This document shows positions 1 to 64,000 of a DNA stretch of 64,000 bases, piece by piece; position 1 is the first letter of the stretch, and the number at the start of each line of letters is the position of its first letter. Location: contig JADFYG010000018.1 of NCBI GenBank assembly GCA_015233155.1, forward strand, positions 11,000 through 74,999. Reading direction: 5' to 3'. This stretch comes from Candidatus Rifleibacteriota bacterium (GTDB lineage Bacteria > Muiribacteriota > Ozemobacteria > Ozemobacterales > Ozemobacteraceae). Under the pieces are notes generated by a model, which did not search any database, was not told where the DNA came from, and saw nothing but the letters and a program-made list of their open reading frames with translations. The position numbers and the translations under genes are program-made.

Positions 1-420
1 CGCAAGGCGAAAATTCTGCCTCCTCTGTTAGAAATAGATGGCTGTCGCTATTATGTCGGCCGCAATGGCCGTCAGAACGATCTGGTTACCTTTGGGGTTG
101 GAAGACGCGGAGACCTCTGGGCACACGCAAATGATGTTCCTGGCGCACACGTTGTAGCCAGGCGACCCGGGAATACGCCTACTACGGAAGATGAACATCG
201 CGCGGCAGTCCTGGCCGCCTGGTTCAGTTTCGCGCGCGGAAGCGGAAAAGTTCCGGTCGATGTGACCGACATCGCTAATGTGAAACGTATTCCTGGCGGC
301 GGCCCCGGACGCGTTAATTATACGCATCAACATACCGTTTTTGTTGATCCGCGCGAGGCTCTTGAGTGGTTTCCGGACGGTCAGCCGCCCGAACAACAAC
401 GCAGCGACTGTAAAAAATAG
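1..420 (+). CDS. rqcH: C-terminal NFACT-R domain of RqcH/FbpA-family ribosome quality-control protein (5' partial)
   Basis: Frame 1 is open from base 1 to TAG 418-420: RKAKILPP...YYVGRNGRQNDLVTF...DLWAHANDVPGAHVV...AAVLAAWFS...VPVDVT...VKRIPGGGPGRVNY. These are typical NFACT-R motifs. Missing from the ORF track because the start lies outside the window. Confidence 0.85.
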   Translation, partial: RKAKILPPLLEIDGCRYYVGRNGRQNDLVTFGVGRRGDLWAHANDVPGAHVVARRPGNTPTTEDEHRAAVLAAWFSFARGSGKVPVDVTDIANVKRIPGGGPGRVNYTHQHTVFVDPREALEWFPDGQPPEQQRSDCKK

Positions 421-487
421 TTAAGAGTCGCTGCCCATGCAGTCGTGTATTTGACAGGTTCGACGCGCTAATATACCATGACTGCAA

Positions 488-2116
488 ATGAAACGATCAA
501 CGAACACAAAAGATTTAAACATAGGACAGCTCATGAGTGACATCTCTCTTGATGAAGAGAGATTGCTCGCTAATCTGGCTTTCGATCCTGTCAGCGCAGG
601 CAAACAGTTGTTCGACAAGCATTTTTCGGCCAATGATTTCCAGGGCGTGGAAGCCAATCGTATTCTGCTCGGAGCTATGCTCGCTTCGCTTGAAGCAGAA
701 GAAAATCTTAACCTTCCAAATCTGTATAAGCGGCTGACGGAAGAACAGAAGGCAGGCAAGCCAAAGCTTGACTGGATAGGTGGTTCGGAACGACTGCAGA
801 AGCTTTTCACCTCACCGTTCGCAATGTCCGGAGTCACGCAGTTAGAGGATCTGGACCCTTTAATTGACCGCATCCGTGATCGAAATACCCGATCATCCGC
901 GCGTCGTCTCCTGATACAGTATGGAGAAAAAGTGCTCAACACCGACACTGAGGTGTTCGAATCTCTCAGCGGCTGTCTGCAGGATCTGCGCACGTTATTC
1001 CTCCAGGGAAGCACAGGGTATATTCGCAATCTCGGCATCCACCTGGAAGAAATGCGCGATCTGATTTCGGCTAATCGTGAGCGTAAGCGTGACTACATAG
1101 GGTTTGAAACCACGTTTCCGATTCTCCAGGAGCGCCTGAGCGGCATCCAAAAAGAATTTTACCTCTTCACCAGCGGAGTCGGGATGGGCAAATCGACGTT
1201 TTTGACTCAGCTGGCCTGGGATCTCGCCAACATGAATCCCGAACTCACCGTTTTATTTTTCAGTCTTGACCTGAATCGCATCGATATTTCCGCAAAACTG
1301 GTTGCGCAGGCAGGCGAGGTCCCTATCGACTATGTAAAAAATCCGTATGTCACGAATCCAGCCTTTGAACAGCGACGTCAGATAGGCTTGGACAAGGTTT
1401 CCAAAATGAGTGAACGGCTTTTCGTAGTCGATGAATCTTCCGGACGCATTTTTATCGATGACATAAAAAGGCTCATAAGGCGGACAAAACTTGAACGCGG
1501 TGGTGAAGTAGCGGTTGTCATCGATCCTATTTTCAAAATACACATCAAGCAGGATCGCCTTGGATTCAACGAAAAATGTAATTTTTTAGCCGCTGAACTA
1601 AAGAGTATATCAGCAGTGGAGGGCGTTGCGCTTATTGCTTCGGCCGGGCTTCCGAAAGCCATCAGCGACCGTCGGCCAATTCGTGAAGACCTGGAAGAAA
1701 TCATGGGTCTGCTATACGATCCATATGTGGTCTTTTTTCTTTATTGTGATTATCTGAATGATTTTGACACTCCATTCCTGGAATGGCAATGGGGAAAAGA
1801 TAATTTCATGATTCCTATAACTGAGTTGATGATCGCGAAAAACAAAATGGGTATTATCAACACTCGCATTTTCTACAGATATTTTGAATCATATTCCCGT
1901 TTTAAAGAGTGCGCCCCCCAGGAAGTGGAAAACTATACGGCAATGATCGAAAATCTTCAAAAGTTCAAGGATGACAAACATCTCAAGGAACGTTCATCGG
2001 GAAATAGCGGCAGCGGCACTGGCGGGGGAAGTCGTCCCTCTTCCGGGTTTTCCGGTGGCGGTGGCGGCAGCGGCGGTGGCAGGGGTAATAAACAAGGGCG
2101 CGACGAAGAATTCTAA
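488..2116 (+). CDS. Divergent DnaB-like replicative-helicase paralog with Gly-rich acidic C-terminal tail
   Basis: DnaB-like N-terminal domain; Walker A SGVGMGKS (1172-1195), FFSLDL, VVIDPI, DRRP..DL, IAKNKMG align with DnaB motifs H1-H4 but with substitutions; tail ...GGGGGSGGGRGNKQGRDEEF. Confidence 0.75.
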   Translation: MKRSTNTKDLNIGQLMSDISLDEERLLANLAFDPVSAGKQLFDKHFSANDFQGVEANRILLGAMLASLEAEENLNLPNLYKRLTEEQKAGKPKLDWIGGSERLQKLFTSPFAMSGVTQLEDLDPLIDRIRDRNTRSSARRLLIQYGEKVLNTDTEVFESLSGCLQDLRTLFLQGSTGYIRNLGIHLEEMRDLISANRERKRDYIGFETTFPILQERLSGIQKEFYLFTSGVGMGKSTFLTQLAWDLANMNPELTVLFFSLDLNRIDISAKLVAQAGEVPIDYVKNPYVTNPAFEQRRQIGLDKVSKMSERLFVVDESSGRIFIDDIKRLIRRTKLERGGEVAVVIDPIFKIHIKQDRLGFNEKCNFLAAELKSISAVEGVALIASAGLPKAISDRRPIREDLEEIMGLLYDPYVVFFLYCDYLNDFDTPFLEWQWGKDNFMIPITELMIAKNKMGIINTRIFYRYFESYSRFKECAPQEVENYTAMIENLQKFKDDKHLKERSSGNSGSGTGGGSRPSSGFSGGGGGSGGGRGNKQGRDEEF

Positions 2117-2162
2117 CGTTTTTATTTAAGATAAATATTGAACCAAAGGCGGATGATATTAC

Positions 2163-4046
2163 ATGGAAACTGCGGTTGATTGTTTCCAACAGGGAGTCGA
2201 GTACCAGGAACGCGGTCTCTTCGATCTCGCAATAGAGGAATACATCAGGGCCCTGGAGGCCGACCCCGAAAATATAGATGTACTTGTAAATCTCGGTGCG
2301 GCATATCTGCAAAAGGGTCTGGCGGAACGTTCCACGCATGTCCTGAACAAGGCGCTTGCAGCGCAGCCCAACCACCCCCTGGCCTTATACAATCTCGGAA
2401 AAGCTTATCTTTACCGGGATGAGTCGGCTAAAGCACTCGACATTTTCCAGCGCGCGGCGGCAGTGATGCCAGACGACCCTGAGGTAAAAAAGTCGATTGC
2501 ACAATCATTATTGCATCTTGGCCGAAAAGACGAGGCCTGTGGATATTTCCGGGCGCTTCTCCTGGAGCTCTCCAGTGATGTACAAATGCATCTTTTGTAT
2601 GGGAAAACCCTGAGCGAGCTCGAGCGTCACACTGAAGCTCTCGATGTCTATCGCAAATCCGTCAATCTTGCTCCCGACTCCGGAGAAGCGCTCGAAGGAA
2701 TGCTCAGATCACAGCTGGCACTGGATCTCAAGGATAAAGCTCTTACCACCCTGAAACGCGCCATGATGGTCGATCCGAAGAATCCGGTTTTTCACACCAC
2801 CCTGGTCGATCTGCTCATCGATGAAGGAAAAGTCGATGAGGCCATTGCTCATCTGAAAAAAGCCCTATCCAGCGATCCCGCGCAGCCTGTACTTCGCAAA
2901 AAAATGGAAGAATTGACACGGCGGTTACCGGTTTTAAAAAAACGTGCAGGCATCGACCTGGTCGAAAAAAGCAGTCCGTTCGAAATGGAAGTGTATGACC
3001 TTCTCGATGGTTTATATGACGGCAGAATAACCCTGGAAGCAGCAATTCACTCCATGAAATCGCTGCATGCAAAAGATCCGGCCGATCTGTTCATAGCGGA
3101 TGAACTTGCCAATTTATTCTTTCAGGCACGCCTGTATGAAGATGCCATCGAACTGTACAACCAGATTAATAAGAGTGCTCCCGAAGTTCCGAGACATAGA
3201 ATCAACCTTGCGAAGTCTCTTGCTATGGGCGGAAATCTTCAACTGGCCCGCGAATTTCTCGAAGAATCCATTCGCGATATTCCGCAGGACGTCGAGTTGC
3301 CGCTGGCACTCGTCGAACTCTCAATCATCGAACGCACTTATCAGAAGGCGTGGCCGCTTCTGGAAAAAACTCTCAACTCTTATCCGGACAATTCGCACGG
3401 CCTGTTTTTATACGGTTTCATATCGCTGCGTCTGGGCGCACTCGATCGCGCACGCGAGAGTTTCCAGAAGGTAATGAAACTGGCTCCTGATGACGAGGAA
3501 GTCGCCGTCTGGTATTCACGATTGATGATTCTTCTGGGAACGCCGCAACTTGCTATCGAATCCTGGAAATCTTTTCAGGATGGCATCGAAAGTCTTCAGG
3601 AAGTACTAACGCGTGTAGAACTTGCGCTGGCCGCTGGAGACGTTTCGAGTGCGCGGGATATGATAAGCAAGGTTGGCGAGTATGAGCCACACTTCCTCGA
3701 AGACGAGGTTTTGTTCGGAAAAGCCTATTTCTACGCGGGAGACTTTACGAGCGCCGGAGAGCACCTCAATCGCGTTATAGCAAAAGATCCCAATCATTCC
3801 GAGGCACTTGCTCTGCTTGCCATGACACAGCTCGTTAAGAATAAGTCGGCTCGCTTCTGGATGCTATGGCAGAAAGCAATCGAAAGCGATTCGCTGTTTC
3901 CGGTACTTACCGGGCTCATTTTACGCCACGTGCTGAATTTCACACAGATTGAGCGACTCAGGAGCGAAACGCGAAAGCTGGTGGATCTTTCCATAAAGGA
4001 TGACATTGACCGGGCACGTTTGATCGCTTTCCTCAAAATGCTTTGA
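2163..4046 (+). CDS. Tetratricopeptide-repeat protein
   Basis: Repeated TPR consensus units (A..EY.RALE.DP.N.D...NLG.AY; ALYNLGKAY; GFISLRLG..D.A...F.KV..LAP.D). Confidence 0.9.
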   Translation: METAVDCFQQGVEYQERGLFDLAIEEYIRALEADPENIDVLVNLGAAYLQKGLAERSTHVLNKALAAQPNHPLALYNLGKAYLYRDESAKALDIFQRAAAVMPDDPEVKKSIAQSLLHLGRKDEACGYFRALLLELSSDVQMHLLYGKTLSELERHTEALDVYRKSVNLAPDSGEALEGMLRSQLALDLKDKALTTLKRAMMVDPKNPVFHTTLVDLLIDEGKVDEAIAHLKKALSSDPAQPVLRKKMEELTRRLPVLKKRAGIDLVEKSSPFEMEVYDLLDGLYDGRITLEAAIHSMKSLHAKDPADLFIADELANLFFQARLYEDAIELYNQINKSAPEVPRHRINLAKSLAMGGNLQLAREFLEESIRDIPQDVELPLALVELSIIERTYQKAWPLLEKTLNSYPDNSHGLFLYGFISLRLGALDRARESFQKVMKLAPDDEEVAVWYSRLMILLGTPQLAIESWKSFQDGIESLQEVLTRVELALAAGDVSSARDMISKVGEYEPHFLEDEVLFGKAYFYAGDFTSAGEHLNRVIAKDPNHSEALALLAMTQLVKNKSARFWMLWQKAIESDSLFPVLTGLILRHVLNFTQIERLRSETRKLVDLSIKDDIDRARLIAFLKML

Positions 4047-5509
4047 CAAGGATGACCATGCCACATTCTGCACATTCCAATCACCCGCATAGCCATAAAC
4101 CAGCGTTGATCGATAATCGCGATTTACGTGGTCTTCGCCGCCAGGTTTCTCGACTCAGGCGTTTTGCCAATTCCAAAAAGCTTGACGATCGTATCTGCGA
4201 TATCATCGATCTCAAAGGCTATTCTTTGGCGGTTTTACTGAACCGTCTTCCGAAACTGCCTGTATCAGTGCAGAAACGTGTCGCTAATCGTATAGAAGAT
4301 TTCCTGTTTTTCCATCCGGATCGCGGTCGGAAAATATTGGCAAGACTCGTCACCGCTATCAGGAAGGGCGATCCGATCTGTCGCCCTCATCTTCTTGCAG
4401 CGATTGCTGATGTTGCGGCACGTTCCGGAGAACGTATCGCTATTCCCGGCGATATTAACACGGAAGCCCTTGAACTTCTCGAAAACGGCACGGATTTTGT
4501 CCGGCGTGGCAAGGCAGTGGAGTTACTGTCGTTCGGGGAATGCAGCAAATCGATTCCGACCATGCTGAGAGTATTGCAGGACGCGTTGACAAGCATCGAC
4601 GCGGTTCCGAACTATCTGTTCACGGAAACGGTTCTTTTTGCCCTCAAACGACTTGGAGGCGAGGGACTGCTGCGTCTGCTCATTAATCCTCAATCCCGCG
4701 GAGGTCTGGAGAGATTTCGCCTGGATTGGCGCGATCGTCCTGAAGATGAGGCACAAGCTATTCTTCATGCAGTGCAATCGCTCGAAACCGAGTTTGGACA
4801 TCTTATCCTCAAGGTCGTCGAACTGTCCGACTTTGTTCTTCCATTTGTTTCCATGATCCATGAAGGTCTGAACCACACGGAAAAATGGATTCGTCAGACT
4901 TCAGTAGAAGCCATGAGCAAAGCCGGGAAACAAACCGACGATGAAGCCATGCTCAGAATGCTCGGCGATGCAGCCCCGGAAGTCAGGCTAATGGCGGTCC
5001 ATGCCCTTGGAAACATGCCAGCCTCACAAACAGGCGAAAAACTTTGCACCATAGCAGTTTGCGAAAGCGAAACCTACGAAATCAGAATGAACGCGTTATA
5101 CGCGTTGTTCGCGCAAAAAAATCGCACTGCGCTCGAAGCTCTCATAGCTGCGCCAGCCCTCACGATTTCAATAAATGCCCGTGGTCTGGCCGCTCTATTG
5201 TATTCTCGCGAAGAAGGTCTCAAGTGGCTTCTGCAAGGGCTGCACGAAATTCCGGCGACGCATATGCCCGAAGTGTTCCATTACATTCTTGAGATGGCTC
5301 GTCAGGAAGACCTTTCCGCACTTATAGTTGTTCACGAAAACTTGAAGGAAGTTTCCCAGCGGGAGGCTTTTGTTGCATTGCTCAGCCGTTTTCTGCAAAC
5401 TCGCGCCGGTCCGTCTCTTGACGCCGCGATGGAGGCTCTTGCTCCACGCGAGCGAGCGGCTCTTGCCGTCCTTCGTGACGGTTTCGGCAAGATCGATTTT
5501 GTTCATTAA
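4043..5509 (+). CDS. HEAT-repeat protein
   Basis: HEAT-like units (WIRQTSVEAMSKAG; D..PEVRLMAVHALG; EIRMNALYAL); 4-nt overlap with the TPR gene. Confidence 0.75.
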   Translation: MTRMTMPHSAHSNHPHSHKPALIDNRDLRGLRRQVSRLRRFANSKKLDDRICDIIDLKGYSLAVLLNRLPKLPVSVQKRVANRIEDFLFFHPDRGRKILARLVTAIRKGDPICRPHLLAAIADVAARSGERIAIPGDINTEALELLENGTDFVRRGKAVELLSFGECSKSIPTMLRVLQDALTSIDAVPNYLFTETVLFALKRLGGEGLLRLLINPQSRGGLERFRLDWRDRPEDEAQAILHAVQSLETEFGHLILKVVELSDFVLPFVSMIHEGLNHTEKWIRQTSVEAMSKAGKQTDDEAMLRMLGDAAPEVRLMAVHALGNMPASQTGEKLCTIAVCESETYEIRMNALYALFAQKNRTALEALIAAPALTISINARGLAALLYSREEGLKWLLQGLHEIPATHMPEVFHYILEMARQEDLSALIVVHENLKEVSQREAFVALLSRFLQTRAGPSLDAAMEALAPRERAALAVLRDGFGKIDFVH

Positions 5510-5599
5510 CGCATCGTTTCACACCGGAAATTGCTCATAACTAATGAGAGCATTTACAGACTTTGTATTATATTCGCGATCTTGCACCCCTTTATGAAG

Positions 5600-5666
5600 G
5601 GGTAATGGCATACTCTTAACTGACGACCAAATTTAACCACATATGGACATGGATGAACACAGATAA
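5600..5666 (+). repeat. Dispersed 67-bp intergenic repeat, copy 1
   Basis: GGGTAATGGCATACTCTTAA...ACCAAATTTAACCAC...GAACACAGATAA matches the reverse complement of 28969-29035 without gaps. Confidence 0.85.
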
Positions 5667-5724
5667 AAAAAACAATAATAGCCGTATCAGTTAAATTACC
5701 CACCACCCATGGAGGATTATTGAG

Positions 5725-7404
5725 ATGTTTAAACAACGAAATCGGTTTATGCTAAGCGTAGAGGCACGGCGCGACGTGCCCGTAGCGACAAAATTCAATG
5801 TGCTTAGATATAATAATGCAACAATAGCATTGTTGTTCATACTAACCCTTGGGCTTTTCGGTTGTGGCGGCGGAGGAGGTGGTGGCGGCGGAACTCCTGT
5901 TGGCCCGGATACCTCTCCACCAGCAACTATGCCGGAGCTTGCCGCGCCGACAAACGGGTACCAGTCAGCAGGGATTCCTGTATCCGGAACCGCTCTCACC
6001 GTCAAGAAATTTTTAAGCAATCAGAGCGACGAACTGGTCTTTTTCAATCGAACCGGCGCCCGTATGACAATTAATGTCGCGGCTCAATTGTCCGGAGCTC
6101 TGGCCGCTTCGCGCGTAGTATCCGGCAATACCGTCGCGAAACCCGATTCCTCTGTTGTTATTCCGCCGATTGACATCAGTCATTCGACCCGTCTCCATCA
6201 GGTCCTGCGTGATAATGAAAAACTCATGCCGCCATTTTCCCCGAACGCATCACGACGGGGATCAGTAATTGCCGCTCGCAAAGCCGACAATGTCGGCGAT
6301 ACGGTAAACTTTCGGGTATTGATGGGCACTGACCTTACGCAGCTCGGCACAGTTAATGCCACCTGTCGCAGCGTTACCTCTCTCAGTGGTTCGGGCGACG
6401 CCAATCTCAATATCTATCTGGATACGTCACTCGTATACGACACAACCGCGAAAAATTTCATCAGCCAGCTTGCCCAGGCCTGGCCCACTATTTACAACAA
6501 GGTCCGCGCCACATTCGGGGAAGAGCCGCCTGCGGATTTCAACAGTCTGGGCAAAGATATCAGCGTAGTCTTGTCTCCGGCATTGGAAATTGCCGGCTTC
6601 TTCAATTCCGGCGATCTTTTCCCACCGGATCAGATTGAAGGGGGAAAGAGCAATCAGCGCAAGATCTTTTACATGCAATATGCTCCCGCTAATTCGCAGA
6701 TCAGATTGACGGTCGCAGACACGGAAAGCACGATGGCTCACGAGTTTCAACACATGATCAATTTCTACCAGCGTAACAGCCGCGGTCTGAAGGAGGATGA
6801 CTGGCTGAACGAGGCTATGTCCGGGTATTCTGAGCATATTTGCGGCTTCACGATGACGACGAACAATATTTCCAAGGCATTGCAGGTGCAGAAGTTCTTC
6901 AATCGCACTCCCGATGTTGATCTGACTTTGTCCCCATGGCCTGGAACACTGGACCATGAACATTATGGCCAGGTATATCTTTTTGGAGTCTGGCTCGGGG
7001 AAAAATATGGCATCGACGGCTCCCTGCGCAATCTCGTCTCCGGAAACTTCGTTGGGAAGAGTGGGATCGCGGCAATATCGAACAAGCTCTTCGATGCCGT
7101 GGTCGCTGAATGGATGATCGCTCTCGTGGTCAATGACCAGACCAAAGGTGCAAAATACGGATACGAAGATATCGATTTATATACCACATACACGTATGAT
7201 GCCAGTGTCACAGGCAATGGCAAGTCTCAACAAATACAGTTTTCCGGCCCTTCCAGATTTACAAACAATGCTGTGTTGCCATTCAGTGGCGCCATTTCGA
7301 TTGATTCATGGTCTGGTGCTTACTTAAAGATCGGCGGAGGCAATGGTTCCGATCTTGTACTGAGCTTGCCTTCACAGGTTTCCGTGTTCGAAATGCATAA
7401 ATAA
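5725..7404 (+). CDS. Lipoprotein with zincin (M30/hyicolysin-like) metallopeptidase domain
   Basis: RBS GGAGG 5711-5715; lipobox LFG-C followed by poly-Gly; TMAHEFQHMIN (6739-6753) and downstream WLNEAMS. Confidence 0.8.
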   Translation: MFKQRNRFMLSVEARRDVPVATKFNVLRYNNATIALLFILTLGLFGCGGGGGGGGGTPVGPDTSPPATMPELAAPTNGYQSAGIPVSGTALTVKKFLSNQSDELVFFNRTGARMTINVAAQLSGALAASRVVSGNTVAKPDSSVVIPPIDISHSTRLHQVLRDNEKLMPPFSPNASRRGSVIAARKADNVGDTVNFRVLMGTDLTQLGTVNATCRSVTSLSGSGDANLNIYLDTSLVYDTTAKNFISQLAQAWPTIYNKVRATFGEEPPADFNSLGKDISVVLSPALEIAGFFNSGDLFPPDQIEGGKSNQRKIFYMQYAPANSQIRLTVADTESTMAHEFQHMINFYQRNSRGLKEDDWLNEAMSGYSEHICGFTMTTNNISKALQVQKFFNRTPDVDLTLSPWPGTLDHEHYGQVYLFGVWLGEKYGIDGSLRNLVSGNFVGKSGIAAISNKLFDAVVAEWMIALVVNDQTKGAKYGYEDIDLYTTYTYDASVTGNGKSQQIQFSGPSRFTNNAVLPFSGAISIDSWSGAYLKIGGGNGSDLVLSLPSQVSVFEMHK

Positions 7405-7420
7405 TGCGCATGAAGGTCGG

Positions 7421-10400
7421 GTGATAATTATGACGACCGTCTTCAACACGAGATTCAGCCCTCTGGTTGCCTTGGCCATTCTCGCGACATTCATTATCTT
7501 TACGGGTTGCGGCGGCGGCGGAGGAGGAGGAAGTGTCGGGAACGGTCCGATTGTAGATGTAGGCACCGTCTCCGGTGTCGTCATTGATCCTACGCTACTC
7601 GCTTCGCCTCATGGCGATATTCGTTCCGTCGGAACGAGATCACTACCAGGTGCAACTGTTTTCATCGAGGAAATGCCTTCCTTGCGCACGGTTACTGACG
7701 CAAACGGAGCATTCCAGATGCTGGAAGTTCCGATCAATCAGGATTTTCATCTGATCGTTCGATATGACTCGACTTCAGGCAGCGGTATATTTCGCACTCG
7801 TTCGGAAAAACTTTCCCTTACTTCTTCCATTCACCTCATCCATATCGATCTTCCGGTCCAGCGTGCCAACAATAGCGTCATACTTACCGTTTCAGATACC
7901 CACGGAAATGTCATTCCTAATGCCCAGGTCCAGGTATGGGGAGAGACTCAGCTGACCGATTCGGCAGGTCGTGTTATTCTTCAAATGCCTGAAGGCACAG
8001 TGGAAGTAATGGTTTCCTCCCCAGCTGTAACGCCGCTTTCCATAGCGGTGGTCTTCGCGACAACCGCGCCGGCGCAAGTTGGTGTTACGCTTTTACCAAC
8101 AGGCAGCAGCAACCGCCCCCCCCAGGTCGTGCTCAGTGTTGCATCCACCCAGATTGCAAAAGGCGAATCCGTAGTTTTGAAAGCCATCGGAACAGACCCG
8201 GACGGTGACCCTATAACTTATGCCTGGAGCGCCGAGGGCGGAAAGCTTGGTAACTTCGGCCCTGCCGATACAAGTGTGACATGGAATGCACCGGATGCAG
8301 ATATGATGGCTACGGTTTCGGTAGTCGTCAGCGACACGCGGGGCGGACAGTGCAGAGCAGCCATTAGTTTCCGCGTCGGAATCGGAGGATCGAATCGCGT
8401 TCCCAACGTTACCGCAACAGCTGATCCGGTGCGGGTAATGACGGGAGGCACAGTAACATTGCGTGCCACGGCCTCCGACCCCGATGGCGACTCAGTCTCA
8501 TTGTTCTGGAGCGCCCCATCCGGACTGTTATCCACTACAACAGGAGCGTTAATAACCTGGACTGCTCCCGGCACGGAGGGTTCATTTATCGTTACTGTCA
8601 AGGCGACTGACAGCAAGGGCGCTTCAACCGTAACAACGGTTCCGATCACTGTTTTCTCTAATCATGCCCCTGTAGTGGCGATTGTTTCCACAAGTACGCA
8701 AAGCATCCAGGGAGGCTCTCTCGCCCTTGTTGCGTCAGCAACTGATCCGGACGGGGATCCGCTTACATTGGTCTGGACGACCTCCGCTGGCAGTCTCTCG
8801 GCAACCTCCGCAAACAATACCACCTGGACCGCACCCATGCAGTATGGTTCATCGACGGTCACGGTAACCGCCAGTGACGGACGCGGTGGTGTTGCATCCA
8901 CCTCTCTCGTTCTGTATGTCCCTAACCCGGTAAACCAGTCTCCGGTGATTCTGGCCTTAACTCCGACTCTTACTTCAACTTTTGAAGGACAAAACGTTTC
9001 AATTACTGCTGCTGCAACTGACCCTGATGGGGACTCGCTTACATACACATGGACCACAACAGGCGGCAGTTGTAATCCTCAGGGAGCTGTAAACACGACT
9101 TGGATTCCTGGTTCCGGTCCCGCCACTTATTCGGTGGATTGTACAGTTACAGACGGACGTGGTGGTTCTGCGAAGGCATCGGTACAAATAAACGTAATAC
9201 CCGTGCTGAACCTGGCGGTCGGCGAACACAGTATCATCGATATTGCTGCGGGAGCCTCAGTATGGATTCCTACCCTGACCGGGGATGAAAGATATGGACT
9301 CGTCTTGTTTCCGCGCACGGAGTTTGCGGGCAGCTACCGGGTGCTTGTAAATGGCGGGGGAAGCCTGCTTCTGGACAAAAATGAGCCAGCTGCCAGCGTC
9401 AGAATGTCACAGTTTGCCGATGCTGCGCCTCGACAGGCGGAGACAGACGCAGTCATGCGGGAGCATGGTCGCAGCTCTATACCTGGAGGAACGGGAGCGG
9501 CTTCCTATCGCTCCGGCAGCAAGGTCTCTCTGAATGAAGTTAACATTGGAGATCAACAGGCATTTTCAGTCTGGAATGGCGGCGGAGGCCGAGTAAATAG
9601 AACCGGTGAACTGCGTTATATCGGTACAACCTGCAAGATTTTCCGGGACACGGCCGGATATAACGGTTACAATCCATCGCTCGTGACCGATGCTCTGATA
9701 GCCTCTTTCGCGATGGAGTTCGATTCACGTGTTTATCCGTTCATCATGACAAACTACAGCGCAAGCGATACCTATGCCCGTGATGGGGATATCAACCATG
9801 ATGGAAAAGTGACGATTTTCTTTACCCCGGTAGTGAATGCAATCGGAGCGGCTGGTTTTTTCGATCCTGATGATTTTAACGCCTGGGGGGCCACAAATCA
9901 GCGCGACATGTTTTACATGTGGACTCGTGATAACCGTTATTCGCTGGCCTGGTGGAACATGGCCACCATTGCCACTCTTGTCCATGAATTTCAGCATCTT
10001 GTAAGTTATGTAGCTCATCGAATCACGTTCGGCGGCAGTTCTGATGAAGAGGCCTGGTTAAACGAGGGTATGAGCGTCTGTTCCGAAATTCGATACATGG
10101 GTAGCCGCGATGAGCGTTTTGACGATTACCAGATTCAACCGGATGCCTTCTCATTGCTTGATTGGCCCTCGAATGCCGGACTCGGTAACTATGGTTGCGT
10201 AGGTCTTTTCGGTCTTTACGTTTTCGAACAACTCGGCACTGATACCATCAAGGCACTGGTGCAGACGAAGGATACGGGAGTTGACAACCTGAATGCCCGC
10301 GCGGCATCTCGCGGAGGGCTCTTCGGATTACTCCCGGATTGGGGAGTCACGTTGTTTCGGTGGGGACGCGGACTTCCGGCATCAGCTATGTTCGACTATA

Positions 10401-10591
10401 ATCTGAACGTCGCTCTTTCTCTGAAAACATCTAATGTGGCATTTGGAAGCAGTTTTTCAGCTTCCATGTCAGATACGGCTTTCAGATTCATAAATCTGAC
10501 GCAGGCAACTACTCCGGCATCTTACACAAATCTTTCGTTCCAGGATCCGGATAACGGCAGCTGCTCGGTAGCAATCATCCGTGTGAAATGA
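7421..10591 (+). CDS. Large lipoprotein: Ig-like (PKD/cadherin-like DPDGD) repeats plus C-terminal M30-like zincin peptidase
   Basis: Lipobox FTG-C plus poly-Gly; four repeats containing A.DPDGD..T..W....G.L; TLVHEFQHLVSY (9983-9997) and WLNEGMS. Confidence 0.8.
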   Translation: MIIMTTVFNTRFSPLVALAILATFIIFTGCGGGGGGGSVGNGPIVDVGTVSGVVIDPTLLASPHGDIRSVGTRSLPGATVFIEEMPSLRTVTDANGAFQMLEVPINQDFHLIVRYDSTSGSGIFRTRSEKLSLTSSIHLIHIDLPVQRANNSVILTVSDTHGNVIPNAQVQVWGETQLTDSAGRVILQMPEGTVEVMVSSPAVTPLSIAVVFATTAPAQVGVTLLPTGSSNRPPQVVLSVASTQIAKGESVVLKAIGTDPDGDPITYAWSAEGGKLGNFGPADTSVTWNAPDADMMATVSVVVSDTRGGQCRAAISFRVGIGGSNRVPNVTATADPVRVMTGGTVTLRATASDPDGDSVSLFWSAPSGLLSTTTGALITWTAPGTEGSFIVTVKATDSKGASTVTTVPITVFSNHAPVVAIVSTSTQSIQGGSLALVASATDPDGDPLTLVWTTSAGSLSATSANNTTWTAPMQYGSSTVTVTASDGRGGVASTSLVLYVPNPVNQSPVILALTPTLTSTFEGQNVSITAAATDPDGDSLTYTWTTTGGSCNPQGAVNTTWIPGSGPATYSVDCTVTDGRGGSAKASVQINVIPVLNLAVGEHSIIDIAAGASVWIPTLTGDERYGLVLFPRTEFAGSYRVLVNGGGSLLLDKNEPAASVRMSQFADAAPRQAETDAVMREHGRSSIPGGTGAASYRSGSKVSLNEVNIGDQQAFSVWNGGGGRVNRTGELRYIGTTCKIFRDTAGYNGYNPSLVTDALIASFAMEFDSRVYPFIMTNYSASDTYARDGDINHDGKVTIFFTPVVNAIGAAGFFDPDDFNAWGATNQRDMFYMWTRDNRYSLAWWNMATIATLVHEFQHLVSYVAHRITFGGSSDEEAWLNEGMSVCSEIRYMGSRDERFDDYQIQPDAFSLLDWPSNAGLGNYGCVGLFGLYVFEQLGTDTIKALVQTKDTGVDNLNARAASRGGLFGLLPDWGVTLFRWGRGLPASAMFDYNLNVALSLKTSNVAFGSSFSASMSDTAFRFINLTQATTPASYTNLSFQDPDNGSCSVAIIRVK

Positions 10592-10719
10592 GGAATTGAA
10601 GAGTCACATTTTCCCAGCTTTGCAAGATTATCGCTTTGTGCGATAATCTTGCAAAGCTGTCTCAGATTCCATTCTTTTGCAGGCCCTGGATTACACCAAA
10701 TAAAAGGAGAATTTTCCCA

Positions 10720-11397
10720 ATGAAACTCTCATCCGCACTCATTGTAGTGTGTCTCGTGGTTTTTTCTGCCTTGATAGTGCCATTTGCCAGTGCGGCGGGC
10801 GACCCGCTCAAAGCCAAGGTTTCGCTTACAAAACCGTATCCAAAGTCATACGAGGAAGCGAAAACCGATAAGATCAGCATTCAATATGCGGTAATCGAAT
10901 TAGTCAAACAGGCTGGTCTGGCATATGACTTCAAAACCTCACTGGCTAATACGAATCCGACCTGCAAGAAATATATAACGCCTCAGATTGATGGCATCAC
11001 ACTTGGAGAGGCTCTTGATAAGATACTCAAACCAGAGGGCCTCGGTTATGAGATTCTTGATGGCAAGATGGTGCTGAAGAAGTTGGGGTCGTCTGTCGGT
11101 GCTGGCGGCAACCCGCTTACAGTCAAAGTTTCACTTACAAAACCATACCCGGAGTCATATAAGGGCACGAGAACCGATAAGATCAGCCTCCAGTATGCGG
11201 TAATCGAACTGGCTAAGCAGGCTGGTCTGGCATATGACTTCAATACCTCGCAGGCTAACACGAAACCGACCTGCACAAAATATATCACACCTCAGATTGA
11301 GGGCATCACACTTGGAGAAGCTCTTGATAAGATACTCAAACCAGAGGGTCTCGGTTATGAGATTCTTGATGGCAAAATAGTATTGAAGAAACTGTGA
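10720..11397 (+). CDS. Secreted protein with two tandem ~100-aa STN-like domains
   Basis: RBS AGGAGA 10705-10710 favours ATG 10720 over the track start; signal peptide; two near-identical repeats (KVSLTKPYP...ISxQYAVIEL.KQAGLAYDF...ITLGEALDKILKPEGLGYEILDGK.VLKKL). Confidence 0.7.
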   Translation: MKLSSALIVVCLVVFSALIVPFASAAGDPLKAKVSLTKPYPKSYEEAKTDKISIQYAVIELVKQAGLAYDFKTSLANTNPTCKKYITPQIDGITLGEALDKILKPEGLGYEILDGKMVLKKLGSSVGAGGNPLTVKVSLTKPYPESYKGTRTDKISLQYAVIELAKQAGLAYDFNTSQANTKPTCTKYITPQIEGITLGEALDKILKPEGLGYEILDGKIVLKKL

Positions 11398-11532
11398 GTT
11401 CCAGAGTTCAGATTTAATCCCGGAATAGGAGGTAGCCATTTTGGTGTTCACTATTGGCGACCTACCTCAATTTGGGATGCTTCGCTTGGAAAATAAATTC
11501 CTATCTGAACGATGTGGGGGTTAGGTGTTTGC

Positions 11533-14500
11533 ATGAGACGGACGATTTCAAGAGGCATGTTTCTGGTGGCCCTGTTCCTGTTCCTGTGGAATCTGAGCGG
11601 GTGTAATTTCCTGTCGGGGTCCAAGCCGATGGAGTCCGGGATCGCCGGGAACGCCCCCGAGGGTGTAGGCAGTCTCAAGTTCCAGATGGTTTTACCGCAG
11701 GAGCCGAATCCGCCGCTGGGCGGTGTACGGGCGGCGACCGGGAGCGGGACCTGCACCGTGACCTTCCGAGTCATCCTCGGAAATCCTGGTAACACCAGCA
11801 ATCTGACCCAGACCCTTACCCGCACCGTCCCCGTCAACCCCGACGGCAGCGCCAACACGATCTTTCCCGGTCTTCCCCTCAAGCCCGTAGTTGCCCTTAT
11901 CAATATCGGGGGGGGGGCACTACGGCGGCTTCACTGACTTTCAAGGCGCGACGGAGCTGAACCCGGGCGAGAACACGATGGACATGGTGCCGTCTGGATG
12001 CGGGCTTCCCGCCGACGTCCTGGCCAACACCCTACAGTCGATTTTCCTGTCACCCGGGTTGATGATGAACTCGCATCCGGGCATAGTCAACACATTGCGC
12101 ACGATCATACAACCTTTGTTCGACACGACTGGAAAACTTCTGACGGGTGTCGATCCGACATCAATCAGCAACCAGACTCTCGACAGTTTCGTCCGCCGGA
12201 CGTTGCCGGCGACCATTCCCCACCTCGAGATTGCCTCTGACGGAGTCACGCTGCTCGCCCTGGCAAACCAGACCGAGACCTGGCGTCGCTCGCCCGGCCA
12301 GGTGCTTGCCTACACCGGCAGCGGCCTCACCGACGCCGCCAACTGGAAGATCCAGCGCCTGTTCTGTAACGGCGTCGACGGCTTCGCTTACGTGGGCTAT
12401 ACCGACGCCATGGGCGCCCGCTCGGCGCTGGCTCGCATAGACCTGACGACGGCCTCCACCACAGGCATCTGCCTTAACCAGGGCCCACTCAACCAAGGCA
12501 TCGTGTTGCCCGACACGTCGGTCGTCCTGGGCGGTGTCGAGGGGGTGGGCAAGACCCCGATCCTGGCCCGCTGGAGCGGCGCTGGTGCGGTCGACACGGC
12601 CGTTGGTACCGGCTTCTTCTGGTCACCCCGCAAGTTCTCCGAAATCTCGCTAACCAACACCGCGATCGGCGTTTCCGGCATCCAGTTCGACGGCAACGAT
12701 ACGCTGATCGTCGCATTCCCCGGCACCGTAGCCGGCATGGTTCGCACCTACCGCATCGCGATCGCGACCGGGCTGGGCGGTCCCCAGTTCACCGGCGCCA
12801 TCGTGAACTCCCCCCCACTCATCACGATCGTGCAGCCCGCCCCCGGCGCAATTTTCCCTGTCGGTATGCAGATCCCAATCGAGGCCCAAGCCCGCGATCT
12901 CGACGGCACCATTGCGAACATGCAGATTCTGAAGGACGGCCAGTTGGTCGCCTCCTCGACCACCGCCGCCTGCACGTATTCGTTCACGCCCACGACGGCA
13001 GGCTCCTACACTTTCCAGGTCTCCGCCTGGGACAATCTTGGGGCCTCCACCACTTGGCAACTTCCGGTCATAGTCGCTCCAGCCTCGACCACGGTTCGTT
13101 CTCTGCTCGGAATTTCTCTGGCCACCCACACGATACTCCTTACATCGGCCACCGGAACATTCGATCTGGCGACAATCGGAGTCAACGCCTCGTATTCAGA
13201 TCTGACCATTGCCTCTGTAACCCGGGTCGAATGGAGTCTAGCCAGCGGGAGCGGCTCTCTCGTTGGAACCATCTTCCAGGCTTCCGGCACCGGCGCCCTC
13301 CTCGCCTGCACCTACTCAGAAGGCGGCCTCCGCCGGGTCGACACCTTGGGCATCACCATTCCGGGCCTGCCAGCTCCCCGAACTTTGGTGGGAATCTCGC
13401 TGGCCACCAACACCGTCATCCTTCTGTCGGCCACAGGAACGTTTGATCTTGCTACGATTGGGGTTGTCGCCTCTTACTCCAACCAGACCATCGCCTCGGT
13501 TACCAACGTGAACTGGAACTTGGCCAGTGGTTCGGGCGCCATCGTTGGCACCGTGTTTCAGGCATCCGGCACCGCAGCCATCCTCACGTGCTCCTATTCC
13601 GAGAGCAGCATCACCCGGATCGCAACCCTGAGCGTCGCCGTCCCCAGCCTTCCCAATTCAGGGGCAATGCGCACCATCGCCGCCGGCGGCAACTGGAACG
13701 CCTCCGCCACCTGGGTCTATGGCCGGAGTCCCCCGCCAGTGACTCCGTCGAGATCAACGGCACGGTCACCATCTCCCAGAATGCTAGCTGCGCAACCGCC
13801 ACCATCAACCCCGTTGCCACTCTGCGTGGCAACGCCACTCTGGCGGTCACCGGAAGTTTGGTAAACAACGGGAACATTAGTGATGGGGTCGGTGATTGGT
13901 TTTATGTGTATGTCAAAGGAGATCTCACGAACAGCGGTTCCATTTCTAATCGTTCATTTATTACCGATGGGGCCATCACGAACAACGGTACTATGTCCAA
14001 TTATTATTTGTCCCTCTGTAAAAATCTAACATGGAACAGCGGCAGTTTCGCGCCATCAAATCTCTATTTCAATGGAGCAGCCGAGCAGGTCGTAACCTTG
14101 GCGTCCGGTTTGCCAAACGTTTCATGCACTGGAAGTAACAAGAATTTGCGCATGGAGAGCGATCTCATTTTCTCTCAACTCTCCCTCGGTGGAGATGCTC
14201 TATTGAACATGAATTCCCACAAATTGGCTGGCGTAAATGGTGGTATCATTTCCGGGATTGCCACTTTTTCGAACGTGAACACTGTGGAAGGACTCATCAC
14301 ACTCAGCGGTGGGTCGCCAACTGTTATCGGTGATTTGACGGTGGCCTCTGCGGCCACTCTGCGTGGCCGCGCCAATCTGGCGGTTACCGGAAGTTTGGTA
14401 AACAACGGGAACATTAGTGATGGGGTCGGTGATTGGTTTTATGTGTATGTCAAAGGGGATCTCACGAACAACGGTTCCATTTCTAATCGCTCATTTATTA

Positions 14501-14925
14501 CCGATGGGGCCATCACAAACACGGGGTCCTTTTCGCCAAGGTATTTTGGAGCTTACGTCAGGTATCTCTCCATTTGGGATTCAAGAAATCCCCCGAACGG
14601 TTGGTCTGACAAGTTCACGAATGGGAACAATGGGCTGGGTACGATGAATTTTGTTCCCAGGATCGATGGGCCGTTGAGTTCCGGTTTTCGAGTCGACTAC
14701 ACTCTCACCAACAACAGCGGGGCCAGTGTGAGTGGTTCGAAAGATATCAGCGGCGTGAACTGGGCAACGGAGGGTCGCTACTCCGGGCAAGGCTATGCCA
14801 ACGTATATTTCCAGTTCAACTACCCCTCAGCCACCGGCACATACAAGATGACCGCCTCGCTCATCGATTCCTATGGCCAGATCATTTCCACAATCGGCAG
14901 CGAAAACACCATCACCTTCCCCTGA
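11533..14925 (+). pseudogene. Large surface lipoprotein (~1130 aa if repaired) split into three ORFs by frameshifts at G10 (11908-11917) and C5 (13730-13734)
   Basis: Lipobox LSG-C. Track ORFs 11512-11937, 11891-13864 and 13588-14925 join seamlessly if G10 becomes G9 (INIGGG-HYGGFTDF) and C5 becomes C6 (WVYGRSPP-ASDSVEING). Contains Ig-like domains and a beta-helix-like C-terminus. Confidence 0.8.
13816..14521 (+). repeat. Near-identical ~169-bp intragenic direct repeat (13816-13984 and 14353-14521)
   Basis: Both copies encode ATLRG.A.LAVTGSLVNNGNISDGVGDWFYVYVKGDLTN.GSISNRSFITDGAITN; offset 537 bp. Confidence 0.9.
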
Positions 14926-15052
14926 GATCAGGCCTCCCAATTCCCAGAAACAAACATGGCAAGTTTTCGTAAAGAGATTGTCCTAAAGGTTATTCTCAGA
15001 TATGATTCTGCGAATATTGAATGTCCTGGCAATACTAAACAGGGAGTAACCA

Positions 15053-15505
15053 ATGGAAAGCATAAAAAATGACTTTGAGGGTCTTATTGATTTATCAGTT
15101 GCATTGCATAAACCAATCATAAGAGATACCAAATTAACCGTTGAACAGATCTTGGATCTTTTTGCTGAAGGAAAAACTGAAGACGAAATTTTGCGAATAT
15201 ATCCCTACCTGACCGAAAAACATATACGCGCTGTTTTCGATTTTACACGTTCTGTTTTTCAGCAGTTCAAGTTTATTTCAGAGCCTCCAATTGATAAAAC
15301 CGAGAATGCGGAAACCACGTTGAAGAACTCCAAGAGATCTTCAAAGAAGAAGACTGTGACGAGAGAGAAAACATTTACTCCCAAGACTTCGCTCGCAAAA
15401 AAACTTTGGAAGTTCAGGCAGGAAATTGTGGCATCAGATGCTCGTCTCCTTTCCATGGATGAAATTCGTCAGGAAGTTTGCAATCGCAGGGGAGAACGCG
15501 AGTGA
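15053..15505 (+). CDS. DUF433-domain antitoxin-like protein with an extra C-terminal antitoxin-like segment
   Basis: KPIIRDTKLTVEQILDLFAEGKTEDEILRIYPYLT (DUF433); Lys-rich linker; stop overlaps the GTG of the PIN gene. Confidence 0.75.
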   Translation: MESIKNDFEGLIDLSVALHKPIIRDTKLTVEQILDLFAEGKTEDEILRIYPYLTEKHIRAVFDFTRSVFQQFKFISEPPIDKTENAETTLKNSKRSSKKKTVTREKTFTPKTSLAKKLWKFRQEIVASDARLLSMDEIRQEVCNRRGERE

Positions 15506-15954
15506 AGAAAACATATCTGGATTCCAGCGTTCTCATCGCTGCTGCCAGAGGATTGGAACCTAATGCAAATAAAGCATTTGATATTCTCAACGATCCGGAT
15601 CGATAATTTGTTGCCAGTATTTTTCTCAAGTTGGAACTGCTTCCCAAGTCAGTGTTTCATAAACAAGAGGCTGAAAAGAAGCTATATCAGCAGTATTTTG
15701 CCCAGATTTCCCAATGGGCAGCAGCAACGGACGAAATGATTGAAAAGACAATCAAATTAGCGGGACTTTATAATTTGTCCAGTATTGATGCCATACATGC
15801 CGCCTCCGCCATTGCGCTGAAAGCCGACGAATTTATCACAGGAGAGAAGCCGGGCAAACCACTATTCAGGATTCGAAATTTGACGGTCATAGGCTTGGAG
15901 CAGAGCGGTGACACCAATACAAGCTATTTTGCAATTCAGCAAACTATAAAGTGA
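15502..15954 (+). pseudogene. PIN-domain (VapC-like) toxin interrupted by an in-frame TAA
   Basis: GTG 15502: MKKTYLDSSVLIAAARG...ILNDPDR*FVASIFLKLELLP...IDAIHAASAIALKADEFITGEK; stop at 15604-15606; the track shows only the 3' part. Confidence 0.85.
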
Positions 15955-15978
15955 ATAGCGTGTAAAAATTAAAACACG

Positions 15979-16007
15979 TTGACACGTAAACGTGAAATCA
16001 ATATATT
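15979..16007 (+). promoter_or_regulatory. Sigma70-type promoter with overlapping palindromic operator, upstream of the second TA module
   Basis: TTGACA (15979-15984), 17 bp, TATATT (16002-16007); palindrome CACGT-AA-ACGTG at 15983-15994. Confidence 0.7.
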
Positions 16008-16156
16008 CTCCTCACACCCTCATAGAGGGAGAAAAACATGAATGGTTGCCGGGTTCCCACGCATGATGTATTTGGATTCCTGCTTTGGTTTGGAACAAGG
16101 CCCAAAGAAACAGCAGGAAATATATAACGCAATGAAACAACTGGAGAACAAAGATA

Positions 16157-16435
16157 ATGAAAAACATAGCGTTCAAAATTGAAGACGAACTTCACCAAGG
16201 GTTGAAGATAGGTGCGACACTTGAGGGAAAAACCATCGCCGAGGTCTTAAAAGACCTGATAAAACAATGGGTGCGAGGGAAAGATCCATTTGTTCGACAA
16301 TTACAGGCTATGCCTATCACCGATGAAGACATTTCAACGGAAACAATGCAGGCTATCAAAGAAGCGCAATCCGAAAAAAGTGCCGGAAATTGGGACGAAC
16401 TTTCAAAAAAACTTCCATTACCAAAGCGAAAGTAA
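16157..16435 (+). CDS. Putative ribbon-helix-helix antitoxin
   Basis: MKNIAFKIEDELHQGLKIGATLEGKTIAEVLKDLI (RHH-like); immediately upstream of a RelE-like gene. Confidence 0.7.
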   Translation: MKNIAFKIEDELHQGLKIGATLEGKTIAEVLKDLIKQWVRGKDPFVRQLQAMPITDEDISTETMQAIKEAQSEKSAGNWDELSKKLPLPKRK

Positions 16436-16441
16436 CCACAG

Positions 16442-16687
16442 ATGCCGCTGAAAGCCGAGTTCCGACCCAGGTTCAAAAAGAATCTTAAAGCTTTTCCTGT
16501 GAACGACCAGGCGAACATCAATGAGGCCCTGAACAATTTCCTCCGCAAAAACGGAAAATTTGATGTTATCAGGCTCGATGCAAACCTATGGCGGTTAAAG
16601 ATGGGAGACTGGCGAATATTCTTCGAGTTCAATGGAGATATAATCGTCTTCCTGAACGTCGAACGCCGAACCAGCAAGACCTATTGA
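16442..16687 (+). CDS. RelE/ParE-superfamily toxin
   Basis: 81 aa; FKKNLKAF...LWRLKMGDWRIFFE...VERR, the RelE-type pattern. Confidence 0.8.
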   Translation: MPLKAEFRPRFKKNLKAFPVNDQANINEALNNFLRKNGKFDVIRLDANLWRLKMGDWRIFFEFNGDIIVFLNVERRTSKTY

Positions 16688-16837
16688 TGCCGCTAATCGC
16701 GAAAACGCTGAATACGACAAATGATCAGAACAGTTTCACCCGATCGTGGACTTTCCAGTCCTTCTGACCCGCGATTGGCTATGCTGTTTATGCCGTTGGT
16801 CCAAGAATCTTGCGTCACCAGAACGAGGATGATAATA

Positions 16838-16847
16838 TGTATATACA
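16838..16847. promoter_or_regulatory. Palindromic putative operator of the third TA module
   Basis: Perfect palindrome TGTATATACA about 40 bp upstream of the antitoxin start. Confidence 0.4.
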
Positions 16848-16884
16848 ATAATGCGTCATTTAGGAAATCAGGAGGCAGCCATTT

Positions 16885-17139
16885 GTGACCACAACTATGA
16901 TAATTCGAATCGACGATTTCAAAAAGGAACGAGTTTCTCAACTGGCCAAACGGGAGGGCAAATCCGTCAGCACCCTTCTTCGGGAGTTAATCGACTCATA
17001 CCTGAGAGAGCGTGATGCATCCCTGTATATTGATGATCTTTGGCAAAGGATTGGCCAGAGAATGAAGGGCACCGGAATTGACTCAGAAGATAAAATTGAT
17101 CAACTGATTCATGAAGTTCGCAAGGATCGTCGCCGGTGA
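16885..17139 (+). CDS. CopG/RHH antitoxin
   Basis: MIIRIDDFKKERVSQLAKREGKSVSTLLRELID (RHH); 4-nt overlap with the PIN gene. Confidence 0.8.
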   Translation: MTTTMIIRIDDFKKERVSQLAKREGKSVSTLLRELIDSYLRERDASLYIDDLWQRIGQRMKGTGIDSEDKIDQLIHEVRKDRRR

Positions 17140-17558
17140 AAGTCGTTCTTGATACCAACGTTTTCATTTCTTCATTTCTTGGCAAAGGTCCCCCGCACCA
17201 AATTGTAAAAAGATGGACTCAAGGGGAATTCGACCTTTGTTTGACTCCTGAGATTATTGACGAATACGTAGAGATACTCAATCGAGCAGGGGTTGAAGAA
17301 GAACCATATGTTAAGGAAGTTCTGGATATAATAAAACGACAGGGAAACATTGTTTTTTCATCCAAACCAATGAAGTGCTCAGTTGTGATGGATGATCCCG
17401 ATGACGATAAATTCATTGCATGTGCTTTGTCTTGTGAGGCGAAGATTATCGTATCAGGCGATTCACATCTATTGAATATCATCAAGTATATTGATATTGA
17501 GATTATTAGGTCCCGTGCCTTTTTGAATATACTTGAGCGTAATTCCGACAACGTATAG
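17136..17558 (+). CDS. PIN-family putative toxin
   Basis: MKVVLDTNVFIS, DPDDDKFIACAL, IIVSGDSHLL: intact acidic PIN residues. Confidence 0.9.
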   Translation: MKVVLDTNVFISSFLGKGPPHQIVKRWTQGEFDLCLTPEIIDEYVEILNRAGVEEEPYVKEVLDIIKRQGNIVFSSKPMKCSVVMDDPDDDKFIACALSCEAKIIVSGDSHLLNIIKYIDIEIIRSRAFLNILERNSDNV

Positions 17559-17710
17559 CATATACGTTCCGGCGAAATGCCGGCATTTATATTTTCATCG
17601 CAAAACCCTTACACATACATAAGTCGAGGGGGTTCACCCATCCCCGAGTGTGACACTAAACACTATTAGCAGCGTCAAAAGGACGTCCAGCACGCACAAA
17701 CACTTCAGCG

Positions 17711-19084
17711 TCAGAGTGGGGTTTTGCCAAGCCAGCCCGTAATCATTGAAGCCGCAGCGCCGAGTGTTACCGTGACCTGTTCTCCGCTGGCAAGGTTTTT
17801 GAGCGTGATGTTGCCGGCCTTTAATTCGTCTTCGCCCAGCATGGCGGCCACTTTCACATGAATTGATTCGGCATATCCAAGCTGTTTCCCGATTTTCGGA
17901 GTTTCGGGATAAACTTCGATGCGAAGACCAGCCTGGCGCAACAAATTGGCAATGCGAAGGATTCCGGCCGCCGGAACCTCGGCAAAACGACAGAGCAATA
18001 CTTCCGGCCCCGTCATCAATGGTGGCATCAGCTTCCGCTCCTCAAGGACGAGAATGAGACGTTCGAAACCAATTGAAAAGCCGACGGCCGGGATTGACCG
18101 ATTCGAAAACATTCCGATGAGGTTGTCGTATCTCCCACCCCCGCCAAGACTGCCCTTGATGTCGGCAGCGCGAATTTCGAAGATAGGGCCGGTATAATAG
18201 CCGAGGCCACGTGCCAGCGATGCGTCAATTTTGAAAAGAGGGCCCGCCATACTGTCAGCAGCCACCTCAAGGAGTTGCCGTAGCTCATCGATAGACTTTA
18301 CGGCTTCCTCATTTGAGGCAAGAGCGGTTCTCAGACGGTCGAGTTCGGCTACTTCGGTGAGACCGTCAGGACGCCGTAATACTTCGAGAAGCTTCCTCCC
18401 TGACTCAGGAGTGATCCCACGTGTATCCAACTCCTTCAAAACTCCGTCTTCATTGATCTTGTCGAGTTTGTCCACTGCGACGAGAGCGCTCTCTTCGTGC
18501 CCTGCTGTGATTCCGGATGCGGCAATGAGACCGCGCAAAAGGCAACGGTGATTTAAATGAATTGCGACGTTCGTGAGTCCGAGACGGGAAAGCGTCATCG
18601 CCACCGCGTTACAAATATCGGCCTCCGCGAGCAGCGAACTGGTTCCGGTGATATCAACGTCGCATTGGCAGAACTCCCGGAATCGACCTTTTCCGGGGCG
18701 ATCAGCACGCCACACAGGCTGAATCTGATATCGCTTGAAAAAACGTGGAAGCGTGGCGGCGTTATTCGCTATGAAACGTGCAAGAGGCACGGTGAGATCA
18801 TAACGCAGTCCGGTTTCGGCGAGATCTTTTTCAGCGGGCTTGCCTTCGAGTGCCCGGGACAGTTTATCCCGGCGATGCAACAGTCTGAATAACAACTGAT
18901 CGCCCTCTTCACCGTATTTCCCAAGCAACGTCGAAAGATTTTCAACAGCGGGAGTCTCGATCTCGACAAAGCCATGTGCTTCAAATACGTCTCGTATAAC
19001 GTTTTCTACGTGACGACGGGCACAAAGCTCCGCGGGGCCGAAGTCGCGCATGCCTGCGGGAGGATTGGTCGAGATGGTACTCAT
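17711..19084 (-). CDS. hisS: Histidine--tRNA ligase
   Basis: GMRDF, LRYDLTVPLAR, RYQIQPVWRADRP.KGRFREF.QCD.D, LARGLGYYTG, GGGRYDNL, GFSIGFERL. Confidence 0.97.
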   Translation of the reverse strand: MSTISTNPPAGMRDFGPAELCARRHVENVIRDVFEAHGFVEIETPAVENLSTLLGKYGEEGDQLLFRLLHRRDKLSRALEGKPAEKDLAETGLRYDLTVPLARFIANNAATLPRFFKRYQIQPVWRADRPGKGRFREFCQCDVDITGTSSLLAEADICNAVAMTLSRLGLTNVAIHLNHRCLLRGLIAASGITAGHEESALVAVDKLDKINEDGVLKELDTRGITPESGRKLLEVLRRPDGLTEVAELDRLRTALASNEEAVKSIDELRQLLEVAADSMAGPLFKIDASLARGLGYYTGPIFEIRAADIKGSLGGGGRYDNLIGMFSNRSIPAVGFSIGFERLILVLEERKLMPPLMTGPEVLLCRFAEVPAAGILRIANLLRQAGLRIEVYPETPKIGKQLGYAESIHVKVAAMLGEDELKAGNITLKNLASGEQVTVTLGAAASMITGWLGKTPL

Positions 19085-19383
19085 ATAAGGCCTCCAGAGA
19101 GATTATTCCATATCTTATCACACATAATGGATTCAGGGCTTATCATATCGTTTGCCCTGATTTTGTCATCAGAAATTTGGCAAGAAGGCCTTTAAATAAT
19201 ATATTTACATAAAGCGCACCCCTGGAAATAGAAATACCAGGGAAAGGCAACCGCTGCGGTGAATCGATTTTTTTCACAATCCTCATTTGCGGATTAGACA
19301 ATAAAATGAGAGAACCCGGTCCTCATCTATATTGATTGGATCATGAATTGTGAGAAAAGTATCACCGAGGGGAGGTGGATTTT

Positions 19384-20277
19384 ATGCTTGCAAGAATCCG
19401 GCCGGTACTTGCTGTCCTCGTCGTCTTTTTTCTGGTAATTCAAAACAACGCATTTTCTGATCCAATAAATCATAAGAGAGATAATCGCCAAATTTCAGAT
19501 TCAAAAACCAGGGCAGGGGTAATTCAAGTTCATAAGAATAACAATTCAGCATCATTCGTACCACTTGCTACTCCCAGTCACTTTCATAGAGATGACCATG
19601 CACGTGCAATTCGCCCGGAGATAGGGGTGCAAAGACCGCCACATCCTTCAATCACCAGAGGGCCGGTTTATGAAAACAAAAGACACGAAAATGATTCGGA
19701 CAACCATCATTCAATAGCTGAGAGACAGAGAAATCACACCAACCAATACCCCTACAGGAATGCCTGGAGACCCCATAATTTCATCAGAAGAAACGAGATC
19801 ATTTTTGATCAGGGATATTATATCTCCAGTAATGATGACTTCGAGCGGGAAACTCAGACATATCAGGAACTTTACGACAGAGTGAAATACTTCGATGACA
19901 GGGTTAAGAGTCTTCGTCTTAAAATCCAGGTTCAGGACAATACACTGAGAGAAGGCATCCGGGTGGAGAATATCTTGAGATCGAACCATACAAATGACAC
20001 ATATGTTCTTGAGTATGAAGTCGCCAACTTTTTTCTGGATCACGACATATTCATCCCGGATGAAAACCATGACGGAATCCTGAACTACCGAGAAGTCGAG
20101 AATCTACTCTCAAATGTGGATGAATTCATCTCCAGAATCAGAGCAGAAAATAATAATAATGAAAATGAGCTTCGGAATAATCTTACCCAGTATGATCATG
20201 CACTGGAAAGACTTGTTGCTCACGTCGACAAATATCGCGGCGGTGGCAGCGAGATAATTGTTCGCTATCGGCGATAA
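19384..20277 (+). CDS. Secreted hypothetical protein with a His/Arg/Pro-rich N-terminal region, an EF-hand-like loop and a coiled coil
   Basis: RBS GGAGG 19371-19375 then ATG 19384; signal peptide; DENHDGILNYRE at 20059-20094. Confidence 0.65.
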   Translation: MLARIRPVLAVLVVFFLVIQNNAFSDPINHKRDNRQISDSKTRAGVIQVHKNNNSASFVPLATPSHFHRDDHARAIRPEIGVQRPPHPSITRGPVYENKRHENDSDNHHSIAERQRNHTNQYPYRNAWRPHNFIRRNEIIFDQGYYISSNDDFERETQTYQELYDRVKYFDDRVKSLRLKIQVQDNTLREGIRVENILRSNHTNDTYVLEYEVANFFLDHDIFIPDENHDGILNYREVENLLSNVDEFISRIRAENNNNENELRNNLTQYDHALERLVAHVDKYRGGGSEIIVRYRR

Positions 20278-20307
20278 TTCAAAGTTTCACAGTATTTTGA
20301 AACATTT

Positions 20308-20335
20308 AGTCCGGCCCGTGCATCGTGGCCGGACT
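20308..20335 (+). terminator. Hairpin terminator after the secreted hypothetical gene
   Basis: AGTCCGGCC-N10-GGCCGGACT followed by TATCTTTT. Confidence 0.6.
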
Positions 20336-20503
20336 TATCTTTTGAGGCACCTGCAAAATCCATGGGATATTCCAGGAGCGAGGCGGTATTTACAAACGCG
20401 GCTGAATTTGATTTAGAGACCTCTGTGTCTCCGAGATTTGTTAAGGCATCGTCGGGATCATTGGGTTTCTTTGGCAATCATGAAACGAGGCCTGTCTCGC
20501 CTG

Positions 20504-20531
20504 AAAAACCGCAACATACTGCGGTTTTTTT
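20504..20531. terminator. Orphan bidirectional intrinsic terminator
   Basis: AAAAACCGCA-ACATAC-TGCGGTTTTTTT. Confidence 0.7.
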
Positions 20532-20730
20532 GCATTACGCTCCTACTTTACCAGAAAAAAAGTTTGTTCCAGCAATTTTTCGGATCCCGATGCTTAATAT
20601 ACGCTGCCAAATGCTCCAGCAATCCGTTTGTATGGCCGTGCACCCGAAAACACTCGTGGCATCTTGTTATCGGATAAAAACGATGATATGATACTGGCCA
20701 TCGCATTATAGATTGCATCGGAGTTGAACA

Positions 20731-21639
20731 TTGAGTCCATTCAGTGATCTCGAACGACCGCGACGCCCATTTTTTCTTCCTGCACGCGGAACTTTGTCGG
20801 AAAACACAGCTGAACGAATTCGAAATCGCACGGTGCGTGTGCGTCTTCAAAGCCTGGGACGGCTGGTGGGCCCGATAAAAATCGCATCTTTCGTATTAAT
20901 CATGACGGGATTGTCATATTTTTCAATCGTTCAATTGAAACATCTTTTCTTCGAAACTTCCTATTTCGAGATCAAAAATATTGAGGTTCAAGGTGTTCAC
21001 ATTCTGAAGCGGGAAACCATTCTGAACATTGCAGGAATAGCCCCAGCCATGAACGTTCTTAACCTTGACAGGGATGAAATCCGAGCACGGTTGTTGACGC
21101 ACCCTGTCATCCGGGATGCGTGTATAGAACTCTCCAGTTTGAATACTCTCAGACTTGGTATTACTGAACGCACACCACTTCTGTATGTAAAAGCGGGCAC
21201 GGCGTTCATGGAAATTTCCGATGACGGCGTAATCCTTGCTACCAACACCTACGGTGAACGCGATCTTCCCATCATCACGGGTCTTCACCTCGACGGCAGG
21301 AAGGTAGGAGATTGTATAACGGATCATGATGGCTTTATAGAAGCCCGCACATGGGTGACAAGTCTCGGTGCAACGCTTTTGAAAGGGCTTTCAGAATTGA
21401 ATTTTTCCAATACCCAGAACCCATATCTTTTTCTTGCCGGTGGAGAAAAAGTGTATCCAAAAAATCTCGATGATTTTCGAGAAAGATATGTTTTTTTGTG
21501 TGCACTCCTTGACAACCTCAAAAAGAATAATGTAGAACCAGATACCCTTGACATGAGGGCACCAAACGAAATAGTCGTCAAACCCAAAAAAATGCGAAAA
21601 TCCACAGAAGGGAGTCCTCGACACGGTGCAAGTGGATAA
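20731..21639 (+). CDS. ftsQ: Cell division protein FtsQ/DivIB
   Basis: Single TM helix, POTRA (F.IKNIEVQG...L.RE.IL), ITERTP, C-terminal LDMR; directly upstream of ftsA. Confidence 0.85.
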   Translation: MSPFSDLERPRRPFFLPARGTLSENTAERIRNRTVRVRLQSLGRLVGPIKIASFVLIMTGLSYFSIVQLKHLFFETSYFEIKNIEVQGVHILKRETILNIAGIAPAMNVLNLDRDEIRARLLTHPVIRDACIELSSLNTLRLGITERTPLLYVKAGTAFMEISDDGVILATNTYGERDLPIITGLHLDGRKVGDCITDHDGFIEARTWVTSLGATLLKGLSELNFSNTQNPYLFLAGGEKVYPKNLDDFRERYVFLCALLDNLKKNNVEPDTLDMRAPNEIVVKPKKMRKSTEGSPRHGASG

Positions 21640-22858
21640 CCTTGTTGCCGGCTTGGACATCGGCACCACAAAAGTGTGTGTGATCATTGGCGACATTCAG
21701 GATGATCATACGGTTAATGTTATTGGTGTGGGGCACGCCTTTTCCGGAGACGGAGTAAAAAAGGGAATTATTGTCGACATAGATCGCACATACGATGCAA
21801 TCATGGCCGCCGTTGACGAAGCCGAAAAAGTAGCCGACGTTGTAGTAAAACAGGTATTCGTTGGAATAGCCGGCTCGCACATCAGCTCGACCAATAGCCA
21901 GGGCATCGTTGCCATAAAAGGCAACAGCCATGAGATTACCGATGAGGATATCGACCGGGCTGTCGAAAATGCGAAAACTGCCGTTGCAACTCCCTCACAC
22001 CAGGAAATAATCCAGATTTTGTCCGGCGGCTTCACAGTCGACGAGCAAAAAGAAATCGAAAACCCCCGCGGTATGGTTGGAAGCCGCTTGGAAGCCCAGG
22101 TCCACATCGTCAGTGGGGCCGTCACCGCAATGGCCAACATTCGAAAATGCTGTGAACGAGCCCAGCTCAAGGTCGAGGATGTGATTCTTCAGCCATACGC
22201 ATCGAGCGAGGCGGTTCTCACCCCCGATGAACGCAAACTTGGCGTCGTTCTTGTTGATATCGGCGGGGGGACAACCGATGTAATCATATTCCAGAGCGGC
22301 CACGTGAAGCACACATACAGTGCCGCCATCGGTGGACAATACGTAACTAATGATATCGCCGTGGGTCTGAAAACCTCTACCGCGGCGGCAGAAAACCTTA
22401 AGATCCGTTATGGCGTAGCCAGAGCAGATCTGGTTGACGAGAAGGCAATGATCGAAGTTCCAATGGCCGGGGGAGATCGCACGAAATCCTATCAGCAGAA
22501 ATTTCTGGCCGAGATCATCGAACCTCGCATGGAAGAAATGTTCAACGATATCAAAGAACAGATCGTAAAACATGTATCAATCGATGTGATTCCCGCAGGT
22601 GTAGTGTTGACCGGGGGCACCTCGCTCATGACCGGATGCCTTGAACTCGCCGAAGAAATCCTGGGGCTTCCCGTAAGACGCGGGTCCCCGATCGGCGTCG
22701 TTGGCCTCAGGGAGCGGGTGAGCAGTCCAATATATGCGACTGCCGTTGGCTTGCTCCAGTTCGCATCGCATGCGGAAAGAAATGAAGCCCCCGAGACCGG
22801 AGTCCTGGGCGGCTTGTCAGATCGTATACGATCATTTTTCAGAAGCTTTTTCGAATGA
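21626..22858 (+). CDS. ftsA: Cell division protein FtsA
   Basis: [35 protein letters not shown], amphipathic C-terminus. Confidence 0.97.
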
Positions 22859-22923
22859 AAAAACGAAATAGAGAATATCCAGAAAAGATTGCCGGCAGGG
22901 CAGAGTTCAAAGGAGGCAGGAAA

Positions 22924-24063
22924 GTGGTGTTTGATTTTACTCAGGCGGGTGCGGAAAATGCTGAGATCAAGGTTATCGGTGTCGGCGGAGGCGGAACGAA
23001 TGCGGTAAACCGCATGATAGAAGCCAATCTGAGCGGCGTTGAATTTATCGCTGCCAATACTGACGCTCAGGCTTTGGGCCGGTCTCTGACGAAAGTCAAG
23101 ATCCAGCTTGGAGACAAGCTTACCAAAGGTCTTGGAGCCGGTGCAAATTATGAAATCGGCAAGAAGGCTGCCGAAGAAGATCGTGAGCGCATTGCAGAAG
23201 CGCTTGACGGTGCCGACATGGTATTCATCACAGCGGGAATGGGCGGAGGAACAGGCACAGGTGCAGCTCCTATCGTCGCCGAAGTCGCCCGCGAATGTGG
23301 TGCACTCACCGTCGCCGTTGTCACTCGTCCATTTCGATTCGAAGGAAAGCGCCGCAATTCTGCCGCCGATCTTGGTATAAAGAACTTGAAAGAGCGCGTT
23401 GATGCTATCATCGTTATCCCTAACGATAAGCTTCTTGATGTTTCCAAAGAAAATATCACTATGCTCGAAGCCTTCCGGTATGCAGACGACATTCTGCGTC
23501 AAGGCGTTCAGGGCATCTCCGACATCATCGTCGTTCCCGGAGTAGTAAACACGGATTTTGCTGATGTAAAGACAATCATGACGCAAGCCGGCTCCGCTCT
23601 TATGGGCATGGGCTTCGCAAGCGGCGAAAACCGCGCTGTAGCCGCCGCCCAGATGGCTATTTCCAGCCCGCTTCTCGAATCCTCCATTCAGGGGGCAAAG
23701 GGCGTGTTGATCAACATAACCGGCGGTCCGGATCTGGGTATCCACGAGGTTCACAAGGCCTGCTCAATCATTGAAGAAAGCGTCGACGAAGATGCCAATA
23801 TCATTTTCGGCGCCGTCATGGATGAAAGCCTGGGAGACAATATCAAGATAACCGTTATTGCCACAGGTTTCGGCGAAGAATCACGATCTGCGATTGATCC
23901 TAAGAAACGCATTATCGAAGAGATTCGCATGGTTCCGAGGCAGAACATCGAGCAGATTCAGCCCACGCCGATGCCTGCTATCGCTGCTTCCGGCAGCGGA
24001 CACTCGACGTCAGAACGATACGACGATCGGGAAATTCCCGCCTTCCTGCGCAGGCGCCGCTGA
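22924..24063 (+). CDS. ftsZ: Cell division protein FtsZ
   Basis: [33 protein letters not shown]-terminal EIPAFLRRR; AGGAGG at 22911-22916 supports a GTG start at 22924/22927. Confidence 0.98.
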
Positions 24064-24092
24064 TTCATAATCCAAACGGATTCTGCAAACTA

Positions 24093-24125
24093 CAGGTCCC
24101 GGTCTTGATAAAAGGCCGGGATTTG
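24093..24125 (+). terminator. Hairpin terminator after ftsZ
   Basis: CAGGTCCCGGTCTT / AAGGCCGGGATTTG stem, T-rich 3' side. Confidence 0.55.
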
Positions 24126-24148
24126 TTATTAAGATCAGGATCATCATT

Positions 24149-25627
24149 GTGGGCTTAAAACACCGCTGGTCAATCGAATCGCTTTCCGACGCACTCCTGA
24201 AGAGTGAGAAACGGGAGTTTGAGGCAGCGCGAGCTGGCAGGATACATCTCGGGCTGATTTTCCCTGCGCCTTACGCTCTCGGCATTTCAAATCTTGGTTT
24301 TCAGACGGTTCATCGAATTGCCGCATCAACTCCGGATATCGGTGTGGAGCGATTCTTTATTCCATTACAAACCGGCGTTCCACATCCACCCCCATACTAT
24401 TCATTCGAATCGAAGCGCCCCCTTGGAGACTTCGATGTTCTCGCTTTCTCGCTGAGTTTCGAGGGCGATTTCCATGCAATCGCGGCAGTCCTCGGACCTC
24501 TTGGCATCCCGGTACTTGCTGAGGAACGCCGCCGCAAACGCTTTCCATTACTTCTTGCGGGTGGAGCGGCAGTGGGCAGTAATCCGGCGGCGCTGTCCCG
24601 CATTTTCGATATTCTGGTACCAGGAGAAGCGGAGACCGTTCTGCCCGATCTTTTAAAGCGCTTTTTATCAGAAGGAGTCGAAGCAGGAACGGCGGCCGAC
24701 CTCCCCGGAGTATGGGCACCAGCCTATCATAGCGCTCCAAATCCGCCGCGTCCCCCCCACGACGTCGCCTCAGAACCTGCTTATGCGCATATAATTTCAG
24801 AAAAAAACGTATTCGGTGGAGCTGCATTGTTTGAAATAATGCGTGGCTGCCCACGTGCATGTGCCTTCTGTCTTGCCCGCGTATTGTATTATCCGGCACG
24901 CCCCGTCCCGACAAAGCGTCTTGTCGAATGGCTCGATCAGCGGCCAGAAACAACTGAGCTTGGTTTGGTGGCGCCTTCGCTTTTCGACCATCCGGAGTTG
25001 ATTTCAATTCTGGAACTGTTAGCCGGGCGCGGAATTCGTCTTCGCAACTCTTCGGTAAAATGGGAAGCCTTATCTGATCAGATACTGGGTCTACTGGCTA
25101 AATGCGGTCCACGCGCCTTGACACTGGCTCCGGAAACCGGAAGTCTCCGTCTCCGGGCTGACATGAGCAAACCCTTGTCTGAAGAGCGTTTTTTTGCTAC
25201 GCTGGACAGGATATGGCACCATGGATTCGAAAGCGTGAAACTGTATTTCATGATAGGGCTCCCGGAAGAAACAGATGCCGACCTTGAAGAGACCGCAGCG
25301 TTTATTGCGGGAATTGCTGATAAAACTCCCTCCGGAAAGAGCTTATCAGCGACTTTTTCTGGTTTTGTTCCCAAGGGAGGAACAGCCTGGCAGGACTGTT
25401 CTGCACTTCCGGCAACTGAATTCAAACGAAAATTCGCTCTGCTTCGATCTGTTCTCAAACATTCCGTGCCACGTTTGTCAGCGCGATTCGAAAGCCCCGA
25501 GGACATAGTTCAGCAGGCATATCTGGCAAAAGTCGGACCTGAGTTGGCCGACACACTCAACGAGGAGGCACACGCATGGCGACGGAGCGGGCGATTCCAA
25601 AACCGAGCATGGGAATCCGATTTCTGA
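24149..25627 (+). CDS. Radical SAM protein with N-terminal B12-binding-like region (TIGR03960-like)
   Basis: EIMRGCPRACAFC (CX3CX2C), TLAPETGS.RLR, KLYFMIGLP.ET. Confidence 0.85.
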   Translation: MGLKHRWSIESLSDALLKSEKREFEAARAGRIHLGLIFPAPYALGISNLGFQTVHRIAASTPDIGVERFFIPLQTGVPHPPPYYSFESKRPLGDFDVLAFSLSFEGDFHAIAAVLGPLGIPVLAEERRRKRFPLLLAGGAAVGSNPAALSRIFDILVPGEAETVLPDLLKRFLSEGVEAGTAADLPGVWAPAYHSAPNPPRPPHDVASEPAYAHIISEKNVFGGAALFEIMRGCPRACAFCLARVLYYPARPVPTKRLVEWLDQRPETTELGLVAPSLFDHPELISILELLAGRGIRLRNSSVKWEALSDQILGLLAKCGPRALTLAPETGSLRLRADMSKPLSEERFFATLDRIWHHGFESVKLYFMIGLPEETDADLEETAAFIAGIADKTPSGKSLSATFSGFVPKGGTAWQDCSALPATEFKRKFALLRSVLKHSVPRLSARFESPEDIVQQAYLAKVGPELADTLNEEAHAWRRSGRFQNRAWESDF

Positions 25628-26655
25628 CGCTGATCCTTGCACTCGTTGGTATGATGCTGGCGTCAGGTTGCGGCGAGGAGAACAACAAGCCGGCCGTCGT
25701 CAAAAAACCACGCATTGGTTTGATGATTACACCAAAAGGACTGAATGATCGCGGTTTCAACGACATGGCTTTTGAGGGTTTAAAATCAGCCGAACGCAAA
25801 TCCGGCGTCGAAACTGTCATTATCGAGCCCGCAACCATGAAAGATCCTGAAACATCTTTGCGGTTTTTCGCGGGACAGAATTTCGATGCCATAATCGCTG
25901 TCGGGGGCGCTTTTTTGAAGGATATTCGCACGATTTCGAAGGAACAACCCGAACTGCCGTTTTTCGTCATCGATTCGTCAATGTCAGAAGGTAATATTCG
26001 CGGCGTGTCTTTCCGTGAACATGAGGGTAGCTATTTATGTGGTTATACTGCCGCGAGTGTTTCTAAAACAGGAAAAATAGGCTTCATTGGCGGCGTCAAG
26101 ATCGATGTTATCCAGAGATTTGCGGCGGGTTACCGGCAGGGAGCGCTTGCAGCCGCAAGTCAGACACAAATTATAGAATATTATCTGGCCGAAGATTTTT
26201 CCGGTTTCAATAGGCCTGATCTGGCTAAGAATGCAGCACTGGAGTTATACAAATCAGGGTGTGACGTCATTTACCACGCGGCAGGTGCATCGGGGCTTGG
26301 TGTTATCTCGGCCGCGGTCGAAACAAAGAAATTCGTTATCGGGGTTGATTCGAACCAGGATTCGCTGGCGCCGGGTCAGGTCCTGACAAGTATGCTCAAG
26401 CGTGTTGATCTCGTTGTAGAAGATGTTGCACGCACGCTTTCCGATCGACGCGGCCCCGAATCAGTGAAGCTTTCATATGGTATGGCCGATGGTGCTATTG
26501 ACCTGACTGATTTTCAGTTCAGCAGACGAGTAGTGGATGATGAACTCATGGCTCGTCTGACTTCGTTAAAACAGGATATTATCGCCGGTCGCCTGATCGT
26601 CTCACCGACGTTCGCAACGAGCGCATCAACGACTATCCTGCAGACATCACCCTGA
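25609..26655 (+). CDS. BMP-family ABC transporter substrate-binding lipoprotein
   Basis: Lipobox ASG-C; DRGFNDMAFEGL, F.EHEGSYL.G, DVIYHAAGASGLG, IGVDSNQD, TSMLKRVD. Confidence 0.93.
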   Translation: MGIRFLTLILALVGMMLASGCGEENNKPAVVKKPRIGLMITPKGLNDRGFNDMAFEGLKSAERKSGVETVIIEPATMKDPETSLRFFAGQNFDAIIAVGGAFLKDIRTISKEQPELPFFVIDSSMSEGNIRGVSFREHEGSYLCGYTAASVSKTGKIGFIGGVKIDVIQRFAAGYRQGALAAASQTQIIEYYLAEDFSGFNRPDLAKNAALELYKSGCDVIYHAAGASGLGVISAAVETKKFVIGVDSNQDSLAPGQVLTSMLKRVDLVVEDVARTLSDRRGPESVKLSYGMADGAIDLTDFQFSRRVVDDELMARLTSLKQDIIAGRLIVSPTFATSASTTILQTSP

Positions 26656-26660
26656 ACCAT

Positions 26661-27485
26661 ATGGATGAACGTCCCATAGGGGTCTTCGATTCAGGGGTCG
26701 GTGGTCTGACCGTAGTTAAAGAACTGAGACGCCTCCTTCCCACCGAGGATATTATCTATTTCGGAGACACAGCCCGGGTTCCTTACGGGAATAAATCTAT
26801 TCCGGTTATTCGGCGCTTCTGTCTTGAAATCACACGATTTCTGGAAGCAATGAAGGTGAAAATGATCGTCGTGGCATGTAATACGGCGTCATCGCTGGCA
26901 CTCGATTATCTGCGACGCAACACGGAACTGCCGGTCATAGGTGTAATCGAACCCGGAGTGCAGGCCGCGCTCCGAGATCCTAGTACCAAGCGAGTCGGCA
27001 TAATTGGCACCACTGCGACAGTGCGTTCAGAGGCATACCAGACCCGCCTCAAGCGATTACGGTCGGGCTGTATTGTTTCGGCACTGGCCTGCCCTCTGCT
27101 TGTTCCGATTGTCGAGGAAAACCTTCTTAATTCACCGATCATAAAACTCGTTTTAGAAATGTATCTCTCCAATTTTCGTACAATGAACCTGGACACTCTT
27201 ATCCTTGCATGTACTCATTATCCGCTTCTGAAGCCGGCAATAGCCGAGTTTTTCGGTGACGGAGTGCGCCTCGTGGATTCAGCCGAGGAAACATCACGTG
27301 AGGTCGCGGAGGTACTAAAAGCGCGAAGAATCAGCGCTCCACGAACGCATGTGGGATCATCCGAATTTTATGTTTCTGATAGCCCGGATGCGTTCATGGC
27401 TGTGGGTAGTCCTTTTCTCGGCTATCCGATAGAAAAGGTATTTCTTGAACCCGTATGGCAACGCGATGTGGAATCGTCAGGCTAA
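26661..27485 (+). CDS. murI: Glutamate racemase
   Basis: FDSGVGGLTV, YFGDTARVPYG, VACNTAS, LILACTHYP. Confidence 0.97.
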   Translation: MDERPIGVFDSGVGGLTVVKELRRLLPTEDIIYFGDTARVPYGNKSIPVIRRFCLEITRFLEAMKVKMIVVACNTASSLALDYLRRNTELPVIGVIEPGVQAALRDPSTKRVGIIGTTATVRSEAYQTRLKRLRSGCIVSALACPLLVPIVEENLLNSPIIKLVLEMYLSNFRTMNLDTLILACTHYPLLKPAIAEFFGDGVRLVDSAEETSREVAEVLKARRISAPRTHVGSSEFYVSDSPDAFMAVGSPFLGYPIEKVFLEPVWQRDVESSG

Positions 27486-28809
27486 CTTAGTCGGGCAATA
27501 TTTAAAGGGTGAAACTATGACTATGACTATGGCAGGGCGTGACCGCCGGGCACGCCGAAGCGTGAAACAGCGCACCCAGCAGTCGCGCCCTACTACAGCC
27601 CTTTTAATGCGTTTGCCCTGGCGAACAGTTATATTTATCGGTTTTTTTCTGCTTCCACTATATGCAACCGGCATTGCCGAAGCCGTCGATCGCATTCCGT
27701 CACAAGGCTCAGAACCCATTCGCATCGGAGTCGTAGGGGCGCTTACCGGTCCCAAAATGCCATACGGCCGTTCGCAGCTCCATGGAGCGGAACTTGCCGC
27801 TTTGGAAATCAATTCGGGTGGCGGAATTGCCGGACGGAAAATTGAAATTGTGTCAGCCGATGATCACGGCGAGCCAGGTGACGTCGGAAGTATTGCCGAT
27901 GGCCTGATCCATCGTGATCGCGTCGCCGCCATAGTTGGCTCAGTTGATTCAGGCTGCACTCACGTTCTGGCCATGCTGGCCGTAAAATGCCATGTGCCGC
28001 ATATTACCTGTGTTGCAACCGATCCCTCACTTACCCGCGCAGGCACACCCTGGACATTTCGCACTCTCGCGGACGACGAACGTCAGGCCGAAGCCCTCGT
28101 CGAATGGCTCCACACAAACAATGTTTCGCGTCTGGCATTGATCGCGGCCGAAACCCGTTACGGGAAAATGGGCGCAAAAACCATGACTCGCAGAGCTCGT
28201 GCTGTGGGAATGAGGGTCGATGGTCCATATATGATCGCCATATCCAGTGACAAAAACGACGCGAGGAAAAACCCGGATGCCGGTGATCCTGAGGATATTG
28301 TTGCAAGAGCTCTTAACGGAGCTTCTTCGGGCGAGTTTGCTCCGGACGCCGTCGTAATATGGGGCCTTGCCCGCGAAGGAGTTCGCGTAGCTGCAGCGCT
28401 TTCCAAACTGAAATTTCACGGAATCATATGCGGTGGCGACGGTCTTGCCACTCCGGCTTTTTATGGCTCAGCAGCTTCAGAAACAGAAGGTATAATAGTT
28501 ACATGTCCATATGTGGAATCCGATCCCGGGCCCGCAAACAGAATATTTCGCGAGGCTTATAGACAGGCATACGGTGAGCTGCCGGATTCATTTGCCGCAC
28601 ACGCATGGGACACACTGCATCTCATTGCAAAGGCTCATTCCACAGCGGGACCAGAGGCTTCCCCTGACGCTTTTCGCGAAGCCATTTCACTGGTCGGAAG
28701 CAATTTCGAGGGAGCGACCGGACGCATTGCATTCGATGCCACGGGAAATGACACACGCCGCGTGCGACTAGCCCGCTGCCGAGCTGGAACTCTTGAGCCA
28801 TTCAAGTAA
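27445..28809 (+). CDS. Branched-chain amino acid ABC transporter substrate-binding protein (true start probably downstream, near 27517)
   Basis: IRIGVVGALTG, GAELAALEIN..GGI.GRKIE, DD.G.P, FRT..DD..QA, F.GATGRI.FD..G. Confidence 0.88.
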   Translation: MNPYGNAMWNRQANLVGQYLKGETMTMTMAGRDRRARRSVKQRTQQSRPTTALLMRLPWRTVIFIGFFLLPLYATGIAEAVDRIPSQGSEPIRIGVVGALTGPKMPYGRSQLHGAELAALEINSGGGIAGRKIEIVSADDHGEPGDVGSIADGLIHRDRVAAIVGSVDSGCTHVLAMLAVKCHVPHITCVATDPSLTRAGTPWTFRTLADDERQAEALVEWLHTNNVSRLALIAAETRYGKMGAKTMTRRARAVGMRVDGPYMIAISSDKNDARKNPDAGDPEDIVARALNGASSGEFAPDAVVIWGLAREGVRVAAALSKLKFHGIICGGDGLATPAFYGSAASETEGIIVTCPYVESDPGPANRIFREAYRQAYGELPDSFAAHAWDTLHLIAKAHSTAGPEASPDAFREAISLVGSNFEGATGRIAFDATGNDTRRVRLARCRAGTLEPFK

Positions 28810-28822
28810 AGGTGAGGCCCTA

Positions 28823-28876
28823 AGCAACCATTTCGAAACAGCAAAACGTTGTCCTACAGCGAATTTCCCCGACCGG
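28823..28876. repeat. Degenerate half-copy of the palindromic element at 40592-40707
   Basis: 42/54 identical to 40654-40707 in an ungapped manual alignment. Confidence 0.7.
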
Positions 28877-28968
28877 AGTTACCATGATCTATTTTTTCAC
28901 GCCCCCATCGGGCATAAGCGCTACTTAGGAATAGCTTGTCATCTCGAACGAATGTGAGAGATCTCTTA

Positions 28969-29035
28969 TTATCTGTGTTTATCTGTGTTCATCTGTGGTT
29001 AAATTTGGTTATCGTTTAAGAGTATGCCACTACCC
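28969..29035 (-). repeat. Dispersed 67-bp intergenic repeat, copy 2 (inverted), with 10-nt periodic ATCTGTGTT(T/C) units
   Basis: TTATCTGTGTTTATCTGTGTTCATCTGTGGTTAAATTTGGT...TTAAGAGTATGCCACTACCC; the reverse complement matches 5600-5666. Confidence 0.85.
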
Positions 29036-29094
29036 GTAATTTTAGGAATGGTTTTATACCGATTTCATAGATTCTTGCGATATACTAAGACATC

Positions 29095-31560
29095 ATGATA
29101 CCGCGCCGGTTTATTATTCTTCTCGGAATTGCTCTGCTGATGCTGCTTATCGGCGGAATTTTGAATCAATCCGAGTTGATCCCGATTCAGATGACTTACG
29201 GCAATTTCGATGTGCCGGGCAAGATCAGCTTCGTGAATCGTTTATTGCCCGGGGTTCCCGATCATGCAAGTCTGAAAGTCTACGACTTTGTCGAGACGAA
29301 CTGGCATCCGCTGATAGTGCTCATCGGAATATTATTTCCTCTGATGCTATTTTTTGGCTTATACAAAAATCAGGACTATTGGCGGGACGGCATCACACGC
29401 GTTTTCACACAATGGACAGCATTTGTGATTTCACGTCTCGGTGTGTTCAGGGCCGGAAATGTCTGGCCGATTCGTCGATCCTGCCTGGGCACGTTTCCTT
29501 TCCTGAACTGCCAGGCATGCGAAATGACTACTGGAGCCTGCCCGATCGGTCTTTTGCAGAATATTCTGATACGCGGACGTCTTCCTTTTCAGCTTGTCGG
29601 TTCCATGCTGTTATTCGGTCTTGTGCTTGGAAAATCAATTTGCGGCTGGCTTTGTCCTTTCGGGTTCATCAGCGACCTGCTCGATCGTATCAGCCTGCAT
29701 TGGTACAAATTGCCTCGTTCGCTTTCATATGTGCGATACTGGGCTCTGGCTTTCGTAATAATCGGCCCCCTGGTTTATCTCGCCTTCGGTGCCACTGAAA
29801 TAAACTTCTTTTGCGCCTCGATTTGCGGATCCGGAAAAATTCTGGGATTATTACCCTATTACGTTACTACCGCCACCCCGACAACGTTATCGGATGAAGT
29901 CTGGAATAATCCACAATCGATCGTTCTGTTCAGCCAAATCGGCTTGACTTTGGGATTGTTGATTGCTATGCTTCTCATCTCTGGACGCGTATTCTGCCGC
30001 GTCGTGTGTCCATTGGGCGGATTCTGGGGGCTTTTTTATCCTGTCAGCCTTGCGGGCATACAACATGAAAAAAAGTATTGCAGGGGATGTGGTGCCTGTG
30101 AAACAGTTTGTCCGATGGGTGTTTCCCGCAGTTTTTCAGGGTTCATCGACCGTACGTCCTGTATGTCCTGTGGGCGTTGCATCAGGAAATGCAGTTCTGG
30201 TGCGCGACGTTTTCGCTGGGGATTCGAACCAGAAGTAATCAGGGAGGAAAAGGTGATAGAAACCGGTCAGGGATACGGAAGTCTTTATAATCGTCTCCGA
30301 CGCGATTTTTATCTGCTTACGATGTCGCTTCTGGCAAGAAGCCCGATCGGTATGGCACGTTATGCTTACGATCAGACAAAATTTTACAATCGCCACTACG
30401 GAAACCCTCCCGAAGAGTTCGCCTCTCTTCCACTTGTTTTGAAAAGCGAAATAGGGAACATGGATCCGTATGACCTGTTGTCGCGAGATATGGCTGACTC
30501 GGTTGCATGGTATGGTGAAACTACTGGTTCGACAGGATTTCCAACCCCTGCTTTTTTAACCGAGAGAGAATTTCACGCCGCCAGAGTCATTTCGAAGATA
30601 ACTCCTCACGTAAGCTCAATAGATCGCGTCTTATCAAATAATCGAGCGATTATAAATGGTTTGACTTTCGGTTTCACCATTGCCGGGATGAGTTTCGGCG
30701 ATCTCCTGATGAACCATGGCGGAATGGTTGCCAATGTAGGCACCCGTTCTACGATAGCCACCCCTGAGCGCATGGCACGTGCTTTTAATCGCCTTCGTCC
30801 CTCCGTGCTTACGGGCACACCAATCGATCTGCTTTGCTGGGCTCGCATTCTGAAAGAAGATTATCCCAAGGAGGCGACAAGCATCCTGGAAGAGTTGAAA
30901 ATCTTCATTTCGACTGCTGAATTGTGCGCCGGCTCCCGCAGCAAGGCGATCATGAAAGAGTTCGACCTATTGCACATTGATGTGTATGCTTGCGTAGAAG
31001 GTTTTTTCAGCGTTCCATGTCCCTGCGGTGAAAAACATGTTCTCCCCATTTACCACACAGAACTATGCGATGACGATCGCAAGATAACTGGTGTCTACGG
31101 AGAAGGACGTCTGATATTCACAAATCTGCTTAAAAAAAGCACTCCTCTCGTTCGGTATTTATTGGACGATTTTGTTACGTTGTTTCCAAGTAAGTGCCCA
31201 CACGGATTTGCGCGCAGTGTCGAGCCTCATGGTCGCTGGGAACTCACCGTGCTCGTAAACAACAAGCGTCTTGGAGTGCGTCATTTCGAAGAGGCTATAT
31301 TTCGTCACGGTCTTTTTGGCGATTATCGCGTCGTGCTGAATGACGAAGTTATAGAAGTTACAGTCGAGGAATATGGCGCGCATGATTCGGGCAAGGAAAT
31401 GGAAGATCGGCTTTCAACAGAATTCGGAATGAAAACATCCGTAAAAATAGTTCCCTTTGGCATTATTACTAACTATCGCGAGGTGCGGCGCTCAAAACCG
31501 ATCCTGAAGGTCGAAGACAAGCGCAGCGGTTCAACACAGAAAATTCCGGAATATCTATAA
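29095..31560 (+). CDS. Fusion of a membrane 4Fe-4S-binding (NapH/MauN-like) domain and a phenylacetate-CoA-ligase-like (ANL) domain
   Basis: N-half: TM helices, CQAC...CPIG, CGWLCPFG, FCRVVCPLG, two CxxCxxCxxxC motifs. C-half: ETTGSTGFPT P-loop, DVYACVEG, TPLVRYLLDD. One continuous ORF. Confidence 0.8.
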   Translation: MIPRRFIILLGIALLMLLIGGILNQSELIPIQMTYGNFDVPGKISFVNRLLPGVPDHASLKVYDFVETNWHPLIVLIGILFPLMLFFGLYKNQDYWRDGITRVFTQWTAFVISRLGVFRAGNVWPIRRSCLGTFPFLNCQACEMTTGACPIGLLQNILIRGRLPFQLVGSMLLFGLVLGKSICGWLCPFGFISDLLDRISLHWYKLPRSLSYVRYWALAFVIIGPLVYLAFGATEINFFCASICGSGKILGLLPYYVTTATPTTLSDEVWNNPQSIVLFSQIGLTLGLLIAMLLISGRVFCRVVCPLGGFWGLFYPVSLAGIQHEKKYCRGCGACETVCPMGVSRSFSGFIDRTSCMSCGRCIRKCSSGARRFRWGFEPEVIREEKVIETGQGYGSLYNRLRRDFYLLTMSLLARSPIGMARYAYDQTKFYNRHYGNPPEEFASLPLVLKSEIGNMDPYDLLSRDMADSVAWYGETTGSTGFPTPAFLTEREFHAARVISKITPHVSSIDRVLSNNRAIINGLTFGFTIAGMSFGDLLMNHGGMVANVGTRSTIATPERMARAFNRLRPSVLTGTPIDLLCWARILKEDYPKEATSILEELKIFISTAELCAGSRSKAIMKEFDLLHIDVYACVEGFFSVPCPCGEKHVLPIYHTELCDDDRKITGVYGEGRLIFTNLLKKSTPLVRYLLDDFVTLFPSKCPHGFARSVEPHGRWELTVLVNNKRLGVRHFEEAIFRHGLFGDYRVVLNDEVIEVTVEEYGAHDSGKEMEDRLSTEFGMKTSVKIVPFGIITNYREVRRSKPILKVEDKRSGSTQKIPEYL

Positions 31561-31590
31561 TCAGTCTATCGATCAAATAAGGAAACAGGC

Positions 31591-33969
31591 ATGGATCAGA
31601 ACCCAAAACTGTGTCCGAGGTGCCAGCAGGCAAATTTTCCCGTCGCGGAATTTTGTAGACATTGCGGAGAACCTATGTTTGAAATGGGTTCTCTGTCTCG
31701 CTCATCGCTTTTTTCCCGCCTGATTGGGCATGCAGTCGACGGCTTGTTCTGGTGTGTCGACGAATTGGTAAGATGGTGGGAAATCGGGCGTTTGACGATG
31801 GAAATAAAAACTCTTCGTCGCCATCGCAGCAACCTCCTCAAAAAAGTCGGAAGCGTGGACGATGTAAGCGATTCAGCAAACTCCTCCACTCCTCCCGATG
31901 CTGATCGTGAGGATTTGATACGACTTTCCGAAGAAATATCCCGTATCGCCGGACGAGAGGATTTCCTGCGAAAGCGCAGTTGGGCCCTGACCCCGGAACT
32001 CCTTCTCCTCGGAATAGTTCTGATATTCATCGGAGGAATTTTTTGGCTCCGCCCACGCACAGATGCAATTCTTACCCTTTCGGCTCCCGTCGCCAACGTC
32101 CAATCAGCAGTAACCCTGCTTCGTGAAGCTCCGCTACCGGATCATCAGGTTGTTACCACGGCAGCCTGGTTTGGTTCACGGTTGTACGTTGGCGGAGACG
32201 GAGGACTGACAGTCATTGATCCTGCCACAGGTATTGCCACAAGCGTTCCGGCATTGCCGGCAGGTTTCTTTGTACGACATCTGGTCGATGAGGGCACGCG
32301 CCTGCTCATCGCCGGATACGGCGGAGTATTCACACTCGATGCGGCTGGTCTGCAAACGCTTTACGATGGCTCAAAGCTCCCCGCCTCCATGATCAATCGC
32401 ATTGCCCCGATTAAGGGCGGCCACCTCCTTGGAAGCATCGGCCAAGGCCTGTTGCATGGTCGAAATGGCCTGGGAATGATGGTTCTTGGCACCCAGGACC
32501 TGACAATTACCGGATTCGCGCGTTTCGACGGAGAACTTTGGCTGCTTCACGAACGCGGGCTGCTGAAAGGTGACGGAACGCAGTTCTCGTCTATTTCTCT
32601 TCCGGTTCTGACTGGCCGGCGACTTTCATCCATTGCGGCTGATGGGGAGGCTCTATACCTTGGCACCGATGAGGGTGTCATTGCCGGTTACAAGAATGCT
32701 GGCTCCTGGGTCTGGACTCCTTTGGCCAGCGGCGGCCCGCGCAAAGTAACTGACCTGATCGTTTCGAGCGGAACGCTACTGGTAATGTCCTCTGAAGGTT
32801 TGTATCGTCGAAAGGAAGGCCGTTTCGAAAAACTTGCCGATGCCGGTCAGGGAACCGTTATTGCCCTTGGTTCTAATCTTCTGGCTATCGCGGGACCTCG
32901 TCGTGTTTCATTCTTTGGCTTTGCAGCCAACCCGGGAGAAGCGGCGGCAAATATCCCGACTGTCAGAGTAATTCCAGTCATCGGATCATATTCAGTTGAC
33001 CAACCCCCTGCTGCGAATATGTCCCCAATTCCAGGTATAAACCCCGTTCCATCTGCGCCTGCGCCATCATTACCCGCCGGCGCCGCGCCCTCTTCAGGTA
33101 ACAGCACAAGCGCCTTCTTTAACATGACGACCCTTCCGACGAGCTTGACAACCCAGTTCGTATCCGCTCTTGCCTGGGATGGCAGCCGACTCTGGACCGG
33201 AACCGCCAACGATGGCTTATGGCGTTTTTCCGATAACACCTGGACAGGCTTTTCCACATCGAACGGTGGTCTTACTGACAATCAAATCGTCTCGCTTTTC
33301 CAACTCCAGGGCAAAACCTTCTTGTATTCCTGGATGCTTGGAATCATGACCCTTGATAGCGGTCGTCCGGTTCCGCTTATTCCGCCATCTTCTATTTCGG
33401 GTCTGATAGGCGTTTCCGGTGATCCTGCAAATCCTCTGATTCTTTTTGAAGATGGCCGGCTGCGTCGTTTCGCCGGACCGGGAAAGTTCGATGAAATCGG
33501 GCGCATTCCTGAAGACTATTTCACATCAATCCGTTCTCTTCAGGTGGTCAGCGGAAGCCCACTAATTGTTACAGACCAGGGAATACTGGTACGAGAATCC
33601 CCGACCCACTGGATTCTTATCCGATATCCGGATTCTCACCCCTCCTCAGTAAAAGCTGTTCTGTCAACAATTGGCCAGGAAGGAGTAATTTATGTTGCTC
33701 TTTCCGATGGAACAATTTATTCGTTCGCGTCCGCTTCGAAACAAATTACCAAAATAGGCATTCTTGAGGAACGCCCTCGAGCTATTGCCTTCGGAAAAAC
33801 CTTATGGGCCGCCACGTTTAAGAGTTTATACCAGGCGACTCCGAATGGTCTTGTCCGCATTTCCGCCGCCGAAGGCCTCGGAATTGTTGGTATACAACCG
33901 ATTATTGAGAAAAATGTTTTAATACTGGCTACATCCCTTGGCCTTAGAAGTCTTCCGATAAGTTTCTAA
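31591..33969 (+). CDS. Zinc-ribbon + TM + beta-propeller protein
   Basis: CPRC...FCRHCG zinc ribbon; one TM helix; propeller-blade-like repeats (LYVGGDGGL, LYLGTDEG, LWTGTANDGLWRF); Pro-rich linker. Confidence 0.7.
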   Translation: MDQNPKLCPRCQQANFPVAEFCRHCGEPMFEMGSLSRSSLFSRLIGHAVDGLFWCVDELVRWWEIGRLTMEIKTLRRHRSNLLKKVGSVDDVSDSANSSTPPDADREDLIRLSEEISRIAGREDFLRKRSWALTPELLLLGIVLIFIGGIFWLRPRTDAILTLSAPVANVQSAVTLLREAPLPDHQVVTTAAWFGSRLYVGGDGGLTVIDPATGIATSVPALPAGFFVRHLVDEGTRLLIAGYGGVFTLDAAGLQTLYDGSKLPASMINRIAPIKGGHLLGSIGQGLLHGRNGLGMMVLGTQDLTITGFARFDGELWLLHERGLLKGDGTQFSSISLPVLTGRRLSSIAADGEALYLGTDEGVIAGYKNAGSWVWTPLASGGPRKVTDLIVSSGTLLVMSSEGLYRRKEGRFEKLADAGQGTVIALGSNLLAIAGPRRVSFFGFAANPGEAAANIPTVRVIPVIGSYSVDQPPAANMSPIPGINPVPSAPAPSLPAGAAPSSGNSTSAFFNMTTLPTSLTTQFVSALAWDGSRLWTGTANDGLWRFSDNTWTGFSTSNGGLTDNQIVSLFQLQGKTFLYSWMLGIMTLDSGRPVPLIPPSSISGLIGVSGDPANPLILFEDGRLRRFAGPGKFDEIGRIPEDYFTSIRSLQVVSGSPLIVTDQGILVRESPTHWILIRYPDSHPSSVKAVLSTIGQEGVIYVALSDGTIYSFASASKQITKIGILEERPRAIAFGKTLWAATFKSLYQATPNGLVRISAAEGLGIVGIQPIIEKNVLILATSLGLRSLPISF

Positions 33970-34061
33970 TCATTCACAAAAGAAAGCATTCGGCCGATAA
34001 GAAAAACACCAATACGATTCAGATTTAACTTTTTTCAATCCACGACACGGGAAGTCAGGTA

Positions 34062-34514
34062 GTGGCGGAAGAATATTTACCGGTATTTGCTGAAGAGATT
34101 TTCATCGTCAACCTGTATGGGAATGACGATGAAATCGAGGAATTTAACTTCCTCATGCAAAGCCCGGATGTCGAAAAAAATCTGATTTCCATGGCGCTCC
34201 TGATCGAAGAGATCAAGCGCCGCAGTCTGCTTAAAATGAACTGGTATTGTTGCTGGCGATGCCAGTATCATGCCAGTTGCAAGATCAACTGGTATCGTGG
34301 CTTACGTCGGTTTGAGCTTCGCAATTGCTGCACTTACTGCCAGAACTTCTGGGACTGTCATAGACAATATTGCAATCAGGTTGAAGGCAATGCTGCGAAT
34401 TCTCAACAGAGCCACTGCGGGAAGCCTCCTGACGAGCCCGCAAAATCTGATCCCGGTCCTCAACCAGGCCCTCCTTCAAACGTTCCGCGAAAAGGTCCTT
34501 CGAACAAAAAATGA
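34062..34514 (+). CDS. Cys-rich hypothetical protein with two CC-x2-C-x5-C motifs
   Basis: CCWRCQYHASC and CCTYCQNFWDC; 4-nt overlap with the next gene. Confidence 0.7.
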   Translation: MAEEYLPVFAEEIFIVNLYGNDDEIEEFNFLMQSPDVEKNLISMALLIEEIKRRSLLKMNWYCCWRCQYHASCKINWYRGLRRFELRNCCTYCQNFWDCHRQYCNQVEGNAANSQQSHCGKPPDEPAKSDPGPQPGPPSNVPRKGPSNKK

Positions 34515-35299
34515 GGTATTTCTTCAAGCGTGTGTTCAGAAACGTTTTCGATCAGAGCTGCCCACGGAACGTTATACATACTTTTCTTCTTCTTTCTGTA
34601 TTTTTTTTGACGGTTGCTTTGCCTTCCAGTGCCGATCTGACACTTCAGGGCCCCTCTGGTTTTATCCAGGTCCCGTCCGCAAAGACTATTCACGCCGGCG
34701 GAATTGAGTGGGCGGCTCATACACGGATGTTCCAGGCTCCAGGAACACGCAGCGACCACTTTCTCACTGATCTGGCACTTGGTTTTTCCCCAATCCGTGA
34801 TCTGGAAATCGGCGTTGAAAAAGCCATAGATTCCCGGCGCGGCAAAGACGATTTTGATCCGGACCCAACGGTCAACGTAAAAGTTCGCCTTCCTCCCATG
34901 GGGGGTGAGTTTTCCGAAACGGCTCTGGGACTTCTTTTGGACACCAATCCCAACAATTACCACACTCTGTATTTTTCGGTTGGCGGTCTCGGACTAGGAT
35001 GGAACTTCGGTGGCAACCCCGGCTCTGGAATTGCACATTTCGGCGAATACGATCGCGGCCGCAAGGCTCCTAAAAGCTTATGCCTTCTCGTCGGCGGCGA
35101 TCTCAATCCAGGAAACCCAGACGAGCGTGGCTATCGCGGTCACGCGATTGCTGATTACAATGGAGACGTGTTTTCCATCGGCTGGCGATTCAAGAACTAT
35201 CGCGGATTCTGGGTCGATCTGGCCGCGCAAAGCAAGAGCAGTTATACCGACATTTATAATTATCAACCGATTATCTTTGGAGTCGGCGCGATCTTTTGA
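34511..35299 (+). CDS. Hypothetical exported protein, probable outer-membrane beta-barrel
   Basis: Signal peptide; GPSGFIQVPSA start; alternating beta-strand pattern; terminal Phe (IIFGVGAIF). Confidence 0.6.
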   Translation: MRYFFKRVFRNVFDQSCPRNVIHTFLLLSVFFLTVALPSSADLTLQGPSGFIQVPSAKTIHAGGIEWAAHTRMFQAPGTRSDHFLTDLALGFSPIRDLEIGVEKAIDSRRGKDDFDPDPTVNVKVRLPPMGGEFSETALGLLLDTNPNNYHTLYFSVGGLGLGWNFGGNPGSGIAHFGEYDRGRKAPKSLCLLVGGDLNPGNPDERGYRGHAIADYNGDVFSIGWRFKNYRGFWVDLAAQSKSSYTDIYNYQPIIFGVGAIF

Positions 35300-35394
35300 C
35301 CATTCAGTCTGAGTCCATCAATTGACAATTCAGACATGCAAAACCATATTTGAATCAGGATGGGTTTAATTACCCACACACAAACACGGGAAGA

Positions 35395-35435
35395 GGACTT
35401 TTTCGGTCTAAAGTGGGACTAAGACAGGACTAAGA
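35395..35435 (+). promoter_or_regulatory. Four helically phased short direct repeats
   Basis: GGACTTTTT (35395), GGTCTAAAG (35405), GGACTAAGA (35416), GGACTAAGA (35427); spacing 10-11 bp. Confidence 0.45.
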
Positions 35436-35497
35436 GAGGGTATAAAGCACAAAATCCGAACGTCGCTCCTCCCGGGAGAAAGCATGGGAGGTATATT

Positions 35498-35716
35498 ATG
35501 AAGAGGATTATGCTTGGAATCTTTATCCTTATCCCAAAGCTCGGGCTCGGCGCTAATTCTGCTATTGGATGGGCTTTAACACACGAACCGACTGATTACA
35601 TCGTGAATTTTTTCGGAACGATAGTTCTTCTGATTCTCCTTGATCTCAATATAAAAAAGGTGCTTCCAGGCCTCAAAAGAACCTTACGGATGTTTTATCA
35701 ACATTGGGCCTGGTAA
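35498..35716 (+). CDS. Small (72 aa) membrane protein
   Basis: RBS GGGAGG just upstream; two hydrophobic segments; fills an otherwise empty interval. Confidence 0.55.
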   Translation: MKRIMLGIFILIPKLGLGANSAIGWALTHEPTDYIVNFFGTIVLLILLDLNIKKVLPGLKRTLRMFYQHWAW

Positions 35717-35799
35717 TTTCTCAAATAATTCAGTTTTGATCTTTTAATGCCTCTGTGTGGTATAGTGTGAATACCACCCTTTCCAGGGTCGGTATTCAC

Positions 35800-37860
35800 A
35801 TGATAAAAAAAAGTGTCAGCCCGCGTCAGATACCATTTTTTCATCGATTGAAGGTAAAGACCTGGATCGGTGTTTTTTTGCTGACCGTGGTTCCGCTTGC
35901 GTTGCTTGGCTGGTATGCCGTTGGATTATTTGCAGGCATCAGCCGGGATCAGTTGTTGCGCAGCAATTTGCAGGCTTTTCAACAGGTAAAAATAGAGATA
36001 GAACATTATGTGAATCAGCACGTGGAACTGATCCAGTTCTTACGTAATGATGCCAGACTGGCCAGAGGTGGAGTGGAAACTTCTGACGCTTTGCTGGCTT
36101 TGCACAGGCAATACGAATTTATCGAAAGATTAGTATTGTGTGCCTCGGAGGGCAGCATCCTGGCTAACGCGGGAGCGGAAAACGCATCATCACCTGTTTT
36201 GTCTGATGTCGAGCGCGGGATGCTTGGCAGTAATTCGACTATTCAGTTCATTTCGGGTTCGTTCGTCTTTCGGGCCACAACGGAAGATGGGACCGGCCGT
36301 TCCTTACTTGGCACCGTTTCTATGCAGAAATTGCGTAAAACCCTTGAAGGAGCAGCGTTTGGCACAAGTTTCCGCTATCATCTGGTGACACGGGAAGGAA
36401 AAGACATTCTTGGACAGACCGATTTTCCACGAGCATTGATAGACGGTTTGCTACAGCTTCCATTTGGTGCTTACGATATCGCTCCTGGCACCGAAACCGG
36501 CATTACGAAAGTCGCATTGATTCTGCCCATATTGCGTTTCGGATTGCGTGTGATCGTTGTCCAGGACGCAATGGAGGTCTACGCCGGGGTAGACCGATTG
36601 CGGCGCAATGTTATCTTTGTTGTTGTGGGCGTTTGTCTTGTTGCCTTTTTATTCGGAACCATGTTCAGCATTGGTATAGCTTCGCCGATCAACCGCATTG
36701 CTCACACGGCTAACCAGATGGCCCTGGGAAATCTGAACGTCAGTGTTCCGGCAAATCGGAAAGATGAAATCGGTTTTCTCGCCTCTTGCTTCAATCGCAT
36801 GACTTCCAATATTCGAAAGAAAGTATTCGAAATTACGGCTTTATACAAGATTTCCGAGATCATCAATCAGGCGAAGAGCTATCAACAGGCCCTCGATCAG
36901 ACTTTGGCTTACATCGTGACTATTTTTCTTGCCAAACGCGGTTCAATTCAATTGATCGACGAAAGTGGTCTGGAGTTGCGCCTGAAAAGTGTTCGGGAAT
37001 TCGTCCAGTTGGGTGACAAATCCGACAAACCCGATAAAGCGCCCACAGAGCATATTAATCTGAAACTCGGAGAGGGGATCGCAGGCATCGTAGCCCAGTC
37101 CGGTCAACCAATCCTTTCCATGGATTGCGCCAATGACGAGCGTTTCAAACCATATGGCGATGATTTGCTTGAACCCCCCAAGGATTTGTTGTGTGTGCCA
37201 TTGCTGATTCAGGGCAAAGCATGCGGAGTGATCAACCTCGTAGACAGAGAGCCTTCTCCGTTTCTGGGCGATGTCATGGAACTCATGACGAGTATTGCCA
37301 ATCAGACTGCACTTTCGATCGAAAATGCAAAATTGCATGAGCTGGCGATTACAGATGGTTTAACACGTCTTTTTATCCATCGGTATTTTCAGTTGAAACT
37401 TGATGACGAGATCAGCCGGTTCAAACGACATCAGGAAGTGTTTTCTCTGGTTATGTTCGACATCGATCATTTCAAGAAATTCAACGACACATACGGACAT
37501 CAACTTGGAGATGCTGTACTACGCGAGACTGCGCGACTGGTCAAAGAGACTGTCCGACCAACTGATATTCCATGCCGGTATGGTGGCGAAGAGTTCGCGA
37601 TCATACTCAGCCACACGCTGGCGGAGCCTGCAAGGCTGTTTGCCGAGCGCTTGCGTGAGCGGATTGAAACTCACCCCTTCCCCGGCCACACAGAACCGTT
37701 AAGGGTTACAATCAGCATCGGCGTCGCCGAATTCCCGCGTATGGCAGCCACAAAGATGGAGTTGGTCAAGCATACCGATCAGGCGTTGTATGCATGCAAA
37801 CATCGCGGTCGCAATTGCGTCACAGTCTGGGATGAAACAATTACCGGAGACATGAAATGA
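35800..37860 (+). CDS. Membrane sensor diguanylate cyclase (periplasmic sensor-HAMP-GAF-GGDEF)
   Basis: Two TM helices, HAMP (RKDEIGFLA..FN.M), GAF (LCVPLLIQG..CGVINL), DGLT, DIDHFKKFNDTYGH, RPTD I-site, RYGGEEF. Confidence 0.93.
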   Translation: MIKKSVSPRQIPFFHRLKVKTWIGVFLLTVVPLALLGWYAVGLFAGISRDQLLRSNLQAFQQVKIEIEHYVNQHVELIQFLRNDARLARGGVETSDALLALHRQYEFIERLVLCASEGSILANAGAENASSPVLSDVERGMLGSNSTIQFISGSFVFRATTEDGTGRSLLGTVSMQKLRKTLEGAAFGTSFRYHLVTREGKDILGQTDFPRALIDGLLQLPFGAYDIAPGTETGITKVALILPILRFGLRVIVVQDAMEVYAGVDRLRRNVIFVVVGVCLVAFLFGTMFSIGIASPINRIAHTANQMALGNLNVSVPANRKDEIGFLASCFNRMTSNIRKKVFEITALYKISEIINQAKSYQQALDQTLAYIVTIFLAKRGSIQLIDESGLELRLKSVREFVQLGDKSDKPDKAPTEHINLKLGEGIAGIVAQSGQPILSMDCANDERFKPYGDDLLEPPKDLLCVPLLIQGKACGVINLVDREPSPFLGDVMELMTSIANQTALSIENAKLHELAITDGLTRLFIHRYFQLKLDDEISRFKRHQEVFSLVMFDIDHFKKFNDTYGHQLGDAVLRETARLVKETVRPTDIPCRYGGEEFAIILSHTLAEPARLFAERLRERIETHPFPGHTEPLRVTISIGVAEFPRMAATKMELVKHTDQALYACKHRGRNCVTVWDETITGDMK

Positions 37861-38855
37861 GACTCCGCTGGCGACAATGTGTCTTCGTGTTATGTGTATT
37901 TCTTTCGGCTTTTCCGCTGATTGCCGACGAGCTTGAAAGCCTGCACTTTACCCCGGTAAGACGATTCTTTGGTATAGGCACGGCCAGCATTAACGGAGCT
38001 TATTTTCCGCTGGGGGCCGCTTTAGCGCGCTTATTTAACGCGCATTTCGACGATATTATGACAATCGCTGAGCCGACGAGCGGCTCTTTGGCGAATCTGG
38101 AGTATCTGCGTAGTGGTGATCTGGCATTGGCGCTCGTTCAAAGTGATCTTGCCTGGGACGCATTTCACGGATTAAGAGCTTTCGCCGGTCATCCTTTTTC
38201 CGATTTGCGAGTTCTGACTGCCTTGCATGCGGAGGTAGTTCAGGTGGCTGTTGCCGCCAGCTCTTCGATTCGATTACTCGGTGAGCTGCGCGGACACCGT
38301 ATAGTCGTCGGCGAGCGCGGCAGCGGGTCGGCTATCAATGCCTCCATGATCCTGGAAACCCTTGGATTATCTTCCAGTGACTATTCAGCGGTATATCTTC
38401 CCTTCACAAAGGCTACCGCCGCAATAGCCGATAGCGAGGCTGATGCGGTTTTCTTTACCGGGGCGGCGCCATCTGAAGGTTTTACAAACCTTGCGGCCCG
38501 CTTACCCATCCGCTTGTTAAGCTTCACATCCGAACAACAACACCGGCTGACCGAAACATATCCGTTCTGGTCCGCGGAAACCGTTCCCGCCGGTTTGTAT
38601 GGTTCGGAAAACCCCGCCGTTTCCACCGTCGGTCTTCGGGCTCTCCTGGTTACGCGCGCATCGCTTGACTCGGCAACGGTAGAAGAGATGCTGAAACTAT
38701 TATTCGGAAATCTTCAGCTGTTAGCGTCAATGAGTCATTCAGCAGCCGGTATCCGGCTTGAAAATGCTCTTAAAAGTGTCGAAACCGGAATGCTTCACGA
38801 AGGTGCCCGCAACTATTTCATAGGTTGCAATATCGCATTGCCGGCTTCGCGATAA
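37857..38855 (+). CDS. TAXI-family TRAP solute-binding protein
   Basis: IGTAS..GAYFP.G, TSGS..NL..L..G..ALVQSD, VGE.GSGS, LHEGA..YF. Confidence 0.88.
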   Translation: MRLRWRQCVFVLCVFLSAFPLIADELESLHFTPVRRFFGIGTASINGAYFPLGAALARLFNAHFDDIMTIAEPTSGSLANLEYLRSGDLALALVQSDLAWDAFHGLRAFAGHPFSDLRVLTALHAEVVQVAVAASSSIRLLGELRGHRIVVGERGSGSAINASMILETLGLSSSDYSAVYLPFTKATAAIADSEADAVFFTGAAPSEGFTNLAARLPIRLLSFTSEQQHRLTETYPFWSAETVPAGLYGSENPAVSTVGLRALLVTRASLDSATVEEMLKLLFGNLQLLASMSHSAAGIRLENALKSVETGMLHEGARNYFIGCNIALPASR

Positions 38856-40348
38856 ATATCAAAACTATCAGAATCATCTGTTTTGCAGTCATGATTCAGT
38901 TCATTTCCGGCATTTCTTTCGCCGACGCCGGGCATGTGGAGCTTAATGCCGGGAAGGCACTGGTCTGCTCAGAAATGTCTCCAAATGCTCAAAGACAGGA
39001 TACAGTCCAGACGATTCTCCAGACGTGGTTTCTGGATCGAATATGCACTTTTCAGAAAATCCTGTCTGACACCCCGATTGGTAATGCAAATCCGAAGATT
39101 GTTAACATTGCAATACCTGAAAAACTCCTACGAATGTATCTCGCGAAGCCCTTCGGAGAAGGGAAATACAGAATTATTTTTGATTCCGCCGAAACGGCAC
39201 GTATGCCGGAATGGGGATATCGACGAATTGAATTCCCCAAAAATCAATCCCTCGAATACATCAGGGGAATTTCGAGATTGAATACGTGTTGGCATGAATT
39301 CCAACATATAATTTTCTTTGAAGCGGAAAAAAAAGGCCTGAAGCTTTCAGTTCGTCCGGTAGATTGGGTAAGATACTGCAAACCACCGCTAGATGCAGTT
39401 GCAGAACATGTATACATCGAGTCTCTGACGGAGAGAACTGTAGAATGGCTTGACATACTTCTCCATGAAAAAACCAAACTGTTTAATGGAGCGGGAATGG
39501 CTTTCACAAAACATATCCTCGAAGCCGCGGATGAGAAAAAGAAGATGCCGGTTTCAGGCATGGCTGAGAATTACCTGACAGAGCATTATATCTGGGCAAA
39601 AGCCCATGATTCATGGGTGAGAGCCTGGAGATTTGCGAAAATGATTGCCCCACTGCCGGGCTTCATGCGAAAGGAATACGCAGCCATAACAGGCGTCTCA
39701 ATCGGAAGTATCGATGAAATCATGTATTTTTTTGCGCAAGGCGGAATGTCTGACAAGGCTGGTAACCAGATTCTTGTTCCCCGCTGGGTCATGCAAACTG
39801 GGGTTTCAAGAAGCCCGCTCTTTATAGGACCGTTCAATGAGCGTCGCGTCGTAAACGCACTTGGTACGAGCATTGAGTTTGACTTTCGTATCCTGGAGGA
39901 TCTGCACTTTGGCGAAAAAAACGGTATATTCCTCGATCGTGGAAAAGTAAATATATCACTGGAGCATCCGGCTCCAGAATGCTTCATTAAATTGGTGCTA
40001 GAAGGCACATCCTTTCATTTTGAGTCGGACAAGGTTCCTGGTAATGCAGTTATTCAAGCCAGTTTGAAGAATTGCCCCAAAGACTGTGTCGCCCATCTCG
40101 TTCTGAATTTCTCTAAATATTCTGTGCCGGACGGAGCAAGCAATGCTCTGAAGATTGAATTCAGAGATGACCCTGTTATACGAAGAGCCCATGAAATTTG
40201 TTCATATGACGTCAATTATTTCGACGAGACACGACGCGCTGCGTCCGAAAAAACAAAATTCAATGTGCCCTTACATGCTTCAAGTCCGATAAGAAAACAA
40301 TATCGATATTATTCAATAAGGGCCACATGCCCGATCAAAAATCATTGA
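38825..40348 (+). CDS. Exported hypothetical protein with an HExxH (HEFQH) zincin-like motif
   Basis: Signal-peptide-like N-terminus; TCWHEFQHIIF at 39293-39307; downstream Glu candidates (AEHVYIE). Confidence 0.6.
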   Translation: MQYRIAGFAINIKTIRIICFAVMIQFISGISFADAGHVELNAGKALVCSEMSPNAQRQDTVQTILQTWFLDRICTFQKILSDTPIGNANPKIVNIAIPEKLLRMYLAKPFGEGKYRIIFDSAETARMPEWGYRRIEFPKNQSLEYIRGISRLNTCWHEFQHIIFFEAEKKGLKLSVRPVDWVRYCKPPLDAVAEHVYIESLTERTVEWLDILLHEKTKLFNGAGMAFTKHILEAADEKKKMPVSGMAENYLTEHYIWAKAHDSWVRAWRFAKMIAPLPGFMRKEYAAITGVSIGSIDEIMYFFAQGGMSDKAGNQILVPRWVMQTGVSRSPLFIGPFNERRVVNALGTSIEFDFRILEDLHFGEKNGIFLDRGKVNISLEHPAPECFIKLVLEGTSFHFESDKVPGNAVIQASLKNCPKDCVAHLVLNFSKYSVPDGASNALKIEFRDDPVIRRAHEICSYDVNYFDETRRAASEKTKFNVPLHASSPIRKQYRYYSIRATCPIKNH

Positions 40349-40469
40349 GAAAAGATCATCAACATTGTTATCAAAGTCACCCAAATAATCGCCAGTTTTG
40401 AGATCTCTTCCGTCGGTCGAGATGACAATGAAGACGGCACACACAAGAAAAAACACTGACTGAGAGCGA

Positions 40470-40707
40470 AAAAGTGTGTGTTTGCCCTGGATGGATCCAT
40501 GGCCATTTAATTCTCACCAAGGCGCGACCGCCGAAGGTGTGAAAAAATGGTCCTTCGAAAAAAGTCAGGTTAGCCTTATTTATGAAAACAAGGTCGTGAT
40601 AATTCGCGGAAGGACAGTAGCGAAGCCGCCAGAAATGGTCTGACGAGGTGCTCAGCAACCATTACGAGACGACGCAGCGTTGTCCTGGAGCGAATTATCA
40701 CGACCGG
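40470..40707. repeat. Cluster of palindromic elements and MITE-end remnants
   Basis: 40470-40489 matches the right end of the 46277 element at 16/20; 40498-40515 matches the left TIR of the 55328 element at 17/18; perfect 16-bp IR at 40592-40607/40690-40705. Confidence 0.7.
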
Positions 40708-40821
40708 TTGGTAAATGCGATTTCACCTCATTCATTCCGGGATTTTCGGGGTTTGCGATTGCCGTGGGGTGGATCGCCCGTGGAGTGCACGTAAACATTT
40801 TGATTGGTATAATATGTCATC

Positions 40822-41736
40822 ATGCTTGAGGAACTGAGACTTATTCCGGGCCCGGAATTTCTTCTGTTGAATGCCATCTTTATCGTCATATGTCTCATCA
40901 TCGCTTTTTTTGTCTGTAAACTGGATATGACGCGTTTGAAATCCGTGCCTGACACGTCTAGTCTCGATCCGATTGAAATTGCATATTTGAGAGGCGGGGT
41001 CACTCTGGTCATTCAGTTGACTCTCTATCATCTCGTCGAGATCGAAGCGATCGAATTTGACACGAATATGTCGAGTACTTCGTTTACATTAGGCCGCAAA
41101 TCAAAAGGGATGTTTGTGGCTAAACGCGGAGCGCATCTGCCGCCATTATCGACTTTCGAACGGTCGCTCATGCGAGAACTCAGCGCACCAATGAGCGGCC
41201 GAGCTCTTCTCAGAGACAGCTCCCTGGTTAGCCTCATCGAAACGCTATGCATCCAGTTTCGCCGAGATCTTATACGGCGCGGCTTTATACATAAAACACA
41301 AGGACATTCAATCAAATGGTTGAGATTTTTATGCTGTATGGCTCTCATCCTTTTGCCCGGTTGCACGAAACTCGTATTAGGTATAATGAACGACAAACCC
41401 GTTATCTTCCTCATTCTTGAGCTGGCGTTTGCAGCATATGCAATGATAATGGAGTGTAACCCAATCAATCCAATTACGAATTTAGGCGAACGTGTGCTCA
41501 AAGATCTTGAGTCGCGGTTCGACTGGATCAAGCAATCGCTTGATAAAAAATCTCTCCCGGATGGCATTTCATCAGCCATGGTGCTCGCTATTTTCGGCTT
41601 GGAGGCCCTGAGTAGCGGTATTTCCGGCTATGCTTTCTATAGTCATTTCAACCCACCCCAGGACACCAGTAGCGGAGGAGGCTCCGGCGGCTGCGGCGGA
41701 GGCTGTGGTGGAGGCTGCGGAGGTTGTGGCGGATGA
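40822..41736 (+). CDS. TIGR04222-domain membrane protein with a Gly/Cys low-complexity C-terminal tail
   Basis: IPGPEFL, LDPIEIAYLRGG...TLYHLVE; three TM helices; tail SSGGGSGGCGGGCGGGCGGCGG (41668-41733). Confidence 0.8.
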   Translation: MLEELRLIPGPEFLLLNAIFIVICLIIAFFVCKLDMTRLKSVPDTSSLDPIEIAYLRGGVTLVIQLTLYHLVEIEAIEFDTNMSSTSFTLGRKSKGMFVAKRGAHLPPLSTFERSLMRELSAPMSGRALLRDSSLVSLIETLCIQFRRDLIRRGFIHKTQGHSIKWLRFLCCMALILLPGCTKLVLGIMNDKPVIFLILELAFAAYAMIMECNPINPITNLGERVLKDLESRFDWIKQSLDKKSLPDGISSAMVLAIFGLEALSSGISGYAFYSHFNPPQDTSSGGGSGGCGGGCGGGCGGCGG

Positions 41737-42938
41737 TCGGATCATGGCTTTCCTCGCTGTTTTATTCGACTTTCCCGCAGACATTCGCTAAAACCGCATC
41801 GTTATCGTGTTCTTCGCGATTCGTTCTGCAGTGGCATTTGACTGATGCCTGCAATCTGAGATGCCGGCATTGCTATGAGTCCGATGCCGGGAAGAATGTG
41901 ATCGCTCGCGACCGGTTTTTCGCGTCTCTGCGCCAATGCCATCAGCTTGTTTCCAATCTGCAGAGAAACCACCCCGAAGTTTCACTGCGCTGCGAACTGC
42001 GTCTTACTGGCGGTGAACCACTGTTACACCCGGATTTTTTTGATCTGCTGGAATGCTGCGGCAACGAAAGTTCATGGCTTGATATATCGATTCTCACCAA
42101 TGGAACTCTCGTAACCCCGGCAATAGCGCGACGAATTGCAGTCGCCAAGCCTCTCTATGTACAGGTAAGCATTGATGGCGCCGAGGCTATGCACGATGGA
42201 ATTCGCGGCAAAGGCAGTTTTGCGGCAGCCGCCAACGGCATAAGCTCCATGCGAGCACTTGATATTCCAGTATCTCTGGCCTTCACTGCGCATCGCGCAA
42301 ATACTTCAGATATTTCCACTGTTGCGGAGTTTGCTGCGAAAGTTGGAGTGAGGCGAATCTGGGCAGATCGAATGATACCTGCCGGGCGAGGTAGTGCATT
42401 CGAAAACGAATTGCTGAGCCCTGAAGAAACGCGATCTTTTTTTCAACTGATGCGACACAGCTGCGATGAGATCCACACGCGATATGGTCGCAACACTGAC
42501 ATGTCTTTTCATAGAGCTCTACAATTCCATGAAGGACGGGGAAAACCATACCGATGCTCTGCCGGCAGGTCTTTGCTTACCGTTCTCGCCGACGGCACCA
42601 TCGTTCCGTGTCGAAGACTTCCCGTGCCATGTGGTTCGATCGAAGACAATGGTCTCTTTAACGCGTTCCATGACAACCCGTTTATTCGAAGCCTTCGCGA
42701 ATTTCGTGGCCCTGCACGCGGTTGCGAGGAATGTCTTTACCAGGGTCTTTGTGAAGGCGGTCTAAGATGCCTCTCTTACGCGATTCATGGTGACCCATTT
42801 CGCGCCGATCCGGGCTGCTGGATTGCTCATCACTCGCCCGGCAAACAGTCTGAGGCACATATTATTCCCGCTATCACTGTTCCACCCATGCGATATTACC
42901 CTGCGAAATCAAGCTGTTTGCCCACTGATAGACACTGA
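41733..42938 (+). CDS. Radical SAM/SPASM-domain protein
   Basis: QWHLTDACNLRCRHCY (CX3CX2C), LTGGEPLL, QVSIDG; SPASM C-x17-C...C-x2-C-x5-C-x5-C-x15-C; ATG 41733 overlaps the upstream TGA (ATGA). Confidence 0.92.
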   Translation: MIGSWLSSLFYSTFPQTFAKTASLSCSSRFVLQWHLTDACNLRCRHCYESDAGKNVIARDRFFASLRQCHQLVSNLQRNHPEVSLRCELRLTGGEPLLHPDFFDLLECCGNESSWLDISILTNGTLVTPAIARRIAVAKPLYVQVSIDGAEAMHDGIRGKGSFAAAANGISSMRALDIPVSLAFTAHRANTSDISTVAEFAAKVGVRRIWADRMIPAGRGSAFENELLSPEETRSFFQLMRHSCDEIHTRYGRNTDMSFHRALQFHEGRGKPYRCSAGRSLLTVLADGTIVPCRRLPVPCGSIEDNGLFNAFHDNPFIRSLREFRGPARGCEECLYQGLCEGGLRCLSYAIHGDPFRADPGCWIAHHSPGKQSEAHIIPAITVPPMRYYPAKSSCLPTDRH

Positions 42939-42949
42939 GGAGAATTCCA

Positions 42950-43690
42950 ATGACAGATCTCTCTGCGGCTCTTTCCCAACTGCCTCCGGAAACACGCGAT
43001 GGAATAACGCTTTTTGTTAAATCCGTGTCCGAAGCGCTCGGGACCGATCTGGTGTCTGTGATTCTCTACGGAAGCGCGGCACGTAGCGACTTTTGCAGCG
43101 GCGAAAGTGATGTAAATTTACTTCTCGTCTTGCGCACAATTGATGTGGCACAGATGCAAAAGCTCATGCCTGTATTTGACAAGAGCCTCCGACTCGGGAT
43201 TTCCCCGATGCTGCTGACACCGGATGAACTCAAATGCTCTGCCGATGCATTTGCCGGGAAGTTTTTCTCGATGCGGGAAGAGCGAAAGGTCCTATACGGG
43301 ATCGACATTCTCGAAAATGTTTCGATTCCGGCAGAGGCACTGCGACTGCGTTGTGAGCAGGAAATCCGGAATATGCTTCTGCGATTGCGGCGCGGCTACC
43401 TGTCACAACGTGGCCGGGATCTCCCGCGTTTACTATGGAGCATGGGGCGACATACGCGCGACATTGTCCGAGTGGCTCTGGCGCTTACTCAAGACGGTAT
43501 TTTGCCGCGAGAACGGGCACTGGAAGCAGCGTCTGTACGCTTCGGATTCGATGCCAGGCCAGTCCAGGAGGTCGAGGGTCTGCGCTCCAACGATTGTCTG
43601 ACGCCGGAGGCTGCAGAGGCTCTTTTTTCCCGATTCCTGAGTGCCATTGCCATAATCACGGATGCAATAGATCGGCTGGTAATCAGGTAA
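42950..43690 (+). CDS. Pol-beta-superfamily nucleotidyltransferase-domain protein
   Basis: SVILYGSAARSDF..GESDVNLLLV; helical C-terminal domain; RBS GAGGAG; 11 bp after the rSAM gene. Confidence 0.8.
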   Translation: MTDLSAALSQLPPETRDGITLFVKSVSEALGTDLVSVILYGSAARSDFCSGESDVNLLLVLRTIDVAQMQKLMPVFDKSLRLGISPMLLTPDELKCSADAFAGKFFSMREERKVLYGIDILENVSIPAEALRLRCEQEIRNMLLRLRRGYLSQRGRDLPRLLWSMGRHTRDIVRVALALTQDGILPRERALEAASVRFGFDARPVQEVEGLRSNDCLTPEAAEALFSRFLSAIAIITDAIDRLVIR

Positions 43691-43856
43691 ACACGCAGTG
43701 ACTTTGAACAACGACCACATTTACCAAAAAAATATCGGAATTTTATTTTTATGTGTCCCTTCACGATTCTTAACACCTTTTATTCCTCGCCATGTGTTAT
43801 CAATGATCATACAAGTTTCTTTGAACATTCATTTCATAATTTTCCGGAGGTATAAA

Positions 43857-44804
43857 ATGCGTCGGCTTCTTTGTTTACTTTTTGCTCTTCTGATTTTTAT
43901 AACAAGTAGCGGTTGCAGCGATGGCGTCGGCGTCGCCTCCGTGACAACATCTTATGTTGCCATGGGAGCGTCTTTCCTGATGCCGGCCTCACGAATCGCA
44001 ATGGCCAACGTGAAGGGCTCTACATACTGGAAAGATTTTACATTACGCATCAATGGCACAGATTATCCTCCATCCAGCGTCGCAACTGATTCCACTTCCG
44101 CCACGGCAACGATCAATTTCGCTCAAACCTTCGCCAAAACAACCCTGGGTGCAGCCTGGAGTGAAACAGCGAAAACCATAAACAACGTGGAACTCGTGGA
44201 AGGCGGACAGACTGTCGTCTCCATAGCGATGCTTTCAGCCAATGATCAGGCGCCCCACGCATCCACGATGCCTTTGGCAAACACGGTCGTCTTCCAGCTG
44301 GTTCGTGATGCGACAACCGGAGGTCTTATTCTGACGACGCTTTCCGGCACAGCTTCCGCAACCAGTCCCATTACCAGCGGCGCTCAATCGCTTTATCTCG
44401 AAGCCATCAATTATATTGCATCAGGTGGAGCTCTTGCTACCTTGTCAGCTGATGTAACGGATGTATCATATCCAACCGCGTCATTCACCCTGCATTTCAG
44501 TAATGTCGTAGCTTCGGCGACTTCAGGCTGGCTTTTCTCAATGACAGACGTTACCAGCGGAAATCTTTTTACACTTAGCGATGCAAACGGGGAACTCGCG
44601 ATTGCCAACCCGATTCTCGCAAGCGGGCCTTTCGGGTCATGCAGCATCGTTACCATTTCCCTGATCGGAAGCGGCACTGCTCATCAACTTCTGCCGAGTC
44701 ACAAATACACGATGAGCATCGTGAACACATCATTGTGCAGAGCAGACAGCATCTCCACGAAACTGACCAACGCAATCCTCAGAACATTCACGACGAGACC
44801 CTGA
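43857..44804 (+). CDS. Hypothetical lipoprotein with a C-terminal Ig-like domain
   Basis: RBS GGAGG 43846-43850, ATG 43857; lipobox SSG-C; Ser/Thr-rich beta-strand sequence. Confidence 0.7.
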   Translation: MRRLLCLLFALLIFITSSGCSDGVGVASVTTSYVAMGASFLMPASRIAMANVKGSTYWKDFTLRINGTDYPPSSVATDSTSATATINFAQTFAKTTLGAAWSETAKTINNVELVEGGQTVVSIAMLSANDQAPHASTMPLANTVVFQLVRDATTGGLILTTLSGTASATSPITSGAQSLYLEAINYIASGGALATLSADVTDVSYPTASFTLHFSNVVASATSGWLFSMTDVTSGNLFTLSDANGELAIANPILASGPFGSCSIVTISLIGSGTAHQLLPSHKYTMSIVNTSLCRADSISTKLTNAILRTFTTRP

Positions 44805-44846
44805 TTTCAATAATGAACCCAAACTAATACCAATCACGTCATATTC

Positions 44847-44891
44847 ATTATGAGTTACGGGCGACCTACCGGGTCGCCCGTAACTCATAAT
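44847..44891. terminator. Perfect 20-bp inverted repeat between convergent genes (bidirectional terminator or REP-like element)
   Basis: ATTATGAGTTACGGGCGACC-TACCG-GGTCGCCCGTAACTCATAAT. Confidence 0.7.
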
Positions 44892-44940
44892 TACGAACAT
44901 TTTTTTGAATTAAAGACACATTGAAAAGCGATCGATCAGT

Positions 44941-46146
44941 TTAGTAGAGAAGAAATTTCCGGCGGTTGGAATCGAACTTGCGCCAGCTGGATTCAAAATC
45001 AGCCAGAATCTTTTCCGGTGAGTCTTTGGAATCAAAAACCGCCTTATAGATGTTGTTCCCGACCATGAGCGCAGCCTCCTGCCCTTTCAGCAGGAAAGCG
45101 GCGGTCTTCTGGTCGCGCAAGGCGCAGACGACACGCACGAAGACATCCAGACTGCGCACATGGTGACGGTCGAGCACTTCTATACGGACTCCCTGACAAA
45201 CTTTGCCTGAATAGATATCATCTGTAGGAGTCCTGATCTCTGCGGTAAAACGCAGACCTGGAATAGCCGCTGACTCCAGGACTTGAAGCAGGCTTGTAGT
45301 TTCAAGCCATGGAGCCCCGAACCAAAGAAATGGCGACTCTGTACCTCGACCTACAGACATATTGCTGGACTCGAACAATCCTAATCCGGGATAGAGCAAA
45401 GCCGCGTCAAGGTTTCGGATATTGGGCGATGGTTTTACCCAGGGATAGCCAGTTTCATCGTAGAGCATGCAACGGGTCCAACCTTTGAGCGGGACCACCG
45501 TAAGCTTCAGTTTCAACTTCTTGAGATCCATATGCAGGCGGGCCATTTCTCCCGGAGTCAACCCATGACGAATGGGCACCGGAAAATAACCCGTAAACTC
45601 GTGCGCGTCCTCTAATACCGGGCCTTCAAGGATTTCACCGCCTAATGGATTGGAACGGTCGAGGACCACAAACTCGATACCACGTTTGGCGGCTTCCTCC
45701 ATGCACAGGCCCATGGTGCTCAAATATGTATAGAATCGAGCCCCCACGTCCTGAATATCGAAAACCAGTGCGTCGATTCCATTAAGCATCTCGTCAGTGG
45801 GTCTGCGGGTCTTCCCATAAAGACTATATACCGGGAGCCCCGTAGCAGTATCTGTAGCATTCCCGACAAGGGCGCCTCCGGTCTGGTCGCCGCGGAAGCC
45901 GTGTTCGGGGCTGAAGATGGCGACTAAAGATAGCTTCCTTGAAGCGAACAGCACGTCCACTGTGCTGCTGCCCTGTCTATCCACGCCGGTCTGGTTTGTG
46001 ATGACCCCAACTCGCTTGCCTTTCAGGACATCGAAGTCTGCCTGCTCCAACACATCTATGCCGGACATGAACGCGGCCGATGCTGCGTGCGCTCCCGCGC
46101 AACAGACCATAAACAAAAGAAGGATAGAGCAAGTCAAAACATTCAT
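44941..46146 (-). CDS. namZ: DUF1343 family protein (exo-beta-N-acetylmuramidase NamZ-like)
   Basis: RVGVITNQTG, FSPEHGFRG, VYSLYG, DIQDVGARFYTY, LDRSNPLGG, PIRHGLTPGE, SPNI, GRGTE.PF; signal peptide starts at ATG 46146. Confidence 0.88.
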   Translation of the reverse strand: MNVLTCSILLLFMVCCAGAHAASAAFMSGIDVLEQADFDVLKGKRVGVITNQTGVDRQGSSTVDVLFASRKLSLVAIFSPEHGFRGDQTGGALVGNATDTATGLPVYSLYGKTRRPTDEMLNGIDALVFDIQDVGARFYTYLSTMGLCMEEAAKRGIEFVVLDRSNPLGGEILEGPVLEDAHEFTGYFPVPIRHGLTPGEMARLHMDLKKLKLKLTVVPLKGWTRCMLYDETGYPWVKPSPNIRNLDAALLYPGLGLFESSNMSVGRGTESPFLWFGAPWLETTSLLQVLESAAIPGLRFTAEIRTPTDDIYSGKVCQGVRIEVLDRHHVRSLDVFVRVVCALRDQKTAAFLLKGQEAALMVGNNIYKAVFDSKDSPEKILADFESSWRKFDSNRRKFLLY

Positions 46147-46276
46147 AACGATTCTGGCACGTGTAATGCTTACATAAGTCAATATACTATTTTCTGAAGA
46201 AAAAGCAGATATTAGTTCCATAAATTAAGGCCGCCTCTTTTCGAAAAAGTATAACATGCATCCCTTCTTTCCGCGA

Positions 46277-46580
46277 CAGGGCAAACGGGAACTTTATCCA
46301 GGCTGGAAGCGGGCAGAGGGAGATTGCGAAGCGCGACTGTCGAGCGCTGCCGTGTCGGTCCGAGCCGTATGAGGAGGACATCCGAGTCGTTCTTCGCGGT
46401 CGCCCACGAAGGGCGGCCGCCTCGCAAGTCGCCAGGGATGGCGACTCTGCGGGGTTTCGAAGAACGACCGGAATGTCCCCGAATTACGGCGAGGGAACCG
46501 ACACAGCACGCGAGATCTGAGCGCGTAGCAACCTCCCTCTGCCCGTGCTCTGCGACAGCAAAAAGTTCCCGTTTGCCCTG
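46277..46580. mobile_element. MITE-like element with 19-bp terminal inverted repeats and a 10-bp target-site-like duplication
   Basis: TIR CAGGGCAAACGGGAACTTT (46277-46295) / AAAGTTCCCGTTTGCCCTG (46562-46580); flanks CTTTCCGCGA (46267-46276) and CTTTCTGCGA (46581-46590), 9/10 identical; self-complementary interior. Confidence 0.8.
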
Positions 46581-46676
46581 CTTTCTGCGACGCTCTATAC
46601 TCCTGACCAGTAATTATGTGTTAACTTGGTGGCATTATCAGATATCCCCTGAAAACAAGGGATCGGGAGGTGGGAA

Positions 46677-46907
46677 ATGGTTGAGGTAATCGTCTGTGTC
46701 GGCACCGATTGCTCCTATAAAGGCGGATTGCAGATTTATGATTTTCTCGAACATGATCCGAGCCTTGAAGGGCGTATAAACCTTGCCACAGCCAAATGTT
46801 TCAATCGTGCGTGCAAGCCGGATAATGCTCCCCTCGTCTCGGTCAATGGAAAGATTATCGGCCGCGCCACTCTGGACAAGGTTCTTGCCGCCATCACGGA
46901 GGGGTAG
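46677..46907 (+). CDS. Thioredoxin-like [2Fe-2S] ferredoxin (NuoE-like)
   Basis: VCVGTDCSYKGG...CFNRAC...P.VSVNG; 2 bp upstream of the hydrogenase gene. Confidence 0.82.
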   Translation: MVEVIVCVGTDCSYKGGLQIYDFLEHDPSLEGRINLATAKCFNRACKPDNAPLVSVNGKIIGRATLDKVLAAITEG

Positions 46908-46909
46908 AA

Positions 46910-48451
46910 ATGAAAGTGGAAATTCCTTTGTCACGGGGCCTGTATACCGATATGGTCGACATTCGCCGCAAGGTGTTCGTCGAAATAGCAAAACTCTTTT
47001 GGCAAGCTGATTATCACAACCTTTCCCTGATCAAAGAAGAGGTTGGCAGAATACCGTATCGAGTCATAAACAAGGCGGATCCGACGTATCGTTGTTGCGT
47101 ATACCGGGAGCGAGCCATAGTACAGGAACGTGTTCGTCTCGCCCTGGGGCTGCCAAGACGGCATGGAGAATTCAGCGGTCCGGCATCAGAGGGAATAGAG
47201 CAGATTCTAAAACCTGAGAAAGTGCGCACTCACGAGATTGTGCGTGTTATTCCCGAGGCATGTGAGAAGTGTCCCTCGAAGGCTTTTCGCGTTACCAGCA
47301 ACTGCCGGCAATGCATAGCTCATCCATGTACCCTGGTCTGCCCTGCTCGAGCCTTCGACCTCGAACACCACTCTCCTCGCATAAACGGCGATAAATGTAT
47401 CCGATGCGGATTATGCGAAAAAGCGTGTCCATATAACGCCATTGTAAAATTCGATCGACCCTGTGCCGTCGCTTGTGGAGTAAAAGCCATCGGAAGCGAT
47501 CAGACGGGGCGCGCCTGCATCGATTACGACAAGTGTGTACGCTGCGGAATGTGTATCGTGGCCTGCCCATTTGGTGCCATCGCCGATGAATCCGAATTCG
47601 CCCAGATGATAATGGCATTGCGCGATGGTATACCCATGTATGCCATTGTCGCTCCGGCTTTTGTGGGCCAATTTGGTCCGTTTGTCAGTCCGGGACAGAT
47701 CCTGGCTGGAATTCGCCGACTCGGATTTAGGAATGTCTTTGAAGTCGCCTTCGGCGCGGATGTGGCAACTGTCGAAGAGAGTGAGGAATGGTACAAAAAG
47801 GTGATTGTGGAAAAACAGCCATTTCTCGGCACATCCTGCTGTCCGGCCTGGGTAGATATGGCTCGCAAAGAGTTTCCCGAGGAGGCTGAAAATATTTCTC
47901 ATTCGTATACTCCCATGGCCACGGCCGGAAAACGCGTGAAGGAGCGATTTCCTGAAGCCCGTGTGACTTTCATCGGTCCCTGCACAGCAAAAAAATCCGA
48001 GTGCCTGCGTCCGGAACTGGACCCTTATATCGATTTTGTGATCACCTTCGAGGAGCTGGCCGCGATATTTGTTGCCGCCGACATTGATCTGGTCGAACTT
48101 GCCGGGGAAGCCGAAGCGGGACCTGTTTCGGGGTCAGGTCGCAACTATGCCGTATGTGGCGGAGTTGCTGCCGCTCTGAAGATGCAGATTGAACACCATC
48201 ACCCGGAGGCCTCGGTCGTTGTTGCATCGGCCGACTCCCTTGCCGACTGCCGAACAATGTTGAAGCGGGCTTTGTCGAAGGAACTGGAGGCCAATCTTAT
48301 CGAGGGGATGGCCTGCCCGGGCGGATGCGTGGGCGGCCCGGGAATTCTTTCGCCCATCCGCAAAGCGACCGCCGAAATTGAAAAATTCAGCCGGAATTCA
48401 TCATTCAGGTCTGCATGGGAAAATCCTGATCTGAAAGACAAGGGTGAGTAA
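46910..48451 (+). CDS. hydA: Monomeric [FeFe]-hydrogenase (group B-like) with ferredoxin domains
   Basis: H-cluster motifs TSCCPAW, GPCTAKKSE, EGMACPGGCVGG; several CxxCxxCxxxCP motifs; N-terminal CCVYRERAI. Confidence 0.9.
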   Translation: MKVEIPLSRGLYTDMVDIRRKVFVEIAKLFWQADYHNLSLIKEEVGRIPYRVINKADPTYRCCVYRERAIVQERVRLALGLPRRHGEFSGPASEGIEQILKPEKVRTHEIVRVIPEACEKCPSKAFRVTSNCRQCIAHPCTLVCPARAFDLEHHSPRINGDKCIRCGLCEKACPYNAIVKFDRPCAVACGVKAIGSDQTGRACIDYDKCVRCGMCIVACPFGAIADESEFAQMIMALRDGIPMYAIVAPAFVGQFGPFVSPGQILAGIRRLGFRNVFEVAFGADVATVEESEEWYKKVIVEKQPFLGTSCCPAWVDMARKEFPEEAENISHSYTPMATAGKRVKERFPEARVTFIGPCTAKKSECLRPELDPYIDFVITFEELAAIFVAADIDLVELAGEAEAGPVSGSGRNYAVCGGVAAALKMQIEHHHPEASVVVASADSLADCRTMLKRALSKELEANLIEGMACPGGCVGGPGILSPIRKATAEIEKFSRNSSFRSAWENPDLKDKGE

Positions 48452-48550
48452 TCGCAGACCTCCGATTATTGGCGGCTCTGCCGATTACTCACGAATTCGT
48501 GTTATAAAAATTGAGATCGAGCATGTTGACAATTGCTGCGGTTTTTCGCA

Positions 48551-49051
48551 TCAGTCGGTGAATCCATGGTATTTTTTACTGCACGTAACTCCCAACTTGG
48601 AGTCGAGTGAAGGCTCATCCACGAGGTCCTTGAACACAGGTATAAACCAAAACCAGTAGTCGAATACCCTGTGGTTGTGGCCTTTGCAGACAATGCTGTA
48701 TTCAGGCTGAGAACCGGAGGCCAATCTCACAACATTCTCTCCCGGTGGCGTAGGAACACCATGATTGAATGTATAGCCGCCTGAATAAGTATCCACCCCT
48801 GCAGCCGGGCAGATGAGATCCTCCTTTCTCTTCAGATAATCCGGTGCCAGGAGCGATAGCTTCGCCGGATATCCGTCGTTATCCATCGAAAACATTTCCA
48901 TTGCATACTTTATGGATCGGAGGTTGTTACTGCATCTATCGAGGTTCTCCTGTCCGCGCCTCTCGATGGAAATACCGACATACAACAGAGTTGGAATGCC
49001 GGCCATCACTGCGAACAATATGGCCAATGTTTGTAAAAAGCTTGATTTCAA
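48551..49051 (-). CDS. Pseudopilin-like hypothetical protein
   Basis: N-terminal TM helix, then CSNNLRSI..A.EMF..DN.GYP..L..L.PDYL....CP; no clear prepilin cleavage motif. Confidence 0.55.
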   Translation of the reverse strand: MKSSFLQTLAILFAVMAGIPTLLYVGISIERRGQENLDRCSNNLRSIKYAMEMFSMDNDGYPAKLSLLAPDYLKRKEDLICPAAGVDTYSGGYTFNHGVPTPPGENVVRLASGSQPEYSIVCKGHNHRVFDYWFWFIPVFKDLVDEPSLDSKLGVTCSKKYHGFTD

Positions 49052-49329
49052 TCGTTCAATCCTCCAAACAAGATTATACTCACATTCCGAAAAGCGGATA
49101 ACTCTGCTTTTCGAAAATAAGTTGAGTTTCGCACTTTTTCAAAAACAGAATATATTTATCTCATAGCACATCTATATTATCGGAAAATAATCCCCTCTTT
49201 TTCTTTGGAAAAGATTAAAAGCGCTCCCTGAAGTTCATACAGACCAGAGAACCGCTTCCACTTGAGAGTTCCCATGTAGCAGCCCGATATCAGCCAAAAT
49301 CTCATCCCACAGAAAGGAGGAAAAAACAT

Positions 49330-49728
49330 ATGAACGAGATTCTGTTTCAGGAAAAGCGGATTGATCAAAGGCAGTATGTTCAGTGCCCCACTCAGATCTC
49401 CATGGAATATGTCGGATCCACTCCCCAATCCTTGAATTTCTCTGACGGTGGAATCCGTCTTCAACTATCCGAGCCGGTTCGAATTTCTATGCGTGTAAAA
49501 ATCGGCGATCACGAGGATGATCGACAAGCCAACCTGGTTTGGGCGAGAAAGAATGTCGATGGAAAAATGGAACTTGGACTCCAGTATCCTGAAGAATCTG
49601 CCACAAATCAAATGGATAATAATAACGAAAAACTTCTGTCACCTACTGAAAAGGCCAGTCCGAAAATTCCTACCCAAAACTATACTTCCATTTATCCTCC
49701 GAATTCTTTTTGGCGTCTGCGCTGGTAA
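49330..49728 (+). CDS. PilZ-domain protein
   Basis: RBS AGGAGG; RIDQR (RxxxR) and NFSDGG (N/DxSxxG) c-di-GMP-binding motifs. Confidence 0.8.
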   Translation: MNEILFQEKRIDQRQYVQCPTQISMEYVGSTPQSLNFSDGGIRLQLSEPVRISMRVKIGDHEDDRQANLVWARKNVDGKMELGLQYPEESATNQMDNNNEKLLSPTEKASPKIPTQNYTSIYPPNSFWRLRW

Positions 49729-49746
49729 TGCATCACGTAAAATATA

Positions 49747-49777
49747 AATCAGCCCGGGAGAATCTCTCGGGCTGATT
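49747..49777. terminator. Bidirectional terminator between convergent genes
   Basis: AATCAGCCCGGGAG / CTCTCGGGCTGATT stem. Confidence 0.65.
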
Positions 49778-49828
49778 ATTGTTAATCACTTTATCCGTGC
49801 GTTTCTACTGATTCCACGTAGCCGCCTG

Positions 49829-50794
49829 CTACTCCTTTTGCCCCTCCTCAGGAGTCGACCTAGTATTTTGCTCTCCATGAGCTGCATGATCGCTGTTTAC
49901 AACGTTCCGAGGTTCCGGTTTTTCACCATACATGGCCAGAACGTCATCAACAAGAGCTTGGTCAATCTCCGTCGTTTTCCCAGCGTTTCTCAGATCACGA
50001 TAAGCTTTTCCAAGATGTTCAACATGTTCTTCAGCGTGATACAGCTCTTTGGTCAATTCATGATAAGTTTTGCCCATGTTACCAAGGCTGTAGATTCCCA
50101 ATAATATCGAAATGATCCACACAGCTCTGACCCTGAGCAGAAGCGCAATTGACGCCATAACAATGCCTACTTCCGCAAAAAGCTGAGACAGTTCATAGGA
50201 TTCCTGGCCTTCAAGATGGGCGTTTATAACAGGATTAAACGATTCAACCCACGCACTGGCCGCCTGAGCTTCAGCATAATAGCGATTTACCGTTTTCGCG
50301 ATAAGTATCATATCCTCCGATTTGGGAGTTAACTTTTCCAGAAGATTGTGTCCGAGAAGGCGGACTGACCGTATGGCCGTGGTTACTCCGACAGCGGCAC
50401 CCGGATTTTTCTGAACTTCGGGAATGCTCTCCTCTTCGATTTTCCTGAGTTGATTTTCAAAGAGTTCGAGTGCCCCGGACGCAAGTGTGGCATGGTTCTG
50501 ACGTAAGCTGATAACCGCCGTCCGATGCTTTATATCCTGAGCCTGGTATTTGGCGTGAGCATGCTGCTGCTCAACCATAGTTTTTACGAGTTCTGTTCTT
50601 TCGCCACCGACCTTTGCGGCGGAAAATGCCAGTAATACCCCAAGCATGGCCATGGTAATACCAACGAACGTCGGGAACCTATCCGCCGGACGACGTCCGG
50701 TGTCATGAGGCTCTTTATGTTCATGGTGATCTTCATGCCCACCTGCATGCGCCGCATGTTCCATGTGTTCCAGCAACTCTGTCCCATTTTCCAT
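49829..50794 (-). CDS. DUF4337-family membrane protein with a His-rich N-terminus
   Basis: VGITMAMLGVLLAFSA, YQAQDIK, LFAEVGIVMASIALL; ATG 50794 with an upstream AGGAGA. Confidence 0.75.
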   Translation of the reverse strand: MENGTELLEHMEHAAHAGGHEDHHEHKEPHDTGRRPADRFPTFVGITMAMLGVLLAFSAAKVGGERTELVKTMVEQQHAHAKYQAQDIKHRTAVISLRQNHATLASGALELFENQLRKIEEESIPEVQKNPGAAVGVTTAIRSVRLLGHNLLEKLTPKSEDMILIAKTVNRYYAEAQAASAWVESFNPVINAHLEGQESYELSQLFAEVGIVMASIALLLRVRAVWIISILLGIYSLGNMGKTYHELTKELYHAEEHVEHLGKAYRDLRNAGKTTEIDQALVDDVLAMYGEKPEPRNVVNSDHAAHGEQNTRSTPEEGQKE

Positions 50795-51082
50795 GAAATC
50801 TCTCCTTTTCACAATCCAGACAAAAAAAATGACTTATATAAAAGTGAGATGAATTTGTCATAGTAACATCCGAGGCTCTGGTGTGAAAGCGCATTAAATG
50901 GGCTGGAAAGAACAAAAATCCATATTTAATACGAGCAACGCGCCTTTCATTGAATAACCTTGAACAAAATCGAAACGAACCGACTGACAAATTGGTATAG
51001 CATGGTGATGGACAAGCAGGGTAATTGTCAAATAGGTTTCGGATGGATTTTTTTTTGACATTCACAGTGGCTTTTAAGGTCA

Positions 51083-51994
51083 TCATCTGTTCCCGGGCAT
51101 ATCGGGCGACGAAAGACTGATGGGAAAATACAACGCAACAATATAGCTGGTGGTCCTCGCGACCGGTAATGGCGAATACTCCTGGGAATTGCGATTAGCG
51201 AGAACCATGGGCACTGCTCTGCTTACCTCACGCTGAAGGCGCATTTGCAGATAGAGCGCTCCCCGCGAATCAATATTCCGGGGCTGGGATAATTCCCCGG
51301 CACGCGTCGCATTCTGGCTGCCAAGAACACTTAGCGTTTCCTGATCGCACTTGCGGGCTTCGGATGCTGCTAGAAAATGCGAGAAATCGGTACTCTGTAT
51401 AACAAGGGTTCCGGTCCCGGCAAGTGGTGCTAATAAATTATACAGAGCATCCCAGTCACTTCTTCGCGAATTATTGCGAATTGCAATCGCCAGCACAGGG
51501 ATATCCGGAAAAAAACGTGCGCAGAATGGCACCACAGCCTGAACGGCATGTTCATGGAAAAACAGACTCGAGGAGGACACCAGGGGGAGTTTCAACAGTT
51601 CCCCGACGTCGGAACTGGCTATTCTCACCAGGCCGCAACAGGTCATCAGATCACGGTCGCACACAGCAAATGGCGTGACGCTTCGAGAAAAGTGGTCCGG
51701 TCCCAAAATAATGATCCGTCGGCAAGAAAGGTTTCGTATCCGCTGAAAAACGTCAGCGATCAAATCAATCGCGAGAAGATGGTGAGGTACTGTTATTCCT
51801 GTAACGGGCTGCGACAGTGCCTCACCATTACTTTCGCGGATAGCCTGATCAAAAGGAGCACGATCAGGATACAAGGGGGGAAACGGAGCACCCAGAACCG
51901 AAATCAGCCACCCGGAAAATGCGATGACGAAGAAAATCCCCGTTGACACGTGACGGGGAAATGTTACGTGTTTCGGAAAAAGCCGACTGCTCAC
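51083..51994 (-). CDS. MEMO-family (AmmeMemoRadiSam protein B-like) protein
   Basis: VPHHL, IILGPDHF, EHA, QSTDFSHF, TTSY. Confidence 0.82.
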   Translation of the reverse strand: MSSRLFPKHVTFPRHVSTGIFFVIAFSGWLISVLGAPFPPLYPDRAPFDQAIRESNGEALSQPVTGITVPHHLLAIDLIADVFQRIRNLSCRRIIILGPDHFSRSVTPFAVCDRDLMTCCGLVRIASSDVGELLKLPLVSSSSLFFHEHAVQAVVPFCARFFPDIPVLAIAIRNNSRRSDWDALYNLLAPLAGTGTLVIQSTDFSHFLAASEARKCDQETLSVLGSQNATRAGELSQPRNIDSRGALYLQMRLQREVSRAVPMVLANRNSQEYSPLPVARTTSYIVALYFPISLSSPDMPGNR

Positions 51995-54381
51995 ATATTC
52001 TTGCCAACTATGATCGATTTGTAATACGTGTTTTTGACGGGCAGTTGATCATGTTGATGATAGACCCTCTCCTGCCACTCGTGGTCATTAAGGCGTTTTC
52101 CAAGCGGCTCCGAGAATTCATAATGATTATATGTGATGCCGATGGTAAGACGCGCCACCTTCTCGTTGCCCACAAGAACCAGCATTACATATGGCTCACC
52201 AGTCGCCTGATACAGAATATTTCCCTTATCGGCGTCGGTGTGAATATCCGCAACCAGAGCCGAATAATAATCTTCATCACGACTGAATATGACATCGCCG
52301 AAGGGTTTGGCCATATATGACAACTGCACCAGTCTCAATTTCTCGTATTCATCGTCAGTAATCGTGCGGCCCGACAACTCCTTTTCAGCAAGGTCAGTCA
52401 GAAAATCGATGGTTTCCCTGAAACTACCCAAAGTTCCATATTGTTCGCGCTCCGCGGCAAAAGACGTTTCACTTGCTAACCCGGACTCAAAATAGCAAAC
52501 CAGCCTTTGCAGCTCATACCAGAATGGAAGGTTTGGTTCAACAAACCCCTTCGGGACCGGCGGAACCTTCATATCTTCTCCGCCATCACCGCATTCGGCA
52601 TAGTTCTGCTTTGCATACAACAGCGTGTCATGCTTCAATTCCGTGTAAGAGCCCAGAAACTCCTGAATCTGCCTGATGGCAAAGAGGGGGTCACGCATGT
52701 ATAACGGATATCCGGCGCCATAAGTCCCCGTCATCGTTCCAAGAACACGCAACCAGGCCGCCGCCGCAGACAGAAACCACTCATCATCTTTGACGTGCCC
52801 CAACTCAGCCGTAACCTTGTCAAGCAGATTGCGAAACAGCTTCAGATCGTCATCGCTTGTTTTGAGTGTCTCCCGATAGAACTCCTCACTCAACATCCGC
52901 GCCTGCCGGTCACCCAAAGCAGTCGGTATAAACAGGGCTGTGGGAGCGGATGGAAGCCTTACTGACGTCTTTTCCCGACCAGCTGTCAGTCTTCCGAGAA
53001 TCAGGGCATCGAAGGTAAAACGCTGCCCAAACACACGAAATCCCTTCGTCTTTTCGAGAAGTTCGGACTTTGTCATCTCGCCTACGTTTTCGGTTTCGAC
53101 AACATCGCTTAGAATTCTCGGCGGTGCAAGCTTTCCCAGTTGCGCATTAACTTTTTTGATGAACTCCGGATCGATCGCTGTTTCCGGCGAAAAAACGGGT
53201 TTATTGTTTGCGGAAACTACAAATTTTTGCCAGACGTCATAACCAATGTCATCGGCAGGTCCGGCGAAGAAACCTGTTATCCCCATGATCTTCTTCCATG
53301 AATCGACGATTGTCCTGTCATTCCCGTCAGGATGCGCCATCAGATAACTTATCAACAGGGCATCGGTGATGCCGGGTGCCGTCTCGAAGAGATATGTATT
53401 GCGTCCCCAATACATCATGGTTCGGAAATACGCCCGAAGGGCTGAGCTTTTGCGATAATGACTTCGCGGCGTATATTGTGTGTAATCGGATTTTAAAGAG
53501 CCGTCTTTCGAATACTGGCCGAACAAGGGAGATAAGGACAACTCCTCCCCCTTGTAGATCAATTCAAGCTCTTTCTCTATGCGATTGTAGATATCGTGAG
53601 AAAAATTCGTCTGCTGCTTTCCGAGAATTGATTTTGCATTAGCAAGTGTGTCGTTTTCATCGCTGGGTTCGACGCGCTTTTCATCTGAATATGGGAGGCG
53701 CTCAAATGATGCAATCGAATTTTCCAACATTACTGCCGGAACCGTGAACTGCGCTGCAATCAGTTCAAATCGCTCAGCCAGATTACCTTTTGTCGCGCAC
53801 TTGCAAGCCAACGCCCGACGCCGCATTTCATCAACAAAATGCAGCAGCGTCTCGCGGAGAACCGTTTTTTCAAGCTGCTCCAGGACATTTTCCATATATT
53901 TGTGGAATGCGTGCAAAACAATCGCAGGAGTGACAAGATGTGCATTCTCCGGCAAACGCTCATACTCTTTTGACGAACCTGTAATCTCGTCAAACATGCC
54001 CAGCATTTCATCCCATGCCATTGGACCATTGCCCGCGAAATCGACCTTGCCCTTGAAGCATGTGACACTCTTTGGGAGCAATAAAAACTTATGCTGGTTC
54101 AAAAACTCCGTCTGTGCCTTGTCAAGATTAACGCCAAGATACTTCAGCACCTGCATGCCGTTTACGGTCTTTTCAATCGTGGTTGCGGCATCAATCAGCT
54201 TTGGAGTTATCCCGACTTTCCTGACGGGAGGAACCAGTCCGAACATAGGAATGTTGCCCTCAGGCAGCGTATAGGCCGAAGGGCTCTCAATCGCCTCCAC
54301 ACGAACAATCGGCTCCAGAATAAACAGCCACAGTGTAAGGCTCGCCATAATGGCACAAATACTAAGGTGACAACGATTCAT
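51991..54381 (-). CDS. DUF3160-domain exported protein
   Basis: VLHAFHKY, DYTQYTPRSHY, YFRTMMYWGR, GQRFTFD, SYTELKHDTLLYAKQ, GFVEPN, ALVADIHT. Confidence 0.85.
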   Translation of the reverse strand: MNRCHLSICAIMASLTLWLFILEPIVRVEAIESPSAYTLPEGNIPMFGLVPPVRKVGITPKLIDAATTIEKTVNGMQVLKYLGVNLDKAQTEFLNQHKFLLLPKSVTCFKGKVDFAGNGPMAWDEMLGMFDEITGSSKEYERLPENAHLVTPAIVLHAFHKYMENVLEQLEKTVLRETLLHFVDEMRRRALACKCATKGNLAERFELIAAQFTVPAVMLENSIASFERLPYSDEKRVEPSDENDTLANAKSILGKQQTNFSHDIYNRIEKELELIYKGEELSLSPLFGQYSKDGSLKSDYTQYTPRSHYRKSSALRAYFRTMMYWGRNTYLFETAPGITDALLISYLMAHPDGNDRTIVDSWKKIMGITGFFAGPADDIGYDVWQKFVVSANNKPVFSPETAIDPEFIKKVNAQLGKLAPPRILSDVVETENVGEMTKSELLEKTKGFRVFGQRFTFDALILGRLTAGREKTSVRLPSAPTALFIPTALGDRQARMLSEEFYRETLKTSDDDLKLFRNLLDKVTAELGHVKDDEWFLSAAAAWLRVLGTMTGTYGAGYPLYMRDPLFAIRQIQEFLGSYTELKHDTLLYAKQNYAECGDGGEDMKVPPVPKGFVEPNLPFWYELQRLVCYFESGLASETSFAAEREQYGTLGSFRETIDFLTDLAEKELSGRTITDDEYEKLRLVQLSYMAKPFGDVIFSRDEDYYSALVADIHTDADKGNILYQATGEPYVMLVLVGNEKVARLTIGITYNHYEFSEPLGKRLNDHEWQERVYHQHDQLPVKNTYYKSIIVGKNM

Positions 54382-54552
54382 GATCCTCTGCCTCCAAATT
54401 TCGATAATTCATTCTATTCACAAAATGTTTTTACCCACTCACCTGACGATCCGCCGGATCACCCACATATCTACCACGCACGAATTTTATGGGATAGATA
54501 TAATCCGAAAATAAGATATGTTTTAGCTGACTTGTTATAAACGAATATTACC

Positions 54553-54600
54553 AAGCAAAAAAACGAGGCCGCGCCTTGACGCGACCTCGTTTTTTTGCTT
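54553..54600 (-). terminator. Intrinsic terminator
   Basis: AAGCAAAAAAACGAGG...CCTCGTTTTTTTGCTT perfect 16-bp IR, 37 bp beyond the stop at 54637. Confidence 0.75.
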
Positions 54601-54636
54601 CTAACCTTTTGTTAACTACGGAATTTGAAAAAATTA

Positions 54637-55128
54637 TTATTTCAAAGGCTTGAGACCCTTGACGATCGTAGCGATATCCGCCTCATACTTCTTTTCGGAT
54701 TCCTCAGTTGAAAACCAATATACACCAAGTGCTTTATCTGAAGGAGTATCAATGGAAAGACAATCAACCATCATTTTCCCATCCTTGGTTTTTCCATTCC
54801 ATTCCGAGGTCGGCATGTCGTTGATCTTTTCATCGATTGCTTTTCCATCGTTTGCCCACGTTATCGGCCCAAGGTTCTTTTCCAGGTCTTTGTCAATTGA
54901 CTCGAAAGCCTTGTCAGCAGCTGCTGAATCCATGATCATGAAAACTACACTCATGGAATCATCCGGAGCTGAAAGCGTCATTACATCGCCATCCTGTGCA
55001 GATTTCCATGTGTCCGGAACAGTAATTTCCACTTTTGCCTTAGCATGAGTGAGCGTCGTAGCAAAAGCTGACCCGGAAACTAAACAAATAAAAGCCAAAG
55101 CCATCATCACACACGAAAAACGTTTCAT
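54637..55128 (-). CDS. Secreted hypothetical protein
   Basis: GGAGG RBS; MKRFSCVMMALAFICLVSGSAFA signal peptide. Confidence 0.7.
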   Translation of the reverse strand: MKRFSCVMMALAFICLVSGSAFATTLTHAKAKVEITVPDTWKSAQDGDVMTLSAPDDSMSVVFMIMDSAAADKAFESIDKDLEKNLGPITWANDGKAIDEKINDMPTSEWNGKTKDGKMMVDCLSIDTPSDKALGVYWFSTEESEKKYEADIATIVKGLKPLK

Positions 55129-55327
55129 GAAAACCTCCCCGTCTTTTTTAGTATTTTGCAATGACACACATCAATGCTGAATTCATCAGTTTGCTACAGC
55201 CTATAAAATTCTACAACAGGCGCATCAATACTAATATTTTCAGCATCGATACAATTCATTGCATTGCAAGACATGAGAGATAATACGAAACTACTCAATT
55301 CGGTGTCAAGTACACCGCCCGTTCAGC

Positions 55328-55482
55328 CAGGGCCATTTAATTCTCCACCGTATAATGGCTTGAATAGACTGATTTCAACGAATGGTAGGGCTGGACAGCC
55401 GGGCCCGCCGAGAAAGCTCGTGGCAAAAGACGCGCCGCGCCCGGCTATCGCTGCCCTACCTGTCGAGAATTAAATGACCCTG
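55328..55482. mobile_element. Second MITE-like element (18-bp TIRs), followed by a truncated tandem copy at 55493-55545
   Basis: CAGGGCCATTTAATTCTC (55328-55345) / GAGAATTAAATGACCCTG (55465-55482), 17/18; internal stems GGTAGGGC/GCCCTACC and AGCCGGGC/GCCCGGCT; flanks CCGTTCAGC / CGGTTCGGC (7/9). Confidence 0.7.
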
Positions 55483-55556
55483 CGGTTCGGCCCAGGGTAA
55501 TTAATTCTCCGTCGGTGAATGGCTTGCATTGCACGATTTCGACGAGCGTCTGAACG

Positions 55557-56501
55557 TTAACTTTTACGTGGTTTCTGTAAAAGAAGCGCGGTAGTGTCGC
55601 CGAAGTAACGCCCCAGAGAACGTGGAAGCATAGAAACAATTGCTCCTACGACGAAATACATTGCGATAACAAGAGGGTTTGTGCCACCTCCGCCTCTGCG
55701 AACCGATTCATATGTACCATACGAGACCAAGTCGAACCCTTGTTTCTTGCACAATCGTTCCCAAAACGATGTAGAATTCAGATTGATGTGCCCATAAATC
55801 CTGTATTCTTTTTCTTTCCACGTATAGGTCCCCACAGTTTCCGCCTCTTTTTGGGGCCTGGCATATCGTTTTGAATACTGCCCCTGGAGAAAACTCGGAA
55901 TCCGGCGAATATAATTCAGAAAACTGGGACTGTTGTCTGTTGTCACCATGAGATAGCCACCCGGACGAAGAATACGATGAATTTCTTCAAGAATTTGCCC
56001 GGGGTTCTCCATATGCTCCAAAACCTCGGAACAAATGGCAATATCCTGGCTTCCGGATTCAAGTTCGAATTTCACCTCGAGTGGCTGGTGAATATATTTG
56101 TGAGATATGATATCGGGCGGGAATGCCGATTTTAGATGTCCCTTTCCCCGCTCGATCAGGGCACGATCACCCTCAATCAGCGTCAGTTCAACGTTTGCAC
56201 AGGGAAGCGGGCGTCGGAAGTTTTCGGTCCATTTCCGCATGAGAAAAAGAGCATCGAAACCCATTGAAGCCCCGATATCGGCAATATGCAGATGCTCTTT
56301 CCCCGTGAGATGCATTCCCGCGAGGATTCTCTCCATGAGTCCCCACAAAACTCTCTTTTTGTAAATTCGGAAATAAATATACAAAATGTCTGAAAGATGA
56401 CTCTCCGGATCTGAGAGAAACATCGCAAGAGGATCGAGTGCGGCAGAAGCCACAACCGATGCCTTCTCTTCATCATTGATTGATTCAATGGATCCGTTCA
56501 A
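55557..56501 (-). CDS. Class I SAM-dependent methyltransferase
   Basis: IADIGASMGFD motif I; DIAICSEVLEH; LRPGGYL.VTT. Confidence 0.88.
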   Translation of the reverse strand: MNGSIESINDEEKASVVASAALDPLAMFLSDPESHLSDILYIYFRIYKKRVLWGLMERILAGMHLTGKEHLHIADIGASMGFDALFLMRKWTENFRRPLPCANVELTLIEGDRALIERGKGHLKSAFPPDIISHKYIHQPLEVKFELESGSQDIAICSEVLEHMENPGQILEEIHRILRPGGYLMVTTDNSPSFLNYIRRIPSFLQGQYSKRYARPQKEAETVGTYTWKEKEYRIYGHINLNSTSFWERLCKKQGFDLVSYGTYESVRRGGGGTNPLVIAMYFVVGAIVSMLPRSLGRYFGDTTALLLQKPRKS

Positions 56502-56723
56502 GAATTAACCTTTCGAATGTTCTGGCCAGTGAGCGTCTTGTAAAATTCACGATATTTCACGTATTGGCGGATTTTAACCCGCTTCCACAAATGGACGAAG
56601 TAAGCCTGGCACTGCTGCCAAATAATTTTGCATGAAGCTCCGGTTAATCGGGAATTATGACATTACCACCGTAATGTGACAAGAGTAATGTCGGAATTGG
56701 TCGGAAATAATTCGCGAACAGCT

Positions 56724-57590
56724 TCAAAGAGAAGCTGTAAGACCAAAATAGATGACTGGATCAAGCGTGAGACCGGTCGCGGAAATTTCCGCCTGAAACT
56801 GATTGAAGTTAAAGCGGAGACCACCGTTTACAGTAAAACGGCTACCACCCTTAATAAGTAATTCGTTATAATTGAACCACTCCATCTCGCCGAAAAATGA
56901 AGCTCGCTCCTGTACTCGATACTCAATTCCCAACCCTGATACGAGGAAATTCCTTGATGAGAAGCTTTGAATGGTGCCATCGGCTTGAGGCGAACCAGGA
57001 GTGCGAGTAAAACCACCTTTAAATTGTAGATAACCGTATGTATTTGTCGCCAGGTCCTCGGTGACGGTCAGAAAAAGATGTCGCAGATTTTCAATCTGCG
57101 CGTGGTCTGTTTTTTGGAGCGCTGAATCAGTCATGGGGGCAAAGGAACCACCAAAACAGAAGTCCTTTTCCGGAAGAGTGTAGGCAAATCCAAAAGCCGT
57201 GGCTTCGCCCGGCCCATTCAAAACCCCTGTATACGGATTGCTGGAACGCTCAAAGGAAAGATGCGTGAGAGTGAGTTCAAGATTCGGAAGAGCAGAATAA
57301 GATACTCCCTCCCAGTTTTCGCGTTTGTCTATGCTATATGAGGTGCTTGCCATAACGATATTGCCATGGGAAGTCCCGTATCTTCCCATGATTCCGAAGG
57401 TCTGAGACGCATTCCATGTCGGAGCAGTGATTGTAAGCAATCCATGAGACCCGCTCAGATTCATTCCGGAAGACATCTCGCGCGGAGCAAGTGGTTTGGG
57501 AAACGACTCCCAGGCTTTGACGCAACTTACATCCGCGATGAGAAGGAGAAGGAATATAATGAAGGGAAGTTTTCGCATGATTTTCAACAT
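56724..57590 (-). CDS. Hypothetical exported protein, probable outer-membrane barrel
   Basis: Signal peptide (MRKLPFIIFLLLLIADVSCVKA); SGSHGLLTITAP start resembles the gene at 34511; amphipathic beta-strands. Confidence 0.55.
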   Translation of the reverse strand: MLKIMRKLPFIIFLLLLIADVSCVKAWESFPKPLAPREMSSGMNLSGSHGLLTITAPTWNASQTFGIMGRYGTSHGNIVMASTSYSIDKRENWEGVSYSALPNLELTLTHLSFERSSNPYTGVLNGPGEATAFGFAYTLPEKDFCFGGSFAPMTDSALQKTDHAQIENLRHLFLTVTEDLATNTYGYLQFKGGFTRTPGSPQADGTIQSFSSRNFLVSGLGIEYRVQERASFFGEMEWFNYNELLIKGGSRFTVNGGLRFNFNQFQAEISATGLTLDPVIYFGLTASL

Positions 57591-57603
57591 CTTTCTTGTT
57601 CTA

Positions 57604-60552
57604 TTAGTTTGAATTTTCCAGATTTGAAATAAAATACGTTGTACCAGAAGCAATAGCGATTGGATATCTTTCCCAAAGCTGCTCTGGCTTAACTAAAGGT
57701 GCGAGATCAATATTGGCTGTGCCGATAACATATTCGGTCTCAGAGGTGTCATAACTTCCAACGAAAACAAGATATCTCACTGTGGCCGTAGTCACGGGAA
57801 TGTGTGTGAATTTGTATATTCCGGTCGTCGATGAAGCTAGGATATCGGTTTGCGTCGTTTTAACGGGTGTTGGATTGACATGCCATATGCCACTCGGACT
57901 ATCAAGTTCGGTTTCTCTTGATATCTGATATAATTTGGCAGTATAGGGGTGTGCAGAATCAGAGCCAATATATCTTCCGACTATAGAGCCAAGTCCACTT
58001 TCCTGCTGATAAATCATATAAAATGGCACTATAACGCTTCCGCTCGTTGCTGTACAGTGGCCGGTGAGCTTGTTGAAACCCTCTTTTGAAAAGTCCAATT
58101 GATACAAAATTCCCGCCGGCAGTGATGCGAACGAAAAGTTTCCGGAATAATCGGACAGCACACTGTTGAATCCTTGCAGTGAGACTGTGACAAATTCGAG
58201 ACCCTGTCCGCTATATGCATCCACCACTTGTCCCTGAATCTTGGCATTACCGCTTTGGCGAGAGAGAATCAATGTGGGTGTGGTCGGTGAAATCGTCCCA
58301 TTGTCAAACACCTGAATGACCGATGTTGCTGAACCATAATCCTGTTTTGATGCAACAATATACTGCAACCCGGTGGATATATTTTTAAATGAAAACTGAC
58401 CGTCATCTGTTGTAAACGTAACATCTGAGGAACTCGAAGATTGCGAGTTAGTACTTTTATCCAGGGGAAATAGCTCTACACGTACATTCGTAAGCGGTTC
58501 TTGAGTTGAATCGAGACGAACATATCCTTTTAACGATAAAGTGCTGGGAATGGGAAACATCTTAAAGGTTTGAGTTGCATCCGACACTGTGGAGCTGGCA
58601 GTGAGTTCATTGTAACCATCTTTTTTAAAATCCAATATATATGGAAGTTTTGATGGCGGAAGGTTGTCAAACGAAAAAACTCCACTCGCATTGGTCAGAG
58701 AGGTTGGAAATCCCTGCAGCCCGACAGTAACAAATTTGATAGGTAGTCCGGTATAGACGTCCGTCACTATTCCCTTGATGCTACTAGTAACTATGCTTGT
58801 CAGAAGCAATGTGGGAGTGCTCGGCGAAATCGTGCCATCATCAAACACCTGAATGACCGATGTTGCGAGACTGTATTCATTTATCTTCGACGCTGTAATA
58901 TACTGAGGCCCGGTAGATACAATTTGAAACGAAAATATGCCTTCATCTGTGGTAAGCGTAGAGTTCACAAAGGTTTTATTCTTATCAAGTAGCTCGACAT
59001 ATATATCCTTAAGCGGTTCTCGTGTTGAATTGAGAAGAACATATCCCTTTAACGATAAAATCTTTGGAACAGAAACCATCGCAAATACCTGAGTATCGCT
59101 CGATACTGTGTAATCAGCACTGAGCTTGTTGAAACCATCTTTTGAAAAGTCTAATTTATATGGGGGTTTTAACGACGAAATGTTGGTGAACGTAAAGTAT
59201 CCACTGGAATTAGTCAGAGTTGTGAGGAAGCCCTGCAGTGAGACAGTTACAGATCCTAGAGGTTGTTTGGTATCGGCGGCTATTACTTGTCCCAAAATGC
59301 CGCCATTACCGCCTATGCGAGTGAGAAACAATGTGGGTATGGTTGGCGAAATCGCACCATTATCGAACACCTGAATGACCGATGTTGCGGGAGTAAATTC
59401 ATTTGTTGTCGGCACTGTAATATACTGGAACCCGGTAGACAGATTTTGAAACGTAAACAGACCGTCATCCGTGGTAATCGTAAATTTCACAAATTTTTTA
59501 TTTTGATCAAGTAGCTCGACACGTATATCTTTAAGTGGTTCTTTCGTTGAATCGAGAAGAACATATCCTTTTATGGATAATGTGCTGGGAGCAATATTTA
59601 TGTCGATGGCAGCCGGGGCTTGCCCCGGTTTGATTTCGACCATCATAGCCGAGCTCGCAAATTCATTGCCATTCCCTACCACCAGCGTGTATAAACCGGA
59701 CCTGAGGTTGGCAATGGTATATTCACCCGACGGTGTGGAGCGCGTGGTGGTCGCTATCTTTGTAAGATCTTCCGAGACTGTTACCACCGCATCTCCAACG
59801 GGAGGACTACCTGGGCCTCCACGACGAACAACTCCACGAAGCGTGAAAGTCTGGCGATTCAGACTAACATCGAGCTTCAGGGGCGCATCAAGTGATTGAA
59901 CTGAAGAAGCTATAATTGAAAAACTGTCGTAGTCGAGTTTGCTGAAAGTTATTCTGTGATATCCGGGTTTGACGCCTGAAAGATAATATGTCCCGCTGGA
60001 TGTCGTGGTTGTAGTTATGATGACATTAGTTGGAGTCGCGGTTGTGCCCGTACCAGTGCCAGTGCCAGTGCCCGCGCCAGTAACCGTGCTCGTCGTCGTT
60101 GCTGTGCCTGTGTTTAGACTGGTGCTTGTATTCAAACCTGTATCTGTATTCAGGCTAGTGGTTGTATTCAGACCTGTATCTGTATTCAGGCTAGTGGTTG
60201 TATTCAGACCTGTATCTGTATTCAGGCTAGTGGTTGTATTCAGACCTGTACCTGTGTTCAGACCAGTGCCTGTGTCAGAAGTTGTAGCGAAAAGCGGCAC
60301 TGCCAGTTTGCCCAGAACATTTTGTGAGTCGCTGACTGTTACTGAAACATTCGCCAAACCGTTTGCTGTCGAGGCATCGATTACTGTTCCGTAGATGTTG
60401 AATGCACCGGAAGCGCCTGTATTTGTTTGGTACTCCAATCCAGAAAGTGGCGTCAGGTTCGATTGCTCACCGCAACCGACAGCCAATATCATTACCAACA
60501 TCAGGAGAAATGCTCCAGATAGCGAAATGCGATTACGAAATGAAATGAACAT
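57604..60552 (-). CDS. Large lipoprotein with carboxypeptidase-regulatory-like (transthyretin-fold) repeats and a Thr/Gly-rich linker
   Basis: ATG 60552; lipobox AVG-C; repeated G.V.D..T..PL..V.V.L...TT...G.F.F.N units; three ~170-aa super-repeats. Confidence 0.8.
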   Translation of the reverse strand: MFISFRNRISLSGAFLLMLVMILAVGCGEQSNLTPLSGLEYQTNTGASGAFNIYGTVIDASTANGLANVSVTVSDSQNVLGKLAVPLFATTSDTGTGLNTGTGLNTTTSLNTDTGLNTTTSLNTDTGLNTTTSLNTDTGLNTSTSLNTGTATTTSTVTGAGTGTGTGTGTTATPTNVIITTTTTSSGTYYLSGVKPGYHRITFSKLDYDSFSIIASSVQSLDAPLKLDVSLNRQTFTLRGVVRRGGPGSPPVGDAVVTVSEDLTKIATTTRSTPSGEYTIANLRSGLYTLVVGNGNEFASSAMMVEIKPGQAPAAIDINIAPSTLSIKGYVLLDSTKEPLKDIRVELLDQNKKFVKFTITTDDGLFTFQNLSTGFQYITVPTTNEFTPATSVIQVFDNGAISPTIPTLFLTRIGGNGGILGQVIAADTKQPLGSVTVSLQGFLTTLTNSSGYFTFTNISSLKPPYKLDFSKDGFNKLSADYTVSSDTQVFAMVSVPKILSLKGYVLLNSTREPLKDIYVELLDKNKTFVNSTLTTDEGIFSFQIVSTGPQYITASKINEYSLATSVIQVFDDGTISPSTPTLLLTSIVTSSIKGIVTDVYTGLPIKFVTVGLQGFPTSLTNASGVFSFDNLPPSKLPYILDFKKDGYNELTASSTVSDATQTFKMFPIPSTLSLKGYVRLDSTQEPLTNVRVELFPLDKSTNSQSSSSSDVTFTTDDGQFSFKNISTGLQYIVASKQDYGSATSVIQVFDNGTISPTTPTLILSRQSGNAKIQGQVVDAYSGQGLEFVTVSLQGFNSVLSDYSGNFSFASLPAGILYQLDFSKEGFNKLTGHCTATSGSVIVPFYMIYQQESGLGSIVGRYIGSDSAHPYTAKLYQISRETELDSPSGIWHVNPTPVKTTQTDILASSTTGIYKFTHIPVTTATVRYLVFVGSYDTSETEYVIGTANIDLAPLVKPEQLWERYPIAIASGTTYFISNLENSN
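60137..60244 (-). repeat. Coding tandem repeat, 3 perfect copies of a 36-bp unit with degenerate flanks
   Basis: CCTGTATCTGTATTCAGGCTAGTGGTTGTATTCAGA x3, encoding the LNTTTSLNTDTG repeat. Confidence 0.92.
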
Positions 60553-60619
60553 ATTCACCCTTTCCCAAACAAATCTCACTCCAATATCGACAAGTAATCT
60601 ATGATTTTTGAATCCTCTG

Positions 60620-62842
60620 TTATCGTTTTTTTGCACGCTCTCGCAATAATCTGGCAGCCGCGACCATGTTATGAAGAGCCTGAACAGCCTCATTCCAGCC
60701 ACGGGTTTTGAGCCCGCAATCCGGGTTTACCCAGATCTGTTCCGCAGGTATGACACGAATGGCACGCTCTATTACGGCCGCCATTTCCTCCGGACTGACA
60801 ACCGCTGGCGTATGGATATCGTAAACACCAGGCCCGATTTGTCGCGGATACCGGAAACGTTCGAATGCCGCAATAACCTCGCCACGGCTCCGTGTCGCTT
60901 CAATCGTGATTACATCCGCGTCCAAGGCGGAAATATATTCAATAATCTCGTTGAATTCAGAGTAGCACATGTGCGTATGAATCTGAGTTTCCGGCAGAGC
61001 TTTCGCCGCCAGACAAAATGCCCGCGCTGCCCACGCGAAATATGCCGGCCACATTGCTCGCTTCATCGGTGCCAACTCGCGAAAAGCCGGCTCGTCTATC
61101 TGAATTATCCGTATACCTGCTTTTTCAAGATCCAGAACTTCTTCATGAATCGCCAACGCAAGTTGACAGGCTGTATCAGACAATGGGAGGTCTTCTCTTA
61201 CAAAGCTCCAGGCGAGAATAGTGATTGGCCCTGTCAACATTCCCTTCATCGGTTTTTTTGTCAGAGACTGCGCAAAACTGATATTTTCAACCGTTATTGG
61301 ACCAGCTCTGACAACATCGCCACAGATGAGCGGAGGCCTGTAAATCCGGCTGCCATAGGAAATGACCCAACCATTCCGGGTTATCTCAAAACCGCCTAGA
61401 TGCTCGGCGAAATATTCAACCATATCAGAACGCTCGAATTCACCGTGAACGAACACATCCAGGCCGATCTCCTCCTGAACACGCACGACCTCGCGAATCT
61501 GATCATTCATGAAGCCGGCATATGCCTGACGGGATAGTTTTCCGGAACGCACATCCGTTCGTGCTTTTCTGACATGTCCGGTTTGCGGAAAACTTCCAAT
61601 AGTGGTTGTCGGAAACATCGGCAGTTTCAACCGCTCCTGCTGTAATTTCGAGCGTTCGGCATATGGAGCGGACCGTTCCGCATCCTTCGGTGTAAGACGC
61701 GCCACGCGTTGCCTTACCGCCTCATTATTCCAGTGGAGTGGGGTTTGGGAATACTGATTCCACCTCCGTGTCTCCTCGGTAGGCCCAGTAGTGACAAGAG
61801 TCTTGATCAACGCAAGCTCATTAAGGCGCTCTTCGGCAAAGCATATTCGCTCGCGCAAATATGGCTCCATGGTTTCTCCCTCAAGACTAACCGGAAGATG
61901 GAAAAGAGGCGCGGCATTGGAAACCCAGATCTGACCTTCGGTTAAACGCCGGATCTCATCGATCATTTCGGCAGCCCGCAATAAATTTGTTTTCCAAATG
62001 CTTCGTCCATCGACAACACCGGCGACAAGTATTTTATCCGCAGGAAATCTCACGGTTCGCAAAGCGGCCAGCGCCTCCACCCCATGAACGAAATCAAGAC
62101 CAAAACCGGCAACCGGCAAACAAAATAGCTTCGAAAGAAAATCGACCTGATCGTAGGCTATGATCAACAACAGCGGAGCATGACGGCCAAGATCCTGATA
62201 AATCTCATGAATCAGCGCCTGATCAGCCTCAGACACATCACCGGCAAATGCGGGTTCGTCGACATGTATGTATTCCGCTCCAGCAGCTCGCAGCTCGTCA
62301 AGCAATTCTCTGTAAACAGGAACCAGGGCCCTTACCACCTTTGATAATGAGCCAACGGGAAATCCCTTACTCAGACGCGCGAAAGTATACGGACCGATCA
62401 AAAATGGAATTTTGCCCTGATTGCTATCCTGGCATTTTAAAAAGGCATTAAGAGGCTTGTTCCATACCTTTTTTAAAAGAAGCTGTCCGGTTTTTGATAC
62501 AGATATCACCGGAACCAGATAATGATAGTTCGTATTGAACCATTTGGTCATCTCGAGAGCGTGAACGCCCCTGGCAAGCTGAAAATACCTGTCCAGGTCA
62601 TTACCTTCCGGATAGAGGCCAAGCATGATTCCCATGTCGAGCATGGGATCATACATTGTCATTTCTCCGACCGGGAAATAGTCAACTGAAGAACGGTAAG
62701 CCGATAATCGCTCTTCTTCGAGCCGATCAATACCATCCCGCAACTCAGTCTCTAAAATATTCCCCGCCCAGAATTCCTCGAGTAAATGCTTGAACTGACG
62801 CTCTCGACCCAATCGCGGAAACCCATAGGCGTAGGTATTCAT
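60620..62842 (-). CDS. metE: Cobalamin-independent methionine synthase
   Basis: YGFPRLG..R, EMTKWFNTNYHY, PTTTIGSFPQT, HGEFERSDMVEYF, HTHMCYSEF, WVNPDCGLKTR. Confidence 0.97.
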   Translation of the reverse strand: MNTYAYGFPRLGRERQFKHLLEEFWAGNILETELRDGIDRLEEERLSAYRSSVDYFPVGEMTMYDPMLDMGIMLGLYPEGNDLDRYFQLARGVHALEMTKWFNTNYHYLVPVISVSKTGQLLLKKVWNKPLNAFLKCQDSNQGKIPFLIGPYTFARLSKGFPVGSLSKVVRALVPVYRELLDELRAAGAEYIHVDEPAFAGDVSEADQALIHEIYQDLGRHAPLLLIIAYDQVDFLSKLFCLPVAGFGLDFVHGVEALAALRTVRFPADKILVAGVVDGRSIWKTNLLRAAEMIDEIRRLTEGQIWVSNAAPLFHLPVSLEGETMEPYLRERICFAEERLNELALIKTLVTTGPTEETRRWNQYSQTPLHWNNEAVRQRVARLTPKDAERSAPYAERSKLQQERLKLPMFPTTTIGSFPQTGHVRKARTDVRSGKLSRQAYAGFMNDQIREVVRVQEEIGLDVFVHGEFERSDMVEYFAEHLGGFEITRNGWVISYGSRIYRPPLICGDVVRAGPITVENISFAQSLTKKPMKGMLTGPITILAWSFVREDLPLSDTACQLALAIHEEVLDLEKAGIRIIQIDEPAFRELAPMKRAMWPAYFAWAARAFCLAAKALPETQIHTHMCYSEFNEIIEYISALDADVITIEATRSRGEVIAAFERFRYPRQIGPGVYDIHTPAVVSPEEMAAVIERAIRVIPAEQIWVNPDCGLKTRGWNEAVQALHNMVAAARLLRERAKKR

Positions 62843-62941
62843 ACTTCTCCTGCTTCATACAGTATTTCGCAAAATCAATTTTATTGGTAAGATCATGCGA
62901 AATCAGTATTCGTTAATATTTATTTTCTGAAAGGTAACATT

Positions 62942-64000
62942 ATGGGGAAAGCCAACAAAACGCACTTCCGAATTCAGGGGCTTTCCGCCCTTATCGGCAA
63001 TACTCCTCTTCTTGCTATCGACTTTTTATATCGCGGAGAAAAGCGCACACTTTACGCAAAAGCCGAAAATCTGAACATGACCGGCAGTATTAAGGACCGT
63101 ATGGCATTATATATCCTGGAACAAGCTTATGCACGCGGGGTTCTCAAACCGGGAGACCTTATTGCCGAAGCCACAAGTGGCAATACCGGCATAGCATTTT
63201 CCGCCATTGGCCGTGCTCTCGGGCATCCAGTCATCATCTTTATGCCAAACTGGATGAGCAGTGAACGCATCAATCTGATTCGAAGCCTGGGAGCCGAAAT
63301 TATGCTCGTCAGCCGCGAAGAGGGCGGCTTTCTCGGAAGCATTAGACGCTCTGAAGAACTTGCACACTCCCGGGAAGGAGTATTTCTTCCACGCCAATTT
63401 TCCAGTCAGGACAACATTGACGCACACTATCGCTCGACCGGCCCGGAGATCTGGTGGCAGCTTGGATTTCGCGACCTGAAACCAGCCGCTTTTATAGCCG
63501 GGGTCGGCACGGGTGGTACAATTATGGGAGTCGGAAAATTTCTGAAAGAGAAACACCCCGCAATAAAAATACATCCCCTTGAGCCCGCTAATTCTCCAAC
63601 CCTCTCCACCGGGCACAAGGTAGGAAAACATCGTATTCAGGGCATTTCTGATGAATTTATTCCACCGATCGTGGATCTCAAATCCCTTGATCCCGTGGTT
63701 AGCGTGGACGACGGAGATGCTATCCTGATGGCCCAAAAACTTGCAACCGAGCTGGGTTTCGGCGTCGGAATCTCTTCCGGAGGCAATTTTCTCGGAGCTT
63801 TGTCAGTTCAGAATAAATTGGGTAAGGACGCAGTAGTGGTAACTATTTTTCCTGACGACAACAAAAAATATCTCAGCACTGATTTATTGCGCGAAGAACC
63901 TGTCAAGAGCGATTTTCTCTCTCCGGATATCACCCTTCTTGGCGTTCAAGCCTTCAAACGCGTCTGTCACACATGCTGTCAACCTGATGATTGCATAGAG
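62942..64000 (+). CDS. PLP-dependent cysteine-synthase-family protein (3' partial)
   Basis: Not in the ORF track (no stop in window). [51 protein letters not shown]; Cys-rich end [12 protein letters not shown]. Confidence 0.92.

Follow-up and report, generated by a model that had tools for sequence, protein, structure and literature searches.

A DnaB-family paralogue of Riflebacteria with a conserved nucleotide pocket, altered DNA-coupling motifs and a TPR partner gene

A gene near the start of the window (the whole stretch of 64,000 nucleotides that was analysed and to which the positions given here refer) encodes a DnaB-family paralogue, here called P3. With canonical DnaB (SF4; TIGR00665), P3 shares the three-part architecture, the Walker A Lys, the Walker B Asp and the Lys finger, whereas the catalytic Glu is replaced by Asp, the Arg finger by Lys, the sensor Gln by Gly and the H4 residues R-E-S-G by E-E-I-M. 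P3 is further extended by an inserted segment, a helix near the C-terminus and a tail, and its gene is located outside the ssb-dnaB neighbourhood. P3 is tentatively read as a ring-shaped scaffold that does not unwind DNA, is gated by nucleotide and cooperates with a TPR protein during DNA replication or repair. This reading, which we put at slightly below an even chance, is preferred because the DNA-coupling elements are lost.

Gene structure and domain architecture

The coordinates of all features are listed in Table 1. The position of the promoter-like site suggests that translation starts at the ATG at position 533, which is preceded by AGGA at 523-526, and that the true product comprises 527 aa instead of the 542 aa of the longest ORF. 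The public gene call for P3 (P0001) has 527 aa.

A full-length DnaB architecture had been proposed in the first-pass annotation of this DNA, and the ORF, the HMM alignments, the AF2/Foldseek comparison and the hhalign comparison of the N-terminus agree with it. The threshold of the Pfam model DnaB_C (PF03796) is passed with 67.9 bits vs. 27 bits over model positions 1-254 of 255. An end-to-end alignment was obtained with TIGR00665 (residues 23-475 vs. model positions 9-433), although the equivalog cut-off of this model (385.25 bits) is missed with a score of 85.8 bits. The AF2 model of P3 has a pLDDT of 85.5, and its long Foldseek matches (455-490 columns) were exclusively DnaB/G40P structures, with DnaB hexamer chains as the best matches. 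The N-terminal domain is homologous to those of canonical DnaB proteins (hhalign probability 95.7%, E 8.9e-9, 128 columns), and the N-terminal collar domain, the linker helix and the RecA-like C-terminal domain are all present. In the Foldseek alignments, the helix occupies the position of the DnaB linker and would presumably act as such.

Two elements of P3, an insertion and a C-terminal extension, are lacking in canonical DnaB. Across the whole clade, the insertion, which carries the motif TPFLEWxWG, keeps E432 without exception and W433 and W435 at a level of at least 90%. The extension contains E474, C475 and E479, which are invariant across the clade.

Table 1. Features of the P3 gene, its product and the two genes downstream (positions in the window).
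Feature	Position	Strand	Details and basis
Promoter-like site TTGACA-17-TACCAT	451-479	+	Immediately 5′ of P3; consensus match only, 10/12
DnaB-family paralogue P3	488-2116	+	Longest ORF, 542 aa; stop TAA 2114-2116
DnaB-type N-terminal helical domain	554-979	+	Residues 23-164; hhalign; pLDDT >90
Predicted linker helix, N-terminal domain to RecA-like domain	1031-1081	+	Residues 182-198; AF2 secondary structure
RecA-like DnaB_C domain	1100-1906	+	Residues 205-473; Pfam PF03796, 67.9 bits
Walker A SGVGMGKST	1172-1198	+	Gly234, Lys235 and Ser236 kept; G234 80/80, K235 80/80, S/T236 80/80
H1a motif FSLDL	1259-1273	+	Asp261 in place of catalytic Glu; orthologue comparison
Walker B VIDPIF	1517-1534	+	Asp346 kept; D346 80/80
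H3 region SAGLPK	1640-1657	+	γ-phosphate sensor Gln replaced by Gly387; orthologue comparison
H4 loop DLEEIMGLLYDPY	1688-1726	+	R-E-S-G replaced by E-E-I-M; DLRESGxIEQDAD in canonical DnaB
Clade-specific insertion NDFDTPFLEWQWGKD	1757-1801	+	Residues 424-438; lacking in canonical DnaB
K-N-K motif	1838-1846	+	Lys finger K451 kept, Arg finger replaced by Lys453; orthologue comparison
C-terminal extension ECAPQEVENYxAMIENLxKFK	1907-2002	+	Predicted helix, residues 477-505; AF2; lacking in canonical DnaB
Disordered Gly/Ser-rich tether	2003-2098	+	pLDDT <50
C-terminal tip R-D-E-E-F-COOH	2099-2113	+	Putative docking motif; tail conservation
Cytoplasmic TPR superhelix protein	2163-4046	+	627 aa; conserved partner gene; Pfam TPR families
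HEAT-repeat protein	4043-5509	+	488 aa; Pfam HEAT_2; start TTG overlaps TPR stop (TTGA)

ATP-pocket and DNA-contact motifs

Motif states were counted in 71 orthologues from the family of P3 and nine from other families and compared with 40 canonical DnaB proteins. All motifs that had been listed in the first-pass annotation were found in place (GMGKS, FSLDL, VIDPIF, SAGLPK, the H4 loop and KNK), and the substitutions in them are fixed in about 80 orthologues.

The DnaB-specific form of Walker A is ARP[GS]xGK[ST] (PMC8421360). In the P3 orthologues, GK[ST] is invariant and the A-R-P prefix is changed to [GS]-G-V. The Walker B motif had been regarded as altered, which applies to the flanking residues that differ from IDYLQL, whereas the functional Asp is retained in all orthologues. 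With Walker A Lys and Walker B Asp invariant, the nucleotide pocket is kept, as the earlier annotation had assumed. The catalytic position is occupied by Asp in 80 of 80 orthologues and by Glu in 40 of 40 canonical DnaB proteins. For the two fingers, which are K418 and R420 in Bst DnaB (PMC8421360), the count is 80/80 for K451 and 79/80 for K453, the latter vs. Arg in 40/40 canonical proteins.

Roles in DnaB are documented for the sensor Gln in H3 and for the R-E-S-G contacts of H4 with DNA phosphate, including R381, E382 and G384 in H4 of Bst DnaB (PMC8421360). At the sensor position, Gly was found in 71/71 family members and Asn, Glu, Gly or His in the other families, compared to Gln in 39/40 canonical proteins. 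The Arg of H4, present in 39/40 canonical proteins, is Glu in 66/71 family orthologues, and in P3 Ser is additionally changed to Ile and Gly to Met. Sensor and H4 residues differ between the families of the clade, whereas they are near-invariant in canonical DnaB and in the phage-type relatives described below. Within the family of P3, the altered H3 and H4 loops are 95-100% conserved, so that binding of a new substrate is conceivable and the loops need not be inert. Specific to the P3 clade are the loss of the sensor, the loss of the H4 contact, the TPFLEWxWG insertion and the extra C-terminal helix with its tether and tip.

Distribution and genomic neighbourhood

The P3 clade is present in 40 of the 41 Riflebacteria genomes. 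All 24 family genomes encode an uninterrupted frame with 55-84% identity, and dozens of alignment columns are invariant among the orthologues. A search of public loci with the insertion motif as pattern revealed 65 loci with a P3-type protein, nearly all of them labelled Riflebacteria, Ozemobacteraceae, Wallbacteria or unclassified and a handful labelled otherwise. P3 is a single-copy core chromosomal gene of Riflebacteria. In public records, the P3-type proteins are labelled "replicative DNA helicase", a name that is probably wrong. No paper on Riflebacteria DnaB paralogues or on DnaB pseudohelicases, nor one describing P3, was found in the literature.

As anticipated in the first-pass annotation, a true DnaB is encoded elsewhere in the genome (C55:3398-4702, intact; TIGR00665 580.2 bits; ssb 2 kb away), and P3 is not the sole dnaB. 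The canonical gene was found in 39/41 relatives and the loader DciA in 23/25; DciA was not found in the present assembly, which is 84% complete. Since canonical dnaB is also in the genome and DciA is in the relatives, P3 is a paralogue additional to DnaB that occurs throughout the phylum. Across the candidate phylum, each genome contains three DnaB-family proteins. A recent origin of P3 by degeneration of the host dnaB was rejected due to an identity of only about 21-25% to host DnaB and the best scores of the helicase domain with phage-type proteins, with which it also groups in the ML tree, a placement that the AU test does not fix.

In this genome, P3 is surrounded by NFACT, TPR and HEAT genes. 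The TPR gene is located directly 3′ of P3 in 48 of 48 family loci with flanking sequence, where the distance between the two genes is mostly -3 to +6 nt, and the HEAT gene comes next in 46/46. In other families, the TPR gene has this position in 12 loci. A HEAT orthologue was found in 25/25 family genomes, always beside the TPR gene, and in 0/16 genomes of other families. The AF2 model of the TPR protein is all-helical (pLDDT 90.1), and the Foldseek search matched it to long TPR scaffolds such as Ctr9, the OGT TPR domain and Ski3, i.e., generic scaffolds only that give no functional clue. A search of the TPR, HEAT and lipoprotein genes against NCBIfam gave no match above the cut-offs. In the Wallbacteria-type lineages with long forms, no TPR gene adjoins.

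In 13 loci of the sister families, the order is ligA, a short form of the P3-type gene and the TPR gene. The short forms lack the N-terminal collar and retain the same TPR and ligA neighbours. Linkage to ligA was not found in the present genome. Long open frames that appear to fuse LigA with a DnaB-like protein in two high-GC loci (L049 and L126) are artefacts, because the two genes are located in different frames.

An assignment to anti-phage defence was rejected, as PADLOC gave no match for P3 and only weak generic repeat matches for the TPR and HEAT proteins.

Relationship to phage-type DnaB_C helicases

Apart from orthologues, the helicase domain of P3 scores best with phage-type DnaB_C primase-helicases (60-120 bits). 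In the ML tree, the P3 clade is sister to the phage-type DnaB_C clade (SH-aLRT 99), with a placement on the canonical DnaB side not rejected by the AU test (p = 0.43). The catalytic-position Asp and K-N-K of P3 are common in phage-type DnaB_C helicases and in DnaG-primase/DnaB_C fusions (0305phi8-36 ORF182 and MTATph1 helicase; PHROG 19/243), and the phage-type protein A7KUV6 is a structural match to P3 with a TM score of 0.80. The phage-type proteins carry a primase or no N-terminal domain, whereas P3 has the DnaB collar domain, and they are encoded by mobile elements, whereas P3 is a core chromosomal gene.

Among 107 phage-type relatives, Asp was found at the catalytic position in 105, Lys at the finger position in 103 and Glu or His at the sensor position in 101. 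A second Asp follows the first in these proteins (FS[LI]DD) and is missing in P3. From the signature of the phage-type clade, which consists of FS[LI]DD, an E/H sensor, D[IL][KR]E[ST] in H4 and K-N-K, P3 shares only the first Asp and K-N-K. Because Asp and Lys are the norm in the phage clade, the exchanges of Glu to Asp and Arg to Lys alone are no proof of inactivity. The interpretation in the first-pass annotation is upheld in part: the lost DNA-coupling elements speak for a non-helicase role, whereas a weak or inactive ATPase does not follow from the Asp and Lys changes, and the Walker B Asp is intact. Judged by its residues, "catalytically dead" would be too strong a label for P3.

P3 could instead still work as a motor (helicase or translocase) belonging to the phage-type DnaB_C lineage. 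Asp would then be the catalytic base and Lys the finger, and P3 would serve a special task on DNA together with LigA, for example repair, restart or the processing of lagging strands, with the TPR protein as an accessory. This is possible, if on the whole unlikely. The invariance of Walker A, Walker B, Asp and K-N-K in P3 is consistent with it, as are the same Asp and Lys in phage-type relatives that presumably work, among them primase fusions and the proteins annotated as replicative helicases in Bacillus phage 0305phi8-36 and Moorella phage MTATph1. It is further in line with the ligA gene adjoining in 13 loci and with the DnaB N-terminal domain kept in P3. However, P3 lacks the second Asp, the E/H sensor and the basic residue with Ser/Thr in H4 that the active-looking relatives have. 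The exchange of Arg to Glu in H4 is a charge reversal at a DNA-phosphate contact, and the variation of sensor and H4 residues among the families of the clade also speaks against an active helicase.

Relationship to the host DnaB

Regarding the roles that the first-pass annotation had considered, scaffold, loader or dominant-negative partner of DnaB, only the scaffold is retained as the best reading. A replacement of the loader was rejected on account of DciA in the relatives. A dominant-negative partner is opposed by the absence of linkage to dnaB and by the collar-less short forms.

More generally, P3 might regulate the true DnaB by forming mixed rings or by titrating partners such as primase or DciA, which is considered improbable. 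It would fit that the proteins of the P3 family comprise all parts of DnaB, with the collar domain among them, and that DnaB co-exists with P3 in the genomes, with canonical dnaB in 39/41 relatives as given above. Against it stand the low identity to host DnaB, the presence of DciA and the genomic context, in which no P3-type gene was linked to dnaB at any locus. Moreover, the short forms keep their TPR and ligA neighbours without a collar, which argues against a mixed hexamer or a dominant-negative effect as the core function.

The C-terminal tail

In 95 distinct tails of the family, the tether extends 20 to 58 residues beyond the conserved motif. The tip has Arg at position -5 in 93/95, EEF or DEF in 91/95 and a terminal Phe in 94/95 of these tails. 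The tips of the sister families read YEGIF and FEVID. In the genome, 4 of 5,090 ORFs of at least 150 aa end with [DE][DE]F. The sole other ORF with the ending REEF (C185:27329-27880) was dismissed as a second client of the same receptor; it has a signal peptide and looks secreted, and the ending is therefore taken as a chance match.

The Gly-rich disordered linker with an acidic tip ending in Phe resembles the C-terminus of SSB, and ligA provides a context of DNA metabolism in some lineages. If the tail mimicked SSB, the ring would be a hub recruiting SSB-interacting repair proteins. There is little to be expected of this explanation, since the three SSBs of the genome end with GVPF, NIPF and AMPF, whereas P3 ends with RDEEF without Pro-Phe and has an invariant Arg in the tip that the SSB tips lack. 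In addition, the most conserved neighbour is the TPR protein, which is no known SSB client.

A functionless, decaying pseudogene or prophage remnant, as the very low DnaB equivalog score and the phage-type nearest non-orthologous relatives might indicate, is effectively refuted by the conservation (intact frames in the family, presence across the phylum, invariant columns) and by the fixed synteny without any phage genes found nearby.

Proposed function and comparison with known systems

According to the preferred reading of P3 as a nucleotide-gated scaffold, the protein would assemble into a ring like its relatives. ATP would be bound at the subunit interfaces by the invariant P-loop Lys/Ser, Walker B Asp, catalytic-position carboxylate and K-N-K pair, and its turnover would probably be slow. 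The γ-phosphate sensor is gone, as is the only side-chain contact of H4 with DNA phosphate (Arg to Glu, Ser to Ile, Gly to Met). From both losses it follows that ATP hydrolysis would be uncoupled from translocation on ssDNA, and the unwinding activity would be lost. The nucleotide state of the ring may instead be read by partners, the main one being the 627-aa TPR protein, with the HEAT protein added in the family of P3. The TPR protein would most likely be captured by the C-terminal R-x-E-E-F-COO⁻ peptide on its tether, similar to TPR domains that clamp EEVD tails. The gene order of ligA, short form and TPR gene in the sister families suggests that the protein takes part in DNA replication or repair. 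Against the scaffold reading stand the Asp and Lys shared with phage helicases that presumably work, the high conservation of the altered H3 and H4 loops in the family, the Wallbacteria-type lineages without an adjoining TPR gene and the missing ligA linkage in the present genome.

In its most detailed version, the proposal describes a replisome-associated platform in which an immobile ATP-gated ring with six tethered R-x-E-E-F peptides captures the TPR (and HEAT) scaffold, was ancestrally co-expressed with LigA and organises lagging-strand maturation or repair. This version is speculative and unlikely to hold in full.

The C-terminal EEVD peptides of Hsp70 and Hsp90 are bound by TPR clamps. 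By analogy, these peptides and the SSB tip resemble the tail of P3 in combining a flexible tether with a short end peptide of acidic/hydrophobic character whose carboxylate is free, and P3 has a TPR gene alongside as the putative counterpart. A Hop-type clamp signature was not recognisable in the TPR protein when its sequence was inspected by eye. In RecA-like rings of the KaiC and archaeal ArlH type, the nucleotide state governs the binding of partners and not the translocation on nucleic acid, and KaiC binds partners via C-terminal tails. The likeness to P3 is one of function only, as P3 is no member of these families: it has one RecA domain together with the DnaB collar and does not score with the Pfam model of KaiC.

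A bacterial replication helicase that was retained without unwinding is the PriA pseudohelicase of Deinococcus radiodurans (PMC4504706). It is a precedent for P3, but it belongs to superfamily SF2, and the degenerate protein is the only copy there, whereas P3 is an extra paralogue.

As a rule, a genome has one DnaB gene, which is essential and under strong constraint. In Riflebacteria, one of three DnaB-family proteins has specifically lost the DNA-coupling elements, conserves the nucleotide pocket and has acquired a tail for putative docking as well as a TPR partner of its own. If the platform existed as described, it would be a module without a described counterpart in bacteria. If the scaffold reading is true, P3 would be a natural case of a hexameric helicase that was turned into a nucleotide-gated scaffold, and it would represent a new accessory module for bacterial DNA replication or repair as well as a bacterial case of tail-to-TPR docking.

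Fold and architecture of the DnaB-like paralogue

The first-pass annotation had described a full-length DnaB architecture, which proved correct, as domain, equivalog, PDB, structural model and N-terminal profile results agree. The DnaB_C domain covers residues 205-473 (Pfam, 67.9 bits, cut-off 27), and the TIGR00665 alignment runs from end to end, pairing residues 23-475 with model positions 9-433 of 435, at 85.8 bits, below the cut-off of 385. A phmmer search of the PDB sequences returned solely DnaB helicases (top match 2vye, E 1.3e-11). The AlphaFold2 model, calculated from 51 sequences, has a mean pLDDT of 85.5, with values <50 in the final ~30 residues only. When it was compared with the PDB by Foldseek, the best 50 matches were without exception DnaB or DnaB-like (G40P) chains, aligned over 455-490 columns. 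The first 198 residues were matched to canonical DnaB N-terminal domains by profile-profile comparison (probability 95.7%, E 9e-9). The paralogue shares the DnaB_C superfamily and the fold with the DnaB equivalog, but fails its defining catalytic and DNA-binding features.

Positions of genes and sites in the window and on other contigs (C numbers) of the same assembly
Feature	Sequence	Position	Strand	Size
NFACT/RqcH-type gene	window, extending upstream into C95	1-420		594 aa
Promoter-like site, upstream of DnaB-like gene	window	451-479
DnaB-like paralogue (ORF)	window	488-2116	+	542 aa
TPR gene	window	2163-4046	+
HEAT-repeat gene	window	4043-5509	+
Lipoprotein-like gene	window	5725-7404
Lipoprotein-like gene	window	7421-10591
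High-GC segment	window	12001-14000
Canonical dnaB	C55	3398-4702
Second paralogue	C97	37257-38606		812 aa
DnaB_C protein	C116	58622-59506	-	~550 aa
DnaB_C protein	C132	27752-28609	-	~550 aa
DnaB_C ORF	C37	683-1633	-	898 aa

DnaB-family genes and distribution

The genome assembly, 84% complete, totals 6.3 Mb on 185 contigs. A canonical dnaB (580 bits, all canonical motifs present) could be found in it, with an ssb gene 2 kb away, and DnaB scores above the curated cut-off in 39 of 41 genomes of the phylum, the two exceptions being just 64-67% complete; the gene under study is therefore not the only dnaB. Most of the 41 genomes contain exactly three DnaB-family genes, namely the canonical one, a second paralogue of 550-870 aa (~150-175 bits) and the paralogue studied here (~45-120 bits). 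The ancestral loader DciA occurs in 23 of 25 genomes.

In the second, non-canonical paralogue (locus L054; 553-866 aa in relatives), a zinc-ribbon-like CxxC...CxxC motif lies at the N-terminus and a long stretch is disordered, while the catalytic Glu (FFTYEQ), IDYIQ and K-N-R are retained. This paralogue reaches 150-175 bits to TIGR00665, and almost all genomes of the phylum have it, so that Riflebacteria carry three DnaB-family genes. Two further DnaB_C proteins, on C132 and C116, are paralogous to each other and fall among the canonical DnaBs in the tree. They lack Walker A GK[ST], the catalytic Glu and the Arg finger (IIMGFENMEW..., YFALDNG, AKNLHG), their N-terminal domain is unrelated, and a TAG lies within one frame; compared with the gene studied here, they appear to be clearer cases of pseudo-helicases. 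The 7.6 kb contig C37, possibly a plasmid or phage replicon, carries an ORF with a long N-terminal region and DnaB_C at its C-terminus.

By the names of its homologues, the organism falls in Candidatus Ozemobacteraceae (Riflebacteria). Every one of the 24 same-family genomes has an orthologue of the studied paralogue (55-71% identity), as do 15 of the 16 genomes from other families (28-45%). When 1.84 billion representative proteins were searched exhaustively with HMMER, just 22 clusters had E <1e-30, and 65 loci matched a pattern scanned against one genome for each prokaryotic species. Nearly all of these are labelled Riflebacteria, Rifleibacteriota, Ozemobacteraceae, Wallbacteria or unclassified; the few MAGs labelled otherwise are assigned to Cloacimonadota, Avigastranaerophilus, Methylomirabilis and Erysipelotrichia. 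The paralogue is a lineage-specific core gene. A literature search found no paper on it, the nearest concept being the PriA pseudohelicase of Deinococcus (PMC4504706).

Motif states and phage-type relatives

Motif states were compared in 71 same-family orthologues, 9 orthologues from other families and 40 canonical DnaBs, including that of the same genome. Each substitution listed in the first-pass annotation is visible in the phmmer alignment to PDB DnaB helicases, those at positions 261 and 453 are conserved in orthologues, and those at 387 and 403 within the family. The claim of an altered Walker B holds for the listed residues but not for the Walker B Asp itself, which is intact throughout.

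Conserved positions in the DnaB-like paralogues and in canonical DnaBs
Position	Paralogues	Canonical DnaBs
Walker A Lys235	kept, 80/80	Lys, 40/40
Walker A Ser/Thr236	kept, 80/80	Thr/Ser, 40/40
Walker B Asp346	kept, 80/80	Asp, 40/40
Catalytic position	Asp261, 80/80	Glu, 40/40
Lys finger K451	kept, 80/80	Lys, 40/40
Arg finger position	Lys453, 79/80	Arg, 40/40
H3 sensor	Gly387, 71/71 in the family; N/E/G/H in other families	Gln, 39/40
H4 R-E-S-G	E-E-I-M; Glu403, 66/71	Arg, 39/40; Gly, 40/40

In DnaB, the catalytic Glu sits beside the attacking water, K418 and R420 are the Lys and Arg fingers (Bst DnaB), and only three DNA contacts are made, by the R381 side chain and the E382 and G384 amides (PMC8421360). 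In the paralogue, the elements coupling the gamma-phosphate to ssDNA binding are replaced, with a charge reversal at the sole DNA-phosphate side-chain contact.

After the orthologues, the best matches (60-108 bits; canonical DnaBs lower, ~40-60 bits) are DnaB_C-only proteins of 330 aa and fusions of a DnaG-type primase with DnaB_C of 650-830 aa. Phage members are annotated replicative helicases of Bacillus jumbo phages (0305phi8-36 ORF182, vB_BceM_WH1) and Moorella phage MTATph1, and the top viral structural match is A7KUV6 (TM 0.80). Among 107 representative phage-type clusters, the catalytic position is Asp in 105, with a second Asp next to it in 104, and the finger position is Lys in 103; the sensor is Glu or His in 101, and H4 has a basic residue in 86 and Ser/Thr in 80. 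That these proteins work as helicases is presumed from their fusion to primases and from the part they play in phage genomes. The changes from Glu to Asp and from Arg to Lys, previously taken as signs of inactivity, are thus lineage traits and by themselves give no evidence of it. Specific to the Riflebacteria clade is the loss of the second Asp along with the sensor and, in H4, of the basic residue and Ser/Thr; these same positions also differ among its families. In a maximum likelihood tree of helicase domains, this clade (SH-aLRT 97) joins the phage-type clade (99), both separate from canonical DnaB (SH-aLRT 99), while a placement on the canonical side was not rejected by the AU test (delta lnL 3.7, p = 0.43).

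Insertion, C-terminal helix and tail

Other features specific to the clade are an insertion, xxTPFLEWxWG, in which E432 is invariant and W433 and W435 are at least 90% conserved, and a predicted C-terminal helix with the invariant residues E474, C475 and E479. Another is a disordered tether of 20-58 residues after the conserved motif (95 distinct family tails). Its tip has Arg at -5 in 93, EEF or DEF in 91 and a terminal Phe in 94 of these tails. Tips in other families (REYEGIF, KKFEIE, RFEVID(ET), NEDIV, NEEEII) are of a related acidic/hydrophobic kind.

Gene neighbourhood

A TPR gene (627-637 aa) lies next downstream in all 48 family loci having any downstream sequence, mostly at a distance of -3 to +6 nt (46 nt in the window), and is followed by a HEAT-repeat gene (440-500 aa) in 46 of 46 loci with enough flank. 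HEAT orthologues occur in 25/25 family genomes versus 0/16 genomes of other families. In the window, TPR stop and HEAT start share bases (TTGA). The promoter-like site and the lack of a convincing terminator between the three genes fit a three-gene operon; translation of the DnaB-like gene probably starts at ATG 533. The modelled TPR protein is a continuous superhelix of ~18 helical pairs (pLDDT 90.1) and is predicted to resemble long TPR scaffolds such as Ctr9, the OGT TPR domain and Ski3.

A short form of 347-354 aa, made up of linker and helicase domain without the collar, occurs in at least four further lineages. The order there is ligA, short form, TPR (633-695 aa), with frequent stop/start overlaps. 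LigA is directly upstream in 13 loci, and Pfam confirms the NAD-dependent ligase as well as the TPR protein; in the present genome, ligA is located elsewhere (C113). Downstream of this trio, seven loci of other Riflebacteria families (L130-L134, L050, L051) carry two ABC-transporter-like genes (570-590 aa) in constant order.

In several genomes of the family, the NFACT/RqcH-type gene (NFACT_N 140.8 bits) is found close to the DnaB-like gene; since inserted genes often intervene, this looks like family-level synteny only. Both large lipoprotein-like genes encode a signal peptide, then Cys, then 7-9 glycines (CGGGGGGGG), and each has a HExxH-like motif towards the C-terminus. At least four Big_9/PKD repeats are present in the second, and several relatives keep this second gene in synteny with the operon. 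The high-GC segment (GC content 0.61, strong negative GC skew; ~0.48-0.52 in the rest of the window) overlaps a lipoprotein gene.

Proposed function

As the nucleotide pocket is strictly constrained, the protein very likely binds nucleotide and could plausibly hydrolyse some of it. Its best conserved associations are with the TPR scaffold gene and the tethered C-terminal peptide. Because the pocket is kept, the DNA coupling replaced, and the TPR gene and tail conserved, we favour, tentatively, a ring that would serve as a nucleotide-gated platform and dock the TPR protein and, in Ozemobacteraceae, also the HEAT protein. Given its ancestry and the ligA linkage, this platform would probably act in DNA replication or repair. 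KaiC/ArlH-type RecA-like rings and EEVD-TPR docking are the closest functional analogies.

A still-active specialised helicase, with the catalytic and finger residues of the phage-type proteins and a replaced DNA-contacting H4, is rather unlikely. Regulation of DnaB, whether by mixed rings or by titration of its partners, appears improbable. The same applies to an SSB-mimic hub: the tail is like that of SSB in layout but unlike it in the tip, the three SSBs of this genome ending in GVPF, NIPF and AMPF. A pseudogene can practically be dismissed for a gene so widely conserved.

Follow-up and report, generated by a model that had tools for sequence, protein, structure and literature searches.

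The locus analyzed here raises the question of whether a radical SAM enzyme acts on the tail of a complete membrane protein instead of on a short precursor peptide. It is located in a window, i.e., the whole stretch of DNA that was analyzed, of 64,000 nucleotides, and its features are listed in Table 1. A sequence-only reading of this region had proposed that the stop codon of a TIGR04222 ORF overlaps the start codon of a radical SAM enzyme. This is indeed the case, as the TGA at 41734-41736 and the ATG at 41733-41735 together form an ATGA at 41733-41736, while the GGAGG at 41719-41723 lies 9 nt 5′ of this ATG. Rfam searches and promoter and terminator scans of the locus gave nothing informative. 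The locus is best explained as a compact three-gene protein-tail maturation cassette, consisting of a tailed membrane protein, a radical SAM/SPASM enzyme and a nucleotidyltransferase-like protein, in which the membrane-anchored tail would be modified in the cytoplasm by an enzyme that has no RiPP recognition element (RRE). The probability of this reading as a whole is estimated at roughly 60%.

Table 1. Features of the proposed tail maturation cassette (positions in the window).
Feature	Position	Strand	Basis or remark
TIGR04222-domain membrane protein, 304 aa, proposed substrate	40822..41736	+	NCBIfam TIGR04222 match
TM1, residues 13-31	40858..40914	+	Kyte-Doolittle 3.15; short acidic N-terminus ahead, predicted outside
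TM2-TM3 hairpin, residues 170-188 and 194-212	41329..41457	+	Kyte-Doolittle 2.12 and 2.10; 5-residue connecting loop
Marginally hydrophobic segment, residues 249-276, probably not membrane-spanning	41566..41649	+	Kyte-Doolittle 1.67
Gly/Ser/Cys tail SSGGGSGGCGGGCGGGCGGCGG, residues 283-304, proposed modification site, predicted cytoplasmic	41668..41733	+	Sequence, homologue motif
Shine–Dalgarno-like GGAGG within tail codons and ATGA stop/start overlap (translational coupling)	41719..41736	+	Sequence reading
Radical SAM/SPASM enzyme without RRE, 401 aa from ATG, proposed tail maturase	41733..42938	+	PF04055 and PF13186
CX3CX2C radical SAM cluster motif (C40, C44, C47, then Y48)	41850..41873	+	Invariant in alignments
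SPASM domain, seven auxiliary Cys (C275, C293, C331, C334, C340, C346, C362)	42555..42818	+	PF13186, alignments
Pol-beta-type nucleotidyltransferase-like protein, 246 aa, accessory third component	42950..43690	+	Fold and neighbourhood recurrence

The product of the first gene is a member of the TIGR04222 family. It exceeds the curated cut-off of the HMM (81 bits, cut-off 43) over residues 18-263, corresponding to positions 5-228 of the 229 in the model, and a Gly/Ser/Cys low-complexity region is present C-terminal to the domain. The protein had been described as having three TM helices and ending in SSGGGSGGCGGGCGGGCGGCGG, which agrees with the three strong helices and one marginal stretch found here. 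In the AF2 model (mean pLDDT 87.7), the helices of the hairpin are situated at 159-189 and 195-212, and the tail at 283-304 is disordered. A Foldseek search of the PDB yielded no structural relatives, with 2.3 as the best E-value.

The tail itself is composed of Gly, Ser and Cys only, with no Pro and no Arg, and its coding DNA is an imperfect 12-nt repeat in which the codons are mixed. Among 114 homologues, with approximately 22-34% identity to the window protein, the terminal residues are nearly fixed as C-G-G-G-C-G-G-C-G-[G/S]. CGGC is found in 105 of them, the last Cys is two residues from the C-terminus in 80, and the motif C-x3-C-x2-C-G-[GS] holds a fixed register relative to the C-terminus. 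As judged from these alignments, the tail is more than low-complexity sequence. A DNA microsatellite artefact is ruled out by the imperfect, mixed-codon repeat and by the conservation of the motif at the protein level across phyla. The apparent lack of a separate precursor nearby was found to extend much further: no second Gly/Cys-tailed ORF is present in 38000-46000 or elsewhere in the window, and the whole 6.3-Mb genome holds a single Gly/Cys-repeat tail of this kind. A hidden short precursor peptide was rejected as well, because the window contains no short Cys-rich precursor ORF. The tail of the window protein is the single candidate substrate in this genome.

Relatives of the enzyme are encoded in at least 348 of 600 candidate stretches among the matches listed. 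A census was performed on the best 80 of these at least 348 genome loci, which represent approximately 17 phyla, with Firmicutes from gut and rumen and one archaeon among them, and which gave a clade of 71 rows and an outgroup of 10 rows. Within these best 80 loci, every tail-linked enzyme falls in the 71-row clade (support 100/99). Approximately 57 of the 71 enzymes in the clade have a Gly/Ser/Cys-tailed ORF less than 3 kb away. With few exceptions this ORF shares the strand of the enzyme gene, and the distance is mostly below 100 bp. None of the 10 outgroup rows has such a neighbour. The clade is usually accompanied by a tailed partner, which supports the sequence-only reading. The remaining clade members, approximately 14, lack a tailed neighbour; for three of these there is no upstream sequence. 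In a Nitrospirota/Poribacteria sub-clade a PqqD-like ORF takes the place of the tailed neighbour, so the clade is not uniformly tail-linked.

The partners in these best 80 loci are diverse. TIGR04222 proteins are found at approximately 30 loci, and the other partners carry DUF2207 (N- and C-terminal parts), a TPM domain, a Zn-ribbon with four TM helices, or a signal peptide with one TM helix; the smallest, at locus L032, is a 46-aa mini-protein consisting of a TM helix plus the tail. At least one strong TM helix is present in 53 of the 58 partner ORFs, the exceptions being mostly fragments. To judge from these architectures, what the partners of the enzyme have in common is the tail, on whichever membrane anchor, and not the protein body. 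The proposed coupling of a TIGR04222 protein to this enzyme therefore holds for the Gly/Cys tail, but TIGR04222 itself is not the conserved partner. In the phylum of the window, both distributions nearly coincide: among 87 genomes, TIGR04222 is present in seven and the enzyme clade in six, all six lying within the seven, with the genes always less than 2 kb apart (Fisher p = 1.4e-8). The clade-wide census and this 2x2 table rule out a chance adjacency of tail gene and enzyme. Since many bacterial phyla share this pairing, a chemical modification of the tail by the enzyme is most likely, and we infer that the tail is its substrate.

All-vs-all clustering of 1,973 ORFs from the neighbourhoods showed that the only recurrent neighbours are the tail proteins, the nucleotidyltransferase-like protein, LemA (beside DUF2207, at four loci) and antisense shadow ORFs. 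In 70 neighbourhoods, no protease family, no transporter or exporter family and no PqqD-like or RRE ORF recurs near the cassette, and the clustering revealed no further conserved cofactor- or lipid-pathway gene beside the pair.

The enzyme belongs to the radical SAM superfamily, with a PF04055 score of 63.7 bits (cut-off 29.5) and a CX3CX2C motif of which the Cys residues are invariant in an alignment of 28 homologues as well as in all 81 rows of a wider alignment. It also belongs to the SPASM subgroup, given its PF13186 match (26.3 bits, cut-off 21.5) and its seven auxiliary Cys residues, which are unchanged across the 28 homologues. The reference motif for these seven is CX9-15GX4C, gap, CX2CX5CX3C, gap, C. 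As the sequence-only reading had stated, the Cys set is complete with a variant CEGGLRC: the final block is CX2CX5CX5C (CEECLYQGLCEGGLRC), and its last CX5C spacing is a clade-wide variant. All 25 NCBIfam models among the matches listed score far under their cut-offs, with SbtM (TIGR04082; 134 bits, cut-off 350) as the best one. By these cut-offs the enzyme does not belong to the SbtM, NirJ/AhbC/AhbD, MftC, PqqE, QhpD, PapB, ACGX or GeoRSP equivalogs. The solved structures closest in sequence are SkfB, PqqE, CteB and anSME, and the clade profile scores 90.6 bits against SkfB, 72 bits against CteB and 65 bits against anSME.

Enzymes of this kind normally bind their peptide substrate by means of an RRE domain. 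Here, the radical SAM core begins at approximately residue 30 and residues 1-98 of CteB have no counterpart, indicating that there is no N-terminal RRE. A PqqD-like ORF (PF05402) is not present on the contig of the window either, both matches in the genome being on other contigs. With neither a fused nor a discrete PqqD-like RRE, no leader-bearing short precursor and no recurrent protease or transporter, the enzyme falls outside the sactipeptide and ranthipeptide synthases. It is not an anSME either: the eighth auxiliary Cys is absent, since in the alignment this residue of anSME sits in an insertion that is missing from the clade, as in CteB, and the tail has no C/S-x-P/A-x-R motif. Residues specific to the clade are W210, D212, R261, Q264, F265 and Y273. 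A PCRR loop (R294, R295) was considered as a reader of the C-terminus of the tail, and was dropped because the tail-less outgroup has the same residues.

The side of the membrane on which the tail resides was assessed from hydropathy and the positive-inside rule, from the architectures of the partners and from the AF2 model. In seven partners, a cleavable signal peptide is followed by an ectodomain, a single TM helix and, immediately ahead of the tail, a K/R-rich stretch; this order places the tail inside the cell. The tail is likewise placed inside in two partners that combine a Zn-ribbon with four TM helices. In DUF2207-type relatives, the helix homologous to TM1 comes after a signal peptide and an ectodomain. 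The N-terminus of the window protein contains one K/R and three D/E, and the loop after TM1 contains 20 K/R. Its marginal hydrophobic stretch corresponds to residues 249-267, where some homologues give TM-like scores, and AF2 splits the segment 249-276 into three short helices (251-258, 260-266 and 268-276). Both the K/R distribution and this broken fourth helix agree with the topology based on the partners. Altogether, the tail is most likely cytoplasmic and within reach of the enzyme; an extracytoplasmic tail would have counted against the sequence-only reading. This prediction contradicts the periplasmic location that has been predicted for TIGR04222 tails (PMC12452194).

These elements suggest the following mechanism. 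The TIGR04222 protein would insert with its N-terminus outside, leaving its C-terminal CGGGCGGGCGGCGG tail in the cytoplasm. The co-translated enzyme, having no RRE, would bind the tail directly and modify it by 5′-deoxyadenosyl radical chemistry. This may produce small intra-tail thioether rings of the sactionine type, in which the sulfur of a Cys is bonded to the alpha-carbon of a Gly or Ser next to it. As in CteB, a Cys of the substrate would then occupy the coordination site that is open on the first auxiliary Fe-S cluster. By analogy, thioether crosslinks are the most likely tail chemistry, because the SPASM domain has a CteB-like seven-Cys set and the tail offers small Gly and Ser acceptors. 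The modified tail would remain on its anchor and be active on the cytoplasmic side of the membrane, where it may serve as a metal- or redox-active element; we infer this physiological role. The sequence-only reading had left open whether the tail stays anchored or is cleaved off. An anchored tail is favoured, because the cassette lacks a conserved protease or exporter.

A rather doubtful alternative retains the tail as the substrate but assumes another chemistry. The enzyme may be an oxygen-independent counterpart of MNIO that attacks the beta-carbon or the backbone of Cys, generating heterocycles, thioamides or formylglycine-type residues (thiooxazole-like or anSME-like) rather than crosslinks, and thus a membrane-tethered metal-binding tail. 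TIGR04222 tails were indeed proposed in 2025 as in-situ substrates of MNIO, which is missing from a third of the TIGR04222 genomes (PMC12452194). Of 50 cassette genomes, 46 have no MNIO (DUF692, PF05114), and in the other four it is located in bufferin-type operons, never beside TIGR04222. In the genome of the window, a profile search for PF05114 gave no match, near the gene or elsewhere, so the locus does not belong to the MNIO–TIGR04222 system. This mutual exclusion is confounded by phylogeny, however, as the MNIO-linked proteins are mostly from Actinomycetota. The cassette hosts are mostly anaerobes or microaerophiles according to their record titles, which fits an oxygen-independent enzyme. 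Similarly, the best NCBIfam match, SbtM, is a thio(seleno)oxazole maturase, but it lies far under its cut-off and scores no better than NirJ or AhbD. We know of no radical SAM enzyme that forms thiooxazoles de novo. While anSME provides a precedent for a SPASM enzyme without RRE that oxidizes Cys in a full-length protein, its eighth auxiliary Cys ligand is absent from the clade and the sulfatase-type C-x-P-x-R motif is absent from the tail.

It is unlikely that the tail, instead of being a substrate, is a Cys-rich element for docking or for Fe-S/metal binding, which recruits the enzyme to the membrane or supplies it while the enzyme acts on a lipid, a cofactor or another protein. The terminal C-x3-C-x2-C has the same spacing as the canonical cluster motif of radical SAM enzymes, and the tail might therefore coordinate an Fe-S cluster. 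Moreover, the partners are all membrane-anchored, and the cofactor enzymes NirJ, AhbD and PqqE are among the nearest named families, with similar scores. On the other hand, the lack of another conserved cofactor- or lipid-pathway gene near the pair argues against such a role, and the precise C-terminal register of the motif on unrelated anchors, down to the 46-aa mini-protein, fits a substrate better. To our knowledge, all characterized SPASM enzymes encoded beside a Cys-rich peptide modify that peptide, i.e., AlbA, SkfB, CteB, PapB and QhpD (PMC10288494).

Lastly, in a classical RiPP pathway the membrane protein would be a giant leader, from which the modified tail is cut to give a small Cys/Gly peptide for release or export. 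Although the tail resembles RiPP core peptides and the L032 product is little more than such a tail, this pathway is highly improbable in view of the missing conserved protease and exporter and the predicted cytoplasmic location. The N-terminal domains also speak against it, as they are conserved families themselves (DUF2207, TPM, TIGR04222). Proteins with these three domains carry Gly-rich tails even without Cys, as partly seen among the partners, which suggests that the tail works in cis.

The reading of the locus as a cassette for modification of an anchored tail also has to accommodate its third gene. Among the best 80 of the at least 348 loci, homologues of the nucleotidyltransferase-like protein adjoin the radical SAM or the tail gene in 19. 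The AF2 model (pLDDT 93.6) resembles AAD(9), AadA, ANT(4′) and HalB in Foldseek (E approximately 1e-6, TM 0.5-0.6), and several homologues exceed the PF01909 cut-off. Pol-beta nucleotidyltransferases are defined by hG[GS] followed by the metal-binding carboxylates D-x-[DE] in a nucleotidyltransferase fold. Here the motif is G41...S53-D54-x-N56 in place of D-x-D, and at least 90% of the family members have Asn at the position of the second carboxylate, which makes catalytic competence uncertain. A tentative extension of our reading, possible at best, is that Gly/Cys tails and other Cys-repeat tails on membrane anchors constitute a widespread, unrecognized class of tail-matured proteins. In this class, SPASM enzymes without RRE would build a cofactor-like metal or redox structure on the cytoplasmic end, as an oxygen-independent counterpart of MNIO, and the ANT-fold D-x-N protein may be a recognition or activation subunit replacing the RRE. 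There is a parallel for such a pair of enzymes, since anSME is the oxygen-independent counterpart of FGE.

Genome mining for radical SAM peptide maturases relies on RRE domains and short precursors, and approximately 15,000 RRE-associated enzymes have been collected in this way (PMC10288494). Such pipelines do not see a clade without RRE whose proposed target is the tail of a complete membrane protein, even though the clade is widespread. The cassette provides a clear candidate enzyme–substrate pair for an uncharacterized SPASM clade, as well as a test case for substrate recognition without RRE. It is also relevant to the function of the Gly-rich tails that are common in DUF2207, TPM and TIGR04222 membrane proteins, and it may explain the fate of TIGR04222 tails in the third of genomes that have no MNIO (PMC12452194). 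No description of the tail/radical SAM pairing was found in NCBIfam or in the searchable literature, outside of which subscription-only papers lie. The earlier suggestion of an undescribed precursor format thus stands as far as the radical SAM partner is concerned; the in-situ modification of TIGR04222 tails has already been proposed for MNIO (PMC12452194).

Compared to known systems, the cassette resembles SkfB, AlbA, CteB, PapB and GggB in combining a radical SAM core and a seven-Cys SPASM domain with an adjacent Cys-rich target (PMC10288494). PapB and GggB additionally provide a precedent for a single enzyme acting on short Cys motifs that are repeated. Unlike in these sactipeptide and ranthipeptide systems, RRE, leader, protease and exporter are all missing, the putative substrate is the C-terminal end of membrane proteins of 300-700 aa, and the last Cys block is CX5C instead of CX3C. 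The models of the sactipeptide type also remain under their cut-offs (PapB 96.5 vs. 340, StsB 68 vs. 625, SkfB 67 vs. 300). A second group consists of the in silico systems of Haft (ACGX-repeat TIGR04340, SCIFF and GeoRSP), which likewise pair a putative SPASM maturase with a low-complexity Cys-repeat target. Their targets are short stand-alone peptides, in contrast to the membrane-protein tails described here, and the scores are far below the cut-offs (ACGX 118.7 bits vs. 400, GeoRSP 96.5 vs. 400).

QhpD and anSME are similar in that a SPASM enzyme acts on Cys of a real protein and not on that of a secreted peptide. QhpD forms Cys thioether crosslinks within quinohemoprotein amine dehydrogenase, while anSME converts Cys or Ser to formylglycine in sulfatases. 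Like the enzyme described here, anSME works without RRE, but it has an eighth auxiliary Cys ligand that is missing from the clade. The likeness in sequence is very low for both (QhpD model 63 bits, cut-off 453; anSME 65 bits with the clade profile). The substrates also differ, being a structured small subunit for QhpD, a C-x-P-x-R motif for anSME and a disordered Gly/Cys tail here. The concept is shared with the MNIO–TIGR04222 system: its putative substrate belongs to the same family, i.e., TIGR04222 with a Ser/Gly/Cys C-terminal tail, which is putative in both cases, and the tail Cys residues of a full-length membrane protein would be modified rather than those of a short peptide. The paper on that system mentions no radical SAM partners (PMC12452194), and its partner is TIGR04222, whereas the partner here is a tail on several unrelated anchors. 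The enzymes are unrelated, as MNIO is an O2-dependent multinuclear iron enzyme and the cassette encodes an oxygen-independent radical SAM/SPASM enzyme.

The gene pair in the window encodes a TIGR04222 protein ending in SSGGGSGGCGGGCGGGCGGCGG and a radical SAM (rSAM) enzyme of 401 aa that is matched by PF04055 and the SPASM domain PF13186. A GGAGG located 9 nt 5′ of the rSAM ATG is made by the Gly codons of the tail itself. The enzyme contains a CX3CX2C motif (C40/C44/C47). Its seven auxiliary Cys do not vary among 28 homologues, and its last Cys block is CX2CX5CX5C. The Gly/Cys-tailed TIGR04222 protein, the overlap of its stop codon with the enzyme's start codon and a full SPASM Cys set with a CEGGLRC variant had all been noted in a sequence-only reading, and were confirmed. 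None of the NCBIfam equivalogs comes near its cut-off with the rSAM enzyme, the top one being SbtM (134 bits vs 350). A second Gly/Cys-tailed ORF was not found within the window, nor was a second Gly/Cys-repeat tail of the same kind across the whole 6.3-Mb genome.

Features of the cassette and its surroundings, partners of the enzyme clade and further loci
Feature	Position	Strand	Remarks
ORF 5′ of cassette, 507 aa	38825-40348		no Pfam or NCBIfam match; homologue absent from the 80 related loci
Intergenic region 5′ of cassette	40349-40821		palindromic elements
TIGR04222 protein, 304 aa	40822-41736	+	NCBIfam TIGR04222, 81 bits vs cut-off 43
Stop/start overlap	TGA 41734-41736 / ATG 41733-41735		TIGR04222 ORF into rSAM ORF, from sequence
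rSAM/SPASM enzyme	41733-42938
NTase-like gene	42950-43690
ORF 3′ of cassette	43857-44804		lipoprotein-type signal at start (MRRLLCLLFALLIFITSSGC); weak NEAT match only (E 0.006); not kept beside cassette in other loci
Partner: TIGR04222			~30 loci
Partner: DUF2207 N+C proteins, ~700 aa			Bacilli; end CSSCGGGCSSCGGGGSW
Partner: DUF2207-N or TPM-domain single-pass proteins			Ruminococcus and relatives
Partner: Zn-ribbon with four TM helices			Sedimenticolaceae
Partner: signal peptide and one TM			Spirochaetes
Partner: 46-aa mini-protein, one TM helix and tail only (METFLFILFIFVFFIAIVSGDGSSGGSGGSGSGGCGGCGGCGGSGG)	L032:2458-2613		Campylobacteraceae MAG
One enzyme gene with two tandem TIGR04222 paralogues	L048:7021-8946
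Same-family enzyme homologue in the genome G073	G073:C136:29378-30436		one in-frame TGA
Two tandem rSAM/SPASM paralogues, own genome	C119:33523-35881		E 1e-25 and 1e-22 to window enzyme

Over the domain, the best 120 TIGR04222 homologues are ~22-34% identical to the window protein, and nearly all of them end in ...C-G-G-G-C-G-G-C-G-[G/S]. Of 114 sequences (113 homologues shorter than 345 aa and the window protein) anchored at the last Cys, 105 have CGGC in the tail and 74 show a C-x3 spacing before it; in 80, the last Cys lies two residues before the C-terminus. Their last 25 residues consist of 57% Gly, 19% Cys and 17% Ser. The tail DNA of the window gene merely repeats a 12-nt unit, imperfectly and with mixed codons. 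With the motif maintained in diverged homologues and the DNA repeat only imperfect, selection acts at the peptide level.

A homologue scan with one genome per species yielded at least 600 candidate stretches, at least 348 of which encode a relative of the rSAM enzyme. The best 80 of these relatives, each with 6-kb flanks, were used as a census sample. In a maximum-likelihood tree, a clade of 71 including the window enzyme is separated from an outgroup of 10 (support 100/99). Tailed partners were called by an HMM from TIGR04222 homologues combined with a simple tail filter. In this sample the expected co-occurrence was borne out, as a Gly/Ser/Cys-tailed ORF lies within 3 kb of ~57 of the 71 enzymes in the clade, with few exceptions on the same strand, and mostly with a gap below 100 bp, against 0/10 for the outgroup enzymes. 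Fourteen clade members have no tailed ORF, three of which lack upstream sequence. At least one strong TM helix is present in 53 of the 58 partner ORFs, the remainder being mostly fragments. Since the partner families are mutually unrelated and nearly all have a TM helix, the common partner that the enzyme clade tracks is a membrane-anchored Gly/Ser tail containing Cys. A sub-clade inside the enzyme clade (the Nitrospirota/Poribacteria loci L016, L020 and L027) has no Gly/Cys-tailed neighbour; its loci have instead a conserved ~330-aa protein encoded downstream and a PqqD-like ORF of ~91 aa. They seem to have switched to another substrate, dependent on a RiPP recognition element (RRE).

Among 87 species genomes of the window's phylum, TIGR04222 is above cut-off in seven and the enzyme clade (E <= 1e-50) occurs in six, all of which belong to these seven and have both genes at most 2 kb apart (Fisher's exact p = 1.4e-8 for enzyme vs TIGR04222 presence). 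The cassette is found in 5 of 39 genera, with copies that are 36-46% identical, and this patchy spread and divergence suggest that it is old, mobile or frequently lost. The in-frame TGA of the G073 homologue could reflect a pseudogene, a sequencing error or recoding; the TIGR04222 gene of this genome is divergent and lies 2 kb from the enzyme homologue.

For TIGR04222 proteins, periplasmic tails have been predicted (PMC12452194), and an extracytoplasmic tail had been set beforehand as refuting the reading in which the enzyme crosslinks the tail. In several partners, a cleavable signal peptide of typical form precedes an ectodomain, a single TM helix, K/R-rich residues and finally the tail; in others, four TM helices come after a Cys4 Zn-ribbon at the N-terminus. 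Both architectures, the single-pass one as derived from sequences alone, place the tail in the cytoplasm. The counterpart of the window protein's TM1 in SP-DUF2207-TIGR04222-like fusions, a homologous helix, is predicted to run from outside to inside, in agreement with the acidic N-terminus and K/R-rich loops of the window protein. Ambiguity comes solely from a fourth stretch of marginal hydrophobicity (Kyte-Doolittle 1.67), which AF2 models as three short helices, not as one membrane-spanning helix. Partner architectures, K/R distribution and AF2 model thus support, against the published prediction, a tail inside the cell, which would be reachable by a cytoplasmic enzyme dependent on SAM and reductant.

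In the best-supported reading, the rSAM enzyme would modify the Cys of the tail in situ, giving a product that remains membrane-anchored. SPASM enzymes with Cys as their target, in peptides as well as in proteins, are of an established kind. Gly offers C-H bonds at the alpha-carbon alone, and the alpha C-H of Ser is easily reached. The chemistry tentatively favoured, at somewhat below even odds, is the formation of sactionine-type Cys-S to C(alpha) links onto adjacent Gly or Ser. This preference is based on four elements: two thioether synthases, SkfB and CteB, are among the nearest relatives by sequence with a solved structure; the seven auxiliary Cys would leave an open auxiliary-cluster site like that of CteB, whereas anSME has eight; the spacers between the tail Cys are Gly or Ser only; and sactisynthases acting on small repeats are known. 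In PMC10288494, GggB and QmpB are described as nonhairpin-forming sactisynthases, and a ring-connectivity processing akin to that of PapB/NxxcB is suggested for them. The main rival to these links is Cys oxidation or heterocycle formation, by which the enzyme would be a functional analogue of MNIO (PF05114); subsets of TIGR04222 proteins are probably MNIO substrates (PMC12452194). Less likely, the Cys-bearing tail serves as an Fe-S or docking element.

When 1,973 ORFs from the neighbourhoods were clustered all-vs-all, no conserved protease, ABC exporter or PqqD-like RRE emerged; that the tail is a cleaved, secreted RiPP is likewise less likely than in-situ modification. Besides the tail proteins, one recurrent family only was found, formed by homologues of the NTase-like gene, which occur in 19 of 80 loci, either immediately 3′ of the enzyme gene or separating it from the tail gene. 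By Foldseek, the confident AF2 model of the NTase-like protein (pLDDT 93.6) is similar to ANT-type nucleotidyltransferases with two domains and to HalB (E ~1e-6, TM 0.5-0.6). Because S53-D54-x-N56 stands where the pol-beta superfamily has D-x-D, and this Asn is shared by at least 90% of the 19 homologues, the protein may bind a nucleotide without transferring it, as a pseudo-enzyme or a nucleotide-binding recognition subunit. The rSAM enzyme has no N-terminal RRE-like extension, residues 1-98 of CteB being without counterpart, and the only two PqqD hits in the own genome are on contigs other than that of the window. On contig C119, the tandem rSAM/SPASM paralogues adjoin a PqqD-like RRE ORF (54 bits); this locus looks like a conventional RRE-dependent RiPP-like cluster, a contrast to the RRE-less cassette within the same genome.

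The pairing of this rSAM enzyme with tailed proteins was not found described in the openly searchable full-text literature, and no NCBIfam model covers the enzyme clade. RRE-centred compendia (PMC10288494) would miss such an RRE-less clade by design. The closest known system involves MNIO: more than 1,000 signal-peptide-less Cys-containing proteins are encoded before MNIO genes, 40% of which are TIGR04222 proteins, and MNIO is missing from 490 of 1,372 complete genomes with TIGR04222; radical SAM enzymes are not mentioned (PMC12452194). PF05114 has no match in 46 of 50 cassette genomes. In the other four, MNIO is part of bufferin-type operons whose precursors are of the DUF2282 or EGKCG kind, and TIGR04222 is not encoded nearby; at L088-L091 (genomes G010, G029 and G030), a DUF2063-like partner accompanies the DUF2282-like or EGKCG-repeat precursors. 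With MNIO absent and an rSAM gene beside TIGR04222, the rSAM enzyme holds the position that MNIO has elsewhere. This suggests an oxygen-independent analogue of MNIO maturation, in a contrast that is confounded by phylogeny. In the MNIO-TIGR04222 system the enzyme is an MNIO, whereas in the own genome, from which PF05114 is missing, it is a radical SAM enzyme.

Follow-up and report, generated by a model that had tools for sequence, protein, structure and literature searches.

A probable ISAs1-type miniature element carrying a TwoAYGGAY-related structured rod in a genome of the Ozemobacteraceae

Correia elements of Neisseria, ERIC sequences and REPINs are short non-coding intergenic repeats which can adopt long hairpin structures and influence how adjacent genes are expressed. 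TwoAYGGAY is a structured motif found in bacteria in many copies. Descriptions of it come from gamma-Proteobacteria, Clostridiales and gut metagenomes (Weinberg et al. 2010, PMC2864571); it is defined by a basal stem that carries two hairpins in succession, with AYGGAY loops, and was judged to be probably an RNA, though not a cis-regulatory one (PMC2864571). The motif is highly multi-copy and variable, and it is associated with REP sequences in Pseudomonas fluorescens SBW25 (bioRxiv 10.64898/2026.09.22.753630); the same preprint presents its 'mobile-element-like expansion', and the link between this mobility and any regulatory role, as unresolved (10.64898/2026.09.22.753630). TwoAYGGAY RNAs have also been proposed in the literature as binders of Csr/Rsm proteins. 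On the side of the transposable elements, a precedent is ISArsp11, a member of the ISAs1 family with CAGGGC-type IRs CAGGGCTGATGCAAAGTCG and a 10-bp direct repeat (PMC6305408).

The stretch of DNA analysed here, 64,000 nucleotides long and called the window throughout, lies on contig C95 of a MAG of 6.3 Mb in 185 contigs, 84% complete, in which repeats break contigs. The genome belongs to the Ozemobacteraceae, a family which we take to be placed in the candidate phylum Riflebacteria. A short palindromic element of the window, located between a namZ gene and a hydrogenase operon, is most probably a chimeric, non-autonomous MITE of the ISAs1 family, in which an IS-type shell encloses a TwoAYGGAY-related rod as cargo. 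Both MITEs and TwoAYGGAY are known already; what is new is a diverged relative of TwoAYGGAY within a defined transposon shell.

The element and its setting

The element occupies positions 46277-46580 (304 bp) and is bounded by complementary ends and by a short repeat of the outer flanks (Table 1). Agreement of at least 9 positions in 10 would arise by chance between random flanks with a probability of about 3e-5. The initial annotation, made from the letters of the window, had described both the perfect 19-bp TIRs and the 10-bp flanking repeat with a single mismatch, and the two were seen as claimed. Mechanical ORFs overlapping the element gave no Pfam match, and no transposase gene of its own is present in the 304 bp.

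Table 1. Coordinates of the element, its parts and the adjoining putative promoter features, in positions of the window
Feature	Position	Strand	Basis
Putative extended -10-like box TGTTATACT upstream of namZ; insertion just upstream of the box	46248..46256	-	read from the sequence, unscored by the scan
Target-site duplication, left copy CTTTCCGCGA	46267..46276	.	9/10 against 46581-46590; 10-bp geometry as in 14 other elements
Left TIR CAGGGCAAACGGGAACTTT, ISAs1-type end	46277..46295	+	19/19 against right TIR; 21 nt identical to left end of the L245 IS
Left linker, TIR to rod core; small local hairpin, unpaired with right linker	46296..46312	+	folds; outside the R1 match
Rod core, TwoAYGGAY-like structured module (cargo), 228 nt; model sense is the plus strand	46313..46540	+	R1 match
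Apical hairpin 1, stem CGGTCGCCC/GGGCGGCCG, loop ACGAA	46397..46419	+	fold
Apical hairpin 2, loop AGGGAT (46434-46439) within CCAGGGATGG, conserved bulged T	46420..46454	+	fold, family comparison
Right linker, rod core to TIR	46541..46561	+	folds; outside the R1 match
Right TIR AAAGTTCCCGTTTGCCCTG	46562..46580	-	19/19 against left TIR; 19 nt identical to right end of the L245 IS
Putative hybrid promoter to the hydrogenase operon: -35-like TTGCCC in right TIR, 17-nt spacer, TATACT in flank	46573..46601	+	consensus scan
Target-site duplication, right copy CTTTCTGCGA	46581..46590	.	9/10 against left copy

The insertion splits the divergent promoter region between namZ and the [FeFe]-hydrogenase operon, and hydrogenase expression could change as a consequence. 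NamZ is encoded on the minus strand (44941-46221), with its gene start 55 bp to the left of the element, while the operon for a 2Fe-2S protein and the [FeFe]-hydrogenase starts at 46677, 96 bp to the right, in agreement with the earlier placement of the element less than 100 bp from that operon. It is a speculative suggestion, based on promoter-like boxes, that the right end may give the hydrogenase operon its -35 element. Other elements with CAGGG ends do not in general show the TTGCCC-TATACT arrangement. At 30 element ends of the same genome, -10 boxes were not enriched at a fixed distance, and a homing of the elements to promoters at a set spacing was rejected.

Copies, ends and the partner transposase

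BLAST against the source genome recovered the right arm and right end in one further copy (139 nt, 91% identical, G000:C113:63897-64035), which has a different outer flank and abuts a contig end, as well as internally deleted derivatives on the contigs C122, C100, C150 and C108. One complete copy of the composite is assembled in this genome. The element is thus not single-copy and, because the same combination of rod and ISAs1 end is found at a second locus, the two have probably moved together. On a genome scan for paired CAGGG(C/T)(A/G)A ends whose 10-bp flanks agree in at least 8 of the 10 positions, 15 elements were obtained, namely the one in the window and 14 others; the flanks are perfect in nine of the 15, which include a family of MITEs of about 157 bp and an ISAs1 IS.

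The resident ISAs1 IS of the genome (C36:850-2085, 1,236 bp) is bounded by the IRs CAGGGCAATCGCATTAAAAAGTT / CAGGGTGATTGTATTAAAAATTG and by a perfect duplication, ACAGATTGTC, and its ORF matches NF033564, the NCBIfam model of the ISAs1 transposase, at 396 bits. Only CAGGGCAA.CG is common to its ends and those of the window element, the IRs differing from nucleotide 9 onwards, and a transposase with matching ends is not among the assembled sequences of this 84%-complete MAG. In a scan of metagenome contigs, the exact 19-nt TIR was detected in 75 contigs. One of them, L245 (Ga0116154_10033381), which stems from another metagenome, carries a 1,266-bp IS with the TIR at both sides; 21 nt at the left end of this IS and 19 nt at its right end are the same as in the window element, and its 400-aa ORF matched the NF033564 ISAs1 transposase at 422.7 bits and no other NCBIfam model. 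Further TIR-bearing contigs hold MITEs of 148 bp or a mini-element of 57 bp, whose duplications measure 10 or 9 bp, and the 148-bp MITEs are otherwise unrelated and come from other environments. In the window element, the IS-like part does not extend beyond some 36-40 bp on either side.

The reading as a MITE, put forward in the initial annotation, is therefore right, as follows from the other copies, the elements sharing its ends, the parent-type IS with identical ends, and the ISArsp11 precedent with its 10-bp duplication. An IS with CAGGGC ends, which the annotation had advised looking for, was found in the 1,266-bp IS of L245. The annotation had further considered a duplication of about 10 bp to be compatible with IS4-like transposases. 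The duplication is indeed there, but the partner is to be sought in ISAs1 and not in IS4 proper, because the only IS found with these ends encodes an ISAs1 transposase; IS4 proper was on that ground rejected as partner.

A search for an unoccupied site found none. The 35-mer of the right flank had no match in the metagenome collection, and the NamZ ortholog closest to that of the window (65% identity) lacks synteny and an adjoining hydrogenase operon. The viral contigs, phages and plasmids searched gave no match. Neither the want of an empty site nor the sub-threshold resemblance of the interior to the Rfam family TwoAYGGAY rules out a MITE, although outcomes of both kinds had been named in advance as speaking against it.

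As an ISAs1-family MITE, the element would consist of a shell of about 36-40 bp at each end, holding the 19-bp TIR CAGGGCAAACGGGAACTTT, and of the rod within it. By analogy with the family, the TIRs would be bound by a DDE transposase of the ISAs1 type acting in trans, and a staggered cut of the target would give rise to the 10-bp duplication; the namZ/hydrogenase junction before the insertion is predicted as ...CATCCCTTCTTTCYGCGACGCTCTATACTCC.... The rod would be carried along as cargo, kept by selection on its single-stranded fold.

The rod core as a structured repeat family

The minimum-energy RNA fold of the plus strand is a single rod with two apical hairpins (-205.3 kcal/mol, z -15.5 against dinucleotide shuffles), and that of the minus strand is likewise a rod capped by two hairpins (-195.6 kcal/mol, z -14.2 against dinucleotide shuffles), as the initial annotation had drawn it. 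The ssDNA folds of the two strands reach -117.7 and -114.5 kcal/mol; as RNA and as ssDNA alike, folding is about equal for both strands. The two inner stems that had been singled out are real and lie inside longer, imperfect arm pairs: the 13 bp of perfect pairing at 46310-46322/46533-46545 are part of a 25-nt arm pair with 88% complementarity, and the 11 perfect bp at 46386-46396/46458-46468 of a 33-nt arm pair with 76% complementarity. The first apical hairpin has the limits originally given, while the second extends further than had been thought, the range 46427-46446 being only its upper stem.

Three families (that of the window element, family B of the source genome and a repeat family of another genus) were aligned into a covariance model, R1, of 209 positions and 75 pairs. 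R1 matches the core of the window element over its model positions 1-209 with 121.6 bits (E 1.3e-24). Across the Ozemobacteraceae, it has matches in 10 of 51 genomes and 7 of 15 genera, with 1-42 per genome, a distribution that is a lower bound because the model was built on three subfamilies and strict filters were applied to large sets; in 36 other genomes of the phylum no R1 core was found. Between the window core and the other cores, identity is no more than 39-55%, and about 50-55% with cores of other genomes. The apical hairpins of the window element are closer to their relatives, with 78% identity to the apex of family B, whose ten copies in the source genome are nearly identical, and 84-90% identity to the apex of the family from the other genus.

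Some patterns suggested by individual matches were set aside. Short 'apex-only' matches in G005, which gave the impression of a symmetrical nesting around the tip, all border on contig ends and are artefacts of the assembly. A parvovirus-like flip/flop of the tip was rejected, the ten copies of family B having one tip orientation relative to their asymmetric arms, and a loose pattern for hairpin 2, searched in named genomes, returned mostly chance palindromes.

The relation to TwoAYGGAY emerges from reciprocal matches, mostly below threshold. An Rfam scan of the window element returned only RsmW, which belongs to the clan of TwoAYGGAY, at a non-significant 18.3 bits (E 0.4), whereas a copy in G009 matched TwoAYGGAY (RF01731) over its whole length with 35.9 bits (E 2.4e-4 on 261 nt), below the gathering score of 43 bits. 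When RF01731 was run against the 51 Ozemobacteraceae genomes, two matches were obtained in G009 (35.9 and 30.6 bits), both of which are also R1 matches, and one above the cut-off in G010 (50.8 bits); in return, R1 matches this G010 locus on the same strand with 24.6 bits (E 3e-5). The alignment of the G009 copy to RF01731 has in common, besides the tip loops, the internal loops GGAGC / GCGUA near the base. The window copy falls far short of the RF01731 score and departs from the AYGGAY loop consensus, and its interior is for that reason classed among the diverged relatives of TwoAYGGAY and not among its members.

The interior does not stem from the IS and is one diverged member of the rod-repeat family; because it resembles a known Rfam family, it is to be seen as cargo with a history of its own and not as filler. 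Among the 75 contigs sharing the TIR, one has an interior-like sequence, which is there not located between the ends. The cores of other genomes have different surroundings: TGACTACCGT... ends with TA flanks in G005, CRGCAATTCTCGGTGAG ends in G011, with one perfect 9-bp repeat among three copies examined, and two further, different termini in G009 and G015. Family B of the source genome is embedded in REP-like GGTAGGGCGSGACCGCCG sequences.

Such REP-like surroundings of a sister family raise the question whether the window element, too, was mobilised by a REP-associated tyrosine transposase, as in REPINs, or else by a transposase of the IS4 family, whose elements also make duplications of 9-12 bp. 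The genome does encode a Y1 transposase (C16:5958-6317, 138.5 bits). Nonetheless, the sole IS found with the exact ends codes for an NF033564 ISAs1 transposase, no GTAG-type REP stands at the ends of the window element as it does around family B, and Y1 transposases do not track the rods, being present in 8 of 10 genomes with rods and in 21 of 41 without; mobilisation by either of these enzymes is thus extremely improbable. ISAs1 transposases were counted in 3 of the 10 rod genomes and in 5 of the 41 others, and neither these counts nor those of Y1 were informative as to a partner enzyme of the rods by co-occurrence.

The rod is under structural constraint. In 33 sequences aligned to R1, standard pairs make up 92.8% of the cells, against 63% with shuffled partners and 33-42% with partners slid by 1-3 columns, a comparison which the fitting of the alignment to the model favours, but in which the margin is very large. 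Changes on both sides occur in 69 of the 75 pairs, and none of 500 shuffles reached the observed values. This level of pairing is kept in the family at a sequence identity of about 50%, and, while the stems covary, the loops keep their sequences and hairpin 2 its bulged U. The selection on the fold that had been surmised from the window is in this way supported by the strong covariation of the wider family, although not by the two signs first offered for it. The GGGA loop had been read as a GNRA tetraloop, which is not kept in relatives, where A(N)GGA(W) is conserved instead; mismatches compatible with G-U had been taken as a hint, and at the family level G.U accounts for 1.9% of the cells against 1.2% for A.C. 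Both were dropped as signs of selection on RNA.

The constraint may act on DNA. In a reading that we regard as possible without favouring it, the rod is kept purely as DNA, either as a palindrome, cruciform or ssDNA hairpin that aids the MITE, for example by pairing its ends, or through homogenisation of its arms by repair, with no RNA or host function; the element would still be an ISAs1 MITE. The paired cells are 91% Watson-Crick, with the low proportion of G.U just given, and neither strand folds markedly better than the other, whether as RNA or as DNA. Likewise in keeping with such a role, no internal promoter or terminator was found in the two related copies scanned, the 11 copies of the source genome have no bias in orientation relative to neighbouring genes, and the patchy, multi-copy distribution is typical of selfish DNA. 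The asymmetry between the strands is what speaks against it. Forward scores of R1 exceed those of the reverse strand by about 180 bits, unpaired positions on the model strand are 67% purine and only 11.5% C in every subfamily, and the loops of one strand (GGA in 12 of 12 and 9 of 12 subfamilies for the two hairpins), the bulged U and the purine-rich internal loops are kept at about 50% identity. Homogenisation of the arms should erase asymmetries of this kind, so their retention speaks against it, and the recurrence of the same core between unrelated termini would not be expected if any palindrome served.

Strong structure, covariation and the relatedness to RF01731 would equally suit a resident sRNA gene of the TwoAYGGAY/Csr type, immobile at this locus, whose basal stem imitates TIRs and whose 9/10 flank repeat is due to chance; a single complete composite in the assembly and the failure to find an empty site fit it as well. 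We consider this very unlikely. The terminal 19-21 nt recur without change at the ends of an ISAs1 IS and of 148-bp MITEs that are otherwise unrelated, the 10-bp duplication fits the 14 other elements of the genome, and the rod and its end recur within another flank on C113, with derivatives elsewhere. Moreover, a consensus scan detected neither a sigma-70-like promoter upstream of the rod nor a terminator after it.

Tip loops, CsrA and the comparison with known systems

For the ISAs1-type MITE with a structured cargo, the conserved tip offers a candidate function. GGA is found in the loop of hairpin 2 in all 12 subfamilies, as CCA[N]GGA[W]GG, and in that of hairpin 1 in nine of the 12, as CAGGAWG, although the subfamilies are homologous and the features they share are therefore not independent observations. 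The window element, family B and the G011 copies have ACGAW in hairpin 1 instead. Counted over the elements, GGA occurs 186 times and TCC 76 times. In hairpin 2 of the window element, CAGGGAUG fits the SELEX core of CsrA, CARGGAUG (PMC7652899), and in the copies in which both tip loops hold GGA the two are spaced by about 29 nt, dual-site binding by CsrA being described for spacings of 10-63 nt (PMC7652899). A csrA gene is present in 47 of the 51 Ozemobacteraceae genomes. In the source genome, a fliW-like gene is followed by csrA and then by a flagellin gene; the flagellin leader holds several A(N)GGA motifs.

In line with what has been suggested for TwoAYGGAY, the tip of the plus strand, if transcribed, might present a hairpin loop with GGA of the CsrA/Rsm type, which we propose tentatively. 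A wider and rather unlikely proposal is that rods of the TwoAYGGAY type are CsrA-docking RNAs which have spread as cargo in MITE shells of several transposase families, the shell being of the ISAs1 type here and associated with flanking repeats of 9 bp or TA in sister genera. Were this the case, each transposition would seed a CsrA-binding hairpin, or one unit of a distributed sponge, beside arbitrary genes, in a phylum with a FliW-partnered flagellar CsrA, and the expansion of TwoAYGGAY would find an explanation.

With the Csr/Rsm sponges CsrB, RsmZ and RsmW (Rfam clan CL00106), the rods have in common GGA in hairpin loops, and the loops of the relatives, CAGGA(U/A)G, are like the CsrB repeat CAGGA(U/A/C)G. 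In contrast to the sponges, the GGA positions that the subfamilies have in common number only 2-4, the rod duplex is very long and stable while CsrA prefers short hairpins, and no promoter or terminator was predicted for the copies scanned. The CsrA of the host is moreover of the flagellar type partnered by FliW, for which descriptions of sRNA sponges were not found in the literature consulted.

Correia elements, ERIC and REPINs have no sequence relation to the window element and differ from it in their ends, in the length of the duplication and in the partner transposase; the conserved part here is the apex and not the termini. The CAGGGC termini and the 10-bp duplication are instead common to it and to ISAs1 elements such as ISArsp11 and the IS of L245, and with the miniature derivatives of this family it shares its shortness and the lack of coding capacity. 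It departs from the ISAs1 elements in its interior, an unrelated structured module that leaves the likeness to an IS confined to the terminal 36-40 bp or so. The mobility of the element is ordinary, and its interest lies in the cargo, which links a widespread, multi-copy class of RNA motifs to a defined vehicle of transposition.

With TwoAYGGAY itself, the rods share the basal stem with two sequential hairpins and GGA loops of the (A)YGGA(Y) type, purine-rich internal loops of the GGAAGC / GCGUAG type near the base, and the occurrence in many copies, with a strongly variable copy number and a REP-like association. The window copy differs in its loops, ACGAA in hairpin 1 and AGGGAU in hairpin 2, the latter with GGA kept and G in place of Y, and in a basal stem that is much longer, at about 100 bp. 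With it, the range of the motif class comes to include a candidate phylum for which there was no earlier description, and it suggests mobilisation in trans by ordinary DDE transposases as a route for the spread of the motif, which in this MAG of the Riflebacteria type is found inside a transposon shell with TIRs and a target duplication.

ISAs1-type elements in the source genome and in groundwater

The resident insertion sequence of the source genome, on contig C36 (850-2085; locus L009), is a complete ISAs1-family element flanked by a perfect 10-bp duplication. The ORFs on both of its sides resemble pieces of another transposase gene, and this putative identity suggests that the element is a nested insertion. 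A family of MITEs of about 157 bp is also spread across the genome, with the TIR CAGGGCAAACGCATTA, which is nearer to the resident element than is the TIR of the window's 304-bp MITE. Genome-wide, at least nine members of this family carry perfect or near-perfect 10-bp duplications.

In Hainich groundwater metagenomes (ERZ1292630, ERZ1292633), a 148-bp MITE was found in L221, L225, L248 and about 40 further contigs, with a 19-nt TIR exactly matching that of the window element. It reaches a high repeat number in one groundwater metagenome, is frequently located at contig ends, and encloses two hairpins with GAAA loops.

Rods beside ISAs1-type ends

On the metagenome contig Ga0116149_1007806 (L268), a diverged rod at 2059-2259, scoring 69.8 bits with R1, the covariance model of the rod core, directly adjoins a truncated ISAs1-type MITE segment. 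Its opposite strand matches Bacillaceae-1, another two-hairpin motif of Rfam, with 34.4 bits, just under the cut-off of 35. The loops of Bacillaceae-1 read as the complement of AGGAY. In the window, an internally deleted derivative of family B, the second rod family of the genome, lies about 100 bp beyond a solo ISAs1-type right end, so that both repeat classes are adjacent once more.

Coordinates of repeats and of a transposase gene in the window and in contigs (C) of the source genome
Feature	Location	Detail
Solo ISAs1-type right end	window 40471-40489	AAAGTGTGTGTTTGCCCTG
Family-B rod derivative, internally deleted	window 40593-40702	110 nt; R1 78.5 bits
Family-B rod, partial right-arm remnant	window 28810-28871	nhmmer E 1e-6
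MITE of about 157 bp, example	C66:63184-63340	
MITE of about 157 bp, example	C113:16341-16500	
MITE of about 157 bp, example	C160:3494-3660	
REP-like doublet, example	C150:~14630-14780	
REP-like doublet, example	C129:~16800-17000	
IS200-like Y1 transposase	C16:5958-6317	

CsrA module and REP-like doublets

On contig C97 (122736-126308), csrA (83 aa) stands between a fliW-like ORF and a long gene for flagellin, and the three constitute a FliW-type CsrA module. The GGA motif occurs five times in the flagellin leader, with the Shine-Dalgarno region among these sites.

REP-like doublets, in which GGTAGGGCGGCGACCGCCGGGCGCGCC is followed by an inverted copy, are frequent in the genome. The family-B rods are placed within one half of such a doublet, where they are apparently accompanied by a 5-bp CGCCG repeat. 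This arrangement recalls Pseudomonas fluorescens SBW25, in which an association of the TwoAYGGAY RNA motif with REP sequences has been reported.
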